Source of the DNA: an uncultured Bdellovibrionales bacterium | Lineage (GTDB): Bacteria; Patescibacteriota; Minisyncoccia; Moranbacterales; DUUL01 | Length of the DNA stretch: 64,000 nt | Direction of reading: 5' to 3' | Assembly: GCA_964505305.1 (NCBI GenBank) | Contig: CAZDHE010000001.1 | Coordinates: 27,776-91,775 of the forward strand | Program-made: the position numbers and the translations under genes | Part shown: positions 1 through 64,000 of the stretch, one piece after another | How the letters are laid out: each line of letters starts with the position of its first letter | Position numbering within the stretch: the stretch's first letter is position 1 | Notes under the pieces: generated by a model | Seen by the model: the letters and a program-made list of their open reading frames with translations, nothing else | What the model was told of the DNA's origin: nothing | Database searches by the model: none

Positions 1-291
1 GATATGATCGAAGTGGCCATGAGTTATAAATACTCCCCTGATTTTTTTCTTGTTTTTCTTTAAGTAATCGATATTGGGGATAATATAGTCAATGCCCATC
101 ATTTTTTCCTCCGGGAACATTAAACCGCAATCCACAATAATAATATCATTGCCGTATTCAAATACGGTCATATTTCTGCCGATTTCCTCCAAGCCTCCCA
201 AGGGAATAATCCTTAGTTTCTTGGCGGCTTGTCCATCGGTGTTTTTCTTGGCGGCTTGTTTATTATTGTTGCCGCTTTTCTTTTCTGTCAT
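1..291 (-). CDS. rnj: Ribonuclease J, N-terminal part (gene continues beyond left window edge)
   Basis: Own translation of the reverse strand from ATG at 291-289: MTEKKSGNNNKQAAKK..LRIIPLGGLEEIGRNMTVFEYGNDIIIVDCGLMFPEE..RGVFITHGHFDHI. It has the metallo-beta-lactamase HxHxDH motif and an RNase J-type N-terminus. It is absent from the ORF track because it is open-ended. ORF 92..301(+) is its antisense shadow. Confidence 0.8.
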   Translation of the reverse strand, partial: MTEKKSGNNNKQAAKKNTDGQAAKKLRIIPLGGLEEIGRNMTVFEYGNDIIIVDCGLMFPEEKMMGIDYIIPNIDYLKKNKKKIRGVFITHGHFDHI

Positions 292-673
292 AATTTATTA
301 ATTCAATTATTAGATTTATTGCAAAAATAGGCTCAATTAAAAACAGCAGTCTTTTTTTGAAAATTTTTGCATTTAAATTGTTTAAAAACTGGCAATAAAG
401 CTTTTTCTTTTAAAGCAAAGCTTAATGCTATAGAAATTTCTATATGGTCTTGCTATTAAAGATACTTTTAAATTAAACCAATTTTTATAAAATTTTAGTT
501 TATGAAGATCGATTCTTAGTAATTTAAAAACCGAATTAAACCAAATCTTTACAAGCAAAGAATGTTTGCAAAGATTTAGTTTAATCTTAAAACCGGTTTA
601 TTCAAAATTTTGCAAAACCTTGTTTTAAATTAATCTTTTGTTCAATTTGTCTTTAATCGGGCGCCTCAATTTT

Positions 674-1657
674 TTAAGAAAGTTTCTTTTTGAACTCCTC
701 CACCATTTCCACCGGAGTAGGATCTTGATTGTATTCCAAAGCCAGGTAGTAGGATAACCAATCACCTAAAACCAGTGAATAGAGAATTTTTTCCAAATAA
801 TCCTCTCCCATAATGGGAATAATTTCGGTTGTAATCCCTTTTGCTTGATAAAGTTTGGAAGTCAACTCCATTCTTTCCTTAACTCTTTCTTCATCTGCGG
901 AGTCTTTTAAGATAAAAACAATGTAATCGTTTTTTGGCAAGGAAAAACCAAGCATTTCATTATGATTCAACTCCGGAAAATAGTTCCAAAAAGCCGGCGA
1001 CTTGGAATTTTCATTTATTTTAATTTTCCAATTTCGCGCCACTGTCTTAAATTGACTAGAGGAATAGATAACCGGAATTTTATTTTTAGCTTTTTTAGCC
1101 AATTCTTCACCCAAAACTTCTGTTTTGCGAGAATCTATTTTTGGAAACCTATTTATTGTATCAGAAAGTTTTAAGTTTGTCAATACTTTATGCATGGCGG
1201 CAAAAGCGTAAGTGTTGGCATAGCGAGGCTGAAAATGGGGAAAATCTATTTTGTATTTAACATGCGGGATTTTGTTTTCCTTGGCGATTTTCTCCACTTC
1301 TCCTCCCTCGGAGAAAGCCACAATGGAAGCTTTTGTTTTTAAAGCTTGCCGAAAGCAAGAAATTGTTTCTTCCGTATTTCCGGAGTAGGAGGATATGAAA
1401 ATTAAAGAATCTTGATTTGCTTGAGGGGGCAGACTATAATCCCTTACTATTGAAATGGGCAAAGAAAAAGTCTTTTCCCGGTGGTTTAGGTAGGAGGATA
1501 AAAGATCTGCCGGCAAAGCGGACCCGCCCATTCCGCAAATTATTAAATTAGTAAAATTATCCTTTTTTACCGGTTTTATTTTTTCAGCAAATTTTTTACC
1601 TACTTGTAATTGATTGGGATATTCCAAAATGATTTGGCGTAAGTTATATTTATCCAT
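674..1657 (-). CDS. Bifunctional phosphoglucose/phosphomannose isomerase family protein (SIS domain)
   Basis: 327 aa. Contains the SIS-type motif NLIICGMGGSALPADLL. Length and C-terminal region resemble archaeal/bacterial PGI/PMI proteins. Confidence 0.75.
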   Translation of the reverse strand: MDKYNLRQIILEYPNQLQVGKKFAEKIKPVKKDNFTNLIICGMGGSALPADLLSSYLNHREKTFSLPISIVRDYSLPPQANQDSLIFISSYSGNTEETISCFRQALKTKASIVAFSEGGEVEKIAKENKIPHVKYKIDFPHFQPRYANTYAFAAMHKVLTNLKLSDTINRFPKIDSRKTEVLGEELAKKAKNKIPVIYSSSQFKTVARNWKIKINENSKSPAFWNYFPELNHNEMLGFSLPKNDYIVFILKDSADEERVKERMELTSKLYQAKGITTEIIPIMGEDYLEKILYSLVLGDWLSYYLALEYNQDPTPVEMVEEFKKKLS

Positions 1658-1729
1658 ATTTTGTTATTAGCAATTAAATTTTTAAAATAATTTACTTTGC
1701 GCTTAAGTTTAAAAATTAATTTGACGCTT

Positions 1730-3502
1730 TTATTTTTTCACTCTTTTAGTGTTTATATACCATTGGTTTGCTTGTTGAAATCTATGGGCCGGGTTGGTTA
1801 TGAAGTTTGTTTCCAGTCCTTTTATTTTGTCATTTAAAATGTAAACATAATTAGCGCTAAACAGGAAGGTGGCGGGAACTTCTTTAGCCATCTCTTTTTC
1901 AAATTCTTGATATTTTTCTTGCCTGTTTTCCGTGGAAGCTAATTTTCTTGCTTCTTCTAAAATTTCATCCACTTCTTCTTCGTCAAAGAGAGACAAATTT
2001 TTCCCGGGATCATTTTTTTCCGAAGAGTGCCAGAAATGATAGGGATCCGGATCATTTCCCGAATACTCCTGTCCGAAAAGCAGTGATTCGTAGTCTCTGG
2101 TTTTTATGTAATTTTGCTGAATGTCATTTATTTCCAAGGAGTTTATTTCTACTTTAGCGCCTATATCTTCCCAGCGTTTTTTAATTATTTGAGCAGTCTT
2201 ATCCAGAGTTTCCCAGTTGGCGCAGGTTAATTCAATTTTTAATTCTTGGTCATCTTTTTTCCTGATTCCGTCGTCTTGCTTTTCCCATCCGGCTTCGTCG
2301 AGAACTTCCCGAGCCTTTTCAACATTATAGGAGTATTTTTCTATATTATCCGGTGTGGAAGAAAAAGCTCCAAAAGAATTTAAAATAGGTGAATAAACCT
2401 TCTCTGCATGGCCGTGGAAAACTTCTTTTATAAGCGATTCTCTGTCTATGGAATAAGAAAGAGCTTTTCTTACATTTTCGTCAGATAAGGGTTTTGAATT
2501 GGTTTGGTTGTAAAAAACCGCAAAATAACGAGGAATTCTAAAAGATTTAACGTTGGTATTTTCGCTGTTTTCAAAAGAAGAAAGTTTGTTGTAGGAAAAA
2601 GGACCAAAGCCACTTATCTCTCTTTTATTATAAGCTTGGAACAGCTCTTCTTCCGAGGTGTAGAAATTAAAATTGATCTTTTCTAAATAAGGGGTTTTTT
2701 CATGGTAATTATCGTTAGAAACCAGCTGATAGGAAATAATATTGTCTTGTTCATCTTTTTCCATTTCCGAAAACTCAAAAGGACCCGATCCAACTGGCTT
2801 TAGATTAAACTCGCTTGTTAGGAAATTACTTGAAGAGACACTTTTGAAGATATGTTTTGGTAAAATACCAAAGGTTAGTTTATTTAAAAAAGGACTGTAA
2901 GGCTCCTGCAGGGTAAATTTAATTTTATGCTCATCTTCAATTTCAGCTTCCACGTCTTGAAAATCTCCTCTTAGAGTGCTTTTAAATTGAGGATTTTTTA
3001 TTAAATTTACTGTGAAATAAATGTCTTCAGAGGTTAACTTCTCTCCGTCGTGCCATTTGACGTCTTCTTTTAGATTTAGCGTATAAGTTTTTCTGTCTTC
3101 TGAAATCTCGTAGTTTTTCACCAAGTCTTCTTTTATCTTGGCATTTTCATCGTATTTAAACAAAGAAGAAAATACCAGGCCGCTTATAGTGGCGTCGACT
3201 TCATTGGCTTGGCTCAAGAGAGGGTTTATATAAACAGGCTTTCCGGTTATTCCTTCCGTGTATTCTCCGCCGGAAGCGGGAATCTCCTTGGTAGAGGAAA
3301 AATAATAATAGACAGACCATCCGGCTAAACCTGAGACAAGCAGAAAAATAGCAAAATAAAGGGCTAATTTTTCTTTTTTGTCAAATATTTTAGCCAAGGT
3401 AATTTTTCGAGACGCTTTATGGTGATGCTCTGCTTGGCCTGTTTGAGTCTTATTTGATTTAAAATCTGAATTTAAAGAAGAATTATTCTTTTTTTCTCTC
3501 AT
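1730..3502 (-). CDS. Membrane-anchored ABC-type peptide/nickel substrate-binding protein (SBP family 5)
   Basis: 590 aa with an N-terminal TM helix, then a family-5 solute-binding-like sequence (GGEYTEG..PVYINPLL, DVKWHDGEKLTSEDIYFT). No permease or ATPase genes are adjacent. Confidence 0.7.
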   Translation of the reverse strand: MREKKNNSSLNSDFKSNKTQTGQAEHHHKASRKITLAKIFDKKEKLALYFAIFLLVSGLAGWSVYYYFSSTKEIPASGGEYTEGITGKPVYINPLLSQANEVDATISGLVFSSLFKYDENAKIKEDLVKNYEISEDRKTYTLNLKEDVKWHDGEKLTSEDIYFTVNLIKNPQFKSTLRGDFQDVEAEIEDEHKIKFTLQEPYSPFLNKLTFGILPKHIFKSVSSSNFLTSEFNLKPVGSGPFEFSEMEKDEQDNIISYQLVSNDNYHEKTPYLEKINFNFYTSEEELFQAYNKREISGFGPFSYNKLSSFENSENTNVKSFRIPRYFAVFYNQTNSKPLSDENVRKALSYSIDRESLIKEVFHGHAEKVYSPILNSFGAFSSTPDNIEKYSYNVEKAREVLDEAGWEKQDDGIRKKDDQELKIELTCANWETLDKTAQIIKKRWEDIGAKVEINSLEINDIQQNYIKTRDYESLLFGQEYSGNDPDPYHFWHSSEKNDPGKNLSLFDEEEVDEILEEARKLASTENRQEKYQEFEKEMAKEVPATFLFSANYVYILNDKIKGLETNFITNPAHRFQQANQWYINTKRVKK

Positions 3503-3506
3503 GTTT

Positions 3507-3740
3507 TTAATTAATGGTTTGAGTGGATAGGATAAGGGATGCCAGGGAATTGAGTATAAATAAAGTTCCCAAAATGGCGGAAACCCAAAAGAGAAACTTC
3601 TCTATCCCTCTCTTGGTGTGGAAGCCGCCGAAGCCGCCTCCGAAAGTTGCTGATAGCCCCGAACCCCTGTTTTGCATTAAAATCGATGTCGCTAAAAGCA
3701 GGGAAATGGCAAGTTGAAAATAAGATAAAAATTGCAACAT
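3507..3740 (-). CDS. secG: Preprotein translocase subunit SecG
   Basis: 77 aa with two TM segments and a glycine-rich loop (QNRGSGLSATFGGGFGGFHTKRG) typical of SecG. Confidence 0.8.
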   Translation of the reverse strand: MLQFLSYFQLAISLLLATSILMQNRGSGLSATFGGGFGGFHTKRGIEKFLFWVSAILGTLFILNSLASLILSTQTIN

Positions 3741-3903
3741 TTTCAGTGTTTAAATTTTAAGAAATACAAAATTATTTATTGAAACAGAATTAATTTTATA
3801 CTTTTTTGAGCTTGCTTTCTAAAAAAGCTAATTCCAATTCACCCAAAAGAAGCATTCTATCAAATTTTAATTCCAGCCTTTAATTTAATTGGTAGATTTA
3901 CAA

Positions 3904-4263
3904 TTATTCTTCTATGAAATAAGAAAGCAAATAGTTTACCAAACTTATTACCAGAACGCCCCAAAAAGCAGCCCAAAATCCTTCAATGGCGAAACTCGGC
4001 AGCAAAAAGGAGACAAAAAACAATAGACTAATGTTGATAATAATTGTAAATAAACCAAAAGTCAAAATTATAAAAGGCAGAGAGAATAAAACCAGGACGG
4101 GTTTTATTAAGACATTTACCACGCCCAACAATGCTCCGCTCAAAAGTAAATTGGGCATATTGATTTCCATGCTAATACCATCAATAAACCGAACTGCGGC
4201 GTAAATAGCCAGAGCATTAGTCAGGGTGTGCAAAACAGCTTTTACTGTTATTTTTTTTATCAT
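3904..4263 (-). CDS. Phage holin family 4_2 / YvlD-like small membrane protein
   Basis: 119 aa polytopic membrane protein. The motif LLGVVNVLIKPVLVLFSLPFIILTFGLFTIIIN matches the family pattern. Confidence 0.6.
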   Translation of the reverse strand: MIKKITVKAVLHTLTNALAIYAAVRFIDGISMEINMPNLLLSGALLGVVNVLIKPVLVLFSLPFIILTFGLFTIIINISLLFFVSFLLPSFAIEGFWAAFWGVLVISLVNYLLSYFIEE

Positions 4264-4314
4264 AGATTGAGTAAAATTTTGCTCACAAATTGGTAATACG
4301 AAAATTTTTTAAAA

Positions 4315-4815
4315 TTATTTTTTTTCAAAAAAGTTTTTATAATTGCTGAGGTTGATAAATTCATCAGCTTCCTCTATCAACTTATGAGAGGAGCTTTCCT
4401 CAAAAGCCATAACTTCAACTCTAACCCCCTTGGTGTATTGCAAGAATTTGACTAGAGGGACATAATCTCCATCTCCGCTAACCAAAACTATTACATCCAA
4501 ATTTCCTGCCAGTTTTATAGCATCGATGGTAATGCCTACGTCCCAATCGCCCTTCTTTGCGCCTCCTTTAAAAATTTGCAATTCCTTGGTCTTGACTTCA
4601 TAGCCGGCTTCCTTTAGGGAGTCAAAAAATTTCTCTTCCAAGCCCCCCTGAGTAGTTATTCCATAGGCTATAGCCCGGATGAGCTTTCTACTGGAAGAAG
4701 AGAACTTTAAAATTTCTTTAAAGTTGGTTTTTTTGCGGTGGATTTCTTTAGCGCTATAGTACATATTTTGTATGTCTATAAGTACACCCACCCTTTGATC
4801 GGGAAATCTGGACAT
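4315..4815 (-). CDS. NYN-domain (LabA/DUF88-like) predicted RNase
   Basis: 166 aa. Has VGVLIDIQNMYY at the N-terminus and VIVLVSGDGDYVPLV later, the typical NYN/LabA acidic motifs. Confidence 0.7.
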   Translation of the reverse strand: MSRFPDQRVGVLIDIQNMYYSAKEIHRKKTNFKEILKFSSSSRKLIRAIAYGITTQGGLEEKFFDSLKEAGYEVKTKELQIFKGGAKKGDWDVGITIDAIKLAGNLDVIVLVSGDGDYVPLVKFLQYTKGVRVEVMAFEESSSHKLIEEADEFINLSNYKNFFEKK

Positions 4816-5081
4816 AATTTATTTTTTAATGTTTTGAAAATATCCTCAAGGAATGCAATGTAGCACCCTTTTCTTTTAATGTAGTTTAGTAATTGGACGC
4901 GAAATTATTTCAATAAGCCTTTAATGAAATTTAGCGATAACGTATAATTGAAATAGCTTTTATGTTCAGTGAAAATTTTTTTGAGTTGTTTTGCTTCCAG
5001 ATTTCGGTAAGCTTTCTTGCCGTTTAAGAGTAGCATAGGTTTTCGCAAAGACTGGACTAAAAAATCAACTCCAAATTAGCC

Positions 5082-5351
5082 TTAGCTTTTGATTTTAAGC
5101 TTCTTGGTTATTTCCAAATATTTTTCCTCGTTTCTTTCTTTGAGGAATTGAAGAAGTTTTTTCCTTTGCTGCACCATTCCCAAAAGGCCCTTGCGAGAGT
5201 GCTTGTCTTTGGGATTTTCTTTTAAGTGGGAGGTTAGATTTTTGATTTTTTCAGTAAATAAAGCAATTTGATACTCAGCTGAACCGCTGTCTTTTTCGTG
5301 GGTTTTATAATTCTTGGTTACCCGTTGCTTTTTTTGCTTGTCTAATGTCAT
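5082..5351 (-). CDS. rpsO: 30S ribosomal protein S15
   Basis: 89 aa. Contains GSAEYQIALFTEKIKNLTSHLKENPKDKHSRKGLLGMVQQRKKLLQFL, a canonical S15 sequence. Confidence 0.95.
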   Translation of the reverse strand: MTLDKQKKQRVTKNYKTHEKDSGSAEYQIALFTEKIKNLTSHLKENPKDKHSRKGLLGMVQQRKKLLQFLKERNEEKYLEITKKLKIKS

Positions 5352-5535
5352 AATCTCTTCACCGCCTCGCCGGATTTGATTCGCAAATTCGCTACGAGGA
5401 AGCTTGATGGTTAAGTTATTAAATTTTTTTAAGATTCAGGCATTTCTTGTTAAATTGCCTCAAACCTTCCTACGTATTAAAGTAACACAAAGAAATAAAT
5501 TTAGCAATAGTTTAAATAATTTGAATTACTAAATA

Positions 5536-5561
5536 TGATTACAAGGATTGATTACAAGGAT
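5536..5561. repeat. Perfect tandem duplication of the 13-mer TGATTACAAGGAT
   Basis: TGATTACAAGGAT occurs at 5536-5548 and again at 5549-5561. This is 68-93 nt upstream of the LigD-PE start codon. Confidence 0.9.
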
Positions 5562-5628
5562 AATGAAATTCTAATATAAACTATTCGAAAGGTTTTGCAT
5601 CTTCTTATTTTATGTTACACTAAAAATA

Positions 5629-6117
5629 ATGAATCTGGCAAGCTATAAAGACAAAAGAGATTTTAGTTCTACGATTGAACCGGAAGGCGGGAGGCGTAGT
5701 TCTTCCGGAAATCGGTTTGTGGTTCAGAAGCATCGAGCTTCTCGTTTACATTTTGATTTTAGGTTGGAGATGGAGGATGAACAATCTAAAGAAGTAGTGC
5801 TTAAATCTTGGGCTATACCTAAAAATGTTCCCGTTCAAGGCGGGATAAAACATTTGGCTATTCAAACAGAAGATCATCCGGTGGAATATTTGGATTTTGA
5901 AGGCAAAATTCCGGAAGGCAATTATGGAGCCGGGGAAGTGGAAATTTGGGACAAAGGAAAATGGGGATTAATGAAGGGTTCTTTTGGGGAAGAAATGTTG
6001 AAATTTAATCTATTTGGAGATAAATTAAAAGGGAGATATATTATGATAAAAACCAAGAAATATGGGAGCGGTAAAAAAGAAAATGATAAATATTGGCTAA
6101 TATGGAAAAAAGAATAG
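5629..6117 (+). CDS. Stand-alone DNA ligase D 3'-phosphoesterase (PE) domain protein
   Basis: 162 aa. Contains RFVVQKHRASRLHFDFRLE, LKSWAIPKNVP, QTEDHPVEYLDFEGKIPEGNYGAGEVEIWDKG, the hallmark LigD-PE motifs. No Ku or ligase gene is in the window. Confidence 0.85.
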   Translation: MNLASYKDKRDFSSTIEPEGGRRSSSGNRFVVQKHRASRLHFDFRLEMEDEQSKEVVLKSWAIPKNVPVQGGIKHLAIQTEDHPVEYLDFEGKIPEGNYGAGEVEIWDKGKWGLMKGSFGEEMLKFNLFGDKLKGRYIMIKTKKYGSGKKENDKYWLIWKKE

Positions 6118-6266
6118 CCGAATAAGAGGTTTTTATCGATCATAACAGCTAAGCAAATTAAATATTTTTTGATTTAAGGCCGGTCCGGGATGTTTGATTA
6201 TGAATACTTAAGATCTCGGAAGAGAGACTGTTAACTTTTACTGGTTTTAGAATAAATTTTTAAAAA

Positions 6267-8633
6267 ATGACAAAACAAGAGAATAAAAAAAACAGAGAAA
6301 AAGATGACAAAGATAAAACAATTTCCAAGGAAGTGTCTCTGCTAAATATTGATGCTAAGAAAAGCATAACTTCGGTTTTACTTGTTATTGTGGCTTTGAT
6401 TTTTATTTTAAGCTTATTTGATGGTGCCGGAGTGGTGGGCAATTATGTAGATAAAGCTCTTAGAATGGCTTTTGGGTGGGGAAGATTCGCGCTTCCTTTT
6501 TTATTGATAATTTTGGGGGTGGTTTATTTTAGAAAATACCAAAGATACAGATATTATTTGACTACCGCCGGCGCTCTCATTTTTTTTATTTGTTTGTTGA
6601 TACTTTTCCATCGCGTAGCCGGTAATTTGGAAGAGATGAAAGAGGTGGCAAGATCCGGCGAAGGAGGGGGATTTATGGGATTTGCGCTTGCCTATCCTCT
6701 TTTTAAGTATTTCGGCGGATTGGCGGCGGTAATTTTATCAACCGGGTTTTTGTTGATAGGATTTATTTTAACTTTTAATTTTCCTTTAAATAAGTTTTTT
6801 GCCAGTGCTTGCCGTTATTATAAAACCTTTTTTGCCAAAGTAAAAGAAGCAGTTTCTCCGGGAAGAACTGAAGAGGCAGGAACTGAGGATGAATATGATA
6901 AAAAAAGAGAGAGCGCGGAAGAAGGGGCCAACATTAAAGAAGACTCTATAAAATTTGCCGATGAAGAAGATGGAGAGGATGATTATGATGAAGAAAAAAA
7001 GCTCGCAGCTGCAGCTAAAAAAGAGTATTCAAAAAGCGTTTTATCCGAAAACGGTCCGGATTTAAGTCAAAATAGTCTTTCCGAGTGGGATTGGGAATTA
7101 CCTTCGGTAAATCTCCTTGAAAAACCTAAAAAGCGCAAGGATCCGAAGAATTTAGACAAAAAAGCCGAGGCTATCGTGAGAACGCTGGAAGAATTTGGAA
7201 TAAAGGTTCACTACAAGGGTTATAACTTAGGTCCCTCAGTGGTTCAATATACTTTTGAGCCGGCTAGCGGAATCAAGCTTAGCCGCATTCTTTCTTACCA
7301 GGATGATTTGGCTTTAAGCTTAGCCTCTCCTTCTGTGAGAATAGAAGCTCCTATTGCGGGAAGATCTTTAATCGGGGTGGAAGTACCCCTGCCGTCTGAA
7401 AACTGCGCAGAAGTTAGAGTGAGAGATTCTATTGAGGATAGGGAGTTCCAAGAGCTTGATTCTAATTTGGGTATAATTTTAGGTGAAGATGTTTATGGAG
7501 AAAGAGTTTTCGCGGATATAAAAGACATGCCCCACCTAATGGTAGCCGGAGCTACCGGGATGGGGAAAAGCGTTTGCGTGAATACTATCTTGACATCCCT
7601 TTTATATCAAAATACGCCGGAGGATCTTAAGTTAGTCTTGATTGATCCTAAAAGAGTGGAATTGAATCTTTACAGCGGAATCCCGCATTTGATGGGTTCT
7701 GTTATTACTAATATGTCTGAAGTAGTGAATGCTTTAGGCTGGGCTATTAACGTGATGGATCAGAGGTATGAAATTATGGAAGAAGTTGGAGCTCGAGACT
7801 TGGAGGCTTATAATAATAAGTTCAAAAGAGGCAAAAAAAGGCAAGTTAAAGACCCGGAAACGGGAGAATATTATTACGAAGATCTTCAAAAGCTGCCTTG
7901 CGTAGTTATTATTATTGATGAGCTTAATGATTTAATGGCGGTTCATAAGAAAGAAGTGGAAGGAATGATTGTTCGTTTGGCTCAGAAATCCAGGGCTGTG
8001 GGTATACATCTTATCCTCTCTACCCAAAAGCCAAGCGCGGATGTTATTACCAGTCATATAAAAGCCAATATTCCGGCTAGAATTGCTTTAAAGGTTCTTT
8101 CTCAAGTTCATTCCAGGGTAATTTTGGATAGGGCGGGAGCTGAAAAGCTTTTAGGAAAGGGGGATATGCTTTTCGTGGGTAGTGACGGCAATTATATGAG
8201 GCGTATTCAAGGAGCTTTTGTTTCTACAGAAGAAACGGAAAAACTTGTTTCTTTTTGGAAAAAAAGCGCTAAAAAGAGAGGTTACATTAAAAGAGATAAT
8301 GAAATGGAGAAAAATTTTGAAAAAGAAAGAAAGAAGCCGGTTGAAAAATCCGGGGGTGTAGAGGGTGGTGAAGATCTGGATGATTTATTTGATGAAGTCA
8401 AAGAAACGGTTATCAGTACAGGAAAAGCTTCCACCTCTTTTATTCAATCCAAGTTTTCTATCGGGTATCAAAGGGCTAATAGAATTATGATGCAATTGGA
8501 GGAAAACGGAGTTGTGGGTCCTGCTCGAGGTTCCAAACCCAGAGAGATATTGCTTGGCGGAGTGGATGAAACAAGCTCGGGAAGCTATGAAGATCCGCGG
8601 AACGATGATGGCGAGGTGGGTGATAATTATTGA
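6267..8633 (+). CDS. ftsK: DNA translocase FtsK/SpoIIIE
   Basis: 788 aa. N-terminal TM segments, acidic linker, Walker A (GATGMGKSV), the DELNDLM motif and a C-terminal winged-helix gamma domain (SFIQSKFSIGYQRANRIMMQLEENGVVG). Confidence 0.9.
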   Translation: MTKQENKKNREKDDKDKTISKEVSLLNIDAKKSITSVLLVIVALIFILSLFDGAGVVGNYVDKALRMAFGWGRFALPFLLIILGVVYFRKYQRYRYYLTTAGALIFFICLLILFHRVAGNLEEMKEVARSGEGGGFMGFALAYPLFKYFGGLAAVILSTGFLLIGFILTFNFPLNKFFASACRYYKTFFAKVKEAVSPGRTEEAGTEDEYDKKRESAEEGANIKEDSIKFADEEDGEDDYDEEKKLAAAAKKEYSKSVLSENGPDLSQNSLSEWDWELPSVNLLEKPKKRKDPKNLDKKAEAIVRTLEEFGIKVHYKGYNLGPSVVQYTFEPASGIKLSRILSYQDDLALSLASPSVRIEAPIAGRSLIGVEVPLPSENCAEVRVRDSIEDREFQELDSNLGIILGEDVYGERVFADIKDMPHLMVAGATGMGKSVCVNTILTSLLYQNTPEDLKLVLIDPKRVELNLYSGIPHLMGSVITNMSEVVNALGWAINVMDQRYEIMEEVGARDLEAYNNKFKRGKKRQVKDPETGEYYYEDLQKLPCVVIIIDELNDLMAVHKKEVEGMIVRLAQKSRAVGIHLILSTQKPSADVITSHIKANIPARIALKVLSQVHSRVILDRAGAEKLLGKGDMLFVGSDGNYMRRIQGAFVSTEETEKLVSFWKKSAKKRGYIKRDNEMEKNFEKERKKPVEKSGGVEGGEDLDDLFDEVKETVISTGKASTSFIQSKFSIGYQRANRIMMQLEENGVVGPARGSKPREILLGGVDETSSGSYEDPRNDDGEVGDNY

Positions 8634-8819
8634 AATAGAGAAGAGGCGAAACAGTAGTAAGTAGTAACGAAACAGAAGTAAATAGTGAGTGAGTATTAAA
8701 AAAGAAAAAACAAGAGCGTTTTCTTTGGGAGTATTTAAATAATAATATTGCTTAATTCTTTGCAAAAACAGTTATTAATGTTAAAGTAAAAGCGAAATCA
8801 TTAAAATTAAATCAAAAAA

Positions 8820-9140
8820 ATGAAAAATCAAGAAAAAGAATCTAATTCTCGGTGGGCGAACTTTCTTTTAGCTTTTCTGGATGGATTTATCAAGAAACTT
8901 TCCTTGAATGTTGTTTTTAACGTAAAGAAACAAGTGGACGAATTCGTATTTAAAATTAAGAGCGGTTTTTTGATAGCAGTTTTCTTGTTGGCGGGGTTAA
9001 TTTTCTTGTTGGGAGGCATGGTGGTTTTATTAAATGATGCACTGAATTTATTTCCCGGCGATGGATATTTTTTAATGGGAGTGCTTAGTATCTTTATTGC
9101 CGCGTTAATTGGGTTAATGAGTAAGGTGGCCCGCAGATAA
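8820..9140 (+). CDS. Small membrane protein (YqjE/DUF1469-like, tentative)
   Basis: 106 aa with two hydrophobic helices. It sits directly upstream of a DUF883-like gene, a common pairing. Assigned by pattern only. Confidence 0.4.
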   Translation: MKNQEKESNSRWANFLLAFLDGFIKKLSLNVVFNVKKQVDEFVFKIKSGFLIAVFLLAGLIFLLGGMVVLLNDALNLFPGDGYFLMGVLSIFIAALIGLMSKVARR

Positions 9141-9176
9141 GGAGAAAGCTTTAAAGTAAAATCGCTTTGTTTAAAG

Positions 9177-9440
9177 ATGTTTTTAAAAATTAATAATAAT
9201 TATATGGAGACCAAAGATGTGAAAAAAAAGTGGGAAAACCACAAGAAAAGAGCCGAAGAAGAGGCTCAAAAAGTGAAGGAGCATATGCAGGATGCTACTA
9301 AAAAAACCCAGGATTATATCAAAGAAAATCCTGAAAAAGCAGCTATGATATCTGCCGGCATCGGAGCTGCCGTAGGAGTTGCTATGGCCGCTTTAATGGG
9401 TCATAAAAAAAGAAATAAGGATAAGCAAGACAAAAAGTAG
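9177..9440 (+). CDS. YqjD/ElaB (DUF883)-like tail-anchored stress protein (tentative)
   Basis: 87 aa. Charged helical N-terminus and a C-terminal TM helix (AAMISAGIGAAVGVAMAALMG). The true start may be the internal ATG at 9204. Confidence 0.45.
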   Translation: MFLKINNNYMETKDVKKKWENHKKRAEEEAQKVKEHMQDATKKTQDYIKENPEKAAMISAGIGAAVGVAMAALMGHKKRNKDKQDKK

Positions 9441-9713
9441 TAAGTTTTCAAGAACTTTTTAGAAAACGAAATACCCTTTCGGGGAGTTTGGGTGGTTTTT
9501 TCCAGAAATAGATGTTTTTGTTCCTGTTAAAGATGGGCAATATTTATTTGTTTAATTTTTTGGTTTCAGAAAAATTAATTTAATGAAAAATGATTTTAAT
9601 CAGCGCTTTTTAAATTAAATTTGAAGGAATGTTTTTGTTTTCGGGGTGTTTTGGGCTTAAAGCGAGGAACGGTTATGAAATATTTATTCGCTGTTTTCCA
9701 TTGTCTTTGCCTG

Positions 9714-10448
9714 CTATCTACGCCAAAGCAAATTGAAAAGAAACCTGAAATAATTGATAGTTTCTGCCTCTTTAATTTGAATTATTTTGTCTTTTGAAAA
9801 TAGAAAAACCTTTTTTTCTGTAATGATAACGTTTTTTTGTTTCGGAGAAGTTTCTTGGAGGATTTTCGTTCTTACGAAAGAAGCTTTTTTTAAAGGAGCG
9901 GTTTTTATTGGATAAATTTCTTCAACGGTAAACTCTTCTCCCACCCTTTCTCTAATTTTTTGATAGCTTTTTTGCAGATTGGTTTGAAGCTTTTTCTCTG
10001 GCGAGAATAGGATTACCTGGATTTTTTTGCAGGAATCATTGGCTATTTTTTCAAATAAATTTTTTTTATCATTTGTTTTTTGAAAATGCTTAATCTGGTT
10101 TTGGTCGGATTGGAGATAATACTTTCCCTGCAACAGAGAAATAATTCTCAGAAATTCTCTTTCCTGTTCTTCCGCCTTCCTTTTTTGTATTTTAAGAATA
10201 TTCAAAAGGTTATCCGGGGAACCGGCAAAGAAGTAATTTCGATACCCCTTTTTCTCTTTGGTTACAAGTTCTTTTCTGCGAAGGCTTTCTAAATTCCTGT
10301 AAATGGTAGGGCGGCTGATGGAGGTTTTTGAAGCTAATTTACTTATGCTGGAATAACCATTTTCCATTAAAATAAGATAAATATCAGCTTCTTGCTTTTT
10401 AAGTCCGAGCTTCTTGAGCTCATAAGAAAGATAATTATAGTCTCTCAT
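9714..10448 (-). CDS. TrmB-family HTH transcriptional regulator
   Basis: 244 aa. The N-terminal winged HTH (LGLKKQEADIYLILMENGYSSISKLASKTSISRPTIYRNLESLRRKELV) is typical of TrmB. Confidence 0.7.
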   Translation of the reverse strand: MRDYNYLSYELKKLGLKKQEADIYLILMENGYSSISKLASKTSISRPTIYRNLESLRRKELVTKEKKGYRNYFFAGSPDNLLNILKIQKRKAEEQEREFLRIISLLQGKYYLQSDQNQIKHFQKTNDKKNLFEKIANDSCKKIQVILFSPEKKLQTNLQKSYQKIRERVGEEFTVEEIYPIKTAPLKKASFVRTKILQETSPKQKNVIITEKKVFLFSKDKIIQIKEAETINYFRFLFNLLWRR

Positions 10449-10533
10449 AATTTCTCGGATAAATTTTAGATCAGAAAAGTAATTTAACTGATTTTATCCT
10501 TTTTAGGCTTCCAGGTCAATGGATTGTGCTTTT

Positions 10534-10561
10534 TTGACAAAGTTTTTTAAAAGAATATAAT
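10534..10561 (+). promoter_or_regulatory. Consensus sigma70-like promoter (TTGACA-16 nt-TATAAT)
   Basis: TTGACA at 10534-10539 and TATAAT at 10556-10561. It lies about 340 nt upstream of ftsA, implying a long leader or an independent transcript. Confidence 0.5.
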
Positions 10562-10900
10562 AGAGTAAAGGAGTGGTTTGCTAAATATTTTTTTCTGTGC
10601 TAATCTTTTAAGGGGTTTTATCGGTAGGCATAAAGAGGGTTTTTCAAAAAACCAAAACTTTTCAGTTTTTTTGTTATTGCGTGATAATCTGATATATAAT
10701 ATCATGAATAGCGTTTTTAATATTTTTAGGGTTGGCAAAAATAACAATTGCGGCGCAAAAAGGCAAAAGGAGAAAAATATGTTTTTTTATTAGAAAATTT
10801 GCAAAGCAATTTGTATGTATCAATAATAGAAAATGGATAGAGAATAAATTTTGCAAAAAAAGAAGTGAATTTATTTTATAATAGGCCTATCTAATACAAA

Positions 10901-12172
10901 ATGACTAAAGGAAAATATATCACGGCGATTGATTTGGGATCTGCAAACATTAGCACAGTTATATCTCAAATTATTCCGGATGAAAAACCCAGAATTATAG
11001 GAGTGGGAAAGGCTCCTTCTAGCGGTTTAAGAAGAGGTGTTATCGTGGATTTGGAAGAAGTAACCGCCTCAATCAAGAATTCTTTGGAGCAAGCTGAAAG
11101 AATGGCGGGAATCAAGGTAGAGGAAGCTTTCGTGTCTGTGGGCGGCAGTCATTTATCTTGCAATGCCACTCAAGGTGTGATTGCAGTAGGCAGAGCTGAT
11201 GGAGAAGTAACAGAAGATGATGTGGAAAGAGTGGTTGAGGCCAGTCAAGCGATAAATATTCCCCATAACTACGAAATTTTACACACGATTCCCAAAAGTT
11301 TTAATTTAGATAATCAATCCGGAATAAAGGAGCCTGTCGGTATGAGTGGAGTAAGATTGGAAATGAAGGGGGTTATTGTTACAGCTTTTGCCTCTTATCT
11401 GAAAAACATTTCCAAATGTCTAAATGACGTGGGAGTGGATTTGCAAGGTTTTGTGGCCTCTCCTTTAGCCGCTTCCAAGGCGGCTCTTAATAAGAGGCAA
11501 AAAGAACTGGGTGTGGCGTTAGTTGACATAGGAGGCGGAACTACTTCTTTGGCTGTCTATGAAGAAAGGGAATTAATTTATTTATCTGTTTTGCCTGTTG
11601 GAGGAGGCCATATAACTAATGATGCAGCCATAGGAATGAGAACTTCCGTAGATGTAGCAGAGCAGGTTAAATTAAAGTATGGTTCTGCGTTGCCTGGCGA
11701 AATAGGCAAAAGGGAGCAGATAAATTTAGCTGAAATAAATCCTGAGGAAGAGGGTAGTGTATCCCGAAAACATATTTGTGAAATTATGGAAGCCAGGGCG
11801 GAAGAGATTTTTCAGATGGTAGAAAGAGAATTGAAAAAAATCAACAGGTCGGCGTTATTGCCGGCTGGGGCTGTTTTGACAGGCGGCGGGGCTTGTTTGC
11901 ATGGAATGGTTGATTTATCTAAGGAGAATCTTAAATTGCCTGCTCAAGTGGGCTTTCCTCGGGAGCTTTCCGGACTGGTAGACAAGGTGGATGATCCCTC
12001 CTTTTCCGTTGCAGTAGGGATTATTTTGTGGGTGCTGGAGGAGGGAGGAGAAGAAAATTCTCTTAAAAGTTCCGGTTCAGGATTCGGTTTTGCGGATAAA
12101 TTTAAAAAAAGCTTTCCTTCTGATAAAATCAAGACCCTTAAAAGATGGCTGGAAGGTTTTTTGCCCAAATAG
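10901..12172 (+). CDS. ftsA: Cell division protein FtsA
   Basis: 423 aa actin-like ATPase (AIDLGSANIS, DIGGGTTSLAVY) with a C-terminal amphipathic helix (KTLKRWLEGFLPK). Confidence 0.9.
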   Translation: MTKGKYITAIDLGSANISTVISQIIPDEKPRIIGVGKAPSSGLRRGVIVDLEEVTASIKNSLEQAERMAGIKVEEAFVSVGGSHLSCNATQGVIAVGRADGEVTEDDVERVVEASQAINIPHNYEILHTIPKSFNLDNQSGIKEPVGMSGVRLEMKGVIVTAFASYLKNISKCLNDVGVDLQGFVASPLAASKAALNKRQKELGVALVDIGGGTTSLAVYEERELIYLSVLPVGGGHITNDAAIGMRTSVDVAEQVKLKYGSALPGEIGKREQINLAEINPEEEGSVSRKHICEIMEARAEEIFQMVERELKKINRSALLPAGAVLTGGGACLHGMVDLSKENLKLPAQVGFPRELSGLVDKVDDPSFSVAVGIILWVLEEGGEENSLKSSGSGFGFADKFKKSFPSDKIKTLKRWLEGFLPK

Positions 12173-12549
12173 AAGTTGGCAATTATCGATTGAAATAGAA
12201 AGGGGAGTTAATTGAATATAATAGTGTTTCTGCCAAAATATGTAAAATAGTTAAAATCTTCCTTTTTGACTTTGAAAATGTAAATAAATTTATTTTTATT
12301 TGTTCCGGATTTTAATAGGATATTTTATTCATTATTGACTTTTTTAAATGGTCTGTTAAAATGTTTTAACTTGATTAAAGTTTAAAGTTGTAATAGAATT
12401 ATTACTGAACACAAAGGATGCTTTTTAATTTTTTAGCAAAGGCGAGTTGCTCATTCAGAATCCTCTATTCTTGGAAAAATATTTTTTTACTAAAATTTTA
12501 TCAAGAAAGCAATTAATTTCTCTTTCATTTTTTGCTATATTCAATTAAG

Positions 12550-12583
12550 TAACCCGATTAATCGGGGTTTCAGCGGAAGCTGA
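12550..12583 (+). promoter_or_regulatory. Two adjacent tetraloop hairpins in the ftsZ leader
   Basis: AACCCGA-TTAA-TCGGGGTT at 12550-12568 and TTCAGC-GGAA-GCTGAA at 12568-12583 (GNRA loop). They end 30 nt before the ftsZ ATG. Confidence 0.4.
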
Positions 12584-12612
12584 ATAAATTATTAAGACCT
12601 AATTAAATAACA

Positions 12613-13899
12613 ATGGCAGAAGTAAAACCGGAGGTTGAAACATTTGCAAGAATTAAAGTTGTCGGCGTTGGAGGATCCGGTAGTAATGCTATTTCCAGAA
12701 TGATAGAATGCAAACTTTCCGGAGTGGAGTTTGTGGCTGTTAATACCGATGCTCAAGATTTGCATGCTTGTGGAGCTAAGGAAAAAATACATATCGGTAA
12801 AAACCTTACCAAAGGCTTGGGTGCCGGGATGAATCCGGAACTTGGCAGGCAGGCGGCTGAAGAAAATAGGGATGAAATTCATGAGGCCTTAAAAAGTTGT
12901 GATATGGTTTTTATTGTTTATGGAGCCGGTGGGGGAACAGGTTCGGGAGCCGGTCCCGTGGTAGCGGAAGCTGCCAGGGAGGCGGGTGCCTTGACGGTGG
13001 GGGTTATCACTAAACCTTTTGCTTTTGAAGGAAAGCAAAGATCGGCTATTGCGGAAGAGTCTTTAGAAAACCTTAAAGACAGAGTGGATACGCTTATTTC
13101 CATCCAAAACGACAAATTATTGCAAATTATTGATAGACAAACCTCTCTTTTGAATGCTTTTAGAATCGTAGATGATGTTTTAAGGCAGGGAGTTCAAGGA
13201 ATTTCCGATTTAATAACCAAGCCGGGAATTATTAACGTTGATTTTGCTGATATAAAATCGGTAATGCAAGACAGCGGTTCCGCTTTAATGGGAGTGGGAG
13301 TGGTTTCCGGTGAAAACAGGGCTCAGCAAGCAGCTAAGGAAGCTATCAACTCTCCTTTGCTGGATGTTTCTATCGAGGGGGCCAGGGGAGTGTTATTTAA
13401 TATTACCGGCGGTACCGATCTTACTATGATGGAAATTAACGAAGCGGCCAGCTTGATTACGGAAAATGTAGATCCCAATGCCAGAATTATTTTCGGAGCA
13501 GCGTCTGATGAGACAGTTAAGAAAGGAGAGGTGAAGATAACAGTTGTAGCTACCGGTTTTGATGGGGGGAATACGCAGGAAGACTTTTTAAGCCAGATGC
13601 AAAGTCCGGATTTTGAGCAAACGGAAGAGCAAGAGAAAAAAGAATCAAGTTTTTTTAGCAGTTTTGAAACAGAGGGACGCAGAGATGAGAAAAGTTCTCT
13701 TCCCGATATATCTGAAGAAAAGACAGGTGATCGCAGAGAAGGATTTGATAATGATTTCGAAAAAAAGAATTTGCAAGATCAAAGTGAAGAAACCTCCGGG
13801 CGCAAGAAGAAAGGCACCTTTAACGAAGAAAGCCCTCTGGAAGAATCCGATGACGATTTGGAGATCCCGGCTTTTATAAGAAAAAAGATGGGAAAATAA
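12613..13899 (+). CDS. ftsZ: Cell division protein FtsZ
   Basis: 428 aa. Tubulin signature GGGTGSGAGPVVA, a long acidic linker and the conserved C-terminal peptide DDLEIPAFIRKK. Confidence 0.95.
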   Translation: MAEVKPEVETFARIKVVGVGGSGSNAISRMIECKLSGVEFVAVNTDAQDLHACGAKEKIHIGKNLTKGLGAGMNPELGRQAAEENRDEIHEALKSCDMVFIVYGAGGGTGSGAGPVVAEAAREAGALTVGVITKPFAFEGKQRSAIAEESLENLKDRVDTLISIQNDKLLQIIDRQTSLLNAFRIVDDVLRQGVQGISDLITKPGIINVDFADIKSVMQDSGSALMGVGVVSGENRAQQAAKEAINSPLLDVSIEGARGVLFNITGGTDLTMMEINEAASLITENVDPNARIIFGAASDETVKKGEVKITVVATGFDGGNTQEDFLSQMQSPDFEQTEEQEKKESSFFSSFETEGRRDEKSSLPDISEEKTGDRREGFDNDFEKKNLQDQSEETSGRKKKGTFNEESPLEESDDDLEIPAFIRKKMGK

Positions 13900-14016
13900 T
13901 TAACAAAAAAAGCGTTTAGAGCGAATTTTAAGGGTTTTTTTGTTAAAAAGGAATTTAATTGCGAGTATTATTTTTCTAAGAATTAACTAAATTAAAAGAT
14001 TTATTTTAGAGAAATA

Positions 14017-14045
14017 TTGACATTTAGCTTGCGATTGTGTAGAAT
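14017..14045 (+). promoter_or_regulatory. Sigma70-like promoter of the str cluster (TTGACA-17 nt-TAGAAT)
   Basis: TTGACA at 14017-14022 and TAGAAT at 14040-14045, about 150 nt upstream of rpsL. Confidence 0.5.
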
Positions 14046-14198
14046 CGTAATTGCTTTGGTTTTTGCGAAATGATGATCCAAAATCCAAACATTTCAAGAT
14101 TGGAAAACTGAATAAGATGTAATATTGTTTATTAATTTAAATTTTCAAAACAATATTTTTTTATAAATTTGTTAAATTAACAGTTAAATTTAAGAAAA

Positions 14199-14618
14199 GT
14201 GCCAACAATTAATCAACTCATTAGAAAGCCCAGAAAAAAGGTGGTCAAAAAATCTAAAACTACGGCTTTGGATTTTGGTTTTAATTCCATAAAAAACAAG
14301 CCGGTTTACTACCCTTCTTGTTTTAAGAGGGGTGTTTGTGTAAAAGTGGGAACAACCAGCCCGAAAAAACCGAACTCCGCTCTGCGTAAAATTGCCAGAG
14401 TAAAATTGACAAATGGAAAAGAAGTAACCGCCTACATTCCCGGAGAAGGGCATAATTTGCAAGAACACTCCATAGTTTTGTTAAGAGGCGGAAGAGTTCC
14501 CGATCTTCCGGGTGTCAGATACCAAGTGGTTAGAGGTGTTTTGGATGCGGCCGGAGTGGAGGGGAGAAATAAAGGAAGGTCTAAGTATGGCTGTAAAAAA
14601 CCCAAAGAGAAGAAGTAG
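14199..14618 (+). CDS. rpsL: 30S ribosomal protein S12 (GTG start)
   Basis: 139 aa. [55 protein letters not shown]. Confidence 0.95.
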
Positions 14619-14713
14619 CTTCTAAATATTTGGAATTACCGCAATGTTTAAAATTTTTGTTGTAAAGTTTTTTAACTATCTAATAATCCTAAAAGATTTA
14701 AAATTAGCAAGAT

Positions 14714-15181
14714 ATGTCTAGAAAAAATAAGGTTTATCAAAAAAATTGGAAGCCGGATCCTGTTTATAATTCACTTTTAGTGGGCAGGTTTGTAGGTCAG
14801 ATATTAGAGGACGGAAAAAAGTCCGTTGCTGAGGCTGTTGTGTACGACTCTTTTGAAGAAATTCACAAAAGAACCAAGAAGGGAGGATTAAATGTTTTTG
14901 AGCAAGCTATTAAGAATGTTTCTCCTTTGATGGAGCTTAAGAGCCGTAGAGTGGGAGGAGCCAATTATCAAGTTCCCGTCCCTGTTATAGGGGATAGAAG
15001 GGCTACTTTGGCGATGAGGTGGATTTTGAAAGCCGCTTCTGGCAGAAAAGGAAAAAAGATGTCTTCCAGGTTGGCGGATGAATTGTTAGAAGCCTCAGAG
15101 AAAAAAGGAGCTGCTATTAAGAAAAAGGAAGACACTCATAAAATGGCCGAGTCCAATAAGGCTTTTGCTCATTTTGCCTAA
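14714..15181 (+). CDS. rpsG: 30S ribosomal protein S7
   Basis: 155 aa. PDPVYNS..VSPLMELKSRRVGGANYQVPVPV..RRATLAMRWIL. Confidence 0.95.
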   Translation: MSRKNKVYQKNWKPDPVYNSLLVGRFVGQILEDGKKSVAEAVVYDSFEEIHKRTKKGGLNVFEQAIKNVSPLMELKSRRVGGANYQVPVPVIGDRRATLAMRWILKAASGRKGKKMSSRLADELLEASEKKGAAIKKKEDTHKMAESNKAFAHFA

Positions 15182-15420
15182 GATAGATAGAAAAAGAGAG
15201 AATAAGTTTGAGCCGAAAATTTATTTTCATAAAAATCTAAAATAAACATTCTGTTGCCTGAATCCGGATTAATCGAGGCGAGTAACATAATATTTGCATA
15301 TCTTTCAAGCTGGTGCGAACTGAGTAAGTCTTCCCATTCACGCCTTGTGGTAAAGTAGTATTGGGAAATATTATTTGTTTTATGAAATTTTAGTTAAAAT
15401 AATTTTTTAATAATTTTTCA

Positions 15421-15457
15421 GAGTTAGCAGGTCCCGAGTAACTTGGATCAGCAACTC
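15421..15457 (+). promoter_or_regulatory. Hairpin in the fusA leader
   Basis: GAGTTaGC-a-GGTCC-cgagtaactt-GGATC-a-GCAACTC (12 bp, including one G.U). It ends 26 nt before the fusA ATG. Confidence 0.35.
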
Positions 15458-15483
15458 TTAATTAAATATATTAAGCTTTTTTT

Positions 15484-17571
15484 ATGCCAAGGAATTACGC
15501 TATTGAAAAAAATAGAAACATTGGGATTATAGCCCATATTGATGCCGGTAAAACCACTACTACCGAGCGGATTTTGTTTTACACCGGTATTTCTCATAAA
15601 ATAGGAGAGGTTCATGAAGGAGAAGCTGTGATGGATTGGATGGCTCAAGAAAGAGAGCGGGGAATTACCATTACTTCCGCCGCAACCACTTGTTATTGGA
15701 AGGATTATCAAATTAATATAATTGATACTCCCGGACATGTTGATTTTACTGTTGAGGTGGAGAGATCTTTGAGGGTCTTAGACGGCGGTATTGTGGTTTT
15801 TGACGGAAAAGAAGGCGTAGAGCCTCAGTCTGAAACGGTTTGGAGGCAAGCTGATAAATATAATGTTCCCAGAATTTGTTTTATCAATAAAATCGATAAA
15901 GAAGGCGCCGATTTTGAAAGATCATTGGATTCTATTCATAAAAGACTTTCTCCCAACGCCGTTGCGGTTCAGTACCCTATTGGCCAAGATGCCGATCATA
16001 AAGGAGTTGTAGATTTAATTAAAATGAAAGCCGTATACTTTGAAGGTCAGTATGGAGAAAAAATGGAGGAAAAAGAAATCCCGGAAGAATTAAAAGCAAC
16101 AGCGGAAGAATGGAGGGAAAAATTAATTGAAAAGGTCTCCGAGTTAGATGATGAAGTGATGGAAAAGTATCTGGAAGGAGAAGATGTGACAGAAGAAGAA
16201 ATAAAAAGAGGCTTGAGAAAAGGAGTTATTTCCGGAGATGTTAACCCCGTTTTTACAGGCACCTCTCTTAAAAACAAAGGAGTGCAGCCTTTATTGGATG
16301 CTGTTGTTGATTATTTACCTTCTCCGATAGATGTTCCTCCCGTGGAGGGAGTGGATATGAACGATGAAGAAAAGAGACTCACCAGAAAATCCTCTGACGA
16401 TGAGCCTTTCTCCGCCTTGGCCTTTAAGGTTGCTTCGGATCCTTATGTTGGGCAACTGGTTTTTTTCAGGGTTTATTCCGGTTCTCTTAAAGCCGGCTCC
16501 TACGTTCTCAATTCTACTAAGAACAAAAAGGAGAGAGTAGGTAGAATTTTGAGAATGCACTCCAATCATCGGGAAGAAATGGAAGATATTTATGCCGGGG
16601 GAATCGGGGCGCTGGTAGGACTTAAGAACACTTCTACCGGAGACACTTTAAGTGATGAAAAGAACCCGATTATTTTAGAGACTATTAAATTTCCCGAACC
16701 CGTTATTTCTATTTCCATTGAACCAAAGACTAAAGCCGATCAAGAAAAAATGGCGACCGCCTTGAAAAAATTGGCTGATGAAGATCCCACTTTTACGGTG
16801 AGGACGGATGAGGAGACCGCGCAGACTATTATTTCCGGTATGGGAGAGCTTCATTTGGATATTATTGTAGATAGACTAAAAAGAGAATTCAAGGTGGAGG
16901 CCAATGTAGGAAAGCCTCAAGTGGCTTACAGGGAGACTGTCAAGAAGTCAGTAGAGGCGGAAGGAAAATACATTAAGCAATCCGGAGGTAGAGGGCAATA
17001 TGGCCATTGCTGGATTAAATTGGAGCCAATGGAAGAAGGGGCCGGATTTGAATTTGTTAATGAGATTAAAGGCGGAGTCATTCCGGCTGAGTACATACCC
17101 GCCATAGAAAAGGGCATCAAAGAAGCCACCGAGAGAGGCATAGAGGCTGGATATCCCATGGTTGACATTAAAGCTACTGTTTACGATGGTTCATATCATG
17201 AAGTGGATTCTTCCGAAGCTGCTTTCAAAATAGCCGGGTCTTTTGCTTTTCAAGAAGCGGCCAAGAACGCCAATCCTATATTGCTGGAGCCGATTATGGA
17301 TGTGGAAGTAATTACCCCGGAGGAGTTTATGGGGGATGTAGTGGGAGACCTTAATTCCAAGAGAGGGCAAATTGAAGAAATGGAAGATAGAGGTGAAGGC
17401 CAAACCAAGACAAAATTGATTCATGCCAAGGTGCCGCTGGCTTCCTTGTTTGGCTATTCTACTCAATTGAGATCTATGACTCAGGGTAGGGCTAATTATT
17501 CTATGGAATTTAATAATTACGCTGAAGTTCCAGCTAGTGTGGCTGAAAAGATTAAAAACGGGGAAGCGTAA
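15484..17571 (+). CDS. fusA: Translation elongation factor G
   Basis: 695 aa. [28 protein letters not shown] and NKIDK GTPase motifs, full length. Confidence 0.97.
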
Positions 17572-17606
17572 TAATTAAAAGAGTTCTTTGATGACAAAGA
17601 ACGTAT

Positions 17607-17634
17607 TTGACAAATTATAAAGTTTTGTTAAAAT
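17607..17634 (+). promoter_or_regulatory. Promoter for tuf (TTGACA-16 nt-TGtTAAAAT, extended -10)
   Basis: TTGACA at 17607-17612 and TAAAAT at 17629-17634, preceded by TGt. It follows the hairpin GTTCTTTG-atga-CAAAGAAC (17583-17602) just after the fusA stop. Confidence 0.5.
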
Positions 17635-17726
17635 TTTGAGGAGTGTTTTATATAATTAATTAACTAAAAAATAACAATCTGTTTTAGCGGGATAGTTTGT
17701 TCCGTTAGCACAGATTAAAAAAGAGT

Positions 17727-18920
17727 ATGAGTGAAAAATTCGAAAGAGGCAAGACTCATATCAACGTAGGAACTATTGGCCACGTTGATCATGGGAAGAC
17801 AACTCTTACAGCCGCCATTCTGCATGGAATGGAATTGGCCGGCAGGGCCGGTTCTCACAAGAGTGTTGCCGAGATTGACAAAGCCCCGGAAGAAAAAGAA
17901 AGGGGTATCACTATTGCGACTGCTCACGTGGAGTATGAAACTGAAAAAAGGCATTATGCTCACGTAGATTGCCCGGGTCATGCCGATTATATTAAAAACA
18001 TGATTACCGGAGCGGCTCAGATGGATGGTTCTATTTTGGTGGTTTCCGCTACAGATGGACCTATGCCCCAAACCAGAGAACACATTCTTCTGGCCAGGCA
18101 AGTGGGAGTGCCTGAAATCGTTGTTTTCTTGAATAAAGTTGATATGGTGGAGGATCCAGAGTTGGTTGATTTAGTAGAAGAGGAAGTTAGGGAGCTTTTA
18201 ACCCAGTATGAATTTGATGGCGAGAATACTTCTATTATTAGAGGATCTGCCTTGAAAGCTTTGGAAGCTAAAGATCAAAATGACGAAGCGGTTAATCCCG
18301 TTTTTGAATTGATGGATGCTTTAGACGCTAAGATTCCGGAGCCTCAAAGAGATATTGACAAACCTTTCTTGTTGCCAATTGAAGATATTTTCACTATTGA
18401 AGGCAGAGGAACCGTGGTAACCGGAAGAATTGAGAGAGGCCAAATTAGCTTAAACGAAGAAATTGAAATAGTAGGTCTTCAAGATACTCAAAAGACTACT
18501 GTTACCGGTATTGAGATGTTTAATAAGACACTGGAAAAAGGTGAAGCCGGAGACAATGCCGGTATTCTATTGAGAGGCGTTAAGAAGGAAGACGTTCAAA
18601 GAGGACAGGTTTTGGCTAAGCCGGGAAGCATAACCCCGCACACTGAATTTGAGACTGAAATTTATATTCTAAGCAAAGAAGAAGGCGGAAGACACACTCC
18701 TTTCTTCAAAGGATATAAACCGCAATTCTATATCCGAACCACTGATGTTACCGGAGAAGTTATTTTACCGGAAGGAACCGAGATGGTTATGCCGGGTGAT
18801 ACTGTAACCTTGAGTGTTAAATTGGTGGCTCCGGTTGCCATGGAAGATGGAATGAGATTTGCTATTAGAGAAGGAGGCAAAACCGTAGGTGCCGGTGTGG
18901 TTACTAAGATTTTGAAATAA
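17727..18920 (+). CDS. tuf: Translation elongation factor Tu
   Basis: 397 aa. [27 protein letters not shown] and a full-length EF-Tu sequence. Confidence 0.98.
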
Positions 18921-18940
18921 TTTTCATTTTTTGATTAAAA

Positions 18941-18972
18941 AAACAGCCCTTTTTGCGGGGGCTGTTTTTGTT
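18941..18972 (+). terminator. Rho-independent terminator after tuf
   Basis: AAACAGCCC-tttttgcg-GGGCTGTTT followed by TTTGTTTT. Confidence 0.8.
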
Positions 18973-19138
18973 TTAATAAAGTCGGCTTGACGATATTTGG
19001 AAATTTTTTAAATAAGCATTATAATTAATTTAAGTTTCGAGATTATTAAATTTTTCCTATACTTTTATTTTTTTGATAGGTTTGAATAATTTTTTGATTT
19101 GAGATAATTATAAAAACTTTACTTTTATTTTTTTAAAA

Positions 19139-20002
19139 ATGCCTGAACTACCGGAAGTGGAAACCATAGTTAAAGATTTAAAATAAAAAATAATCGGTTG
19201 CAGAGTGATCGATTTTTGGACGGATTGGCCCAAGGCCGTCAAGGACACTCTAAAGGCTTTTAAAAAATCTATCACCGGAAAAGAAATAACAGAAGTTAAG
19301 CGTAGAGGCAAAAATATTTTGATTTTTTTTGAGAATGATTTGGTTGTATTGATACATCTAAAAATGACCGGACATCTCTTATTAAAAAACGGACAAGCCG
19401 ATAAAGAAGGTTATTTTAACGACAGAGTGAACCAATTTATTCATCATATTTGGTATTTAAGTTGCAAAAAAAATAATTTTACTCTTGAGTTTTCCGATAT
19501 GCGTAAGTTTGGAAAAATAAAATTTTTTTGGAATGGAGGACAGGAAAAAGTTAAAGAAATTTCCTCATTAGGAGAAGAGCCTCTCAGTAGTAGCTTTACT
19601 TTGAAAAAATTTAAGAAATTGATATCTAAAAGGGGGAAGAGTAATATAAAAATGCTGCTTTTGGATCAAAATTTAATTGCGGGGATCGGTAATATTTATG
19701 CTTGTGAAATTCTTTTTGAGGCCGGAGTTAATCCTCAAAGGAAGGCGGAGAGTTTATCTTTCGAAGAAACTAAAAGAATTCATTTTTTTATTAAAGAAGT
19801 CCTCAAAAAGGCTGTAAAGCACCGAGGAACCTCGGATAGCGATTATAGAGATACATCCGGAGCCCCCGGGGGTTTTCAAAATTATTTAAAGGTGTATAAT
19901 AGAAAAGGAGAAGAGTGTTTAAATAAAAATTGCAACTGTAAAATAGAAAAAATTAAGATCGGCCAGAGGGGGACTTATTGGTGTCCGAGTTGTCAAAAGT
20001 AG
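19139..20002 (+). pseudogene. fpg: Formamidopyrimidine-DNA glycosylase (Fpg/MutM) interrupted by an in-frame TAA at codon 16
   Basis: ATG at 19139 encodes MPELPEVETIVKDLK, then TAA at 19184-19186. The same frame continues KIIGCRVIDFWTDW... into tracked ORF 19205..20002. That ORF has the H2TH motif LLDQNLIAGIGNIYACEILF and a C-terminal zinc finger (CNC..CPSCQK). Confidence 0.7.
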
Positions 20003-20178
20003 TTTTTCCGAATGCTCTTTTTCAGATAAAAAATTAGTTTTTTGAGAAACGGAGACGATAAATGCTTCATGCATTGTTTGAAATATTTAGAGCATAAAAG
20101 CCATTATTGATATTTTTAAAGAATTTGAAAAAATATTTTGGAAATTTGTTTATGGTAATTAAATTTTAAAATAAAAAA

Positions 20179-21396
20179 ATGAATACGTATCCTGATTTAG
20201 ATCAAAAAGAAGAAAAAAAATCTCCCGAGAATCAAGAGGGGGATAGGCCGGTTAATTTTCAAGAAGAAGAAACAAATGAAAAGAAGAAGTGGTTTATTTT
20301 TGCCGGGATTTTAATTTTAATTTTGGGAACAGCTTGGTGGTTTACCAGGGGAGATGATTCTGAAGACAATAAGTTGATAGAGGTCAACAATGGAGGAGAT
20401 GTGTCTAAGCAATCACCTCAAAATAATGGGGAAGTGAGTCCCATTTCCGGTTTAGCTTGTGAGAATTGGAATCGCCGTCCCATGGCTGTAATGCAACCGG
20501 CTGACGAGCAAGCCAGGCCGATGGCCGGAATTTCCGAAGCAGATATGGTGGTGGAAATGCCGGTTTTAACTACCGGATTTACTCGTTTGATGTCTGTTTA
20601 TGTTTGCGGAAATCCTCCGGAGGTGGGTTCTATGAGAAGCGCTCGACCGGATTTTGTTCACTTAGCCAAAGGAATGGATGCCATCTTCACTCATTGGGGA
20701 AGAGCAGAGTTGGATTCCTTTGTAAATAACCTAAACAGCGGAGTTATTGATAATTTAAATTGCAACAGTGATGCCGGAAAATCAGCCGGGCAGTGTTGTT
20801 TTAGAAAAGAAGGAATGAGCAGGGGGGTAGATAGCGGTTATGCCAAGTTTGACGAGCTCTTAAGCTGCGCGGAGGAATTTGGATATAGGACGGAGAATAG
20901 GTTTTCCGGATATCCCCACCAAGAAGAAACTTCTGAAGATCAGAGGCCGGAAAAAGGCAGTTTAGAGATAGGATATCCCGGTGATTTAAAAGTTTATTAT
21001 GACTATAAAAAAGAAAACAATCATTATGTTCGCTACTGGGGAGGAGAAAAGCAGGTGGATAGAAATAATAATGAAACGATAAACCCCAAAAATGTGGCAG
21101 TTTTAATTGCCAAAGATGAAAATATGGAAGAAGACCCGCATTACAACAATGTTCAATTGGGTGACCCCTGGTATGACAACGTTAGTTCCGGAGAGGCCTA
21201 TTTTTACCTCAACGGCCAAGAAATAAAAGGAGAATGGAGCAAAGATAATTCCAAGGCTGAATCCAAGTTAATGCTTTTAGATGAAAACGGAAGCGAAATC
21301 AAATTTGTCCCGGGACAAATTTGGCTGGAAGTGATTTATCCCAATATGAAATTGGACTGGGATAAGGAAGTGACTGCTATTGAAGATATGGAATAA
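20179..21396 (+). CDS. DUF3048 (YerB-like) membrane-anchored protein
   Basis: 405 aa. TM anchor followed by RRPMAVMQPADEQARPMAGISEADMVVEMPV..TRLMSVY..VGSMRSARPDF, the typical DUF3048 pattern. Confidence 0.65.
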   Translation: MNTYPDLDQKEEKKSPENQEGDRPVNFQEEETNEKKKWFIFAGILILILGTAWWFTRGDDSEDNKLIEVNNGGDVSKQSPQNNGEVSPISGLACENWNRRPMAVMQPADEQARPMAGISEADMVVEMPVLTTGFTRLMSVYVCGNPPEVGSMRSARPDFVHLAKGMDAIFTHWGRAELDSFVNNLNSGVIDNLNCNSDAGKSAGQCCFRKEGMSRGVDSGYAKFDELLSCAEEFGYRTENRFSGYPHQEETSEDQRPEKGSLEIGYPGDLKVYYDYKKENNHYVRYWGGEKQVDRNNNETINPKNVAVLIAKDENMEEDPHYNNVQLGDPWYDNVSSGEAYFYLNGQEIKGEWSKDNSKAESKLMLLDENGSEIKFVPGQIWLEVIYPNMKLDWDKEVTAIEDME

Positions 21397-21413
21397 AAAA
21401 ATAATCGAAAAAG

Positions 21414-22367
21414 ATGATTTATTTCTTATTCGGCGAAGAGGGTTTTTCGTTGCAAGAGAGGGTGACGGTGATTAAAAAGAATTTCCTGAAAAAAAATTCC
21501 CTCGCCGGAGTGGATGTTTTTGTGGTTAAGGAGGATGATTTAAGTCAAGTAGGAAAGAGCCTTTCTTTTGGGGGAGGGCTCTTTTCTCAAAAAAAACTTG
21601 TTGTTATCAAGAATATTTTTGAAGCGAATATCTCCGAACAGGATTATTTGTTGAAATTACTGGAAGAGGTGGCTGAAAGAGAAGAGTTGGAAATAATTTT
21701 AACCTTTTCCGGAAAGCCGAGAAAAAACAGCAAACTGTTCAAGTTTTTACAAAAAAAAGCTCAGGTGGAGGAGTTTAAGTTTTTGAGTTTCGCGGAGATT
21801 GGAAATTGGATAGACAGAAAAGTTCAAGAAAAATCAGGCGGTAACTTGAGGATAAATTTAGAAGTGAAGAAAAATTTAGAAGTTAGCTTTGGTAAGGATT
21901 TATGGAGGTTAAACGGAGAATTGGAAAAACTGGTTGCTTTTAAGCAAGAAGGAGAAATAACCAAAGTTGATTGGGAAGCGCTTTGCCAGGAATCAACGGA
22001 AGTAAAAATTTTTGATTTTGTGGATGCTCTTGGAGTTAGGAACAAAGAGAAAGCGGTTGAAATGCTTTCAAGTTTAATGAAGAACAAAGAAGATGCTTTT
22101 TATATTTTTTCAATGATTGTTTATCAGGTTAGGAATTTAGCCAAAGTTGACTATTGCCGGAGAAAGGGCTGCCAAGATCAAAATTCAATTGCCGGGGAGA
22201 CAGGACTTCATCCTTTCGTGGTCAAGAAGACTTTAAGTCAATTAAGAAGTTTCAGATTAACCGAAATTAAGAGGATTTACAATTTTTGCAGCGAACTTGA
22301 TTTATTTGTTAAGACGGGAAGAATGGAAATGAAAGATGCTTTAAAAGATTTGGTGGTTAGGATGTAA
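21414..22367 (+). CDS. holA: DNA polymerase III delta subunit
   Basis: 317 aa. Starts IYFLFGEE, with domain layout and length typical of HolA. Confidence 0.7.
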   Translation: MIYFLFGEEGFSLQERVTVIKKNFLKKNSLAGVDVFVVKEDDLSQVGKSLSFGGGLFSQKKLVVIKNIFEANISEQDYLLKLLEEVAEREELEIILTFSGKPRKNSKLFKFLQKKAQVEEFKFLSFAEIGNWIDRKVQEKSGGNLRINLEVKKNLEVSFGKDLWRLNGELEKLVAFKQEGEITKVDWEALCQESTEVKIFDFVDALGVRNKEKAVEMLSSLMKNKEDAFYIFSMIVYQVRNLAKVDYCRRKGCQDQNSIAGETGLHPFVVKKTLSQLRSFRLTEIKRIYNFCSELDLFVKTGRMEMKDALKDLVVRM

Positions 22368-22578
22368 TATTTTCGGATTTGATAAAAAATAATAAAACTC
22401 CAATAATCTCGTAAAATTACTTTTCAATAATGGGACAGTTAAATTAAGAACTAAACATTTAAAGTGTAAATGCTTTTTTAATGGATTGTTTGCCGTTCGG
22501 GGGTTTCAAATAGAGTGAAACCAAAAACACCCGAATATTCTTCGGTTTTTTGGGTTAGCTTTTAGATTTTTTCGTGTC

Positions 22579-22959
22579 TTAGCTATTTGACTCCTCTTCT
22601 TTTTTAGCGGAAGTTTTCTTGAAAGTTATATTGATTTGAGGTTCGTAAAGGGTGTTGTAATTATCCTTGACTTCTATGCTCTCCCCGTTAATTAAATTGT
22701 TCATAGCAATATCGGAGAGCATTTGTTTGAGTTCTTTTTGTTTTTCTTTCAATTCTTCCAATTGTTCAAATCTTTGACCCAGTTGGTTTTGTACCGTAGT
22801 TTCTATTTGTTTTCTTTTTTCCGTTAACTCCTTGATTTGTTCTTTTATTTCCTCATATTCTTCGGTATTAGTCAAGGCGTCTTTATACTCATCTTTTATG
22901 TCTTTTTGCTGCTTTTTAATCTCCTCTAATTGATCAAAAATTTCTTGAATGTTTTGCAT
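22579..22959 (-). CDS. Hypothetical coiled-coil protein
   Basis: 126 aa, strongly E/K/Q-rich with heptad character. No recognisable family. Confidence 0.4.
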   Translation of the reverse strand: MQNIQEIFDQLEEIKKQQKDIKDEYKDALTNTEEYEEIKEQIKELTEKRKQIETTVQNQLGQRFEQLEELKEKQKELKQMLSDIAMNNLINGESIEVKDNYNTLYEPQINITFKKTSAKKEEESNS

Positions 22960-23204
22960 TCGATTATTTTAATTTTTATAACATCAAAACAGTTTTTATT
23001 ATAGCAAGAGAGTAAAAAAATACAAGAGTTTATATCCCTGCTTGCTTTAAATAGTTTTCTCGGTTTTGAATCGCAAAGGATTAAGAGGGGCTGTTTCCAG
23101 GCGCCATTTCTATTGCAATTCCGCCTTTTTTGCTAAATTACCCAAATTTTTTTTGCCTTAGCTGAGGCTATTCTGAACACTCCGGATTGTTATTCGTTAT
23201 TTTC

Positions 23205-23368
23205 AATCTTTATTTAACGATGTTATGCGCATATAATCATTATAATTTAATAAGAACGCATTTTCCGGTTGCGGTGGCGGACTGAAGTTCGACTTCTGTA
23301 TCCACAGAAATTGAACTTCAGAGTTTTTTGCGAAAGACTAATTTAGGCAACATCAATTATTTAATTTT
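23205..23368 (+). ncRNA. Copy A of a two-copy intergenic element: TATAAT box plus long hairpin plus U-tract (candidate sRNA)
   Basis: Conserved blocks are shared with 37955-38158: AATCTTTATTTAA, GCGnATA..TCATTATAATTTAATAnGAAC, CTGTATC..CAGAA..CTTCAGAG.TTTT and TCAATTATTTAATTTT. The hairpin is CTGAAGTTC(23282-23290)/GAACTTCAG(23313-23321) with inner TTCTG/CAGAA, followed by T6 at 23324-23329. Confidence 0.5.
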
Positions 23369-23469
23369 GTGATTGGTAGCTAATAACCAAGAGAAAAAGA
23401 AATTCCCCTTAGTGCAACTATTTACTTTTATCAAATTTTTGGAAAAGCATAAGGTTGCTTTATCGCATA

Positions 23470-23498
23470 TTGACGAAGTTTCTTTTTTAGTTTAAACT
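23470..23498 (+). promoter_or_regulatory. Putative promoter of the tRNA cluster (TTGACG-17 nt-TAAACT)
   Basis: TTGACG at 23470-23475 and TAAACT at 23493-23498, about 30 nt upstream of the tRNA-like element. Confidence 0.4.
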
Positions 23499-23529
23499 TT
23501 TAAGAGTGCCGTTTTTAGTTTGCAAAAAT

Positions 23530-23602
23530 GCGCATAGCTCAGTTCCCGACAGGAAGAAGGCGGGCAGGGTCCGAGTCATCAACCCCGGTTTGTGTTATGC
23601 GT
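23530..23602 (+). other. tRNA-sized tRNA-Lys-derived element (acceptor-like helix, non-tRNA core)
   Basis: GCGCATAGCTCAGTT (23530-23544) is identical to nt 3-17 of the downstream tRNA-Lys(CUU). GCGCATA pairs with TATGCGT (23596-23602) over 7 bp including G.U. There is no D-stem 3' strand, anticodon arm or T arm. Confidence 0.4.
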
Positions 23603-23626
23603 GAAGTAAATTGAAAGTGAAATCAA

Positions 23627-23699
23627 GCGCGCATAGCTCAGTTGGTAGAGCAGCGGCCTCTTAAGCCGACGGTCGGGGGTTCAAATCCCTCTGCGCGTA
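23627..23699 (+). tRNA. tRNA-Lys (anticodon CTT)
   Basis: Manual cloverleaf. Acceptor GCGCGCA/TGCGCGT (G1.U72), D arm GCTC-AGTTGGTA-GAGC, anticodon stem GCGGC/GCCGA, loop CTCTTAA, T arm GGGGG-TTCAAAT-CCCTC, discriminator A. CCA is not encoded. Confidence 0.85.
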
Positions 23700-23891
23700 C
23701 CCAATAGCTTGAAGGGTGAAAGTTTATAAAGTTTGAAAGTTTTAAATCAGGTAGAGTTAGATGTTAAAATCAAGGAGTAATTTTGCTCAAATCAAAAATT
23801 GGCATTTTTACGAGTTTTGATTATTGATAGACAAAAAAAGGGACGGAATAATTTTATTTTAGCTTTTTAGTTGTTCATTGGTTATTAATAT

Positions 23892-23914
23892 GCCCCCGTA
23901 GCTTAATTGGATAG
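23892..23914 (+). pseudogene. 5' fragment of a tRNA-Arg-like gene (equivalent to nt 1-23)
   Basis: GCCCCCGTAGCTTAATTGGATAG is 20/23 identical to nt 1-23 of the tRNA-Arg at 23936. Confidence 0.7.
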
Positions 23915-24025
23915 CCCCGCCCCTATTTTGTACATGCGCCCGTAGCTCAATCGGATAGAGCGCCTGGCTTCGGACCAGGAGGTTGTGGGTTCGAGTCCTA
24001 CCGGGCGTACAAAATAGGGGCGGGG
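23915..24025. repeat. Perfect 19-bp inverted repeat bracketing tRNA-Arg
   Basis: CCCCGCCCCTATTTTGTAC (23915-23933) is the exact reverse complement of GTACAAAATAGGGGCGGGG (24007-24025). Confidence 0.95.
23936..24009 (+). tRNA. tRNA-Arg (anticodon TCG)
   Basis: Manual cloverleaf. Acceptor GCGCCCG/CGGGCGT (G1.U72), D arm GCTC-AATCGGATA-GAGC, anticodon stem CCTGG/CCAGG, loop CTTCGGA, variable AGGTT, T arm GTGGG-TTCGAGT-CCTAC, discriminator A. Confidence 0.85.
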
Positions 24026-24064
24026 TCGGACCAGGAGGTTCTGGGTTCGAGTCCTAGTAGGCAC
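24026..24064 (+). pseudogene. 3' fragment of a tRNA-Arg-like gene (anticodon through acceptor 3' strand)
   Basis: TCGGACCAGGAGGTTCTGGGTTCGAGTCCTAG is 30/32 identical to 23970-24001. The two differences are the paired T-stem positions (G-C to C-G). It is followed by TAGGCAC. Confidence 0.7.
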
Positions 24065-24268
24065 GCAATGCGCAGAAAAACTTAAAGATTTTCGTTTAAA
24101 ACTTTGTCTAAATTTTTGATTTGGTAATAAAATGAAATTCGGTGAATGCCGGACTTATATGCGAAGCAAGCTTGGCTACCCTTTAAATATTCTGGGAGAA
24201 TTACTCAAATTTAGTCTGATGCGCTCTCAAAGAAGTACCTTTTATTTAAGTTACACAAAGGAGGAGTT

Positions 24269-24613
24269 ATGAATTACGTGGATGTTGATTTTAGAATTTA
24301 TCCAAAAAGTTTGCGGGCTAAGTTTGTTTATTCTTTCAACAGCTTGCGTGATGCTAAAAATGCAAATTTTGAATTTAAAGACTTTAGAAATCTTTTGTTT
24401 AGAATAGCCGATGAATGCCAATTGTTGAGCAGTTTTGCAGAAAAAAGGGAGGCCGTAGAAAGAAGAAGTATTCAAATTAAAAACAAGTTTGAGAATTTAA
24501 ATAATTGCCTGTTGCTTTCCGGAATGAGAAGGGACCGGCATAGGCCCATAAGTTTGCTTGAAGAAAAAGAGGAAGCATTAGTAAGGGTGGCTTTTTTCTT
24601 CTCTGACGAGTAA
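24269..24613 (+). CDS. Hypothetical protein
   Basis: 114 aa ORF with a strong Shine-Dalgarno (AAAGGAGGAG) 5-7 nt upstream and a terminator downstream. No family recognised. Confidence 0.45.
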   Translation: MNYVDVDFRIYPKSLRAKFVYSFNSLRDAKNANFEFKDFRNLLFRIADECQLLSSFAEKREAVERRSIQIKNKFENLNNCLLLSGMRRDRHRPISLLEEKEEALVRVAFFFSDE

Positions 24614-24621
24614 TGTTGTTT

Positions 24622-24653
24622 AAAGGAAGGCCATTAAAGACCTTCCTTTTTTT
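24622..24653 (+). terminator. Rho-independent terminator
   Basis: AAAGGAAGG-ccattaaaga-CCTTCCTTT followed by TTTT. Confidence 0.75.
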
Positions 24654-24757
24654 ATGTATTTTTATTTGGTATAATAAAGCTACTTAGCGTTAGCGCAATT
24701 CTCCGCATTAAGATTCTCCGTAGATTTTAATTTAAAGTCGAATATAATATAAAATAA

Positions 24758-27355
24758 ATGAAAAGCGAAAAAGAATTGAATAAAAAGAAATGGCACAGCA
24801 AAAGGACCCAAGAAGTCTTAAAAACATTGGAAGCTGATCTTGAGAATGGCTTAGAGGAGGAGGAGGCTAAAAAGAGAATCAAAAGATTTGGTAAAAACAA
24901 AATATCCAAAGATAAGCGTTTTTCAAGATTAAAGATTTTTCTGGGACAGCTTAATAGTGTTTTGATTTATATATTAATAATTGCCGCTGTCATAACTTTT
25001 TTTATGGGAAAATGGACAGATGGAGCGGTGATAAGTTTGGCGGTTATAGTGAACGCTTTTTTCGGTTATTGGGAGGAGGTTAAGGTTTCTAAAATTTTCA
25101 AAAAAATTCACTCAGCTTTAAAAACCAAGGCGATTGTTTATAGAAATGGTGTTAAAAAAGAAATTTTGCAGGAAAACTTAACTATCGGAGATATTATTGA
25201 ATTAAAAACCGGGAATAAAGTGCCGGCCGATGCCAGGGTAGTTGAAGAGGAAAATTTGCAAGTTTCCGAAGCCATTTTAACGGGGGAGTCTAATCCGTCT
25301 CGCAAGATAACCCAAGAAATGTCTCCGGAGACTTCGTTGGCTGATAGAGAGAATATGGTTTATATGGGAAGCTTGGTAGAGTCAGGAAGGGGGAAGGCGG
25401 TAATAACAGCTGTGGGAAATAAAACCGAGACCGGGAATATAGCTTCCATATTACAGCAAACCAAGGAACAAAAAAGCCCATTGCAAAAGAAAATGATTGA
25501 CTTTGGTAGAATTATTGGAGGACTAATAGGCGGTCTGTGTGTCTTGCTCTTTTTTGGGGGTATTTTAAGAGGAGAAGATCCTTTGCAAACCTTTGAGGCA
25601 GCGGTGGCTATTGCCGTGGGCGGAGTGCCGGAGTCTTTGCCGGTGGTGATGACTGTTATTTTGGCTATTGGTATGGAGAGGCTTTTGCGAAAAAAAGGAT
25701 TGGTGAGAAAAATGAACTCTGTGGAGACGCTGGGATCAACTTCCATTATTTGTTTGGATAAAACCAAAACCTTGACTCAAGGAAAAATGGAAATGGAAAA
25801 AATTGATTCTTCAAATAAGAAGGAAGCTTTTAAGGTGGCGGTTCTTTGCAACGAAGCGTATGCTGAAAATCCTAAAGATAAAGTTAAAAACTGGAAAGTT
25901 AACGGTTCCCCAACAGACAAAGCCCTTTTTTTCTCCGGCAAAGAAGAGGGACTCTATAAACATCATTTAGAGCAAGAGTCCAAAGAGATGATGAAATTGG
26001 AATTTTCTTTTGGGAATAAATTCCAGGCCAGCTTAAGAAAAGAAGAAAAAAATCATTTTATTTACGTATCCGGCGCCCCGGAAGCTGTCCTGGAGAGAGC
26101 CGGGCAAGACTCCGATTGGCAGAAAAAGTCTGAGATGATGGCTCAGGATGGTTTGCGAGTGGTTGCTTTGGCAAGAAAAAAGATTAACAAAATTCCAAAA
26201 AATAAAAAGGAATTTCTCCAAGAGGTTAGCGATTTGGAGATTTTAGGTTTGATTGGTTTCAAAGATCCTTTGCGCCCTGGAATCAAGTCAGCTATCAAAA
26301 AAGCCAGGGAGGCCGGAGTAAAGCCGATTATTATCACCGGAGATCAAAAGAAGACCGCCCAGTTCGTTGCTAAGGAAGCCGGAGTGGATTTCCAAGCTGA
26401 TCAAGTGCTGGAAGGCAGGGAGTTGGAAAAGATTTCAGACGAAAAACTTGCCCAAACAGTAGATAATTACAGAATTTATGTTAGAGTAGAACCTAAGCAC
26501 AAGATCAGAATAGTTTCAGCCTGGCAGAAAAAAGGTGAAATTGTTGCAATGGTAGGAGACGGAGTTAATGATGCGCCCGCCATTAAAAAAGCGGATATTG
26601 GCTTATCATTAGGCTCAGGAACAGAGATTGCCAAAGAGGCTTCAGATTTGGTTTTGCTTAATGATAGTTTTGAAATTATCGTGAAAGCTATTGGGGAAGG
26701 ACGAACTATTTTGGATAATTTAAGGAAGTCTATTGCCTATGTTTTAAGTGATTCCTTTGCCTCAATTATTGTGGTCGGAGCAGCCAAGATATTTTTTGGC
26801 TGGCCATTGCCAATTCTGCCGGTTCAAATTTTGTGGAATAATTTTATAGAAGACAGTTTTCCTACTATTGCTTATGCTTTTGAACCGCCGGAGAAGGGAG
26901 TTATGAAAAGAAAGCCGTCTTACAAAAAACAGCGTTTGCTAACAAAAGAGATGAAAACTTTGATTTTCTTGGTGGGTGTTATTAAACAATTTTTAGTACT
27001 TATTTTATTCTGGTTTTTGTGGGGTAAATTAAGCTGGGATCTCGATTATGTCCGCACGATTATTTTCGGGACATTTGCTTTTGATACTGCTTTTGTGATT
27101 TTTTCTTTTAAAAATTTACGTAAAAATATTTGGCAGATAAATCCTTTTTCCAATAAGTGGCTTAACGGTTCATCTTTGCTTGTTATCGCGGCTTTTTTGT
27201 CTACTATTTATATTCCTTTCTTATCTAATTTAATCCAAACAACACCTCTGGGATTAAACGGCTGGCTTATTTTATTTGGATTTGTGGGAGTCAACTTATT
27301 TCTAATAGAAAGTACCAAGTGGTTTTTTATTGCGCGCAGGCAAACAGAAAGATAA
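24758..27355 (+). CDS. P-type cation-transporting ATPase (type II, Ca2+/Mg2+-like)
   Basis: 865 aa. Contains LTGES, PESLP, the phosphorylation-site region CLDKTKTLTQ, KDPLRPG, ITGDQ and GDGVNDAPAIKKADIG, with about 10 TM segments. Confidence 0.9.
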   Translation: MKSEKELNKKKWHSKRTQEVLKTLEADLENGLEEEEAKKRIKRFGKNKISKDKRFSRLKIFLGQLNSVLIYILIIAAVITFFMGKWTDGAVISLAVIVNAFFGYWEEVKVSKIFKKIHSALKTKAIVYRNGVKKEILQENLTIGDIIELKTGNKVPADARVVEEENLQVSEAILTGESNPSRKITQEMSPETSLADRENMVYMGSLVESGRGKAVITAVGNKTETGNIASILQQTKEQKSPLQKKMIDFGRIIGGLIGGLCVLLFFGGILRGEDPLQTFEAAVAIAVGGVPESLPVVMTVILAIGMERLLRKKGLVRKMNSVETLGSTSIICLDKTKTLTQGKMEMEKIDSSNKKEAFKVAVLCNEAYAENPKDKVKNWKVNGSPTDKALFFSGKEEGLYKHHLEQESKEMMKLEFSFGNKFQASLRKEEKNHFIYVSGAPEAVLERAGQDSDWQKKSEMMAQDGLRVVALARKKINKIPKNKKEFLQEVSDLEILGLIGFKDPLRPGIKSAIKKAREAGVKPIIITGDQKKTAQFVAKEAGVDFQADQVLEGRELEKISDEKLAQTVDNYRIYVRVEPKHKIRIVSAWQKKGEIVAMVGDGVNDAPAIKKADIGLSLGSGTEIAKEASDLVLLNDSFEIIVKAIGEGRTILDNLRKSIAYVLSDSFASIIVVGAAKIFFGWPLPILPVQILWNNFIEDSFPTIAYAFEPPEKGVMKRKPSYKKQRLLTKEMKTLIFLVGVIKQFLVLILFWFLWGKLSWDLDYVRTIIFGTFAFDTAFVIFSFKNLRKNIWQINPFSNKWLNGSSLLVIAAFLSTIYIPFLSNLIQTTPLGLNGWLILFGFVGVNLFLIESTKWFFIARRQTER

Positions 27356-27684
27356 AAAACTAAAAAAATAATTTTACGAATTTAGAAAAAATTTGAAGAT
27401 TAAAGCAAAAGAAAGGGTTTGAGATTAAGAAGTAGGAGATTGGAATTTTAAATAACCAAAAAAGAAGGTTAAATTTTTGGATAAGAATCAGACAACAACA
27501 GATAAAAATACAAAATCCCGGGTTTTCGAGATACTTGAAATAAAAAATCTCATAAAATCTGGTGGCCAGATAATTATATCGGCAAGAAGTGCAAAGAAAT
27601 AATTTAAAACATAATTTAGGAACGAGAAACAAAAATAAACTTGCCCACCGGCTGAAGATCCTGATAAATCGGTCCCATCAGGCT

Positions 27685-28545
27685 CTATTTAGTTAATTCC
27701 GGTTCTTTATGAATAAACAAAACTCTCCTCTCTCCTTCTAAAATATCCTCTTTTTTTTCGCTTTCGGGAAAGTCGTGAATGCTGTTCATTAAATTTTGGT
27801 AATCATAGCTAAATTCTTCTCCTTGGCGAGTCCCCGGATCATTAGTAATAAATTGTTTTTCAACCTCATCATAGCCTATTATGACCAAGGCGTGATAAAG
27901 AGGTCCGGGGTTTTGAAAATGGGGGTTTTCCAAGCTTCTTCCGGCTGCTGGCGCGACAACTATTCCTTCTTCAAAAAGATGTTTTTTGATTTCTTCTATG
28001 GTTGGATTTTCTACAACAGAAGCTTCTTGGTTATAATACTCTTTAAATAAATCTACCATTTGTTTGGTATTTATGTCGGGTTTATGGTTAAGATTTTCTT
28101 CTGCAAATTTAACTAGGGAGGTTAATTCTTGGTCTGATTTCTCAGGGGAGAGATTTTTTATGTTTTCAATATAAGCGTTGGCCATTACAAGAGCCGCTTC
28201 CTCACATGCTTCTTCATGAAGCTCGTCCCAATTGCCGAAAGGAGCTTGGACAACAAAAGGAGTTTTATTTAGGTGTTGCTTAGGTAATTTAGGGGGATTG
28301 TTTGCCGACTCTCTTTCGTCTTCTTCTTTGTTTTCGTCGTTGTCTTCCTCACTTCTTTTCTCTTTCTTTTCTCTTTCTTGCGCAGAGTTTGCTTGTGGGA
28401 GGTTTTTTTCCGAATTCAGGATCTCGCTTTCTAACTTTCCTTTTTCTTGTCCTGTCTGGTGACTTTCTTCAAAGTATTGACTTAAGAAATGAAATCCCAA
28501 CAAAGAAGCAAAGAATAAAAAAGAAAATAATAGTATATTTTTCAT
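27685..28545 (-). CDS. Secreted/anchored peptidase C39-like domain protein
   Basis: 286 aa. Signal/TM segment, acidic linker, then PFVVQAPFGNWDELHEEACEEAALVMA..LYHALVIIGYD, resembling the C39_2-type papain-like fold. Confidence 0.55.
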   Translation of the reverse strand: MKNILLFSFLFFASLLGFHFLSQYFEESHQTGQEKGKLESEILNSEKNLPQANSAQEREKKEKRSEEDNDENKEEDERESANNPPKLPKQHLNKTPFVVQAPFGNWDELHEEACEEAALVMANAYIENIKNLSPEKSDQELTSLVKFAEENLNHKPDINTKQMVDLFKEYYNQEASVVENPTIEEIKKHLFEEGIVVAPAAGRSLENPHFQNPGPLYHALVIIGYDEVEKQFITNDPGTRQGEEFSYDYQNLMNSIHDFPESEKKEDILEGERRVLFIHKEPELTK

Positions 28546-28711
28546 AGGTTATTTTGATTTGTTTAGTGGCTACTACTTTTCAATAAATCAGGACAAAAAA
28601 GTAAAATATTTATATTCTTAAAACGGCGTGGTTCAAAAAATCTCCGGTCAGGATTTTTTACTTTATTTATAGTGTTTCGGTTGAAATGATTTTTCAGGGG
28701 CGGTAAGTTTC

Positions 28712-28832
28712 GAGTTGTTGGAATCGGCAGCTCCTACTCAGTCTTTACTGAAACTTTGAATTAGAGAGGAGCGTAAAATTTTGTAAGCCAGATTGTTTAA
28801 ATGATTTGGAGATACGTTGGCATCGACAACTC
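28712..28832 (+). ncRNA. Candidate structured RNA (three-helix junction), unassigned class
   Basis: P1 is GAGTTGTTG(28712-20)/CGACAACTC(28824-32). P2 is GCTCCTaCTC(28730-39)/GAGAGGAGC(28764-72). P3 is CCAGATT(28788-94)/GATTTGG(28803-09). Three G.U pairs are tolerated only in the + sense. Confidence 0.35.
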
Positions 28833-29143
28833 ATCTCTTATTTTCATTATACAACAAAGTAGTTATTGTTCTTCAAGACAGAAAACGGGAGAGCTTGGGT
28901 AACTTACTTTATAATAAGCTATGTTGGTGATTAAAGGCAAGAGTTAAAAATTAAAAAAGAGATTTTAAACTCAAGCTCCAAATCGCTTTTTGCTTAAATG
29001 TAGCTTCTTCAATTTTAACGAGTTTTTGCTAAATTCGGCAAGTTTGTGTCTTCAAGCTTTCCAAGTCTTTTTCATTCCCGTCTACTTTCTTATTTCATTT
29101 TTGCATTTTATTTAATTTTAAGTTATGATTTTAAAAACGCTTA

Positions 29144-29965
29144 TTGAATCTATTTTTAATTTTTTTTATGCCTCTCAACCCCTACAAAAAAACCAAAGCT
29201 TTTTTGGTTTTGAATTTAACTATATTATTTATTTTAATAATAGCTATACCTCAGTTTATAAACAGTGGAACGGAGTGGATGTCTGAGGACACACTGGAAA
29301 CCTTGTTTTTAGGGATGAGCTTTTTAGCTGTTTTGTATGTTTTTTGGCATTATGACTATGTAGTTAAAAAAAGAGAACAAGAAGCTTCCAAACTTTTTTT
29401 AAAGCTAGAAAAAAAAGAAAAAGAACTTCTGGACACTTTTCAATATTTGGGCAAGGTAAATGTGCAATTTTCCATTATTCGAGACCTGCTTCAAAAGATG
29501 AAAGCTCCCGCTCCCACCAGCAGGGAAGAGGTGGAGAAAGCTTTTTCTGAGCTGCTAAATATTGTTTGCAATGCCACAGGCAGGAGATATGCTTTTTTGA
29601 AAATTGTGGATTTAAAAAACGGCAAAACGCTTATCGAGCAATTTAACGGTTTTGATAGTAATATGGAAAAGGAAAGTCTTTTTTCCATTAAAAATGAAAC
29701 TTTGTTGGAGGTTTTTAACAACAAGAAGCAAACATTTTCCAAATTCAAGAAGGGGGATATTTTTTTCTCTGATTTGGACAATTTTAATTTAAAGGCTTTT
29801 TTGATTTTACCTAAGAAAAAAGAAATTGAAATGGAAGATGAAAGCTCTTTTTTGGAAGCGGTGGCCAATCAGTGCGAAGTTTTATTTCTATTGTTTAATT
29901 CTCGTTATTATAAGCCTAAAAAAAAGAGCAATGAATCAAAGAACAATAAAAAGGCAAGCAAATAA
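29144..29965 (+). CDS. Hypothetical membrane-anchored protein with GAF-like C-terminal region
   Basis: 273 aa with two TM helices and a coiled segment. The start is probably ATG at 29169 (MPLNPYKK). A putative promoter TTGCAT-17-TATGAT lies at 29101-29129. Confidence 0.45.
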   Translation: MNLFLIFFMPLNPYKKTKAFLVLNLTILFILIIAIPQFINSGTEWMSEDTLETLFLGMSFLAVLYVFWHYDYVVKKREQEASKLFLKLEKKEKELLDTFQYLGKVNVQFSIIRDLLQKMKAPAPTSREEVEKAFSELLNIVCNATGRRYAFLKIVDLKNGKTLIEQFNGFDSNMEKESLFSIKNETLLEVFNNKKQTFSKFKKGDIFFSDLDNFNLKAFLILPKKKEIEMEDESSFLEAVANQCEVLFLLFNSRYYKPKKKSNESKNNKKASK

Positions 29966-29969
29966 AAAA

Positions 29970-30767
29970 ATGAAAGGAATTGTTTTGGCCGGAGGGACGG
30001 CGACTCGGCTTTTCCCTCTAACTGCTACCACCAGCAAACAGCTCTTGCCGGTATATGACCGACAAATGATTTTTTATCCGCTTAATGTCTTGATAAGCGC
30101 CGGTATCAAAGATATTTTGGTAATAGTCTCGCCGGATAATTCCGGGCAGTTTTTGAATTTGCTGGGCTCTATGTTTGAAAAACTGGGTGTTAGATTAGAG
30201 TTTAAAGTTCAAAAAGTGCCTAAAGGGTTGGCGGATGCGTTTGTTTTGGGGGAAGATTTTATTGCCGGGGATAATGTTGCCTTAGTATTGGGGGATAATA
30301 TTTTTGAGGACAATTTTTCGGAAAGTATAAGGAATTTTAAATCCGGAGGACTGGTTTTTGCCAAAAAAGTTCCCGATCCGGAGCGCTATGGAGTGGTTAA
30401 ATTTGACGACAATGGAAGGGCTGTGAAAATTCAAGAGAAGCCTCAAGAGTGGATTAGTGATTATGCTATTCCCGGAGTTTATGTTTATGATGGTAGATGC
30501 GTGGATGCTGCCAAGAAAAGCGTGCCGTCAGACAGAGGGGAAGTTGAAATAACCTCTGTGCATAATTATTACTTGGAAAAAGGGGAGCTACAAGTAAGAA
30601 AACTGGAAGGGGCCTGGCTGGATGCGGGAACCTTTGACACTTTGTTGGAAGCAGGTCAAATAGTAAAAGAGAAAAAGCTTTATGAGAATTTTGATCCTTT
30701 GATAAATCAAGCCATAGAAGAATACAACCAAGAAATTAAAGAGATTGCCAAGAAAAAATTGTCATAA
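29970..30767 (+). CDS. Glucose-1-phosphate thymidylyl/nucleotidyltransferase (RmlA-like)
   Basis: Start reassigned to the in-frame ATG at 29970: MKGIVLAGGTATRLFPLTATTSKQLLPVYDRQMIFYPL..LGDNIF..PDPERYGVV..EKP. The tracked ORF 29826.. carries an upstream extension overlapping the previous gene. Confidence 0.8.
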   Translation: MKGIVLAGGTATRLFPLTATTSKQLLPVYDRQMIFYPLNVLISAGIKDILVIVSPDNSGQFLNLLGSMFEKLGVRLEFKVQKVPKGLADAFVLGEDFIAGDNVALVLGDNIFEDNFSESIRNFKSGGLVFAKKVPDPERYGVVKFDDNGRAVKIQEKPQEWISDYAIPGVYVYDGRCVDAAKKSVPSDRGEVEITSVHNYYLEKGELQVRKLEGAWLDAGTFDTLLEAGQIVKEKKLYENFDPLINQAIEEYNQEIKEIAKKKLS

Positions 30768-30808
30768 TTGTTAGACTATCCCTTGTTTATTTTTAAATAT
30801 TTTCTACG

Positions 30809-33499
30809 GTGAAAAAGCTTTTACTAATCGACTCCAACGCTTTAATTCATAGGGCTTACCATGCGCTTCCTCCGCTTGCCACCAAAGATGGGACATTGAC
30901 CAATGCTGTTTACGGTTACGCCGCTACGCTAATAAGCGCTGTTGAAAATATTAAGCCGGATTACGCCGCCGCCGCTTTTGACTTGCCGGAGCCCACTTTT
31001 AGGCATAAAAAATATGACCAATATAAGGCTACTCGAGAAAAGGCCCCGGATGAGCTTTATGCTCAAATTCCTTTGGCCAAAGAATTTTTGAATGCTTACA
31101 ATATACCTGTTTTTGAGCAAAAGGGTTATGAGGCGGATGATCTTATAGGAACCTTGAGCGGCAAAGTTCAAAAAAAGGACGGGATAGAAATTTATATTCT
31201 TACGGGAGATTTGGATACTTTGCAGCTGGTAGATGACCACATAAAAGTAATGACCTTGAGAAAGGGTATAAATGATTCGGTTATTTATGATAAGCAAAAA
31301 GTGGAAGAGCGTTTTGGTTTAAAGCCGAACCAGATGGTGGATTACAAGGCCTTGAGAGGAGACCCGTCAGATAATATTCCCGGAGTGAAGGGGGTGGGAG
31401 AAAAAACGGCAACGGAACTTTTGTTAAAATATAAAACCTTGGAAGAAGTCTATAGCAATATTGAAAAAATTACTTCCAAATCAGTCAAGGAAAAATTAAA
31501 AAAAGGACGGGAAAGCGCTTTTATGAGTAAAGATTTGGCTGAAATTGAGAGAAATGTTCCAGTGGATTTTGATTTGGAAAAATGTACTCTTCAAAATTAC
31601 AACGCGGAAACGCTGAAGCGATATATGTTAAAAATGGAATTTTCCAGTTTGCTCAAGAGAATATCTTCCCAAGGAGAGGACCCGGAAATAAAGTTTAAAG
31701 AAGTGGAAAAAATCGAGGATCCAAGTCATTTTCAAAAAATTGCCTCTAAAATAAAGAAAGAGCAATCCTTGGCCCTGGAAGCGCATCAATTCGAGCAGAA
31801 TACTTTAGCGGGAATGGGTTTGTATTTGCCGGGAGAAAAAAACGGAAGTTTTTTTTATGTAAGCAAAAACCTTTTTGGGGAATTAAAAGAATTATTGACG
31901 GATAAACAAGTTTTTAAAATAGGCTACGACTTAAAAAGACTGAGTGAAGTTTTTTTTGAAAAGGGAGGTCATCAAGAAGAAACTGGCGGACAGTCTTTTG
32001 TTGAGAATTTTTTTGATGTTAAGATAGCCGCTTATCTTTTAAGATCCGGCTCTAATAATGATTTGGACAAGCTTGTTTTAGAAGAATTCGGAGCTTCTTT
32101 GCAGAATCAAACTACCAGAAAAGGGCAGGCCGGGTTGTGGTCGGACAGTTTGGAGAGTGAAATCAAGGAAATTGCCGAAAGAGCCGGTTGGTCTTTCAAG
32201 CTTTATGAAAATTACAAAAAATCTTTGCGAGAAATAGCCCAAGAACAAAGAAAAAGCATTGATTTAAGAGGAGATTTGGAAAAATTGATTTACCAGGTCG
32301 AGTTTCCCTTAATAAAGGTTTTGGCCAAAATGGAAAGCGAGGGGGTGGCGGTAGATAAAACTAAATTAGAAGAAGCTTCCCGTAAAGCTCAGGAAAAAAT
32401 AAGCGCTTTAGAAAAAGAGATTTTTGATATAGCCGGAGAAGAGTTTAATATCAATTCTCCCGCCCAATTGGCTAAAATTTTGTATGGAAAATTAAATATT
32501 TCCACAAGGGAGGTTAAAAGAGGAAAAACCGGTTACTCCACGGATGCAGATCAATTAAGAAAAATAAGACACTTAAGTCCTATTATACCTAAAATAGAAA
32601 ATTACAGAGAGTTTTTTAAATTAAAAACCACTTACGCCGATGCTTTGCCGGAATTGGTAAGAAACGACAGAATTCACACTAATTATAATCAAACAGTGAC
32701 CGCTACCGGTCGCTTATCCTCCTCTAATCCTAATTTGCAAAATATTCCCAAAAAAGGCGAATTTGCTAAATTGATAAGAAGCTCTTTTATTGCCGGCAAA
32801 GGACGTAGGCTGGTTGCCATCGACTACTCTCAGATAGATTTAAGAGTGGCTGCTCATGTTTCCGGAGATGAGAAATTGATAGAGATTTTTAGGAATAATA
32901 AAGATGTTCACAGAGCTACAGCCGCTTGGGTTAATGGGATTTCTGAGGAAGAAGTCAGTGATGCGCAAAGAAGCGAAGCCAAGTCGCTTAATTTCGGTAT
33001 TTTGTATGGTATGGGGGTTTACGGTTTTATGCGGGATAGCGGATTGGACAGGGAAAAGGCCGAATTTTTTATTGATCAATATATGAAAAGCTTCGCCGGG
33101 CTTAAAAAATACTTGGAAAAAACTAAGCAAATTGCTCAAGAAAAAGGTTATGTAGAAACTGAGCTGGGCAGAAGAAGGTATATTTCCAACATTAACTCCT
33201 CTAATTTTCAATTGAAAAACGCAGCCGAAAGAATGGCTATAAACTTGCCTATTCAAGGTTTGGCTGCCGATATTATGAAGCTGGCTATGCTGGAAGCGGA
33301 CAAGGCAGTGTCGAGCCAATCCGAATTTAAAGAAGTGAAAATGATTCTGCAGATTCATGATGAATTAATTTTTGAAGTAAAAAAAGAGGAGGCGAAAGTT
33401 TTTGCCGAGAAGATGAAAAGCAGAATGGAGAAGGTTTATGATCTTAAAGTGCCTTTATTGGCGGAATATTCCATCGGATCAAATTGGTCGGAGGTTTAA
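30809..33499 (+). CDS. polA: DNA polymerase I (GTG start)
   Basis: 896 aa. 5' nuclease domain (LLLIDSNALIHRAYHALP, GDPSDNIPGVKGVGEKTA) and Pol A motifs (DYSQIDLRV, RSEAKSLNFGILYG, QIHDELIFE). Confidence 0.95.
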   Translation: MKKLLLIDSNALIHRAYHALPPLATKDGTLTNAVYGYAATLISAVENIKPDYAAAAFDLPEPTFRHKKYDQYKATREKAPDELYAQIPLAKEFLNAYNIPVFEQKGYEADDLIGTLSGKVQKKDGIEIYILTGDLDTLQLVDDHIKVMTLRKGINDSVIYDKQKVEERFGLKPNQMVDYKALRGDPSDNIPGVKGVGEKTATELLLKYKTLEEVYSNIEKITSKSVKEKLKKGRESAFMSKDLAEIERNVPVDFDLEKCTLQNYNAETLKRYMLKMEFSSLLKRISSQGEDPEIKFKEVEKIEDPSHFQKIASKIKKEQSLALEAHQFEQNTLAGMGLYLPGEKNGSFFYVSKNLFGELKELLTDKQVFKIGYDLKRLSEVFFEKGGHQEETGGQSFVENFFDVKIAAYLLRSGSNNDLDKLVLEEFGASLQNQTTRKGQAGLWSDSLESEIKEIAERAGWSFKLYENYKKSLREIAQEQRKSIDLRGDLEKLIYQVEFPLIKVLAKMESEGVAVDKTKLEEASRKAQEKISALEKEIFDIAGEEFNINSPAQLAKILYGKLNISTREVKRGKTGYSTDADQLRKIRHLSPIIPKIENYREFFKLKTTYADALPELVRNDRIHTNYNQTVTATGRLSSSNPNLQNIPKKGEFAKLIRSSFIAGKGRRLVAIDYSQIDLRVAAHVSGDEKLIEIFRNNKDVHRATAAWVNGISEEEVSDAQRSEAKSLNFGILYGMGVYGFMRDSGLDREKAEFFIDQYMKSFAGLKKYLEKTKQIAQEKGYVETELGRRRYISNINSSNFQLKNAAERMAINLPIQGLAADIMKLAMLEADKAVSSQSEFKEVKMILQIHDELIFEVKKEEAKVFAEKMKSRMEKVYDLKVPLLAEYSIGSNWSEV

Positions 33500-33516
33500 A
33501 AATTAAATTCCAAAAT

Positions 33517-34635
33517 ATGTCAAAAAGAATTGTTTTGAGCGGAGGATTCAGCGGAGGACACTTATTTCCTTTGTTAACAGTGACTCGATATCTAAAAGAA
33601 AATTATGGGGAAGAAAACTTTGAATTTCTTTTTATGGGACCTGAGGGCAAACTGGAAAATGACTTAATGAAAGAGAACAACATAGACCAAAAAAATATTT
33701 TATGCGGAAAATTGAGAAGGTATTTTTCTTTTAAGTATTTGGCGGATTTTTTAAAATTGCCTATTGGTCTTCTTCAATCTTTGTGGCATTTGTTTGTTTT
33801 TATGCCGGATGTGGTTTTTGCCAAAGGAGGGTTTGCCTCCGTTCCGGTTGTTTTGGCTGCTAAGGCTTATAGAATCCCGGTGGTAATACACGAGTCTGAC
33901 GCTGTTCCGGGTGTTGCCAATAAGTTTTTAGGTTCAATTGCTAATGCGATTGCGGTAAATTTTGAAAGAGCCGGTAGCTATTTTCCTCAAAAGAAATTTT
34001 TTTATGCGGGGTTGCCGGTAAAGAAAAGTGTCTTGGGGGGAGAAAAAGAGAAAGGTAAAGAGTGGCTTAAGATTAAAAAACAGGTTAAACCAGTTGTTCT
34101 TTTTTTGGGCGGTTCTCAAGGCGCCTTTGCAATAAATGAAGCGGTAATTAACTCTATTGATGATTTAACGCGCTATTTCCAAGTGGTCCATCAGACCGGA
34201 GAGGCGCACTATGAAGCGGTCAAGAGAGAAGTTGAGAGAAAAGGTCACAAAATAGGCCATAGCGATTATTATCCATTTGGCTTCTTAGGGGATAAGTTAA
34301 AAGACGTAATAGCTCTTGCCGATGTGGTTGTTTCAAGAGCGGGGGCCACCACGATTGCTGAATTGGCTGCCAATGCCAAGCCTGTTATTTTGGTTCCGAT
34401 TACGGCCAGCGCTAACGATCATCAGAGAATTAATGCCTATGAATTAGCTAAAAGCGGCGCTGCCATAGTGCTTGAAGAGGGCAATTTCAACAAAAATATG
34501 TTGATGCATAATTTAAAAAAGATAGCTTTTGAAGATAAGGTAAAAATTAATTTATGCAAGAACATTAGGAATTTTTATTATCCGGAAGCTACGGAGAAAA
34601 TAGCAGAAAAAATTATGTTTTTTGCTGATAAATAA
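33517..34635 (+). CDS. murG: Undecaprenyl-PP-MurNAc-pentapeptide GlcNAc transferase MurG
   Basis: Start placed at ATG 33517 (MSKRIVLSGGFSGGHLFP). Contains GGSQGA and ASANDHQRINAYEL, typical MurG motifs. Confidence 0.85.
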   Translation: MSKRIVLSGGFSGGHLFPLLTVTRYLKENYGEENFEFLFMGPEGKLENDLMKENNIDQKNILCGKLRRYFSFKYLADFLKLPIGLLQSLWHLFVFMPDVVFAKGGFASVPVVLAAKAYRIPVVIHESDAVPGVANKFLGSIANAIAVNFERAGSYFPQKKFFYAGLPVKKSVLGGEKEKGKEWLKIKKQVKPVVLFLGGSQGAFAINEAVINSIDDLTRYFQVVHQTGEAHYEAVKREVERKGHKIGHSDYYPFGFLGDKLKDVIALADVVVSRAGATTIAELAANAKPVILVPITASANDHQRINAYELAKSGAAIVLEEGNFNKNMLMHNLKKIAFEDKVKINLCKNIRNFYYPEATEKIAEKIMFFADK

Positions 34636-34959
34636 TATAGGAATAAGAACTGTTTAGCGAGTTTGTTTGAAAGGGAAATGTTTTCTTTTCGTAAAAAATT
34701 AGTAAGCAACAAGTAGTTGAAAAGAGGGAATTGCGGATTAGAGTGTTTTAGAGTTGCAAGTAAACAAGCCTCAAATGTTTAATCAAGCTTAAAATTAAAT
34801 ATTAACGGGGTGTTTGGTAATTTGCTCTTTTTGTCTTTCTAAGGAAAAGGAAGCGCTTTTGCAAAAAAGAAGAAATTTTGACCTTTATTAGTGTTTTTCT
34901 AAAAGTGTTAATTTTGATTTGACGCTTTTAATGTTTAATGTTATTATTCTTCAAGTCAT

Positions 34960-35247
34960 ATGAAAGAAGTAGATTTACTCATAAGCTGCCCGGTTTGCGG
35001 CAGTGAATACAAGAACAATGATACGGGTGTTGTAAAGGCAAAAGACAGCGCTATGCTGGTTCATGCCAGTTGTGGCCATTGCCAAAGCTCTTTTTTGGCT
35101 ATGGTTACCAAGGGCTACGAGACAGAAGGAATGGTTAGCATGGGGATGTTGACAGATCTGGATTACGAAGAGGCTTGCAGACTTCTCGGCGGTGAACCGG
35201 TAACCGCGGATGAAGTTTTGGATTTATATGAAAAGAACAGTCATTAG
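34960..35247 (+). CDS. Hypothetical zinc-ribbon protein
   Basis: 95 aa with CPVCG...CGHCQ. A putative promoter TTGACG-17-TATTAT lies upstream. Confidence 0.4.
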   Translation: MKEVDLLISCPVCGSEYKNNDTGVVKAKDSAMLVHASCGHCQSSFLAMVTKGYETEGMVSMGMLTDLDYEEACRLLGGEPVTADEVLDLYEKNSH

Positions 35248-35310
35248 GAGTTTTTTGGATAATTGTTTTTAAGGTTGGTATTTAAGTTAAATGTTTAAGT
35301 TTTATTTATT

Positions 35311-35994
35311 ATGAAAAAGAAGATTGGCATGGAGGTTAAAGTTCGGAACAAAAAACAAAAGAATGATTTTATAGGCTGGATCCCGGGAGTTGTTTACGGA
35401 CCGGAAATTAAGGAAAACAAGATAATCTGGATGGATTATCAGAATTTTTATGACACCTATAATGAAGCGGGAGGCAGCACTCTGGTTGATTTAAAAGTAG
35501 AGGGGGAAAATAAAGCTTTTCCCGTTCTTGTTTATGATATTCAGTATCACCCTATTTCCGGGAGATATAATCATGTGGATTTTTATGCGGTAAAAATGGG
35601 AGAAAAATTAGAGACTGAGATTGAGCTTAATTTCGTGGGAGAGTCTCCGGCAGTGAAAGAGCAAGGCGGTATTTTAGTTAAGAGTTTGGATTCAATCGAA
35701 GTTAAATGTTTACCGAAAGATTTGATAAGTGAAATTAAAGTGGACGTTTCTTCTCTTAAAGAAATGGATGATTGCATTTACGTTAAGGATCTTGACATTC
35801 CTCAAGAACTTGAGGTTATGCTTGACGAGAATACTAAGGTGGCCTCTATTTCAAGACCTAGAAGTGATGAGGAACTGGAGCAATTAAAAGAAAAAGCCGA
35901 AGTGGATATGGATCAAGTGGAGACAGTGGATAAGAAGAAGGAAGAAGAAGAGGAAGATCAGCAAGAAGACGACTCCGAACCGGATAAAAAATAA
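35311..35994 (+). CDS. rplY: 50S ribosomal protein L25/general stress protein Ctc
   Basis: 227 aa. IPGVVYG, LVYDIQYHPISGRYNHVDF, two-domain Ctc form with an acidic tail. Confidence 0.85.
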   Translation: MKKKIGMEVKVRNKKQKNDFIGWIPGVVYGPEIKENKIIWMDYQNFYDTYNEAGGSTLVDLKVEGENKAFPVLVYDIQYHPISGRYNHVDFYAVKMGEKLETEIELNFVGESPAVKEQGGILVKSLDSIEVKCLPKDLISEIKVDVSSLKEMDDCIYVKDLDIPQELEVMLDENTKVASISRPRSDEELEQLKEKAEVDMDQVETVDKKKEEEEEDQQEDDSEPDKK

Positions 35995-36206
35995 TAAATA
36001 CCTTAGAATAGAGATTGGCTAAGTATTTCATAAACTGTATGAAACATCAATAAATAGGTGAATTTAAGATAGGACGGTTTCGGTATAATTGATTAATTAT
36101 GCTATTGCGGGTGTTTTTTAAAGGTTTTCACTGATTATTGTTTCAGTAATAATTATTCTCTTTGCTAAGCTATAGTCATCAAATTCTAAATAATTTTTTA
36201 ACAAAA

Positions 36207-37736
36207 ATGGAGGTTTTCAAAAAAAACGAAACAAAAGTTTGCAAAAAAATATTTGAAAATATTTTTAAAGCATCTTTTCTGGGAAAAAAGGCTAGCATCC
36301 TTGCGTTGTTGGCCTTTTTTTGGATGTTTGCAGGAGGTTTTTATCCAACTTTTGTAAAAAATGAGGATTTATCTAAAATAATACAAGCTCGGGAAGAATC
36401 TTCAGAAGAAGACTCCGAAGAGGAAGAGTCAGAAGAAGAAAAAGCGGATTCTGAGGGTGAGGAAGACGAGGAAGACGAGGAAGACGACGAACTGTCGGAA
36501 GAAGAAAAGGAGGAAGCTGAGAAGAAAAAGAAAGAAAAAGAAAAACTTTCCAAGGAAGAAGAGGAGGCGGAAGAAGAAGTGGAAGAAGCTTCCGAGGCAG
36601 TAGCGGGAGCGGAAAGCCAGTGGCAACAAATTAATCGTCAAGTCATCAACACTCGATATGAAATTCAGAAAACTCAAGAGGCTGTAGAATCACTTGAAAG
36701 CCAAATAAAAAAGCAGAGTCAAAAAATAAATAATATAGACAAAAATATTCAATTTAAAAAGCAGATTTTGTCTGAGTATTTAAGACATTACAGAAAAGGA
36801 GTTTCTGAAATGGGAATGAACTATTTGGATAGCGGAAAAGATATAGGGGATTATTTAAAGTCATTGGATTCTTACGAGGATATTCAAAGCAAGATAGGAG
36901 AAACTTTAGACAAAATTAAGGCAGATAAACAAATGATTGAGGAAAAGAAAAAGGCTATTGAAGAAAAAAAACAGGCCAAAGCGGAGGTGAGGGAGAATCA
37001 AGAGTCTCAAAAGCAAAGATTGGAGCGCCAGGAATCCCAGAAACAAGAAATCTTAAATGAAAGAAAAGAAGAGGTTTCAGAAAAACAAGCCACTTTAAGC
37101 GAGCTAAGAGCAAAAATTGCCCAAGTGGAGAGCGAATTGTCATCTTTATTGAAGGAGAGCTATGACACGGATGATATTTTAGAGGCAGCTGAATTTGCCA
37201 GTGACGCCACCGGAGTAAGAAAAGATTTTTTACTGGGAATGCTGGTTGTAGAGTCGGACTTAGGAAGATACACCGGAGGGTGTACTTACGAGGAAGTTAA
37301 AGATGGGGCCAAGGATGCTTATAAAAGCGGCAGGTTAAGTCAAGGTTCTTATGATTTAATGAAGAAGAGAAAGGATCTTTTTGAGGATATTGTTGATGAG
37401 CTGGATTACGATGAAGATGAAGTAAAAGTTTCTTGTAATCCCTCCAATTATGTGGGAACTGGGGGTGCTATGGGCGTGGCTCAATTTATGGCTGACACGT
37501 GGATGGGATATAAGAGTGATATAGTTAGTCACACCGGCCACAACCCCCCGGATCCTTGGAGTTTAGCGGATGGAGTTACCGCTATGGCTTTAAAATTAGA
37601 CAAAGTTGATGGAGTGGACGATCATGAAGAAGATGCAGAGTGTTATGCCGCTAAATTATATTTAGGCTCGACTTCCGCGGATTGGTATTGTGATAGAATA
37701 TTTTATTGGGCGGATAATTATGAAGATAAACTTTAA
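36207..37736 (+). CDS. Membrane-anchored coiled-coil protein with C-terminal lytic transglycosylase-like domain
   Basis: Start placed at ATG 36207 (MEVFKK). TM helix, poly-acidic tract, long coiled coil, then LLGMLVVESDLG and GAMGVAQFMADTW, resembling MltB/SLT catalytic motifs. Confidence 0.55.
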   Translation: MEVFKKNETKVCKKIFENIFKASFLGKKASILALLAFFWMFAGGFYPTFVKNEDLSKIIQAREESSEEDSEEEESEEEKADSEGEEDEEDEEDDELSEEEKEEAEKKKKEKEKLSKEEEEAEEEVEEASEAVAGAESQWQQINRQVINTRYEIQKTQEAVESLESQIKKQSQKINNIDKNIQFKKQILSEYLRHYRKGVSEMGMNYLDSGKDIGDYLKSLDSYEDIQSKIGETLDKIKADKQMIEEKKKAIEEKKQAKAEVRENQESQKQRLERQESQKQEILNERKEEVSEKQATLSELRAKIAQVESELSSLLKESYDTDDILEAAEFASDATGVRKDFLLGMLVVESDLGRYTGGCTYEEVKDGAKDAYKSGRLSQGSYDLMKKRKDLFEDIVDELDYDEDEVKVSCNPSNYVGTGGAMGVAQFMADTWMGYKSDIVSHTGHNPPDPWSLADGVTAMALKLDKVDGVDDHEEDAECYAAKLYLGSTSADWYCDRIFYWADNYEDKL

Positions 37737-37803
37737 CAACAAAAAAGATAAGGGAAATTAAACTCCTAAGAAATAAAATTTTTTTTATTTTGTATTAAAT
37801 ATT

Positions 37804-37899
37804 GAAAGCTGTCCGAGGTCATTTCCGCTTTATCAGTTTCTCCTTAAGTTTGTTAAGGAAAAATATGAGGAAATAGGAGGTAGAGCAAGGGCAGCTTTC
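37804..37899 (+). other. Long irregular hairpin followed by a T-rich tract (terminator or small RNA)
   Basis: Closed by GAAAGCTGTCC/GGGCAGCTTTC. Nested helices are ATTTCC/GGAAAT and TCCTTAA/TTAAGGA. Followed by CCTTTTGATTTT. Confidence 0.4.
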
Positions 37900-37954
37900 C
37901 CTTTTGATTTTAAAACCAAGGGAAAGAAGTGTAAATTTTTAGTGGGTTGCTGTT

Positions 37955-38158
37955 AATTCTTTATTTAAGTATGTTCTATTTATTCAGTTTAAGTTTTTTT
38001 AACTGGTGTTGCGTATACTCATTATAATTTAATATGAACTTTTTTAGTTAAGGCAGTGAATTTGAAATTCAGCTACTGTATCTTCAGAAGTCGAGCTTCA
38101 GAGGTTTTTCAAAAAAGGCTGGCTTGGCAGGAGTGCGTAATATCAATTATTTAATTTT
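37955..38158 (+). ncRNA. Copy B of the two-copy intergenic element (candidate sRNA)
   Basis: Shares the conserved blocks of copy A, including TATAAT at 38023-38028. The homologous hairpin 38062-38101 keeps 14/17 pairs (three G.U, one pair gained), followed by TTTTT at 38105-38109. Confidence 0.45.
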
Positions 38159-38255
38159 TACTTAAATGGATTTTTAAAGATATGTTTTAGAAGGTTCAAT
38201 TTCTAAACTTCTTTGGTTTTGAAATGTTTAAATATAATCATTAAAGTTAAAAAAA

Positions 38256-38843
38256 ATGGAAAAAACGATTAAAAACTTGGCGGAAGCCTTTATTGGAGAA
38301 TGCCAGGCTCGAAATAGGTACACCTATTATGCCAAGGATGCCAAGAAAGAAGGTTATGAACAAATTGCCGGAATTTTTGCAGAAACTGCCGAGCAGGAAA
38401 AGGAGCACGCTAAATGGTTAATGAGGATGATTAATCAGCTAAAAAAAGAATCAAACAAGGATTATTCAGAAATTAAAGTTGATCAAGCATCTGTTCCAAC
38501 CAGATGGGGAAATACTTTGGAAAATTTAAAAGCCGCCGCCGCCGGCGAGAATTATGAACATTCGGATATGTATAAGAGGTTTGCCGATGAAGCCCAAGAG
38601 GAGGGTTATAACGATATTGCTGCCAGATTGCGGTCCATTGCCAAGGCCGAAGCCCATCACGAAGAAAGATACAGAAAATTAATAAAACAAGTTGAAGCAG
38701 GAACAATTTTTAAGAAAGAGGAGGAGACTCATTGGATTTGCAGAGAATGCGGTTACCAGCATGCCGGCAAGGAGGCTCCGGAAAAATGTCCGTCTTGTGA
38801 TCACCCTCAGGCTTTTTATCAAGTTAAATGTGAGGAATTTTAA
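38256..38843 (+). CDS. rbr: Rubrerythrin
   Basis: 195 aa. Diiron four-helix-bundle motifs (EAFIGECQARNRY, EKEHAKW, EAHHEERY) and a C-terminal rubredoxin CxxC..CxxC (CRECG..CPSCD). Confidence 0.9.
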   Translation: MEKTIKNLAEAFIGECQARNRYTYYAKDAKKEGYEQIAGIFAETAEQEKEHAKWLMRMINQLKKESNKDYSEIKVDQASVPTRWGNTLENLKAAAAGENYEHSDMYKRFADEAQEEGYNDIAARLRSIAKAEAHHEERYRKLIKQVEAGTIFKKEEETHWICRECGYQHAGKEAPEKCPSCDHPQAFYQVKCEEF

Positions 38844-38879
38844 GTTTTTTGTAGGTTTTTTAAAATTTAGGAATTTTTT

Positions 38880-39275
38880 ATGGCTACCAATCTAAAACAA
38901 ATCTACAAATGTAATGTTTGTGGGAATATTGTGGAGGTTTTACACTCCGGAGCGGGAGAGTTGGTTTGCTGTGGGGAGCCTATGGAGCTTCAAGCTGAAA
39001 AAACTGAGCAAGACGAAGGTTTAGAAAAGCACGTTCCCGTTTTGGAAAAAACTGAGTCTGGGTACAAGGTTAAGGTGGGGTCTGTTCCTCATCCCATGGA
39101 AGAAGAGCATTATATAGAATGGATAGAGCTTTGGGCGGACGAGAATTTTTATGAGAGAAAGTTTTTAAAACCGGGAATGGCCGCGGAGGTGGAGTTTTGT
39201 TTAGATTATGACCCCGAGAAAATAGAGGTTCGGGAATATTGCAATATTCATGGATTGTGGAAGGATCAGAAGTGA
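38880..39275 (+). CDS. dfx: Desulfoferrodoxin (2Fe superoxide reductase)
   Basis: 131 aa. N-terminal desulforedoxin motif ([17 protein letters not shown]) and C-terminal SOR motifs ([26 protein letters not shown]). Confidence 0.9.
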
Positions 39276-39377
39276 AAAAGTAAACGTTTTAAAAAAGTTA
39301 AGGACGGTTTTGCTTCTGCCGGTTTTGTTTCTATTCTAAAGATTAACTTAACTGAATTGTAAAGAAGCAGCGGTTTT

Positions 39378-40601
39378 TTATGCCCGTTGCTTTTTATATG
39401 GATTTTTTAACCATTTTATGAGATTTTCTGTTGTTTTCTCCGGATTATATTTTTCAAGAAGAAACTCATAAGATTTAGTGGCTCTTGAGCGGTATTCTTT
39501 GGGGTTCTTGGCGGCTTGCAAGATCTCCTCGGTTAGTTTTTGATTGTCCCCCGGAGAGAAAACCGGGTAAAGATTATTTTCTTCAATTGTCTGGCTTAGC
39601 TCTGTTGAGCGGGATAAAATTAAGGGTAATCCCTGTCTTATCATTTCCCCTGTCATTGTTCGAGCGCCAATGATGGTTTCATGGTTGGATTTATCGCATA
39701 CCAATCCCAAATCACAATACTTTAAAAAGGATGCCAGTTCTTCATTGGATAGATTAGAAAGGAAATAAAACTTTTCCGAGTGCGGACCGGCTTGAATCAT
39801 TTTTTGAAAATTTCTCAACTGAATTGATGTTTCCGAGTAGGGTTGCATTTGAGTGGAGAAAAATTTAATCCGAGGATTTTCGTCCATTGCTTTTTTCAGG
39901 CCTCTATAAAGTGTCTTATAGTCGGTCCACTGATTAAATCCTGAACACCAGAAAATATTAAAATAAGATTTTTTCAACAATAGCGAGCGCTTAGGCGGAT
40001 TTGCCGTTTTTTCTTTTGCAAAAACGGCGTTGGGTATATATTCAAGAAGTTCTTGATGATTTTTGGGAGTTAGCCTTTTTTCTAATAAGGATAGTTTTCC
40101 GGTAATGCAATATTTTTGAGAGATAGTCGCGGAGGATATTTTGTCAGCTTTTTTGAGAACATTATTTTCATAAAAAGGCGGAACTAATAAATTAAAATCT
40201 CGCCTTTCGAATTGGAAAGATTTTCTCTTAGTGATTATATATCCGTTTACGTCAGCCCAGAATGGGACCTCGGGGCTTTTTTGAGCAATTAAGTATGAAG
40301 GTTGTATATTAATGGAAATTACAGCGTCGTAATTATTGATTTTTGGTGCAGAAAGGTGTTTATCTTGAAGGGCTTCCGGAAAGGTGAGGTAATTAATATT
40401 TACAGAATCTATTTTTGTTTGCGGCGGTTTTTTGTTGGCATCTTGATAAAAGGGGGATATTAAGAAAGCATCTGTCTTAAACAGGTTCTTTTTTTCTATA
40501 ATAGGTTTAATGATTTGCCAAGTTCTAACTCCGGAAGAGTAAGTGATATTTTTGTTTTCAAAGGGCAGTGGAGCAGAGCCAACAATTAAGATTTTTTTCA
40601 T
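39378..40601 (-). CDS. Glycosyltransferase (GT-B fold, GT1/GT4-like)
   Basis: 407 aa. MKKILIVGSAPLPFE N-terminus and a C-terminal region with a GARTMTGEMIRQGLPLI-like nucleotide-sugar-binding pattern. Weak assignment. Confidence 0.45.
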   Translation of the reverse strand: MKKILIVGSAPLPFENKNITYSSGVRTWQIIKPIIEKKNLFKTDAFLISPFYQDANKKPPQTKIDSVNINYLTFPEALQDKHLSAPKINNYDAVISINIQPSYLIAQKSPEVPFWADVNGYIITKRKSFQFERRDFNLLVPPFYENNVLKKADKISSATISQKYCITGKLSLLEKRLTPKNHQELLEYIPNAVFAKEKTANPPKRSLLLKKSYFNIFWCSGFNQWTDYKTLYRGLKKAMDENPRIKFFSTQMQPYSETSIQLRNFQKMIQAGPHSEKFYFLSNLSNEELASFLKYCDLGLVCDKSNHETIIGARTMTGEMIRQGLPLILSRSTELSQTIEENNLYPVFSPGDNQKLTEEILQAAKNPKEYRSRATKSYEFLLEKYNPEKTTENLIKWLKNPYKKQRA

Positions 40602-40932
40602 AAAAATAAAAAAGTGATAATCAAGGAGCTATAATTAAGGCCAAAGAAAGGGGCTTAATTAGGATTTAATTAAAAATAATTAGAAAAAAGGCATATTTCA
40701 AGGTCAAAAATGAAGCGTTTAATTTAGCGGAGCTTTTAATAAGCAAGATGCTTTGATTGTTTTAAAATTGGGATTTCGCGGGTGATGATTTATTTCAAAA
40801 TAAAAACAAAAAGTTGTTTCCAAAAACTAAATATTTAAAAACTTCATTAGGTTGAGAATGTGCGTAATATTACCTTTTATATAGCTTCTATACAATAATT
40901 TTATTTTAAAATTTCATATATATAAATTTTTT

Positions 40933-41004
40933 GAGCCGGGGATGGGAATCGAACCCACAATCTACGCGTTACGAGTGCGTTGCTCTACCATTGAGCCACC
41001 CCGG
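40933..41004 (-). tRNA. tRNA-Thr (anticodon CGT)
   Basis: The reverse complement folds as follows. Acceptor GCCGGGG/CCCCGGC, D arm GCTC-AATGGTA-GAGC, anticodon stem ACGCA/CGCGT (31-39 A.C mismatch), loop CTCGTAA, T arm GTGGG-TTCGATT-CCCAT. Confidence 0.85.
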
Positions 41005-41165
41005 CCTGTATTGCTCTTCCGGCGGGATTATAAAGTATTTCAACTATTTTTCAAAATCTATTAAAGCCCGCCTTTCTATTTTTATCTGCAAAAAACTCTC
41101 GGGTTAATTTTTTCGAAAGATTCTTGTTTATGATTTTTGACTGAGTTTTTGAATTTAGAGTTTTG

Positions 41166-41238
41166 TGGGTGCAGAGGGAATCGAACCCCCGACCGTCAGC
41201 TTAAAAGGCTGCTGCTCTACCGACTGAGCTATGCACCC
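41166..41238 (-). tRNA. tRNA-Lys (anticodon TTT)
   Basis: The reverse complement folds as follows. Acceptor GGGTGCA/TGCACCC, D arm GCTC-AGTCGGTA-GAGC, anticodon stem GCAGC/GCTGA, loop CTTTTAA, T arm GGGGG-TTCGATT-CCCTC. Confidence 0.9.
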
Positions 41239-41361
41239 GGAAATAAAACCACAAAGAAAATTATAAACTCGACTTGCTTATAAGTCAATAGAAGTGTATA
41301 ATAACAGTTAGCAAACTTTGAAAAATTTTAATATAATTATAATAAAACTTAAAGAATAAAA

Positions 41362-42624
41362 ATGCAAATAAGCAAAATGAAGGCTCGAGAGATTTTGGAT
41401 TCTCGAGGTGATCCTACGGTTGAGGTGGAGGCGGTTTTAGAAAACGGTTTGACAGCCAAGGCTTCTGTTCCCTCGGGAGCTTCTACCGGAAGCAGGGAGG
41501 CGTTAGAATTGAGGGATGGAGAGGAAAGATTTTCCGGTAAAGGAGTGAAAAAGGTTTGTCGAAATATCGAGGACATTATTTTTCCTGCTGTCAAGGACTT
41601 TTCTGTTTTTGAGCAAGCGGTAATAGACAAAAAAATGCTGGAGTTGGATGGAACCGACAATAAGTCTAAGTTGGGAGCCAACGCTATTCTGGCTGTTTCC
41701 TTAGTTGTTTGCAGAGTGGCGGCTCAAGCCAAGGGGTTGCCCTTGTGGCAATACATAAGAGAGGTTTACGATTTGCCTCAAGGTGATAAATATAATTTTC
41801 CGGTGCCGATGATGAATGTTGTTAATGGAGGTGAGCATGCCGACAGCGGCTTAGATATACAAGAATTTATGGTAGTCCCTTCCGGATTGAAGAGTTTTGA
41901 AGAGAGGATTATGGCCGGCGCTGAAATTTATCACAATCTTAAGAAAATTTTTTCCGGGGATAATTATAGAGTAGCCATAGGAGATGAAGGCGGATTTGCT
42001 CCTCAACTGGAGAGTAATAAAGAAGCTTTGGAATATATTGGCAGGGCTATCGAAAAATCTATATATGACAAAAAGGACATTCACACGGGCATAGATGCAG
42101 CGGCTAGTGAATTTTATGATAAAGAAAACGAAGTTTATAATTTAAAACTTGACGGAGTTTCTTTGGATAGCAAGAATTTGCAAGCAATGTATGAAGAATG
42201 GATAGAAAAATATGGCTTAGAAGTGATTGAGGATCCGATGAGCGAGTTTGATTGGAAGGGTTGGAGTGAATTCAATAAAGACAACCAAGAAAGAGTTGCC
42301 ATAATTGGAGATGATTTGTTGGTAACTAATCAAAAACTAATAGAAGAAGCCATTGAAAGAAAGGCTTGCAATGCTGTTTTGATTAAGGTTAATCAAATCG
42401 GTTCTTTGTCTGAAACGATAGATTCCATTAGATTAGCCAAAGAAAATAATATGAAAATAGCTGTTTCTCATCGAAGCGGGGAAACTACAGATGATTTTAT
42501 TGCCGATTTGGCGGTAGTGGCTGAAGCGGAGTATGTTAAATTTGGAGCTCCGGCCAGAGGGGAGAGGGTTTGTAAATACAACCGAATTGCTGAGATAGAA
42601 AAAAATGAATTTTTAAAAGGATAG
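41362..42624 (+). CDS. eno: Enolase
   Basis: 420 aa. AREILDSRGDPTVEVE, SGASTGSREALELRD, IKVNQIGSLSET, SHRSGETTD. Confidence 0.97.
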   Translation: MQISKMKAREILDSRGDPTVEVEAVLENGLTAKASVPSGASTGSREALELRDGEERFSGKGVKKVCRNIEDIIFPAVKDFSVFEQAVIDKKMLELDGTDNKSKLGANAILAVSLVVCRVAAQAKGLPLWQYIREVYDLPQGDKYNFPVPMMNVVNGGEHADSGLDIQEFMVVPSGLKSFEERIMAGAEIYHNLKKIFSGDNYRVAIGDEGGFAPQLESNKEALEYIGRAIEKSIYDKKDIHTGIDAAASEFYDKENEVYNLKLDGVSLDSKNLQAMYEEWIEKYGLEVIEDPMSEFDWKGWSEFNKDNQERVAIIGDDLLVTNQKLIEEAIERKACNAVLIKVNQIGSLSETIDSIRLAKENNMKIAVSHRSGETTDDFIADLAVVAEAEYVKFGAPARGERVCKYNRIAEIEKNEFLKG

Positions 42625-42716
42625 ATAGGAATGCGGAAAAGGATTCTTTTCGAAGTGATAAATTCTTTTTTTAAACTGTTTTTTAAAATAAAAATTATCT
42701 TTAATAATAAACTAAA

Positions 42717-44285
42717 ATGGAAAAAGAAACTCAGGGCCCTGTAATTTTGGCTATTTTGGACGGTTGGGGAATCGGGAAGAAGGACAAAAAAATAAATGCT
42801 ATTGAAGCGGCTAAAACTCCTTTTTTTGATAAGGTTTTTAAGAAATATCCTTCTGCCCTTATTGATGCTACGGGAGAATCGGTTGGGCTAGAGAAAAATC
42901 AAATGAGCGGGTCGGAGGCTGGGCATATAAATATTGGGGCCGGTAGAGTGGTGAAGCAGGAAATAAGGGTAATATTAGAGGAAATAAACAATAGCTCTTT
43001 TTTTTACAACGCTGCTTTTTTGTCTGTTATTAATCAAATCAAAAAAAGAGAAACCAATCTTCATCTGATGGGTTTAATGGGCAACGGAGACAGCCCGCAT
43101 AGTCACCCGGACATCTTTTTTGCTTTATTGGTTTTACTGAAGCAGCATGGTCTGGAAGACAGAGTATTTTTTCATTTGTTCACTGACGGCAGAGATTCTT
43201 ATCCTAAAAGCGCTAAAGAGCATTGGCAAGAATGGAAAAGCGTAGTAGACAAGATAGGAATTGGAAAATTATCAACCATAAGCGGGAGATTTTATGCTAT
43301 GGACAGAATCAAAAAATGGAATAGGTTAAAAAAAGCCTATGAGGCAATGGTCGAAGGTAAGGGCGAGTTAGCTGAGGATTTTGAAAAGGCGGTGGACAAG
43401 CAATACGAGAAAGGCTTGTCGGACGAATATTTAGAGCCCGTGGTTTTTCAAGAAAATGGAAAAACTCTCCCCAGAATAAAAGACGGCGATGGAGTGATTT
43501 TTTTTAATTTTAGATCGGATAGAGCCAGGCAATTTTCTAAGCTTTTTGTTGGCCACCAAGGTCCGGATGCCAAATTCTTTAAAGATATTAAGAAGTTAGA
43601 AAAGTTAGAGTTTGTTGCTTTAACGAATTTTGGCCCCGATCTTAACCTGAAAACCGCCTATTTTGCTCCCCCGGTAAATAATACCTTGCCGGTATCTTTG
43701 AGTAATTTAAAGCAGCTTTATGTGGCTGAAACTGAAAAATTTGCTCATATTACTTACTTTATAAACGGAGGGTACCCGGATGCCATAGGAGGGGAAGAAC
43801 GCATAAGGATAGACTCTCCCCGAATTAAATCTTATGCCGATAAGCCGGAAATGTCGGCAATTGATATAACGAAGGTTTTAATTGATAATATTAAAGCCGG
43901 CATTTATGATTTTTATGCGGTTAATTTTGCTAACGCCGATATGCTGGGACATACGGGAGATTTAAAGGCGACCAAGAAAGGAGTGGAAATTATAGACAAG
44001 CAATTAAAAAAACTTTTTAAAGAAATTAAGAAGCAAAAAGGCACCTTAGTAATAACCGCCGATCATGGAAATGCAGATCAAATGATTAGCCTCGACGGAA
44101 AAAGAATCTTTACTTTTCACACCAAGAATCCGGTCCCTTTTATTTTAGTCGGAGAAGCGGATAAAATTAAAAATATTGAACTGAGAAAAGATGGAAAGCT
44201 TGCCAGCGTAGCTCCTACTGTCTTGGAGTTATTAAATGTTAAAAAACCCAAGCAAATGAAGGAAGAGAGCTTGATTAAAAAATAG
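42717..44285 (+). CDS. gpmI: 2,3-bisphosphoglycerate-independent phosphoglycerate mutase
   Basis: 522 aa. ILDGWG, SGSEAGHINIGAGR, FTDGRDS, NFANADMLGHTG, TADHGNAD. Confidence 0.9.
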   Translation: MEKETQGPVILAILDGWGIGKKDKKINAIEAAKTPFFDKVFKKYPSALIDATGESVGLEKNQMSGSEAGHINIGAGRVVKQEIRVILEEINNSSFFYNAAFLSVINQIKKRETNLHLMGLMGNGDSPHSHPDIFFALLVLLKQHGLEDRVFFHLFTDGRDSYPKSAKEHWQEWKSVVDKIGIGKLSTISGRFYAMDRIKKWNRLKKAYEAMVEGKGELAEDFEKAVDKQYEKGLSDEYLEPVVFQENGKTLPRIKDGDGVIFFNFRSDRARQFSKLFVGHQGPDAKFFKDIKKLEKLEFVALTNFGPDLNLKTAYFAPPVNNTLPVSLSNLKQLYVAETEKFAHITYFINGGYPDAIGGEERIRIDSPRIKSYADKPEMSAIDITKVLIDNIKAGIYDFYAVNFANADMLGHTGDLKATKKGVEIIDKQLKKLFKEIKKQKGTLVITADHGNADQMISLDGKRIFTFHTKNPVPFILVGEADKIKNIELRKDGKLASVAPTVLELLNVKKPKQMKEESLIKK

Positions 44286-44350
44286 TTTTGCTAAGTTTTT
44301 GTGAAGAGGTAGCCACTGTTTCTTCTGATAAATGAGAAAATGACGATTTT

Positions 44351-45232
44351 TTATTCGGAGCCAGTGTTTTTATCTCCTTTGAATTCGGCGGATTCCGGAC
44401 TTTCTTTATTGGATTCTTCTTTTAGGTTTTGTAGATTTTCAGGATAATAGAAAGTATTTAAAATATTCATATCAAAAAGGCGAACAGCTGCTTTGAAGCT
44501 TCTTTCGGGATTTTCGTCCAATATGATTATTTGTACTGTTGGAACATCGCTTTTTCTTTCTTCCAAGTCTTCCAGAGGAATATTGGTGGAATTTTTAACG
44601 TGGCTTTTTTGGTAATTTTCTTGATGTCTTACGTCTAAAAAATTTACCTTTTCCTCTTTTTGCAATTTTTTCAGAATTTCTTGTTTGCTTATCTGGTTGG
44701 TCTTGGCTCTGTCCGTGGTGGAATTGATGTTGCCATGAGAGATGACTGGATAACCTTCTCGGAGGTATCTTTTCAGTCCTCCTTCAAGGCATCTGACTTC
44801 AAATCCCTCTTTTATCATTTTTTGCGCAATCTCTATCCCTTTCTGAGAAGGAGCTTCTTCTATTATTATGAAAAGTTTGTCCTTGTTGAAATTTGAAAAA
44901 TCTTGAAAATCTTTTTGATAGGGAAGATTCTGAGAAGATTCAATGTGGGTCATTTTAAATTCCTCAGATGGTCGAATATCAAGCAAGGTATGTTTTTTAC
45001 TTCTAATTGCTTCGGCTGCTTCCTCCGGCATAGTCAGCAAAACTTCCCCTCCTTCTGACTTTGAGCCATTTTCCCGGGCAGATTCTTTTTTAGAATTTAA
45101 CTCAAGATAATTATTGTTTTCTTTACTTGATTTATTTTGGAAAAAATAAACAATAATTAAGACAATAATCAAAGTGATGGCAAACAAAAAAATGAGTGTA
45201 TGATTGGTTTTGTTTTTTTGGGAGAATTTCAT
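44351..45232 (-). CDS. Membrane-anchored tandem rhodanese-homology-domain protein (both active-site Cys absent)
   Basis: 293 aa. TM anchor followed by two rhodanese-like modules (LLDIRPSEEF..; FLDVRHQENY..). The loop positions read IIIEEAPSQKG and IIILDENPERS, with no cysteine. Confidence 0.55.
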   Translation of the reverse strand: MKFSQKNKTNHTLIFLFAITLIIVLIIVYFFQNKSSKENNNYLELNSKKESARENGSKSEGGEVLLTMPEEAAEAIRSKKHTLLDIRPSEEFKMTHIESSQNLPYQKDFQDFSNFNKDKLFIIIEEAPSQKGIEIAQKMIKEGFEVRCLEGGLKRYLREGYPVISHGNINSTTDRAKTNQISKQEILKKLQKEEKVNFLDVRHQENYQKSHVKNSTNIPLEDLEERKSDVPTVQIIILDENPERSFKAAVRLFDMNILNTFYYPENLQNLKEESNKESPESAEFKGDKNTGSE

Positions 45233-45256
45233 AGAGGTGTAAAATGGTTTATTTGT

Positions 45257-46219
45257 TTATTCCAAGAGAGATTCTGTGAAATTGGGCTGGCCATTGGTAA
45301 AATCTTTTATGGACATGGACTTTTTCCCTTCCAGCTGAATTTCCAGAGGGATGACGATACCTTTTCCGGTTTTGATAGCTACTTGGTTTTTAGAATCTTC
45401 AAATACTTTTCCGGGGGACAGGTCTTTTTCTTCCGGGTTTTCTTGGCGGTAACTTATTTCCCAGAAAGAGATTTTTTTATAAAATCTTTCGGTTTTAATA
45501 AAGCTATAAATACCCGGCCATCCATAAAAAGCGCGAAATTTATTGTAAATTTCTTCAGCGGGAGACGACCAGAAAATTCTTCCATCTTTTTTGGTTATTA
45601 ATTTGGTTAAAGTGGCTTTTTGGTGATCTTGTTCCTTTAAAACAACTTTATTATTTAGATATTTTTCCAAAGAATCCGTTAAGAATTTTTTAGTCAAATT
45701 AATTAATTTTTTCTTTAAAACAGGATAAATATCATCAGGATTGATATTGATAGATTTTTGAAAAAAAATAGGTCCGGCGTCAATTCCGGGTGTCATTTTG
45801 ATGAAAGTTACCCCTGTTTTTTTGAGGTTTTGCCACAAGGCTGTTTGAATAGGGGAGGGGCCTCTTAAATTGGGAAGAAGTGAGGGGTGAATATTGACGC
45901 ACCCAAAACGGGGAATATCTAAAACTTTTTCGGGAATAATTAATCCATAAGAGGCTACAATTATTAAATCAGGACTTTGTTTTTTAATAAAATCAATTTC
46001 TTCCTCTTTGAGCTCGGAAAACTGTTTTAAATTCAAACCCTCTTCCAAGGCTAAATTTTTTACATCGGGAGACTGAAGAGTCTTTTTCCGGCCTGCCGGT
46101 CTGTCCGGTTGGGTAATTACCAAATCTATATTTGTATTTTTTTCCAACAGATCTTTTAAGACTTCTCTTGCAAAAAGAGATGTTCCCATAAAAATCACTT
46201 TAGCGTCTTTCAGTTGCAT
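45257..46219 (-). CDS. fmt: Methionyl-tRNA formyltransferase
   Basis: 320 aa. VIFMGTSLFA, TQPDRPAGRKK, NIHPSLLPNLRGPSPIQ. Confidence 0.9.
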   Translation of the reverse strand: MQLKDAKVIFMGTSLFAREVLKDLLEKNTNIDLVITQPDRPAGRKKTLQSPDVKNLALEEGLNLKQFSELKEEEIDFIKKQSPDLIIVASYGLIIPEKVLDIPRFGCVNIHPSLLPNLRGPSPIQTALWQNLKKTGVTFIKMTPGIDAGPIFFQKSININPDDIYPVLKKKLINLTKKFLTDSLEKYLNNKVVLKEQDHQKATLTKLITKKDGRIFWSSPAEEIYNKFRAFYGWPGIYSFIKTERFYKKISFWEISYRQENPEEKDLSPGKVFEDSKNQVAIKTGKGIVIPLEIQLEGKKSMSIKDFTNGQPNFTESLLE

Positions 46220-46246
46220 ATAAAATAATTTTAATTAACAAGAAGT

Positions 46247-46699
46247 TTATTGAACATTTGATTCTTCTTTTGCTTTATCTACAATTAAAACTCCATTTAA
46301 ATGATCCGTCTCGTGGAGTATGGCTCTCGCCAGTAGTCCTTTGGCTCGTATAATTTGATTTTTGCCGTTTGTGTCACAAGCTTTGACTTTGACTCTTTTA
46401 GGTCTTTCTATAGACATAAATTTTCCCGGAAAAGACAGACAGCCCTCTTCGGTCAGGGTGGTTTCTTTGGAGACGCTCTTGATTTGAGGGTTTATTAAAA
46501 CCAGAAGCTCATTATCAATCTCTATAAGACAAAGCCTTAGGTTTTTACCGACTTGAGGAGCGGCTAAACCTAATCCATTATTGGCTCGCAGTGTTTGCGT
46601 CATGTCTAAAATTAGCTGCTTTATTTCGGGAGAGGTGGGATCTTTTATTTCTTCGCTTTTTTGGCGAAGCACCGGATCCGGATATTTAACTATATTCAT
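46247..46699 (-). CDS. def: Peptide deformylase
   Basis: 150 aa. GLAAPQVG, EGCLSFPG, HETDHLNG. Confidence 0.92.
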   Translation of the reverse strand: MNIVKYPDPVLRQKSEEIKDPTSPEIKQLILDMTQTLRANNGLGLAAPQVGKNLRLCLIEIDNELLVLINPQIKSVSKETTLTEEGCLSFPGKFMSIERPKRVKVKACDTNGKNQIIRAKGLLARAILHETDHLNGVLIVDKAKEESNVQ

Positions 46700-46703
46700 A
46701 ACA

Positions 46704-48716
46704 CTAAAAAAACTTTTCCGGGGAGGGGTCGATTTCCCACTCGTCGGAAATGTTAATTAAATAATTATATAAAAACTTTTTTGAATGGTCTTTTTTAAAC
46801 AATTCTTCAAAATCAAGTAGGCAAGGAGTTTTTAGTAAGAAAGCTTGAACACTTTTTTTAAATTTGCCGGGGGATTTATTTGCTTGAGGGTCTAGAATTT
46901 CAAATCCTTCAAGTTCTTTTATTGCATTGGCAATGTCATTATAAACCTTCTTGGTTTTTTTATCAAATAACTGCTTGCTTGTTGAAAGGGGAGCGGTATA
47001 AGTTATTTTATAGAAATGACCAAAGGGAGGATATTTCAGTGATTTTCTTTTTTCAAGCTCTTCCCGGAGATAGTTTTCCCAGTCCCACCTTTTTAAGTGC
47101 TCAAAAAACTTATTGTTTGGTTGATAGGTTTGAATAATGACTTGCCCGGCTTTGTTGAATGATTTTCCCGGGCGATTAATCCTTCCGGCTAATTGAAACA
47201 AGCTTCCCAGCCATTTTTCATCAAAGCGAAAATCGGTTTTTCCCATTTGTTTGTCTGCGTTAATAACACCTGCAAATTCGATTTTTTCCAAGTCGAAACT
47301 TTTGGATATAGCCTGGGTTCCCACTAAAAAATCCAATTTACCCTCATAGAAAAGCTTAAAAATTCTCTCTCTTTCCCCCTTTTTTGCAAAGACACCGTTA
47401 TCGACGCAAGCAATTCGGGCTTCCGGAAAAAGCTGTTGCAATTCTTCCGCAATTGATTCAGTTCCAAATCCCAAATTTATTAGGCGAAAACTTTTGCACT
47501 GCGGACATTGAGCTATGGAAGAGGTTTTGTAAGAGCAGTGGAGGCACTTAATCTTATCACCGGAATTTATGAGAGTGGATGAACATTTGGGGCATTTTAG
47601 TATTTTTTTACAATCGCTGCACATTACGGCGCTGCTTTTGCCTCTATTGGGAACCATAATTATCCCGGTTTTTTTGCGGTGGAGGGCGGACTTGAAAGCT
47701 TCCATTAATTGCGGGGAAAGATAAAATCCTTTGCGATTATTTTTAACATAAAGACTTTTTAAATCGGCTAAAACTATTTCCGGTTTTAGGGCTTTTTTAT
47801 ATTTTTTTCTTAGCATGGGTAGACGAAGAAGGGTTAGTTTTTTCTCAAGGTATTTTTGATAAGAATCAGCTGATGGGGTAGCAGAGGATAATATCAATCC
47901 GGTTTTGTGGGCATTAGATAGTTTTTGAGCTATATCCACTGCATGATAAGCCGGTTTTTTGTTCCATTGTTTGTAGGAAGATTCTTGTTCTTCTTCTACG
48001 ACGATCAGCCCCAGGTTTTTAAATTGCAAAAAAAGCCCCATTTTGGTTGTTAGTAAGACATCTATTTCCCCCTTTTTTACATTTTCCCAGATAAAAGATA
48101 TTTCTGAAGGTTTTAATTCAGAGTGCAACAAAGCTATTCTGCCTTTTTTGATTCTGTTTTGGTATCTTTTTAGTTCTTGATAGGATAGAAAGATTTCCGG
48201 TAACAAGATTAAAACTTGCTTTTTTTTATTAATGAATTTTTCCGCTATTTTTATGATAGTTTCTGTTTTTCCGGAAGAAGCCGGTCCGTATAGAAGAAAG
48301 CCTCCTCTTTTTTGGCCGGAGGTCTTTTTAATAGCTTCACTTTGCTTGGGAGTTGGCCGGATAGAAAGTTTTTTCAGGGTTTGGGTAGAAAGGTCGGGAG
48401 GTTGTTTCTTTTGAGTTAAGTTGAAAGTGAAGAGTTTCAGCGTCACCCCCATGGGAGTGAAATAGGAGGCGGAAATTTTTTCGGCAAGAGCGTATTGTTT
48501 TGGAGATATTAAATTCTTCTTTAGCCTCTTTTGTATTTTTTTGGCAAAAAAAGCCGGCTTACGGGTCTCTTTAACAACAACGCCTTTGACGGGCTTATTT
48601 TTAAAGTCAATCAAAACCAGATCTCCAAAGCCCAAGTCTTTTTCGAATTTATAGGTAAACCAAGGCTCTCTTTTAAGGCTGATTTTTATAAGGGGGATTA
48701 TTTGAAAATATTTCAT
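46704..48716 (-). CDS. priA: Primosomal protein N' (PriA helicase)
   Basis: 670 aa. Walker A GPASSGKTE, a DEEH-like box VVEEEQESSYK and a Cys-rich zinc module (CSDC..CPKC..CLHC..CPQC). Confidence 0.85.
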   Translation of the reverse strand: MKYFQIIPLIKISLKREPWFTYKFEKDLGFGDLVLIDFKNKPVKGVVVKETRKPAFFAKKIQKRLKKNLISPKQYALAEKISASYFTPMGVTLKLFTFNLTQKKQPPDLSTQTLKKLSIRPTPKQSEAIKKTSGQKRGGFLLYGPASSGKTETIIKIAEKFINKKKQVLILLPEIFLSYQELKRYQNRIKKGRIALLHSELKPSEISFIWENVKKGEIDVLLTTKMGLFLQFKNLGLIVVEEEQESSYKQWNKKPAYHAVDIAQKLSNAHKTGLILSSATPSADSYQKYLEKKLTLLRLPMLRKKYKKALKPEIVLADLKSLYVKNNRKGFYLSPQLMEAFKSALHRKKTGIIMVPNRGKSSAVMCSDCKKILKCPKCSSTLINSGDKIKCLHCSYKTSSIAQCPQCKSFRLINLGFGTESIAEELQQLFPEARIACVDNGVFAKKGERERIFKLFYEGKLDFLVGTQAISKSFDLEKIEFAGVINADKQMGKTDFRFDEKWLGSLFQLAGRINRPGKSFNKAGQVIIQTYQPNNKFFEHLKRWDWENYLREELEKRKSLKYPPFGHFYKITYTAPLSTSKQLFDKKTKKVYNDIANAIKELEGFEILDPQANKSPGKFKKSVQAFLLKTPCLLDFEELFKKDHSKKFLYNYLINISDEWEIDPSPEKFF

Positions 48717-48906
48717 TGAATTTTTATACTTGAGTAATTTTTAATATTTAGTACAGGAAAAATAATTTATGTTTTTTTAAATAAAATTTTCAAAATGTTT
48801 TTGATTGGCGCGATTTCTAAAAATTTCAGTTTCAATTAAAAACAGCAGTTCTTGATGTTAAAGAGTTTAAGCGATATTGCTTTCCTATTGGAATAACCAT
48901 TGGTTT

Positions 48907-49704
48907 TCATTTTATTTTCCACTTCCCAACTAAATAACCGGAGCCCAATGGAGACTCATAGGAAAATTGCTGAAAGTCATTTTTGCAATCACTGACTAAC
49001 CCGGCGGCAATTATTATTGATTTTAAGCCTATTTCGCCGGCTTCTTTACAAAGTTCTGGGCTTAAGTGAAGCAGCCCTTGAATCTCATTTTTCTTTAAGT
49101 ATGAACTAACGCTTTGATCGAATTTGACTCCATATGGAGAATATCCCGCCGGAGAGTTATCGGAAATTCTTTGTGATAAATCTCCGCAAGCGATGAAAGC
49201 TATATTTTCTTCCGTGTTATTGAAAATACTTTTAAGTTCTTTTCCAAAATTGTAGTGCATTAAAGAATCAAGAGAATTAAAGGTCAAGGATATTATTTTA
49301 GGCTTTTTTTTGAATTTTTCACCAAAAAAAGAAAGAGGAACCAAAGATCCGTAATCGATTTCTTCTTCTTGAAGGGATTCAACGGGAAAGTGTTTGGAGC
49401 GGAGTTGTTTGAGTATCTTTCTGGCCAAGTAGTAATTTCCTTGAAAATTATATTCTTCATCATCCATAAACCCGAATTTAGAGAAACTGCCCTTTAAATT
49501 TTTTTCTAAGTTGATGGTGAATTTATCATATCTCATAGGTCCGCGGGGTGAAATCAGGAAAATGGTATCGGGCTGATATTTGGCCAAGTCTTCGCCCAAA
49601 TCATTAACGGCCTTAACTGTTTTCTTGGTCAAGGTTTGGTATTTACCTGCTATGTTCGGAGCAATAGCCGGAGAATAAGTTGTTATACCCACAAAATTTA
49701 ACAT
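48907..49704 (-). CDS. Class III extradiol dioxygenase subunit B-like / MEMO-like family protein
   Basis: 265 aa. PDTIFLISPRGP, DYGSLVPLSF, IACGDLS, resembling the LigB-superfamily pattern. Function unknown. Confidence 0.5.
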   Translation of the reverse strand: MLNFVGITTYSPAIAPNIAGKYQTLTKKTVKAVNDLGEDLAKYQPDTIFLISPRGPMRYDKFTINLEKNLKGSFSKFGFMDDEEYNFQGNYYLARKILKQLRSKHFPVESLQEEEIDYGSLVPLSFFGEKFKKKPKIISLTFNSLDSLMHYNFGKELKSIFNNTEENIAFIACGDLSQRISDNSPAGYSPYGVKFDQSVSSYLKKNEIQGLLHLSPELCKEAGEIGLKSIIIAAGLVSDCKNDFQQFSYESPLGSGYLVGKWKIK

Positions 49705-50068
49705 ATCGGTGAAGATTTTAAATTTTCGCCAAAATTATTCCGGGAAACATTTTTATGGAAATGATTTGAGAATAATTCTTCAATAAACCTCCTTTTTATT
49801 TATTCTATACGATTATGCTTTCATTTACAATACAAAAAGCAACTTCAAAGAACTGGAAGAGGGCGGATTGAAATTGCAAGGCTCTTTTAAGCAAATAACT
49901 TCAAAAAAAGCGACTTTTTAAATATATATTTGGATGACCGGACTTAGATTTGTCGGGTATTATTTACTCTTGATGTTTTTGGGAATAAATATTATAATGG
50001 CCACTGTTGTTTTTAAAGCTAATGTTTTTGGCGGGCTGATTTATCAGCTTGTTAAAAACAAAAAAATA

Positions 50069-50629
50069 ATGAAAAAAATTGTTATCGGATTAACCGGCGA
50101 AGCCGGCTCCGGAAAAGATACTGTGGGGAAGTATTTAGAAGAGGAATACGGAGCCACCCAAGTAAGATTTGCAGATCCTATTAAAGAAACCTTGTCTATT
50201 TATTTCGATAAGCTTTCCAGGGAGGATCAGAGCTGGCTTTTTGGAGTTTTTCAAGAGCGTTTCGGGGCTGATATTTTAAGCAGAGCTATAAGAAAAAGAA
50301 TAGAAGAAGATTCAAATGAAATGATTGTGGTAAACGGATTAAGAATGCCTCCCGATTATGATTTTATAAGAAGTTTTGAAAATTCTTATGTGTTGTATGT
50401 AACGGCGGATCAAAAAACTCGCTGGCAAAGATCTACGGGCAGGGGGGAGAAGAGTGACGATGGAGCCTCTTTTGAGGATTTTAAGGAAAGTGAAAAAAAA
50501 GAAACGGAAGTACATATTCCGGAAATAGGGGCTAAGTCAGATTATAAAATAGAAAATAATGAAGATTTGGAAACTCTCTTGCAAAAAGTGGATGATTTTT
50601 TACAAGAAATAGGTTTTTGCAAAAAATAA
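50069..50629 (+). CDS. P-loop nucleoside/nucleotide kinase-like protein
   Basis: Start moved to the in-frame ATG at 50069 (MKKIVIGLTGEAGSGKDT, Walker A). The upstream 45 codons of the tracked ORF look non-coding. Confidence 0.45.
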   Translation: MKKIVIGLTGEAGSGKDTVGKYLEEEYGATQVRFADPIKETLSIYFDKLSREDQSWLFGVFQERFGADILSRAIRKRIEEDSNEMIVVNGLRMPPDYDFIRSFENSYVLYVTADQKTRWQRSTGRGEKSDDGASFEDFKESEKKETEVHIPEIGAKSDYKIENNEDLETLLQKVDDFLQEIGFCKK

Positions 50630-50856
50630 ACTTTAGTTTAAAATATCTTCAGAGACTACTTGAGAAATTGTCTATTAAGCAGGATATAATTAATTTTAAT
50701 TATGAAAGACCTTTTTATTCCTTCCTTGTTACAAAGGAAAGTTGGAGGAGGCATTTACTGATTAGTAGAATAAATCTCCCTTAATCCTCTTTTTGCAGAG
50801 AGTGGGGGGGGAGAAGGAAAATTTAATTTTGTAATTCAAGGTAATTAGCAATTTTT

Positions 50857-51549
50857 ATGAGCAAAAAGCAATTGTTTATAGTGGCTACTCCAATAGGTAA
50901 TTTGGGAGATATTACTTATAGAGCAATTCGCATTCTTAGCGAAGTAGATTTTATCCTTTGTGAGGACACCCGTAAAACTAAGTCCTTATTGGAAAAATAT
51001 CAAATTAAAAAACCCCTGACGGCCTATCATCAGCAAAGTAATCCAAGACAAATTGAAAAAATTATTGACAAAATTAGTAAAAGCCGGACAGTTGCTTTAG
51101 TGACGGAGGCGGGAACACCCGGGATTTCTGATCCGGGGAATGAATTAATCGCCAGATTAGAAGAGACGTTGGGAGAGAAAATAGACTTTATTCCCATTCC
51201 GGGGCCTTGCGCTTTAGTGTCCTTGGCGTCTGTAGCCGGGATAAATATGAATAAATTTGTTTTTTTGGGCTTTCCTCCAAATAAAAAGGGGCGAAACAAA
51301 TTTTTTCAAGAACTGGTGGAGTTGAATTTACCCGTAGTCTATTATGACTCTCCCTACAGAGTCATTAAAAATCTAAAACTTTTGCAAGAAATTTGTGAAA
51401 AAAAAGAAATCCCCAAGAAAATAATTTTGGGGAGGGAATTAACAAAAATGCATGAGCAAATTAAAAGTGGAACCATTGAAGAAGTTGTTGATTTTTTCAA
51501 TAAACATCCTGATAAAATCAAAGGAGAATTCGTCTTAATAGCTTATTAG
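50857..51549 (+). CDS. rsmI: 16S rRNA (cytidine1402-2'-O)-methyltransferase
   Basis: 230 aa. LFIVATPIGNLGDITYRAIRIL..ILCEDTRKT, EAGTPGISDPG. Confidence 0.85.
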   Translation: MSKKQLFIVATPIGNLGDITYRAIRILSEVDFILCEDTRKTKSLLEKYQIKKPLTAYHQQSNPRQIEKIIDKISKSRTVALVTEAGTPGISDPGNELIARLEETLGEKIDFIPIPGPCALVSLASVAGINMNKFVFLGFPPNKKGRNKFFQELVELNLPVVYYDSPYRVIKNLKLLQEICEKKEIPKKIILGRELTKMHEQIKSGTIEEVVDFFNKHPDKIKGEFVLIAY

Positions 51550-51575
51550 ACAGTTTATTGTTAAATAAAATTTAC

Positions 51576-51609
51576 ACTACCATATTACGTTATTACGTTA
51601 TATGGTAGT
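51576..51609. repeat. Near-perfect 34-bp palindrome/hairpin
   Basis: ACTACCATAT-t-ACGT-tatt-ACGT-t-ATATGGTAGT. The centre also reads as a direct repeat, TTACGTTA TTACGTTA. Confidence 0.85.
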
Positions 51610-51654
51610 AAATTCAGAAAGATTTATCTTTTAATAAATGTTTTAATAAAATAT

Positions 51655-52068
51655 ATGACAGATTATACGGTTATTTCAAAATACAGAAATAAAGAGCAGT
51701 GCCAATATTTGATTAATAAACTGCGGGAAAAAGGTAAATCTTGCTATAGTTTTTTGGATGAGCCTGCAGATCCGGATAATCCGGAGGGAGAAGCGGAAGA
51801 GCAAATGAAGGCTTTTGAGAGTACCCAAGATTTTTTCAATAACGAATACTTTAAAAAGCTATTCAAAAAGGATTTAGAAGGGCTTAAAAGCGCTCGGGAA
51901 GTAATTATGCTTTTGCCGGCCGGCAACTCTGTGCATATGGAAGCCGGAATTGCTTATGGACTGGGTAAGAGGTTGATTCTTATCGGCAAGCCGGAAAAGC
52001 CGGAGTCGCTGTATTTAATTTTTGATGAGCATTATAATTCTATTGATGATTTTTTGAAAAGTATATAA
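51655..52068 (+). CDS. Nucleoside 2-deoxyribosyltransferase-like domain protein (tentative)
   Basis: 137 aa. The C-terminal pattern VIMLLPAGNSVHMEAGIAYGLGKRLILIG resembles the NDT-fold catalytic-Glu region. Confidence 0.35.
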   Translation: MTDYTVISKYRNKEQCQYLINKLREKGKSCYSFLDEPADPDNPEGEAEEQMKAFESTQDFFNNEYFKKLFKKDLEGLKSAREVIMLLPAGNSVHMEAGIAYGLGKRLILIGKPEKPESLYLIFDEHYNSIDDFLKSI

Positions 52069-52070
52069 AT

Positions 52071-52628
52071 TTATTGAACGACATACTCTTTCTCGTCTTT
52101 GTATTCCTCCAAAGTTTCCCCGGAGAAATTCTTGATTTTAACTTCCAGGGAAGCTCTCAGTTTCCCGGTCTTTTCAATAAAGGTGGACGTGAAACCGCAA
52201 GCCTTGGGAGTTTCTTTGGAGACGGAAGAGGAAATTTCTTGCTCTCTATATAAGACTTCTTCGTTATTCTCATTGAGATAAAATTTCCATTGGCAATCAG
52301 CTTTAAAACCATCATCGCTGTCTATTCCGGAAAATTCAGCTCTCCATAACCTGGCCTGTCCCGGCATAAAGGTTTTTTCTTCCGGGCTCACGATTGCCAA
52401 AGAAATATTTTCTCCCATGGAGTCATCTGTTTCCATTTGTTTTAAAACCTCTTCGGGAGTTAATTCTTCGGAATCTTTTTCATTATCAGAAAAATCACTC
52501 TTATTTTCTTCTTGATTTGAATTTTTATGCAAAGGAGCGCTTGCCGGTCTTGATACAATTAACCAAGCCAAAAACAACATTAACAATAATAAGAGAAGGA
52601 TGATAACCCATTTCTTCTTTTTCTTCAT
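52071..52628 (-). CDS. Hypothetical membrane-anchored/secreted protein
   Basis: 185 aa with a poly-Lys plus Leu-rich anchor. No family recognised. Confidence 0.35.
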   Translation of the reverse strand: MKKKKKWVIILLLLLLMLFLAWLIVSRPASAPLHKNSNQEENKSDFSDNEKDSEELTPEEVLKQMETDDSMGENISLAIVSPEEKTFMPGQARLWRAEFSGIDSDDGFKADCQWKFYLNENNEEVLYREQEISSSVSKETPKACGFTSTFIEKTGKLRASLEVKIKNFSGETLEEYKDEKEYVVQ

Positions 52629-52810
52629 TTTTTTAAAAGAATAATTAAAAGCTATGGTCTTTAAAAATTATTTTAATTAAGGCTCTGTAAATGATTGAAA
52701 ATAATCCTTCCGATTGCGTTTTTAGATAACTTTTTTCTAAATGCTTGAAAAATGGCAATTTCTTTAAATTTTCTATTTTCAAAGGAGTCAATAAAATTTT
52801 ATCACCTTTT

Positions 52811-53962
52811 TTATTTTTTTAGAAGCTTTTTTCTTAGTTCTTTCTCCCGCCTCTTTTTCTCCTTCCAATCAAATGGATTTCCCAGTTGTTGAGCCCGGGT
52901 TTGAGGTCTCGGGGAGTATTTGTTAATAAAGGCGTCATCAAAATTAACAATTTCAAAAACCTTGACAGTCTCCCGGAAGTCTTTTTCTGTTTCAGTAGGA
53001 AATCCGACAATCACATCTGTCGTGATTATTACATTGGGAATTTTATTTCTGATTTTTTTGATTAAACTCAGGTAGTGCTCTTGAGTGTAAGGTCGGTTCA
53101 TTTCTTTGAGCACTCTACTGCTTCCGGACTGCAAAGGCAGGTGAATTTCATTGAGAATATTTTCATTTTCGGCGATTACATCAATCAAGTCTCCAGAAAA
53201 ATCTTTGGGATGGGAAGTGAGGAATTTAAAACTAATTTGAGGAAAATCTTTTGCCAATACATCTAAAAGGATTGGAAAATTTATATTTGCGTAATTGGTA
53301 ATTGGTAATTGGTTATTAGGATTCGGTTTTGAGTTTTGAGTTATGGTTTTGTGTTTTGTGTTTTGTGTTTTGACTTTATATGAATTAACATTCTGCCCCA
53401 GAAGCAAAATTTCTTTTACCCCTTTACTATTTAATTTTTTGACCTCCTCGAAAATATCTTCCGGCGATCTGGACCATTCTCGGCCGCGGGCGTAGGGAAC
53501 CACACAATAAGAGCAAAAATTGTTGCACCCGGTCATAATTGGCACGAAAGCAAAGTCTTTATGCTTGTATTTGGGCGTTATTTTTAAATAATTTTCAACA
53601 AGGCCGTCTCCGGAAGAATTTGTTGCTTCACTTAGTTTATTCCAAACATCTTCGATTGAAGCAAAGATATCCACGTACTTGGACAGATTTTTTCGAGTAT
53701 CTTCTCGGTGGGCCATACAACCGGTTAAAATCACTTGGCTTTCCGGATTTTCCTCTTTATAGTTTTTGAGATTCCCCCAAACTCTGTCTTCGGCGGTTTG
53801 ACGAACAGCGCAAGTGTTCATAATGATTAGATCTGCTTTTTGGGGAGCGGTTATTTGTTCTAATCCTTTTTGGTCCAAGAAAGAAGCCAGTCTTTCACTA
53901 TCGGAAAAGTTCATTTGACAGCCGAAGGTTTTGATAAAATAATAGTATGGTTTTTTAGACAT
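52811..53962 (-). CDS. miaB: MiaB-like radical-SAM methylthiotransferase lacking the TRAM domain
   Basis: Start moved to the internal Met (MSKKPYYYFIKTFGCQMNFSDSE). Contains NTCAVRQTAE and the radical-SAM motif GCNNFCSYCVVPYARGRE. The protein ends soon after YSPRPQTRA...KKRREKEL, where canonical MiaB continues into TRAM. Confidence 0.8.
   Translation of the reverse strand: MSKKPYYYFIKTFGCQMNFSDSERLASFLDQKGLEQITAPQKADLIIMNTCAVRQTAEDRVWGNLKNYKEENPESQVILTGCMAHREDTRKNLSKYVDIFASIEDVWNKLSEATNSSGDGLVENYLKITPKYKHKDFAFVPIMTGCNNFCSYCVVPYARGREWSRSPEDIFEEVKKLNSKGVKEILLLGQNVNSYKVKTQNTKHKTITQNSKPNPNNQLPITNYANINFPILLDVLAKDFPQISFKFLTSHPKDFSGDLIDVIAENENILNEIHLPLQSGSSRVLKEMNRPYTQEHYLSLIKKIRNKIPNVIITTDVIVGFPTETEKDFRETVKVFEIVNFDDAFINKYSPRPQTRAQQLGNPFDWKEKKRREKELRKKLLKK
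53291..53373. repeat. Array of heptanucleotide tandem repeats inside the miaB-like CDS
   Basis: The + strand reads GTAATTG x3, GTTATTA, GGATTCG, GTTTTGA x2, GTTATG, GTTTTGT x3, GTTTTGA. It encodes the insert ..KTQNTKHKTITQNSKPNPNNQLPITNY... Confidence 0.9.
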
Positions 53963-54289
53963 ATTTTTCAATAATATTAAACAGCTTTCTTTAGAGGGTC
54001 TTAGAAATTGAGCTAAATTTGCGGCCTTGTAACGATTAATTATTAATTTATCGGTCAAGGTTAAATTTTTTTGAATTTTGACATAAAAAATTATAAATGA
54101 AAAGATTGTGAGATAAAAAAGAGTAGTTTTGTGGTGATTCATTAAAATAAAAAGCAAACCGCAAAGACCTGTAAAGCAAATTTTTGCTTTAGTAAAAAGT
54201 TTTTTGGCTTTATTGTAATATACGAGAAAAAGTTTGACATTTTTTAAAAATTATTTATAATGGTAAGTGGTTTCATAAGTTTTTCTTTA

Positions 54290-54361
54290 GCGGGATTCGT
54301 ATAGTGGCTATTACCCCAGCCTTCCAAGCTGGTGACGCCGGTTCGATTCCGGTATCCCGCT
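54290..54361 (+). tRNA. tRNA-Gly (anticodon TCC)
   Basis: Acceptor GCGGGAT/ATCCCGC, anticodon stem CCAGC/GCTGG, loop CTTCCAA, T arm GCCGG-TTCGATT-CCGGT, discriminator T. Confidence 0.9.
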
Positions 54362-54388
54362 CCGATTTAATCCGTTATAGTTTTTGGT

Positions 54389-54664
54389 ATGCTTCTTTTG
54401 ATTAAGGCAAAGGAAAGAAATATTTGCTTGGAGTTACTTGAAGAAAAGACAAGAAAAAAGATAAACAGGTTGGAGTGGATGGACAACAACGGACTCTCTT
54501 TGAATTTACTTAAAAGTATTGACAAAATTTTAAAAGAGAGTAAAATAGAATTAAAAGATTTAAGCGAGGTTAAAGTTGAAACTATTGAAACCGGATTCAG
54601 CACTAGGAGGATTATTGAAGCCGTAGCCGGGACGGTTTGTTTTTGTTTGGCAAAAGAGATTTAG
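54389..54664 (+). CDS. Hypothetical 91-aa protein, faint TsaB/YeaZ N-terminal-domain likeness
   Basis: MLLLIKAKERNICLELL.., ..LKDLSEVKVETIETGFSTRRIIEAVAGTV loosely parallels TsaB (..dldaiav..GPGSFTGlRig..), but the GPGSFTG motif is degenerate and the C-terminal half is missing. Confidence 0.3.
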   Translation: MLLLIKAKERNICLELLEEKTRKKINRLEWMDNNGLSLNLLKSIDKILKESKIELKDLSEVKVETIETGFSTRRIIEAVAGTVCFCLAKEI

Positions 54665-55215
54665 CTTTGCAAGTAAAAATAATTTTTGTAGATTTCTTGC
54701 TGCGGTAGGAATTAAAAATTATTTAAGCTTTCATTTGTCGGCACGTTCATTAATTACTCAAAGCGAAATTACATCCTTTTCCTTTTTAGCTGTAAAATTT
54801 TAATTAACTCAATTTTTAAATCGCAAAAACTTACTTGTTTTGTGATTTGAAAAGTATTTAAAAGGCCCGATAGAAACGGTTATTTTTTTGACTGGCAAGG
54901 TTTGACTGTTGAGCGGCTGAAAGCGAATCATTGTTTTGAGCGCTGATATTCACCAATTATCATGAAAAGAAGAGAAGCAGTTTTTATTTTTTTGATAATG
55001 ATGCTTTAACTTGAGACAGAAGTAGTTTCTATGAGTTTTTTATTTAAAAAATTACTATGGAGACAATTGATTTTTTCCATATTTCAAAATTGACGCTTTT
55101 TTAGAGTTTCTTATTCGATTTTAAAACGATTTTTTTGATTAAGAATTTAGCATAGCAGTGTTTTATTTGTTGTGATCAAGCAACACTTTTATTTTTAGAA
55201 AATTAAGTAAAAAAT

Positions 55216-58200
55216 ATGTCAGACTCCAAGAAACTAGCTGTTAAAAAAGATTTTAGTAAGCACTCCAGCTTATCAAAAAGAAAGTTTTTTCGAAAGCATT
55301 CTATGGTTTCCCTTCCCAACTTAATTGAACCGCAAAAGGCTTCTTATAACTGGTTTATGGAGGAGGGTCTTAAAGAAGTTTTTGAGGAAGTTTCTCCTAT
55401 TACTGATTTTGCGGGAAAAGATTTGGAGCTGAGTCTGGGGGACTATTATTTGGATGAGCCTAAGTATGATGAGTTTACGGCTAAAGATAAAAATATTTCC
55501 TATGATGCTCCCTTGAGGGTTAAAGCTTCTTTGTTGATCAAAAAAACCGGGGAGGTGCGAGAGCAGGAAATTTTTTTGACTGACTTCCCAATAATGACTG
55601 ATAGGGGAACTTTTATAATCAACGGTGTTGAAAGAGTGGTGGTTTCTCAGATTGTAAGAAGTCCCGGCGCCTTTTTCACTATGAATTACCAAAAAGGAAA
55701 AAAGCTTTTTGGCGCTAAAATTATCCCTAACAGGGGAGCTTGGTTGGAATTTGAAACCGATTATGACGGAGCTTTGTGGGTTAAAATAGACAGGCGAAGG
55801 AAACTTCCGGTGACTTCTCTTTTGCGAATTTTCGGCTTTAAATCCAAAGAAGAGATGATTAAGGAGTTTGCCGAAGTTGACAACCAAGAAATTTCTTACA
55901 TCAGAGAAACTTTAAATAAAGATATTGCTACTAACCTTGGAGAAGCTTATAAAGAAACCTATAAACGTCTGAGACCCGGAGACTTGGCTACTGAAGAGAA
56001 CGCCAAGCAAATGGTGCATGACACCTTTTTCAGTTTTGACAGATACGACCTAAGCAGAGTAGGCCGATACAGAATGAATTCTCGTTTGGGAATGAACAAA
56101 AAAGAGGAATTGGAAGAAAACAGGATTTTAGGTAGAGATGAATTGGTAGAAGTTATTAAAGAAATTATTCGTCTTAATAATAATCCCGTCGCTCAACCCG
56201 ACGATATTGATCACTTAGGATCCAGAAGAATAAGAGGCATAGGAGAGCTTGTTCAAAATAGGGTAAGGGTGGGATTGGCCAGAATGGCTAGAAATATTAA
56301 AGACAGAATGAGCACTTGCGATACTGCCACTGTCTTGCCCGGACAACTTATTAATCCCCGGCCCACTTCTGCAGTTGTTAAGGAGTTTTTTGCTTCTTCT
56401 CAACTTTCTCAATTTATGGATCAGGTTAATCCTTTGGCGGAGTTGGAACATAAGAGGAGATTGAGCGCTATGGGCCCTGGAGGATTGGCCAGAGAAAGAG
56501 CCGGATTTGAGGTTAGAGATGTGCACTCTTCCCACTATGGAAGAATTTGCCCGGTACAAACCCCGGAAGGTCCCAACATTGGTTTAGTTGGGCATCTGGC
56601 TACTTATGCCAAAATTAATCCTTATGGATTTATAGAAACTCCTTATAGACCGGTCTTAAGAAAGTTGAGCAAGGATGCTCCCCGGGAAGAGTGGATCGGA
56701 AGAATTCCCAAAGTTGATATAAAAGATAAAAACGGGAATATTTTATGCTCCAAGGGTGAGGTTGTTTCCAAAAAAGAAGCTGATAAAATTAAAAACGCCT
56801 CCCAAGATGAAATAGAGGTAAATGCTTTTATTTCCGGGAAAGTAGAATATTTAGATGCTTTTAGAGAAGAAAATTTTCGCATTGCCCATGCCGGAATCAA
56901 AGCTGATGATTTTGATAATTTATTGGATGAAGTTGCAGATGTTAGATATAAAGGTGAGCCTCAAACGGCCGACTTGGAAGAAGTTGACTATGTGGACGTA
57001 TCCTCCAAACAATTTATTTCCGTAGCTACGGCTTTAATTCCATTTTTGGAACATGATGATGCCAACAGAGCTTTAATGGGCTCTAATATGCAACGTCAGG
57101 CGGTTTCTTGCGTGAAACCGGAGGCTCCTTTGGTGGGAACCGGCTTGGAAGACAAGGCGGCTGCCGATTCCGGCCAAGCTATTTTGGCCCAAGAAGACGG
57201 AGAAGTAGCGGAAGTGGATGCCAGTCGGGTAATAATTAAAAAAAGTAATTCAGGTAAAGGGGCTAAAAGAGTGACCTATTGGCTGCAAAATTTTGCCAAG
57301 TCCAATGGTTTTTCCTGTATGAACCAAATTCCAAGAGTTGACAAAGGTCAAAAAATTAAAAAAGGAGATCTTTTGGCGGATGGAGCTTCTACGGAGAAGG
57401 GAGAATTGGCGCTGGGCCAGAATATTTTAACGGCTATTATGCCTTGGGAGGGGTATAATTATGAAGATGCTATTATTATATCCAAGAAATTGGTTAGTGA
57501 TGACAGGTTTAGCTCTATCCATATTGAAGATTTCAAAGTTGATGTTAGAGATACCAAACTTGGTCCGGAAGTTGTAACCAGAGACATACCTAACATTGGA
57601 GAGGATAGACTCAAAAATTTAGATGAAACAGGAGTTATTAGAATTGGCGCGGAAGTTTCCTCCGGAGATATTTTAGTGGGAAAAGTAACTCTTAAGGGAG
57701 AAGGGGATCTTACAGCTGAAGAAAGACTTTTGAGGGCTGTTTTTGGCGAAAAGTCAAGAGATGTTAAGGATACTTCTTTGTATCTTCCTCATGGAGAAAG
57801 CGGAAAAGTCGTGGATATAAAAGTTTTTTCCAGGGAGAAAGGAGACAAGCTTCCGGCCGGGGTTATTGAGCAGATTCAAATTTCCATCGCTCAATTAAGA
57901 AAAATTTCCGTAGGAGATAAATTAGCCGGAAGGCATGGTAACAAAGGTGTTATTTCCAAAATAGCCGCTGAAGAAGATATGCCCTTTTTGCCGGATGGAA
58001 CTCCAGCTGAATTAATTCTAACTCCTTTGGGTGTTCCTTCTCGTATGAATCTGGGTCAGATTATGGAAACGCATTTGGGTTGGGCGGCTTCCAAGTTAGG
58101 CTATAATGCAGCCTCTCCGGCGTTAAATGGAGTTACCAAGGAAGAAATTAGAGGCGAATTAGAAAAAGCGGGGCTTCCTCTTCATGGAAAGACTAAGCTA

Positions 58201-58605
58201 ATTGACGGAAAAACCGGGGAATATTTCGATCAAGAAACTACAGTGGGCTATATGTATATACTAAAGCTAAATCACTTAGTGGATGACAAAATCCATATGA
58301 GATCTATCGGACCTTATTCCTTGATAACTCAGCAGCCTCTCGGAGGAAAGGCTCAGTTTGGAGGTCAGCGATTCGGAGAAATGGAAGTTTGGGCCTTGGA
58401 GGGTCATGGAGCAGCTTATACTCTTCAGGAGATGCTCACAATTAAATCTGACGACGTTTTGGGAAGATCTAACGCTTATGAATCTATTATTAAAGGAGAA
58501 GTTATAAATCCCCCCAATATTCCGGCCTCCTTCCATGTGCTTTTAAATGAGCTTAAAGCTTTGGCGCTGGATGTTAGATTGCTGAAAAAAGAAAATAACA
58601 ATTAA
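55216..58605 (+). CDS. rpoB: DNA-directed RNA polymerase beta subunit
   Basis: 1129 aa. Full-length RpoB with conserved blocks (FMDQVNPLAELEHKRRLSA, GRHGNKGVISKI, GGQRFGEMEVWALE). Confidence 0.98.
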   Translation: MSDSKKLAVKKDFSKHSSLSKRKFFRKHSMVSLPNLIEPQKASYNWFMEEGLKEVFEEVSPITDFAGKDLELSLGDYYLDEPKYDEFTAKDKNISYDAPLRVKASLLIKKTGEVREQEIFLTDFPIMTDRGTFIINGVERVVVSQIVRSPGAFFTMNYQKGKKLFGAKIIPNRGAWLEFETDYDGALWVKIDRRRKLPVTSLLRIFGFKSKEEMIKEFAEVDNQEISYIRETLNKDIATNLGEAYKETYKRLRPGDLATEENAKQMVHDTFFSFDRYDLSRVGRYRMNSRLGMNKKEELEENRILGRDELVEVIKEIIRLNNNPVAQPDDIDHLGSRRIRGIGELVQNRVRVGLARMARNIKDRMSTCDTATVLPGQLINPRPTSAVVKEFFASSQLSQFMDQVNPLAELEHKRRLSAMGPGGLARERAGFEVRDVHSSHYGRICPVQTPEGPNIGLVGHLATYAKINPYGFIETPYRPVLRKLSKDAPREEWIGRIPKVDIKDKNGNILCSKGEVVSKKEADKIKNASQDEIEVNAFISGKVEYLDAFREENFRIAHAGIKADDFDNLLDEVADVRYKGEPQTADLEEVDYVDVSSKQFISVATALIPFLEHDDANRALMGSNMQRQAVSCVKPEAPLVGTGLEDKAAADSGQAILAQEDGEVAEVDASRVIIKKSNSGKGAKRVTYWLQNFAKSNGFSCMNQIPRVDKGQKIKKGDLLADGASTEKGELALGQNILTAIMPWEGYNYEDAIIISKKLVSDDRFSSIHIEDFKVDVRDTKLGPEVVTRDIPNIGEDRLKNLDETGVIRIGAEVSSGDILVGKVTLKGEGDLTAEERLLRAVFGEKSRDVKDTSLYLPHGESGKVVDIKVFSREKGDKLPAGVIEQIQISIAQLRKISVGDKLAGRHGNKGVISKIAAEEDMPFLPDGTPAELILTPLGVPSRMNLGQIMETHLGWAASKLGYNAASPALNGVTKEEIRGELEKAGLPLHGKTKLIDGKTGEYFDQETTVGYMYILKLNHLVDDKIHMRSIGPYSLITQQPLGGKAQFGGQRFGEMEVWALEGHGAAYTLQEMLTIKSDDVLGRSNAYESIIKGEVINPPNIPASFHVLLNELKALALDVRLLKKENNN

Positions 58606-58686
58606 GCGTCTTAGTTAATTTTTTAAAAGGCTTTTTTATTGAAAAATTTAAAAGCTTTTGATCAATAATAATATAATTTTAAAGCA

Positions 58687-61600
58687 ATGGCTGACAACAA
58701 GATTACAAAAATTTCCGATTTTGATTTAGTTCAACTTAAGTTGGCTTCGCCCGAAAATATATTGGAGTGGTCTTGCGGCGAGGTAATCAGACCGGAAACT
58801 ATAAATTACAGAACCCAGAGATATGAGAAAGACGGTCTTTTTTGCGAGAAAATTTTCGGTCCTTCCAAGGACTGGGAATGTTATTGTGGCAAATACAAGA
58901 AAATTAGGTATAAGGGCGTGGTGTGCGATAAGTGCGGAGTTGAAGTTACCAGATCTATTGTTAGAAGAGAGAGGATGGGTCATATCAAATTGGCAGCGCC
59001 TGTATCTCATATTTGGTTTTTAAAAGGCATTCCATCCAAGGTGGGGCTGGCTTTAAATCTCACTCCTCAATCTTTGGAAAGAGTTGTTTATTTTGCCGGT
59101 TACATAGTCACTAATATTGACGAAGAAGCCAGAAAAGAAACCATTAAAAGCCTTGATGCCGATTTAAAACAACAAGTTAAGTCAGCCAAGACTAAAAAAG
59201 AACAGCAACAACTCAAGAAAGTTTTTAAGCAAACCAAGGATGAAATCAAAAGTTTAAGCAAAAAACAGATTTTGACGGAAGTGGAATATTATAACTTATC
59301 CAGAAAATTTGGCCAAGTGTTTGAGGCCTCTATTGGAGCTGAGGCAATCGAAAAACTATTGTCGGAAATCGATTTAGATAAAGAAATAGATGCTACGGAA
59401 AAAGAGTTGAATGGAGAAAAGGTCGTTGATCAGAAAAAACTTATTAAAAAACTCCGGTTACTTAAGGGATTAAAAATGGCCGGGTTAAGACCGGAATGGA
59501 TGATGTTGAAGGTTATTCCCGTTATGCCGCCGGATTTAAGGCCGATGGTTCAATTGGATGGGGGCAGATTTGCCACTTCGGATTTAAATGATCTATATAG
59601 GCGAATTATTAATCGCAACAACAGATTGAAGAAATTGGTGGAACTGGGAGCGCCCGAGGTTATCCAGAGAAATGAAAAGAGAATGCTTCAGGAGGCTGTG
59701 GACGCTTTGATAGACAATGATGCTCGCAGAAGCCAAACCAGAGTGGCCGCCTCCACCGGTCAGAGCAGAGCTCTAAAATCAGTGGCGGACATGCTCAAGG
59801 GAAAACAGGGAAGGTTTAGGCAAAATCTTTTAGGAAAAAGAGTGGATTATTCCGGCAGAAGCGTTATTATTATCGGGCCCAGCTTGAAACTTGATGAGTG
59901 CGGAATTCCTAAAAAGATGGCATTGGAGCTTTTCAAACCTTTTATTATCAACAAGCTTATTGAAAAAGAATATGCTCATAATGTTAGAACCGCCGGCAGG
60001 ATGGTAGATGGAGAAGCCGAGGAAGCCTATGCTATGTTGGAAAAAATCATTGACGAGCAGTATGTTCTTTTAAATAGGGCCCCTACTTTGCACAGGCTTT
60101 CTATTCAAGCTTTTAAACCAAGATTGATAGAGGGAAAGGCTATCCAGATTCACCCTTTGGTTTGCGCTGCTTTTAATGCTGATTTTGACGGAGATCAAAT
60201 GGCGGTTCATGTTCCTTTGACCAAAAAGGCCAGACAGGAGTGCGCTGAAATTATGCTTTCCAGCAAGAATTTATTAAAACCCTCCAGTGGTGATCCTATT
60301 ACTAATCCTTCCCAGGATATAGTTTTGGGAGTTTATTACTTGACTATGCCCGAAGATGGCTTAAAGGGGGAAGGAAAGTATTTCTCTTCCATTGAAGAAA
60401 TTATTCAAGCTTACCAATTTGGAATCATAGATTTAAAAGCCAAGGTGCTTCTTTATGAAGAGAGTGGTAATAAATTAGAAATTACAGCCGGGCAAGCTTT
60501 GCTAAATGATATTTTGCCGGAGAATTTGAAGTATGTCTGTGAAGCTTTAGACAAAGGAAAACTAAAGAAGCTCATCGCTGATTTTCTACAGTCTGAAGGT
60601 ATTGATAAAACCGTCGAGTTCTTGGATCAGTTAAAAAATTTGGGATTTCAATATGTGACTTATTCCGGAATAAGTTTGGGTATCGAGGATATCTATATAC
60701 CTGAAAAGAAGGAGGGAATAATAAAAGAAGCTGAAGAAAGGGTTGAAGAAATCAATGAGCAATATGATATGGGCCTTTTAACTGAAGACGAGAGAAAAAT
60801 TAAAATTATTGAAATTTGGAATGAGACTAAAAATCAAATCGGAGAAGAGGTAACAAAAATGATAGACCCGAAAGGGCCTATTGCTTCTATGATTAATTCT
60901 AAGGCCAGGGGTTCGGAGTCAGTGGTTGTTCAGATGGCTGGAATGAAAGGTCTGGTTGCCGGTCCCACCGGAGAAACTATCGAACTTCCCATTAAAGGCT
61001 CCCTTAAGGCGGGATTCAATGTTTTGGAGTATTTTATTGCCACTCACGGAGCCAGAAAAGGTATGGCCGATACCGCTCTAAGGACAGCCACAGCCGGTTA
61101 TCTTACCAGGAGATTGGTGGACGTCTCTCAAGATATTATTATTAAAGAGGATGATTGCGGAGATACGGAGGGCGCTTACATATACTTTGAAGATGCTGAA
61201 AACATCGGACAAAGCTTTGCTTCCAGAGTGGTCGGAAGGGTTCCCGTGGAGGATATCAAAAATCCCGAAACAGGAAAGACTTTAGCTAAAAAGGGAGAGA
61301 TTGTAACTCATAAGCAAGCACAGCAAATTGAAGATAGTAAGATTGAAAAGGTAAAGATTAGAAACTTGGTAACTTGTAAAACTTCCAGAGGAGTTTGCAG
61401 GAAATGTTATGGTATGGATCTTGGTAGAAATGATTTAGTTAAAATGGGTGAAGCAGTTGGTACAGTAGCCGCTCAAGCAATTGGAGAGCCGGGAACTCAG
61501 TTGACAATGAGAACTTTCCACATAGGAGGATTGGCCGGAACAGATATTACGCAAGGTTTGCCCAGAGTGGAGGAAATTTTTGAAAATAGGAACCCCAAAA

Positions 61601-62274
61601 CCGAAGGAATTATTGCCGAATTTGACGGAAGAGTAGTGGACGTGAAGGAGAATGATAAGCAGAAAATTATTAAAGTGGAAAAGGCCTCCCAGGGAAGAGG
61701 CAGAAAGAGCAAAGATAACACTAAGGAGTATGTTATTCCTTCGGTTATCAATGCCAAAGTTCAGAAAGGCGATAAGGTTGTTACGGGCCAAGTTCTCTCA
61801 GAAGGGCATTTGAATTTAAAGAAGGTATTTAAGATTAGCGGAAGGGACGCTTTGCATCGCTATGTTATTCAGGAGGTGCAAGAGATTTATCAAACTCAAG
61901 GAGAGGGCATTAATGACAAGCATCTGGAGATAATAATAAGAAGAATGCTTTCCCGAATAAAAGTTTCGGATTCCGGGGAAACTGAACTGCTTGATGGAGA
62001 TGTCGTGGAATTAGAAAAATTTGAAGAAATTAATCAAAGAGCCAAAGAAGGGGGACTAAAAGAAGCCCAGGGAGAGAGGTTAGTGATGGGAATATCCAAA
62101 GTGGCCTTATCCACTGACAGCTTTTTGTCTGCCGCCTCCTTCCAAGAAACAGCCAAGGTTTTGATTGACGCTTCTATTCAAGGGAAGAGAGACCATTTAA
62201 GGGGATTGAAGGAAAATATTATTATTGGAAAATTGATTCCGGCAGGAACCGGTTACAGAAAAGATTTGGAATAA
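58687..62274 (+). CDS. rpoC: DNA-directed RNA polymerase beta' subunit
   Basis: 1195 aa. Zinc motif [15 protein letters not shown], catalytic [12 protein letters not shown] and trigger-loop region. Confidence 0.98.
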
Positions 62275-62303
62275 GTTACTGTCGAAATTTGCCAATAATC
62301 ATA

Positions 62304-62330
62304 AAAACCCCGCCTCAGGCGGGGTTTTAT
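62304..62330. terminator. Bidirectional Rho-independent terminator (rpoC / rpsT)
   Basis: AAAACCCCGCC-tca-GGCGGGGTTTT, with an A-tract on one side and a T-tract on the other. Confidence 0.85.
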
Positions 62331-62373
62331 TTGTTTTGCCGAAACAGTTTCTAATAAATTTGCAGTTATAAAA

Positions 62374-62637
62374 CTATCCCAGCTTTTTAATTTTCTTTAT
62401 TAAAGAGGATTTTTTTCTAGATCCGGTATTTTTTTTGATAACACCCTTTTTTACGGCTTTGTCTATAAACTTTTGAGCCTTAATAAAAGACTTTTCGGCT
62501 TCTTCTTTTTTTCCTTCCTTGATTAAATCATTAAGCTCTCTAATAGCTTTTTTCATATCCAGTTTTCGCTTTCTATTCTCGGCGGTTTTCTTGCGGGTAA
62601 CCTTAACGTATTTTTTGGCAGATTTTAAAATTGGCAT
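62374..62637 (-). CDS. rpsT: 30S ribosomal protein S20
   Basis: 87 aa. MPILKSAKKYVKVTRKKTAENRKRK.., a typical S20. Confidence 0.9.
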   Translation of the reverse strand: MPILKSAKKYVKVTRKKTAENRKRKLDMKKAIRELNDLIKEGKKEEAEKSFIKAQKFIDKAVKKGVIKKNTGSRKKSSLIKKIKKLG

Positions 62638-62840
62638 AATTAATTAAGATAAGAATTTAATAAAATTATTAGATTAACGTTATTCGCTTTTTAATTCAGT
62701 CTATAGAATAGAAAAGTATTAAAAAGAAAAAATCGATTTATTTATTACTAACAAGAACTTTATCATAGATTGGAATTTTTGTAAAGATAATGTTAAAATT
62801 AAGGCGATCCAAGGCGAGTTAATTTTTGAAGAATATTATT

Positions 62841-63410
62841 ATGATAGGAAAACTAAAGGGCAGCGTAGATTATATAAGGAATGGTTATGCAGTAGTGGAT
62901 GTCAAAGGGGTTGGTTATAAAGTGCAATTAAGCGAGATGAGCTTGGGGAAAGTTTCTGCCGGAACGGAGGCGGAGATTTTTACTTATACTTATGTTCGCG
63001 AAGATCAATTGGCTTTATTTGGCTTTTTATCTTGGGAAGAATTGGAGATTTTTGAGTTGTTGATTTCAGTTTCCGGCATAGGCCCCAAGGCGGGCTTATC
63101 CATTCTTAACATAGCTTCTCCCAACGCAATCAAAACGGCCATAATTAATCAAGACGTATCCATTTTAACCAGGGTTTCCGGAGTGGGAAAAAAAACTGCC
63201 GAAAGAGTGGTGCTGGAGCTACAGAATAAGATAGAAGATTTGCCGGACAGCGTCCAACAAGAATCTCGTGGAGAGCAGGAAGTGTTAGAAGCCTTGATGG
63301 CAATGGGTTATAGCACGACTGAGGCTAGGGAGGCCGCTAAGGCTGTTTCAAAGGAAAATGGAGATGTTTCCGAGAAAATAAAAATGGCGCTTAAATCAAT
63401 GAAAAAATAA
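62841..63410 (+). CDS. ruvA: Holliday junction DNA helicase subunit RuvA
   Basis: Start placed at ATG 62841 (MIGKLKG). Contains LFGF, VSGIGPKAGLSIL and VSGVGKKTAERVVLEL (HhH motifs). Confidence 0.9.
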   Translation: MIGKLKGSVDYIRNGYAVVDVKGVGYKVQLSEMSLGKVSAGTEAEIFTYTYVREDQLALFGFLSWEELEIFELLISVSGIGPKAGLSILNIASPNAIKTAIINQDVSILTRVSGVGKKTAERVVLELQNKIEDLPDSVQQESRGEQEVLEALMAMGYSTTEAREAAKAVSKENGDVSEKIKMALKSMKK

Positions 63411-63414
63411 ATAT

Positions 63415-64000
63415 ATGAAAGAACAAGAAGAATTTTTAGCTGAAAACACCAAGGACGGAGGTTTTTTGCAATCTGTTTATTGGAAAGAATTTATTTCCAA
63501 AACGGGAAAAAAGGTTTTTCATTGGAGAAGAAGGGGCTTTAACGGCTTGTTTGTTGAGCATTCTTTGCCCTTAGTGGGAAATTACTGGTTTTGTCCTCGG
63601 GGCCCTGTGGGGAGGAAAGGAGAAATGCAATCAAATCTGGGAGAAATTTTTAATAAAGCTCGCAAAAACAAGGTTGGCTGGCTGAGATTGGAGCCTCAGG
63701 ATAAGGAATTTATAAGTTTTGTTAAAAAAGAAATTTTTTCCAAAGCAGTAAGGGCGCCCAAAAATCATGAGCCGGAAGAGACTTTGGTGATAGATTTAAA
63801 TAAGGACCTGAATCAAATTTTGAAAGAAATGAAATCTAAAACCCGCTACAATATTCGCTTGAGTCAAAAAAAAGAGGTTGTAATCAAAGAGAGTTTTAGT
63901 AAAGACGATTTTGAGGGTTTTTGGAGAATTTTAAAAGAGACTTCAAATAGGGATAAAATAAAAATTTATCCCAAAGAGTATTATCGAGAAATGCTTAGAA
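63415..64000 (+). CDS. FemAB-family peptidoglycan interpeptide-bridge aminoacyltransferase (N-terminal part, runs off right edge)
   Basis: Own translation from ATG 63415: MKEQEEFLAENTKDGGFLQSVYWKEF..HSLPLVGNYWFCPRGP..MKSKTRYNIRLSQKK. The frame is open to the window end. It is not in the ORF track because it has no stop. Confidence 0.6.
   Translation, partial: MKEQEEFLAENTKDGGFLQSVYWKEFISKTGKKVFHWRRRGFNGLFVEHSLPLVGNYWFCPRGPVGRKGEMQSNLGEIFNKARKNKVGWLRLEPQDKEFISFVKKEIFSKAVRAPKNHEPEETLVIDLNKDLNQILKEMKSKTRYNIRLSQKKEVVIKESFSKDDFEGFWRILKETSNRDKIKIYPKEYYREMLR

Follow-up and report, generated by a model that had tools for sequence, protein, structure and literature searches.

How does a complete tRNA gene come to lie in the anticodon loop of a gene for the same tRNA, and which of the two genes still works? 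This question is raised by a locus in a 64-kb stretch of DNA (hereafter the window), which is chromosomal DNA from a metagenome-assembled genome of Candidatus Moranbacteria (Patescibacteria). Debates on the evolution of tRNA genes turn largely on tRNA genes that are interrupted by introns or split by mobile elements, and the cases are mainly archaeal. In bacteria, group I introns are, to our knowledge, the sole interruptions of tRNA genes, and we found no published description, in the literature searched, of a tRNA nested in the anticodon loop of its paralog.

A complete tRNA-Arg gene nested within the remains of another

All features of the locus lie on the forward (+) strand. The inner gene, at 23936-24009, is a tRNA-Arg(UCG) that the initial annotation had described as canonical. 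ARAGORN agrees, calling a tRNA-Arg(tcg) at 23936-24010, and so does Rfam RF00005, which scores 23936-24009 as a tRNA cloverleaf at 69.3 bits (gathering score 29). This tRNA has a G1-U72 pair, does not encode CCA and is the window's only tRNA-Arg(UCG). Its 5′ leader is formed by the left arm, CCCCGCCCCTATTTTGTAC (23915-23933), and its 3′ trailer by the right arm, GTACAAAATAGGGGCGGGG (24007-24025), which overlaps nt 71-73 of the tRNA. A repeat search of the window recovered the perfect inverted repeat that had been proposed around the inner tRNA: the arms are 19 nt each, 100% complementary and spaced by 73 nt, and they are the window's only long G+C-rich inverted repeat. Together, arms and inner tRNA make up a cassette of about 110 nt (109-111 nt) with G+C-rich outer ends (CCCGCC...GGCGGG).

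On both sides the arms directly adjoin pieces of a second tRNA-Arg gene and thus stand as terminal inverted repeats. The outer 5′ fragment (23892-23914) corresponds to nt 1-23 of a gene that we call gene A, that is the 5′ strand of the acceptor and most of the D arm. It is identical to the inner tRNA at 20/23 positions, and when the preceding AT common to both copies is included, 23890-23914 and 23934-23958 are 88% identical. The outer 3′ fragment (24026-24065) corresponds to nt 34-73, from anticodon to discriminator, of a gene that we call gene B. Between 24026-24056 and 23970-24000 the identity is 97%, and over 32 nt the fragment differs from the inner tRNA at two positions alone, 49 and 65, which are paired in the T-stem. 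The outer acceptor strands, GCCCCCG and TAGGCAC, pair at 4/7 positions. The 5′ match, the T-stem differences and the poor acceptor pairing had all been pointed out in the initial annotation and were borne out, as was the anatomy that it had drawn from them, namely a second tRNA-Arg-like gene interrupted by an inverted repeat with a complete tRNA-Arg inside it.

Between the gene for tRNA-Lys(CUU) and the outer 5′ fragment lies a non-coding leader, region Y (23702-23891), which probably holds the promoter of the nested unit. A consensus scan points to a putative sigma-70-like promoter, TTGATA-17-AATAAT (23824-23852, 10/12 positions), which precedes the outer 5′ fragment by about 40 nt. This promoter, a consensus match only, probably drives transcription across the whole nested unit. 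A 13-nt long-range repeat (23788-23800 and 24111-24123) was treated as chance in A+T-rich DNA because its nesting is inconsistent with the other flanking repeats. Finally, a pseudo-tRNA-Lys is present at 23530-23601; in a related locus (L002, below) its decayed copy lies beyond the intact tRNA-Lys, on the opposite side.

Conservation of the locus and chimerism of the outer gene

The same nesting recurs in several tiny-genome Patescibacteria. The same architecture, arms and junctions are found in a different species, on an independent metagenome contig (L002). Its HolA is 77% identical to that of the window at the protein level and 79% at the DNA level, with 62% identity at four-fold synonymous sites. 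The arms (38/38) and the inner tRNA (74/74) are identical between the two loci, with P ~1e-8 for the arms alone, and the outer fragments of L002 have diverged. Region Y is identical at 165/183 positions, against 62% at four-fold sites, which could reflect constraint or recent transfer; the L002 equivalent of the putative promoter is weaker when read by eye. An assembly artefact was rejected, since L002, another species from another data set, has these very junctions and a homologous architecture is found in two assemblies of an unrelated contig (L079 and L091, below).

The closest relative, L014, carries a plain intact tRNA-Arg at the same site and lacks region Y. The window's ORF114 has a homolog on L014 itself (93% identity), and a HolA homolog (P0001, 91% identity) stems from the sequencing run that also gave L014 (SRR21542053) but sits on another contig, L009. 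In L014 the region downstream of tRNA-Arg is duplicated (z = 17).

Comparison of these two relatives reveals the composition of the outer gene. Gene A has the acceptor GCCCCCG and gene B the acceptor GTGCCTA/TAGGCAC. The gene A fragment is orthologous to L002:8007-8029, for which L002 has a matching 3′ half, CGGGGGT, that pairs 7/7; this 3′ half of gene A survives in L002 alone. The outer 3′ fragment of the window matches the 3′ portion of the intact L014 tRNA-Arg (L014:678-751) at every position, and the DNA downstream is collinear with L014. To the left of the 33/34 junction the window thus resembles L002, and to its right L014, and since the 3′ half and downstream DNA of L014 match the outer 3′ piece, the outer gene of the window is a chimera of two paralogs. 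The proposal that both outer pieces were halves of one paralog was therefore wrong: the 5′ piece comes from gene A and the 3′ piece from gene B. By contrast, the view that the 3′ piece had once been a constrained tRNA is upheld, as it is the 3′ half of a tRNA-Arg still intact in L014. The loss of about 11 nt at insertion was a partly correct reading; nt 24-33 are indeed missing from the outer gene, but this loss is secondary, as the insertion in L079 is clean at 33/34. When the outer pieces are joined after removal of the insert, ARAGORN calls no tRNA. As was suspected at the outset, the outer gene is a dead scar, a patched-together remnant that makes no tRNA because it is a decayed chimera of the 5′ part of A without nt 24-33 and the 3′ part of B. 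The gene B fragment most likely became attached through homologous recombination in the 3′ half common to the tRNAs, and this event would be either an allelic replacement from a relative or an unequal crossing-over between tandem copies.

A third lineage, L034, retains the right arm and a decayed 3′ fragment alone, apparently a more advanced state of decay. The 3′ junction GGCGGG/TCGGA (the slash marks the boundary) recurs in three lineages (the window, L079 and L034), one per arm type. A HolA synteny search of species-representative genomes returned no relatives, and for two further HolA-bearing contigs (L013 and L010, with 54% and 49% HolA identity) the tRNA locus is lacking or the contig stops before it.

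The clean form of the insertion is found at a homologous locus on the unrelated Patescibacteria contig L079, of which L091 is a second assembly (1/306 aligned positions differ between them). Here the outer tRNA-Arg is complete, and a repeat-bounded tRNA-Arg cassette of 109 nt (689-797) lies between nt 33 and 34. Its in silico removal yields a perfect 72-nt tRNA-Arg(UCG). The arms abut nt 33 and nt 34 exactly and there is no target-site duplication in L079, as cutting exactly 109 nt restores the 7-nt anticodon loop CUUCGGA. The arms are unlike those of the window in sequence, and pairing is kept: between window-type and L079-type arms, 30/32 cells pair and 7/16 pairs are changed on both sides. 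The inner and outer tRNAs of L079 have a common unusual D arm and are each other's closest relatives, a kinship that fits local duplication as well as insertion. The outer gene is free of decay, and wherever its stems differ from those of the inner copy pairing is kept, which would also fit a functional outer gene. Relatives of L079 found through its YkgJ neighbour (L086 and L088) carry plain tRNA-Arg genes alone, and nesting is therefore sporadic. The pairwise distances between inner and outer tRNAs are too short and too mixed to define a separate inner clade.

Origin of the nested gene

The one working gene at the locus is the inner tRNA-Arg(UCG). We consider it probable that the anticodon loop of a paralog received a promoter-less tRNA-Arg cassette clamped by the repeat, and that the host gene decayed afterwards. 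The insertion mechanism and the transcription unit that we infer are the following: the cassette, devoid of a promoter of its own, would have disrupted an older gene for tRNA-Arg(UCG) by lodging between its nt 33 and nt 34, and transcription would start at the promoter of the host gene, upstream of the outer 5′ fragment.

We looked for genes and copies that could account for mobility. The Pfam scan covered 30 of the 40 window ORFs of at least 150 aa and two shorter ORFs beside the tRNA locus. Among these ORFs there is no integrase, transposase, reverse transcriptase or homing endonuclease, and all Pfam matches are to core housekeeping genes; the bacterial core genes of the window include EF-Tu, EF-G, HolA, PolA and FtsZ. 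Within the 64-kb window, the arm 19-mer has no other occurrence with up to 3 mismatches (0.03 expected). A multicopy MITE finds no support within the window, where the 19-mer is single-copy and other G+C-rich inverted repeats are lacking. The 19-mer is absent from a metagenome collection and has one chance match, in Mobiluncus, among species-representative genomes, both being collections without close relatives of the window. A multicopy or un-nested donor cassette was not seen in the collections searched. A scan of metagenomes for the architecture returned 69 stretches, of which L034 and L079 alone are relevant, and the nested architecture was found in no viral contig, phage genome or plasmid.

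More tentatively, and with clearly less confidence than for the insertion itself, we suggest that the Patescibacteria cassettes may form a family, being either a self-replacing mobile tRNA gene or a tRNA intron made of a tRNA. The members of such a family may be tiny, promoter-less, G+C-clamped elements that insert precisely at nt 33/34 of the gene for the same tRNA. As mobile elements, they would spread by a trans-acting enzyme, or by transformation and recombination with the tRNA halves as homology arms. As introns, they would have their inner tRNA released by RNase P and RNase Z, and the form with an intact outer gene (L079) would yield two products. Should the cassette prove mobile, it would amount to a minimal selfish element, one that offsets its damage with a replacement copy of its target.

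Among the alternatives, ordinary local duplication and decay survives best, although we regard it as unlikely. According to this explanation, tandem tRNA-Arg copies, deletions and a small inverted duplication produced the locus, and there is no discrete cassette. The locus is indeed prone to tandem duplication and decay, as seen from the pseudo-tRNA-Lys and the downstream duplicate of L014, and inner and outer copies of one genome are closely related. However, the junctions of nt 33 with the left arm and of the right arm with nt 34 are unlike those of a tandem array, and two lineages with different arm sequences both have a repeat that stops precisely at each of the two junctions. Moreover, two independent deletions at one loop position, in several lineages, are improbable, and the recurrence of the same 3′ junction in three lineages also stands against such a history.

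We find it very doubtful that the nested gene is functional as a whole, with the insert acting as an intron or split-tRNA linker and the outer halves, joined or in two pieces, giving a second tRNA. This possibility draws on L079, whose outer tRNA is complete and undecayed and differs from the inner copy in acceptor, anticodon and T-stem in ways that keep pairing. The minimum-free-energy fold of L079 is the outer cloverleaf with its anticodon stem running into the arm helix, ARAGORN in intron mode calls an intron-containing tRNA there, and the arms are conserved. In the window, however, the outer halves come from two genes, the acceptor pairs at 4/7 positions and nt 24-33 are missing, so no outer tRNA can form, and the outer pieces of L002 and L034 are visibly decaying. 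By hand reading, the L079 junctions admit no bulge-helix-bulge, since at 33/34 a 4-bp helix would need CUGC to pair with CGGA, with one wobble pair possible, and no K-turn could be drawn at the junction on inspection by hand. The group I core is absent too: the Rfam model Intron_gpI matched neither the window region (E ≤10) nor L079, L034 and L014 (E ≤1), and Rfam gave no family other than tRNAs at the locus. We know of no bacterium with a protein tRNA-splicing endonuclease, and no EndA-like enzyme was matched among the Pfam-scanned ORFs of the window. A two-piece product, for its part, would have its anticodon loop broken open.

Equally hard to support is the scar of an integrative element (prophage or ICE) with its attachment site in the anticodon loop, for which the outer 3′ fragment would be a displaced attR and the arms remnants of the element ends. 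A 3′ tRNA fragment displaced from the anticodon loop is the classic signature of tyrosine integrases, and tRNA gene fragments arising from integrated elements are documented (PMC9897764, PMC3293823). But the 3′ fragment begins only 16 nt after the intact tRNA, and a 5′ fragment lies upstream, where integration leaves none. Integrase and element genes are absent from the Pfam-scanned ORFs of the window, and in L079 the whole insert is 109 nt with intact outer halves abutting it.

Least probable of all is an invertible DNA switch, in which the tRNA gene would be turned on or off by recombining the two 19-bp arms: a perfect inverted repeat does flank a short segment, but the arms are only 73 nt apart, all assemblies seen (the window, L002, L079 and L091) have the same orientation, the Pfam-scanned ORFs of the window include no invertase gene, and flipping the only tRNA-Arg(UCG) seen at the locus would probably be harmful.

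The inverted-repeat stem and comparison with known systems

Under the cassette insertion that we favour, the arms probably serve as a leader-trailer stem for folding or processing, a role that we infer from the following features. The leader-trailer duplex of the window has a predicted energy of -34.1 kcal/mol (z = -5.9 relative to shuffles), and such strong duplexes are specific to nested tRNA-Arg genes. Indeed, the plain tRNA-Arg genes of L014 and L088 have weak leader-trailer complementarity (z = -2.2 and -2.8), and a general habit of leader-trailer pairing was rejected, as the other tRNAs of these genomes have z values near 0. The long helix, the identity of the arms with those of L002 and the double-changed pairs with respect to L079 make the analogy with RNase III processing stems plausible. 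The arms would pair into a helix of 16-19 bp that would set the inner tRNA apart as a folding and processing domain of its own and would guard it against mispairing with the outer pieces, to which it is homologous. The mature inner tRNA would then be freed by RNase P and by 3′ cleavage of the RNase Z type, and CCA would be added. If the stem is a processing signal, it would represent an unusual route of pre-tRNA maturation in a phylum with reduced genomes. On a practical note, such fragments can confuse tRNA counts in metagenome-assembled genomes.

As identities for the locus, a bulge-helix-bulge intron, a group I intron, an integrase scar and an artefact were all rejected. Each of the known systems nonetheless shares some features with it. 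Archaeal tRNAs can be split, as in Nanoarchaeum equitans, whose tRNA halves have G+C-rich complementary leaders, or contain bulge-helix-bulge introns. As in these, the halves are bordered at the anticodon loop by complementary segments rich in G+C. Nevertheless, the archaeal analogy drawn in the initial annotation fails: the host is a bacterium, the L079 junctions as read by hand form no bulge-helix-bulge and the halves, mismatched in the window, cannot reconstitute a tRNA. The break is furthermore at 33/34 instead of 37/38, and the intervening RNA is itself a tRNA.

Group I introns have been described in the tRNA anticodon loops of Patescibacteria, including 33/34 sites in tRNA-Met and tRNA-Phe (PMC13011429). 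The cassette shares with them the phylum, the loop position 33/34 and a precise insertion without target duplication. The L079 junctions, ...GGCU/CCUG... and ...GGCGGG/UCGG, also have the U before the insert and the G as its last base that are typical of these introns, a feature that is weak alone. The group I introns of tRNAs that we know of, such as those of Azoarcus tRNA-Ile (205 nt) and Anabaena tRNA-Leu (249 nt), measure some 200 nt or more. The insert described here is far shorter, and about 73 of its roughly 110 nt are tRNA.

In rRNA operons, RNase III processing stems flank 16S and 23S rRNA. There, as at this locus, a long leader-trailer helix encloses a stable RNA; here the enclosed RNA is a single tRNA and the stem is known from predicted pairing.

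The locus also resembles known tRNA genes interrupted by mobile elements, in that the anticodon loop or its vicinity is interrupted, an intact copy has partial ones next to it, and recombination scatters or re-pairs the fragments. It differs from them by an insert of only about 110 nt that encodes no protein and consists of a whole tRNA, for the same isoacceptor, framed by inverted repeats, and by the presence of both 5′ and 3′ fragments on its flanks. Finally, the Correia elements of Neisseria are miniature inverted-repeat elements whose RNA hairpins are cleaved by RNase III. Like them, the cassette is short and non-coding, and its terminal repeats reach the insertion boundaries exactly and would form a long stem once transcribed. 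Unlike them, it is seen as a single copy without target-site duplication, its cargo is a tRNA gene and its target is the anticodon loop of the gene for that same tRNA.

Anatomy and genomic setting of the nested tRNA-Arg locus

The initial annotation had described a complete tRNA-Arg(UCG) bracketed by a perfect 19-nt inverted repeat and flanked by pieces resembling the same tRNA, and all three elements were borne out. ARAGORN calls the inner tRNA-Arg(tcg) at 23936-24010, and the Rfam tRNA model places it at 23936-24009 with a score of 69.3 bits (gathering score, 29). A repeat search recovered the arms at 23915-23933 (CCCCGCCCCTATTTTGTAC) and 24007-24025, which are 100% complementary with 73 nt between them, as well as direct repeats corresponding to the outer 5′ piece (23890-23914 versus 23934-23958, 88% identity) and to the outer 3′ piece (24026-24056 versus 23970-24000, 97% identity). 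The 3′ piece indeed differs from the inner tRNA at two positions, 49 and 65, which pair in the T stem, and the outer acceptor strands, read from the sequence, pair as poorly as proposed (4/7). The arm 19-mer has no further copy in the window with three mismatches allowed (0.03 expected), and no long G+C-rich inverted repeat other than the arm pair occurs within the 64 kb. A G1-U72 wobble tops the acceptor stem of the inner tRNA and of the upstream tRNA-Lys(CUU) (23627-23699); the window's other three tRNAs have G1-C72.

The window has a G+C content of ~36% and a steadily positive GC skew. Since the cumulative skew climbs monotonically over 1-64000 and the + strand carries most genes, the window lies within a single replichore. 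A Pfam scan covering 30 of the window's 40 ORFs that reach 150 aa, together with two shorter ORFs adjoining the tRNA locus, identified bacterial core genes (FtsK, FtsA, FtsZ, EF-G, EF-Tu, Fpg, a DUF3048 protein, HolA, a P-type ATPase, PolA, MurG, ribosomal protein L25, enolase, Fmt and PriA) and no integrase, transposase, reverse transcriptase or homing endonuclease. The tRNA locus is flanked by holA on one side and by a small ORF followed by the ATPase gene on the other. The window's HolA protein is found on one public contig (NCBI GCA_048619615.1, JBMCHA010000001.1, 170 kb), and its homologs are annotated as Candidatus Moranbacteria or Patescibacteria.

Relatives of the window and the chimeric outer gene

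The same nested architecture is present at 8007-8181 of L002, a JGI metagenome contig syntenic with the window (HolA identity 77%). The arms (38/38) and the inner tRNA (74/74) are identical, and the outer 5′ fragment likewise ends at nt 23, with 3/23 differences, while the 3′ pieces are not alike. Judged against four-fold degenerate sites, only 61.7% of which are identical in five genes common to L002 and the window, this conservation gives P ~1e-8 for the arms, ~3e-18 for the 183 nt of the upstream non-coding region Y (23702-23891 in the window; 90% identity) and ~0.008 for the outer 5′ piece (20/23). The nested finding is real and conserved. The outer acceptor strands of L002, GCCCCTG/CGGGGGT, pair at 7/7 positions; with an A-C mismatch in the T stem and nt 24-33 missing, the outer pieces are not recognised by ARAGORN as a tRNA unless the missing 11 nt are added.

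The closest relative, L014, has an ORF114 93% identical to that of the window and carries at 678-751 a plain, intact tRNA-Arg(UCG) with the acceptor GTGCCTA/TAGGCAC; the same sequencing run (SRR21542053) also yielded a 91% HolA homolog (P0001), on a different contig, L009. In a three-way alignment, the window is a mosaic. It is L014-like upstream through tRNA-Lys, L002-like across region Y, the outer 5′ fragment (23892-23914), the arms and the inner tRNA, and again L014-like from TCGGACC onward, that is, over the whole outer 3′ fragment (24026-24065) and the downstream DNA. The right boundary of the mosaic is exactly the 33/34 junction. By this alignment, the outer “gene” of the window is a chimera of the 5′ part of one paralog and the 3′ part of another, and the earlier suspicion that the outer copy might be dead holds for these decayed remains. 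The chimera could have arisen by allelic replacement, with an L002-like relative as donor in a homologous recombination whose crossovers fell in the flank of tRNA-Lys and the 3′ half of tRNA-Arg; it could also reflect unequal crossing-over of tandem copies. In L014, the spacer that precedes the plain tRNA-Arg (511-677) contains a decayed duplicate of that tRNA's downstream region (local alignment z = 17), which indicates that tRNA-Arg units once lay in tandem in this lineage.

Duplication is also apparent on the tRNA-Lys side. Upstream of tRNA-Lys(CUU), a pseudo-tRNA (23530-23601) starts like tRNA-Lys (GCGCATAGCTCAGTT) and ends with TTATGCGT, so that its acceptor strands are still 7/7 paired around an unrelated, G+C-rich middle. 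L014 has the same pseudo-tRNA plus an indel, and in L002 the decayed copy (~7690-7815), whose anticodon and T regions carry insertions, lies downstream of the intact tRNA-Lys; this opposite placement points to a tandem duplication in which the upstream copy decayed in one lineage and the downstream copy in the other. Several independent assemblies of the L002-type genome (L003, L004, L005 and L007) break within a few hundred bases past tRNA-Lys, in or beside a ~65-nt direct repeat of its 3′ end, and the repeated tRNA segments evidently fragment short-read assemblies. Region Y contains, at 23772-23827, a Shine-Dalgarno-like AAGGAG ahead of a 14-codon mini-ORF that starts with TTG (MLKSKIGIFTSFDY). 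This possibly spurious ORF is retained in L002 with a single replacement, a single synonymous change and a stop codon that comes sooner. Further away, tRNA-Thr(CGU) (41005-41075, minus strand) is preceded by a near-consensus promoter, TTGAAA-17-TATAAT, with a G+C-rich discriminator (CCCGCCGGAAGAG) immediately after it. The pseudo-tRNA-Lys contains a similar string, CCCGACAGGAAGAAGG, at 23545-23560 (TCCGCCGGAAGAAGG in L014), and the cassette arms have the CCCGCC core of these strings at their outer end.

The cassette elsewhere in Patescibacteria

A metagenome collection was scanned for a T loop followed 12-42 nt on by TCGGACCARG. Most of the 69 stretches obtained were chance high-G+C matches, and the architecture was found on two low-G+C contigs, L079 and L034. 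L079, an unrelated Patescibacteria contig where a pilT-like gene and ykgJ flank the locus and a tRNA-Lys(CUU) is close by, has a complete outer tRNA-Arg(UCG), interrupted 3′ of ...CUUGGCU by CCTGCCCGCCATTGCC-TTA; past this left arm come a complete inner tRNA-Arg(UCG), ATGGCTATGGCAGGCGGG and TCGGACCAAG... In silico removal of 109 nt (689-797) leaves a flawless 72-nt tRNA-Arg, ARAGORN in intron mode independently calls a 109-nt “intron”, and the insert has no target duplication. A second assembly from ENA (L091) is identical across the nested structure. In the predicted minimum-free-energy fold, the anticodon stem of the outer cloverleaf is continuous with an arm helix carrying the inner tRNA. 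The exon-insert boundaries (685-800) are ambiguous over three bases (left CT|CCT, right GGG|TCG). Every register from 33/34 to 36/37 yields an arginine anticodon (UCG, CCG, CCG, CCU), which is not significant alone because its chance probability is roughly 0.1; ARAGORN chose 36/37, CCU.

The left part of the nested structure is gone from L034, which retains an intact tRNA-Arg together with a right arm (AAATTTTGGCGGG) and a 3′ fragment whose T loop is mutated. Each of the three arm types terminates in GGCGGG, immediately followed by TCGGA. An alignment of window-type with L079-type arms, anchored at the junctions, has 30/32 cells paired and 7/16 pairs altered on both sides. Since relatives of L079, identified via YkgJ homologs, carry plain tRNA-Arg genes, the nested state is sporadic. 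Nesting of a cassette in the tRNA-Arg anticodon loop recurs in Patescibacteria. A tRNA-Arg(UCG) near tRNA-Lys(CUU) is seen in several otherwise non-syntenic Patescibacteria loci (L086, L088, L090, L079 and the window); in L086 they directly adjoin, with a gap of 7 nt.

Proposed processing and comparison with known systems

The leader-trailer duplexes formed by the arms (~-33 kcal/mol, z -4 to -6) are specific to the nested tRNA-Arg genes, and no other tRNA of these genomes has a comparable one. In the predicted fold, the arm stem comprises 16 bp, G+C-rich at the far end, and is separated from the acceptor stem by a 5 x 1 nt internal loop, so that RNase P could reach its site and the discriminator base would stay accessible. 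The cassette itself lacks a promoter; a promoter match, TTGATA-17-AATAAT, lies upstream of the outer 5′ fragment in the window and, as read from sequence, a TTGACT-17-TAAAAT promoter adjoins the outer tRNA in L079. The inner tRNA would be expressed from the host gene's promoter. The arm helix would set it apart as a folding and processing domain, would prevent its mispairing with the homologous outer fragments and may be an RNase III substrate.

Like a MITE, the cassette has terminal repeats extending to the insertion boundaries; it differs by the absence of a target duplication and by having been seen only in single copies. A group I intron is rejected, as Rfam gives no match and the insert is only ~110 nt. 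So is an integrase scar, with just 16 nt from tRNA to fragment and a 5′ fragment present. The analogy with archaeal split or intron-containing tRNAs fails: the host is bacterial, a bulge-helix-bulge motif cannot be drawn and the two halves in the window do not match. In the limited literature searched, we found no description of a tRNA nested within a tRNA gene in bacteria, and the arrangement appears undescribed. Judging from sequence, the window would hold one working tRNA-Arg(UCG) inside what is left of two paralogs, decayed and chimeric; in the event behind it, a tRNA-Arg cassette clamped by inverted repeats probably became inserted precisely in the anticodon loop of a tRNA-Arg gene. The nested cassette shares its position, 33/34, with group I introns in Patescibacteria tRNA genes (PMC13011429).
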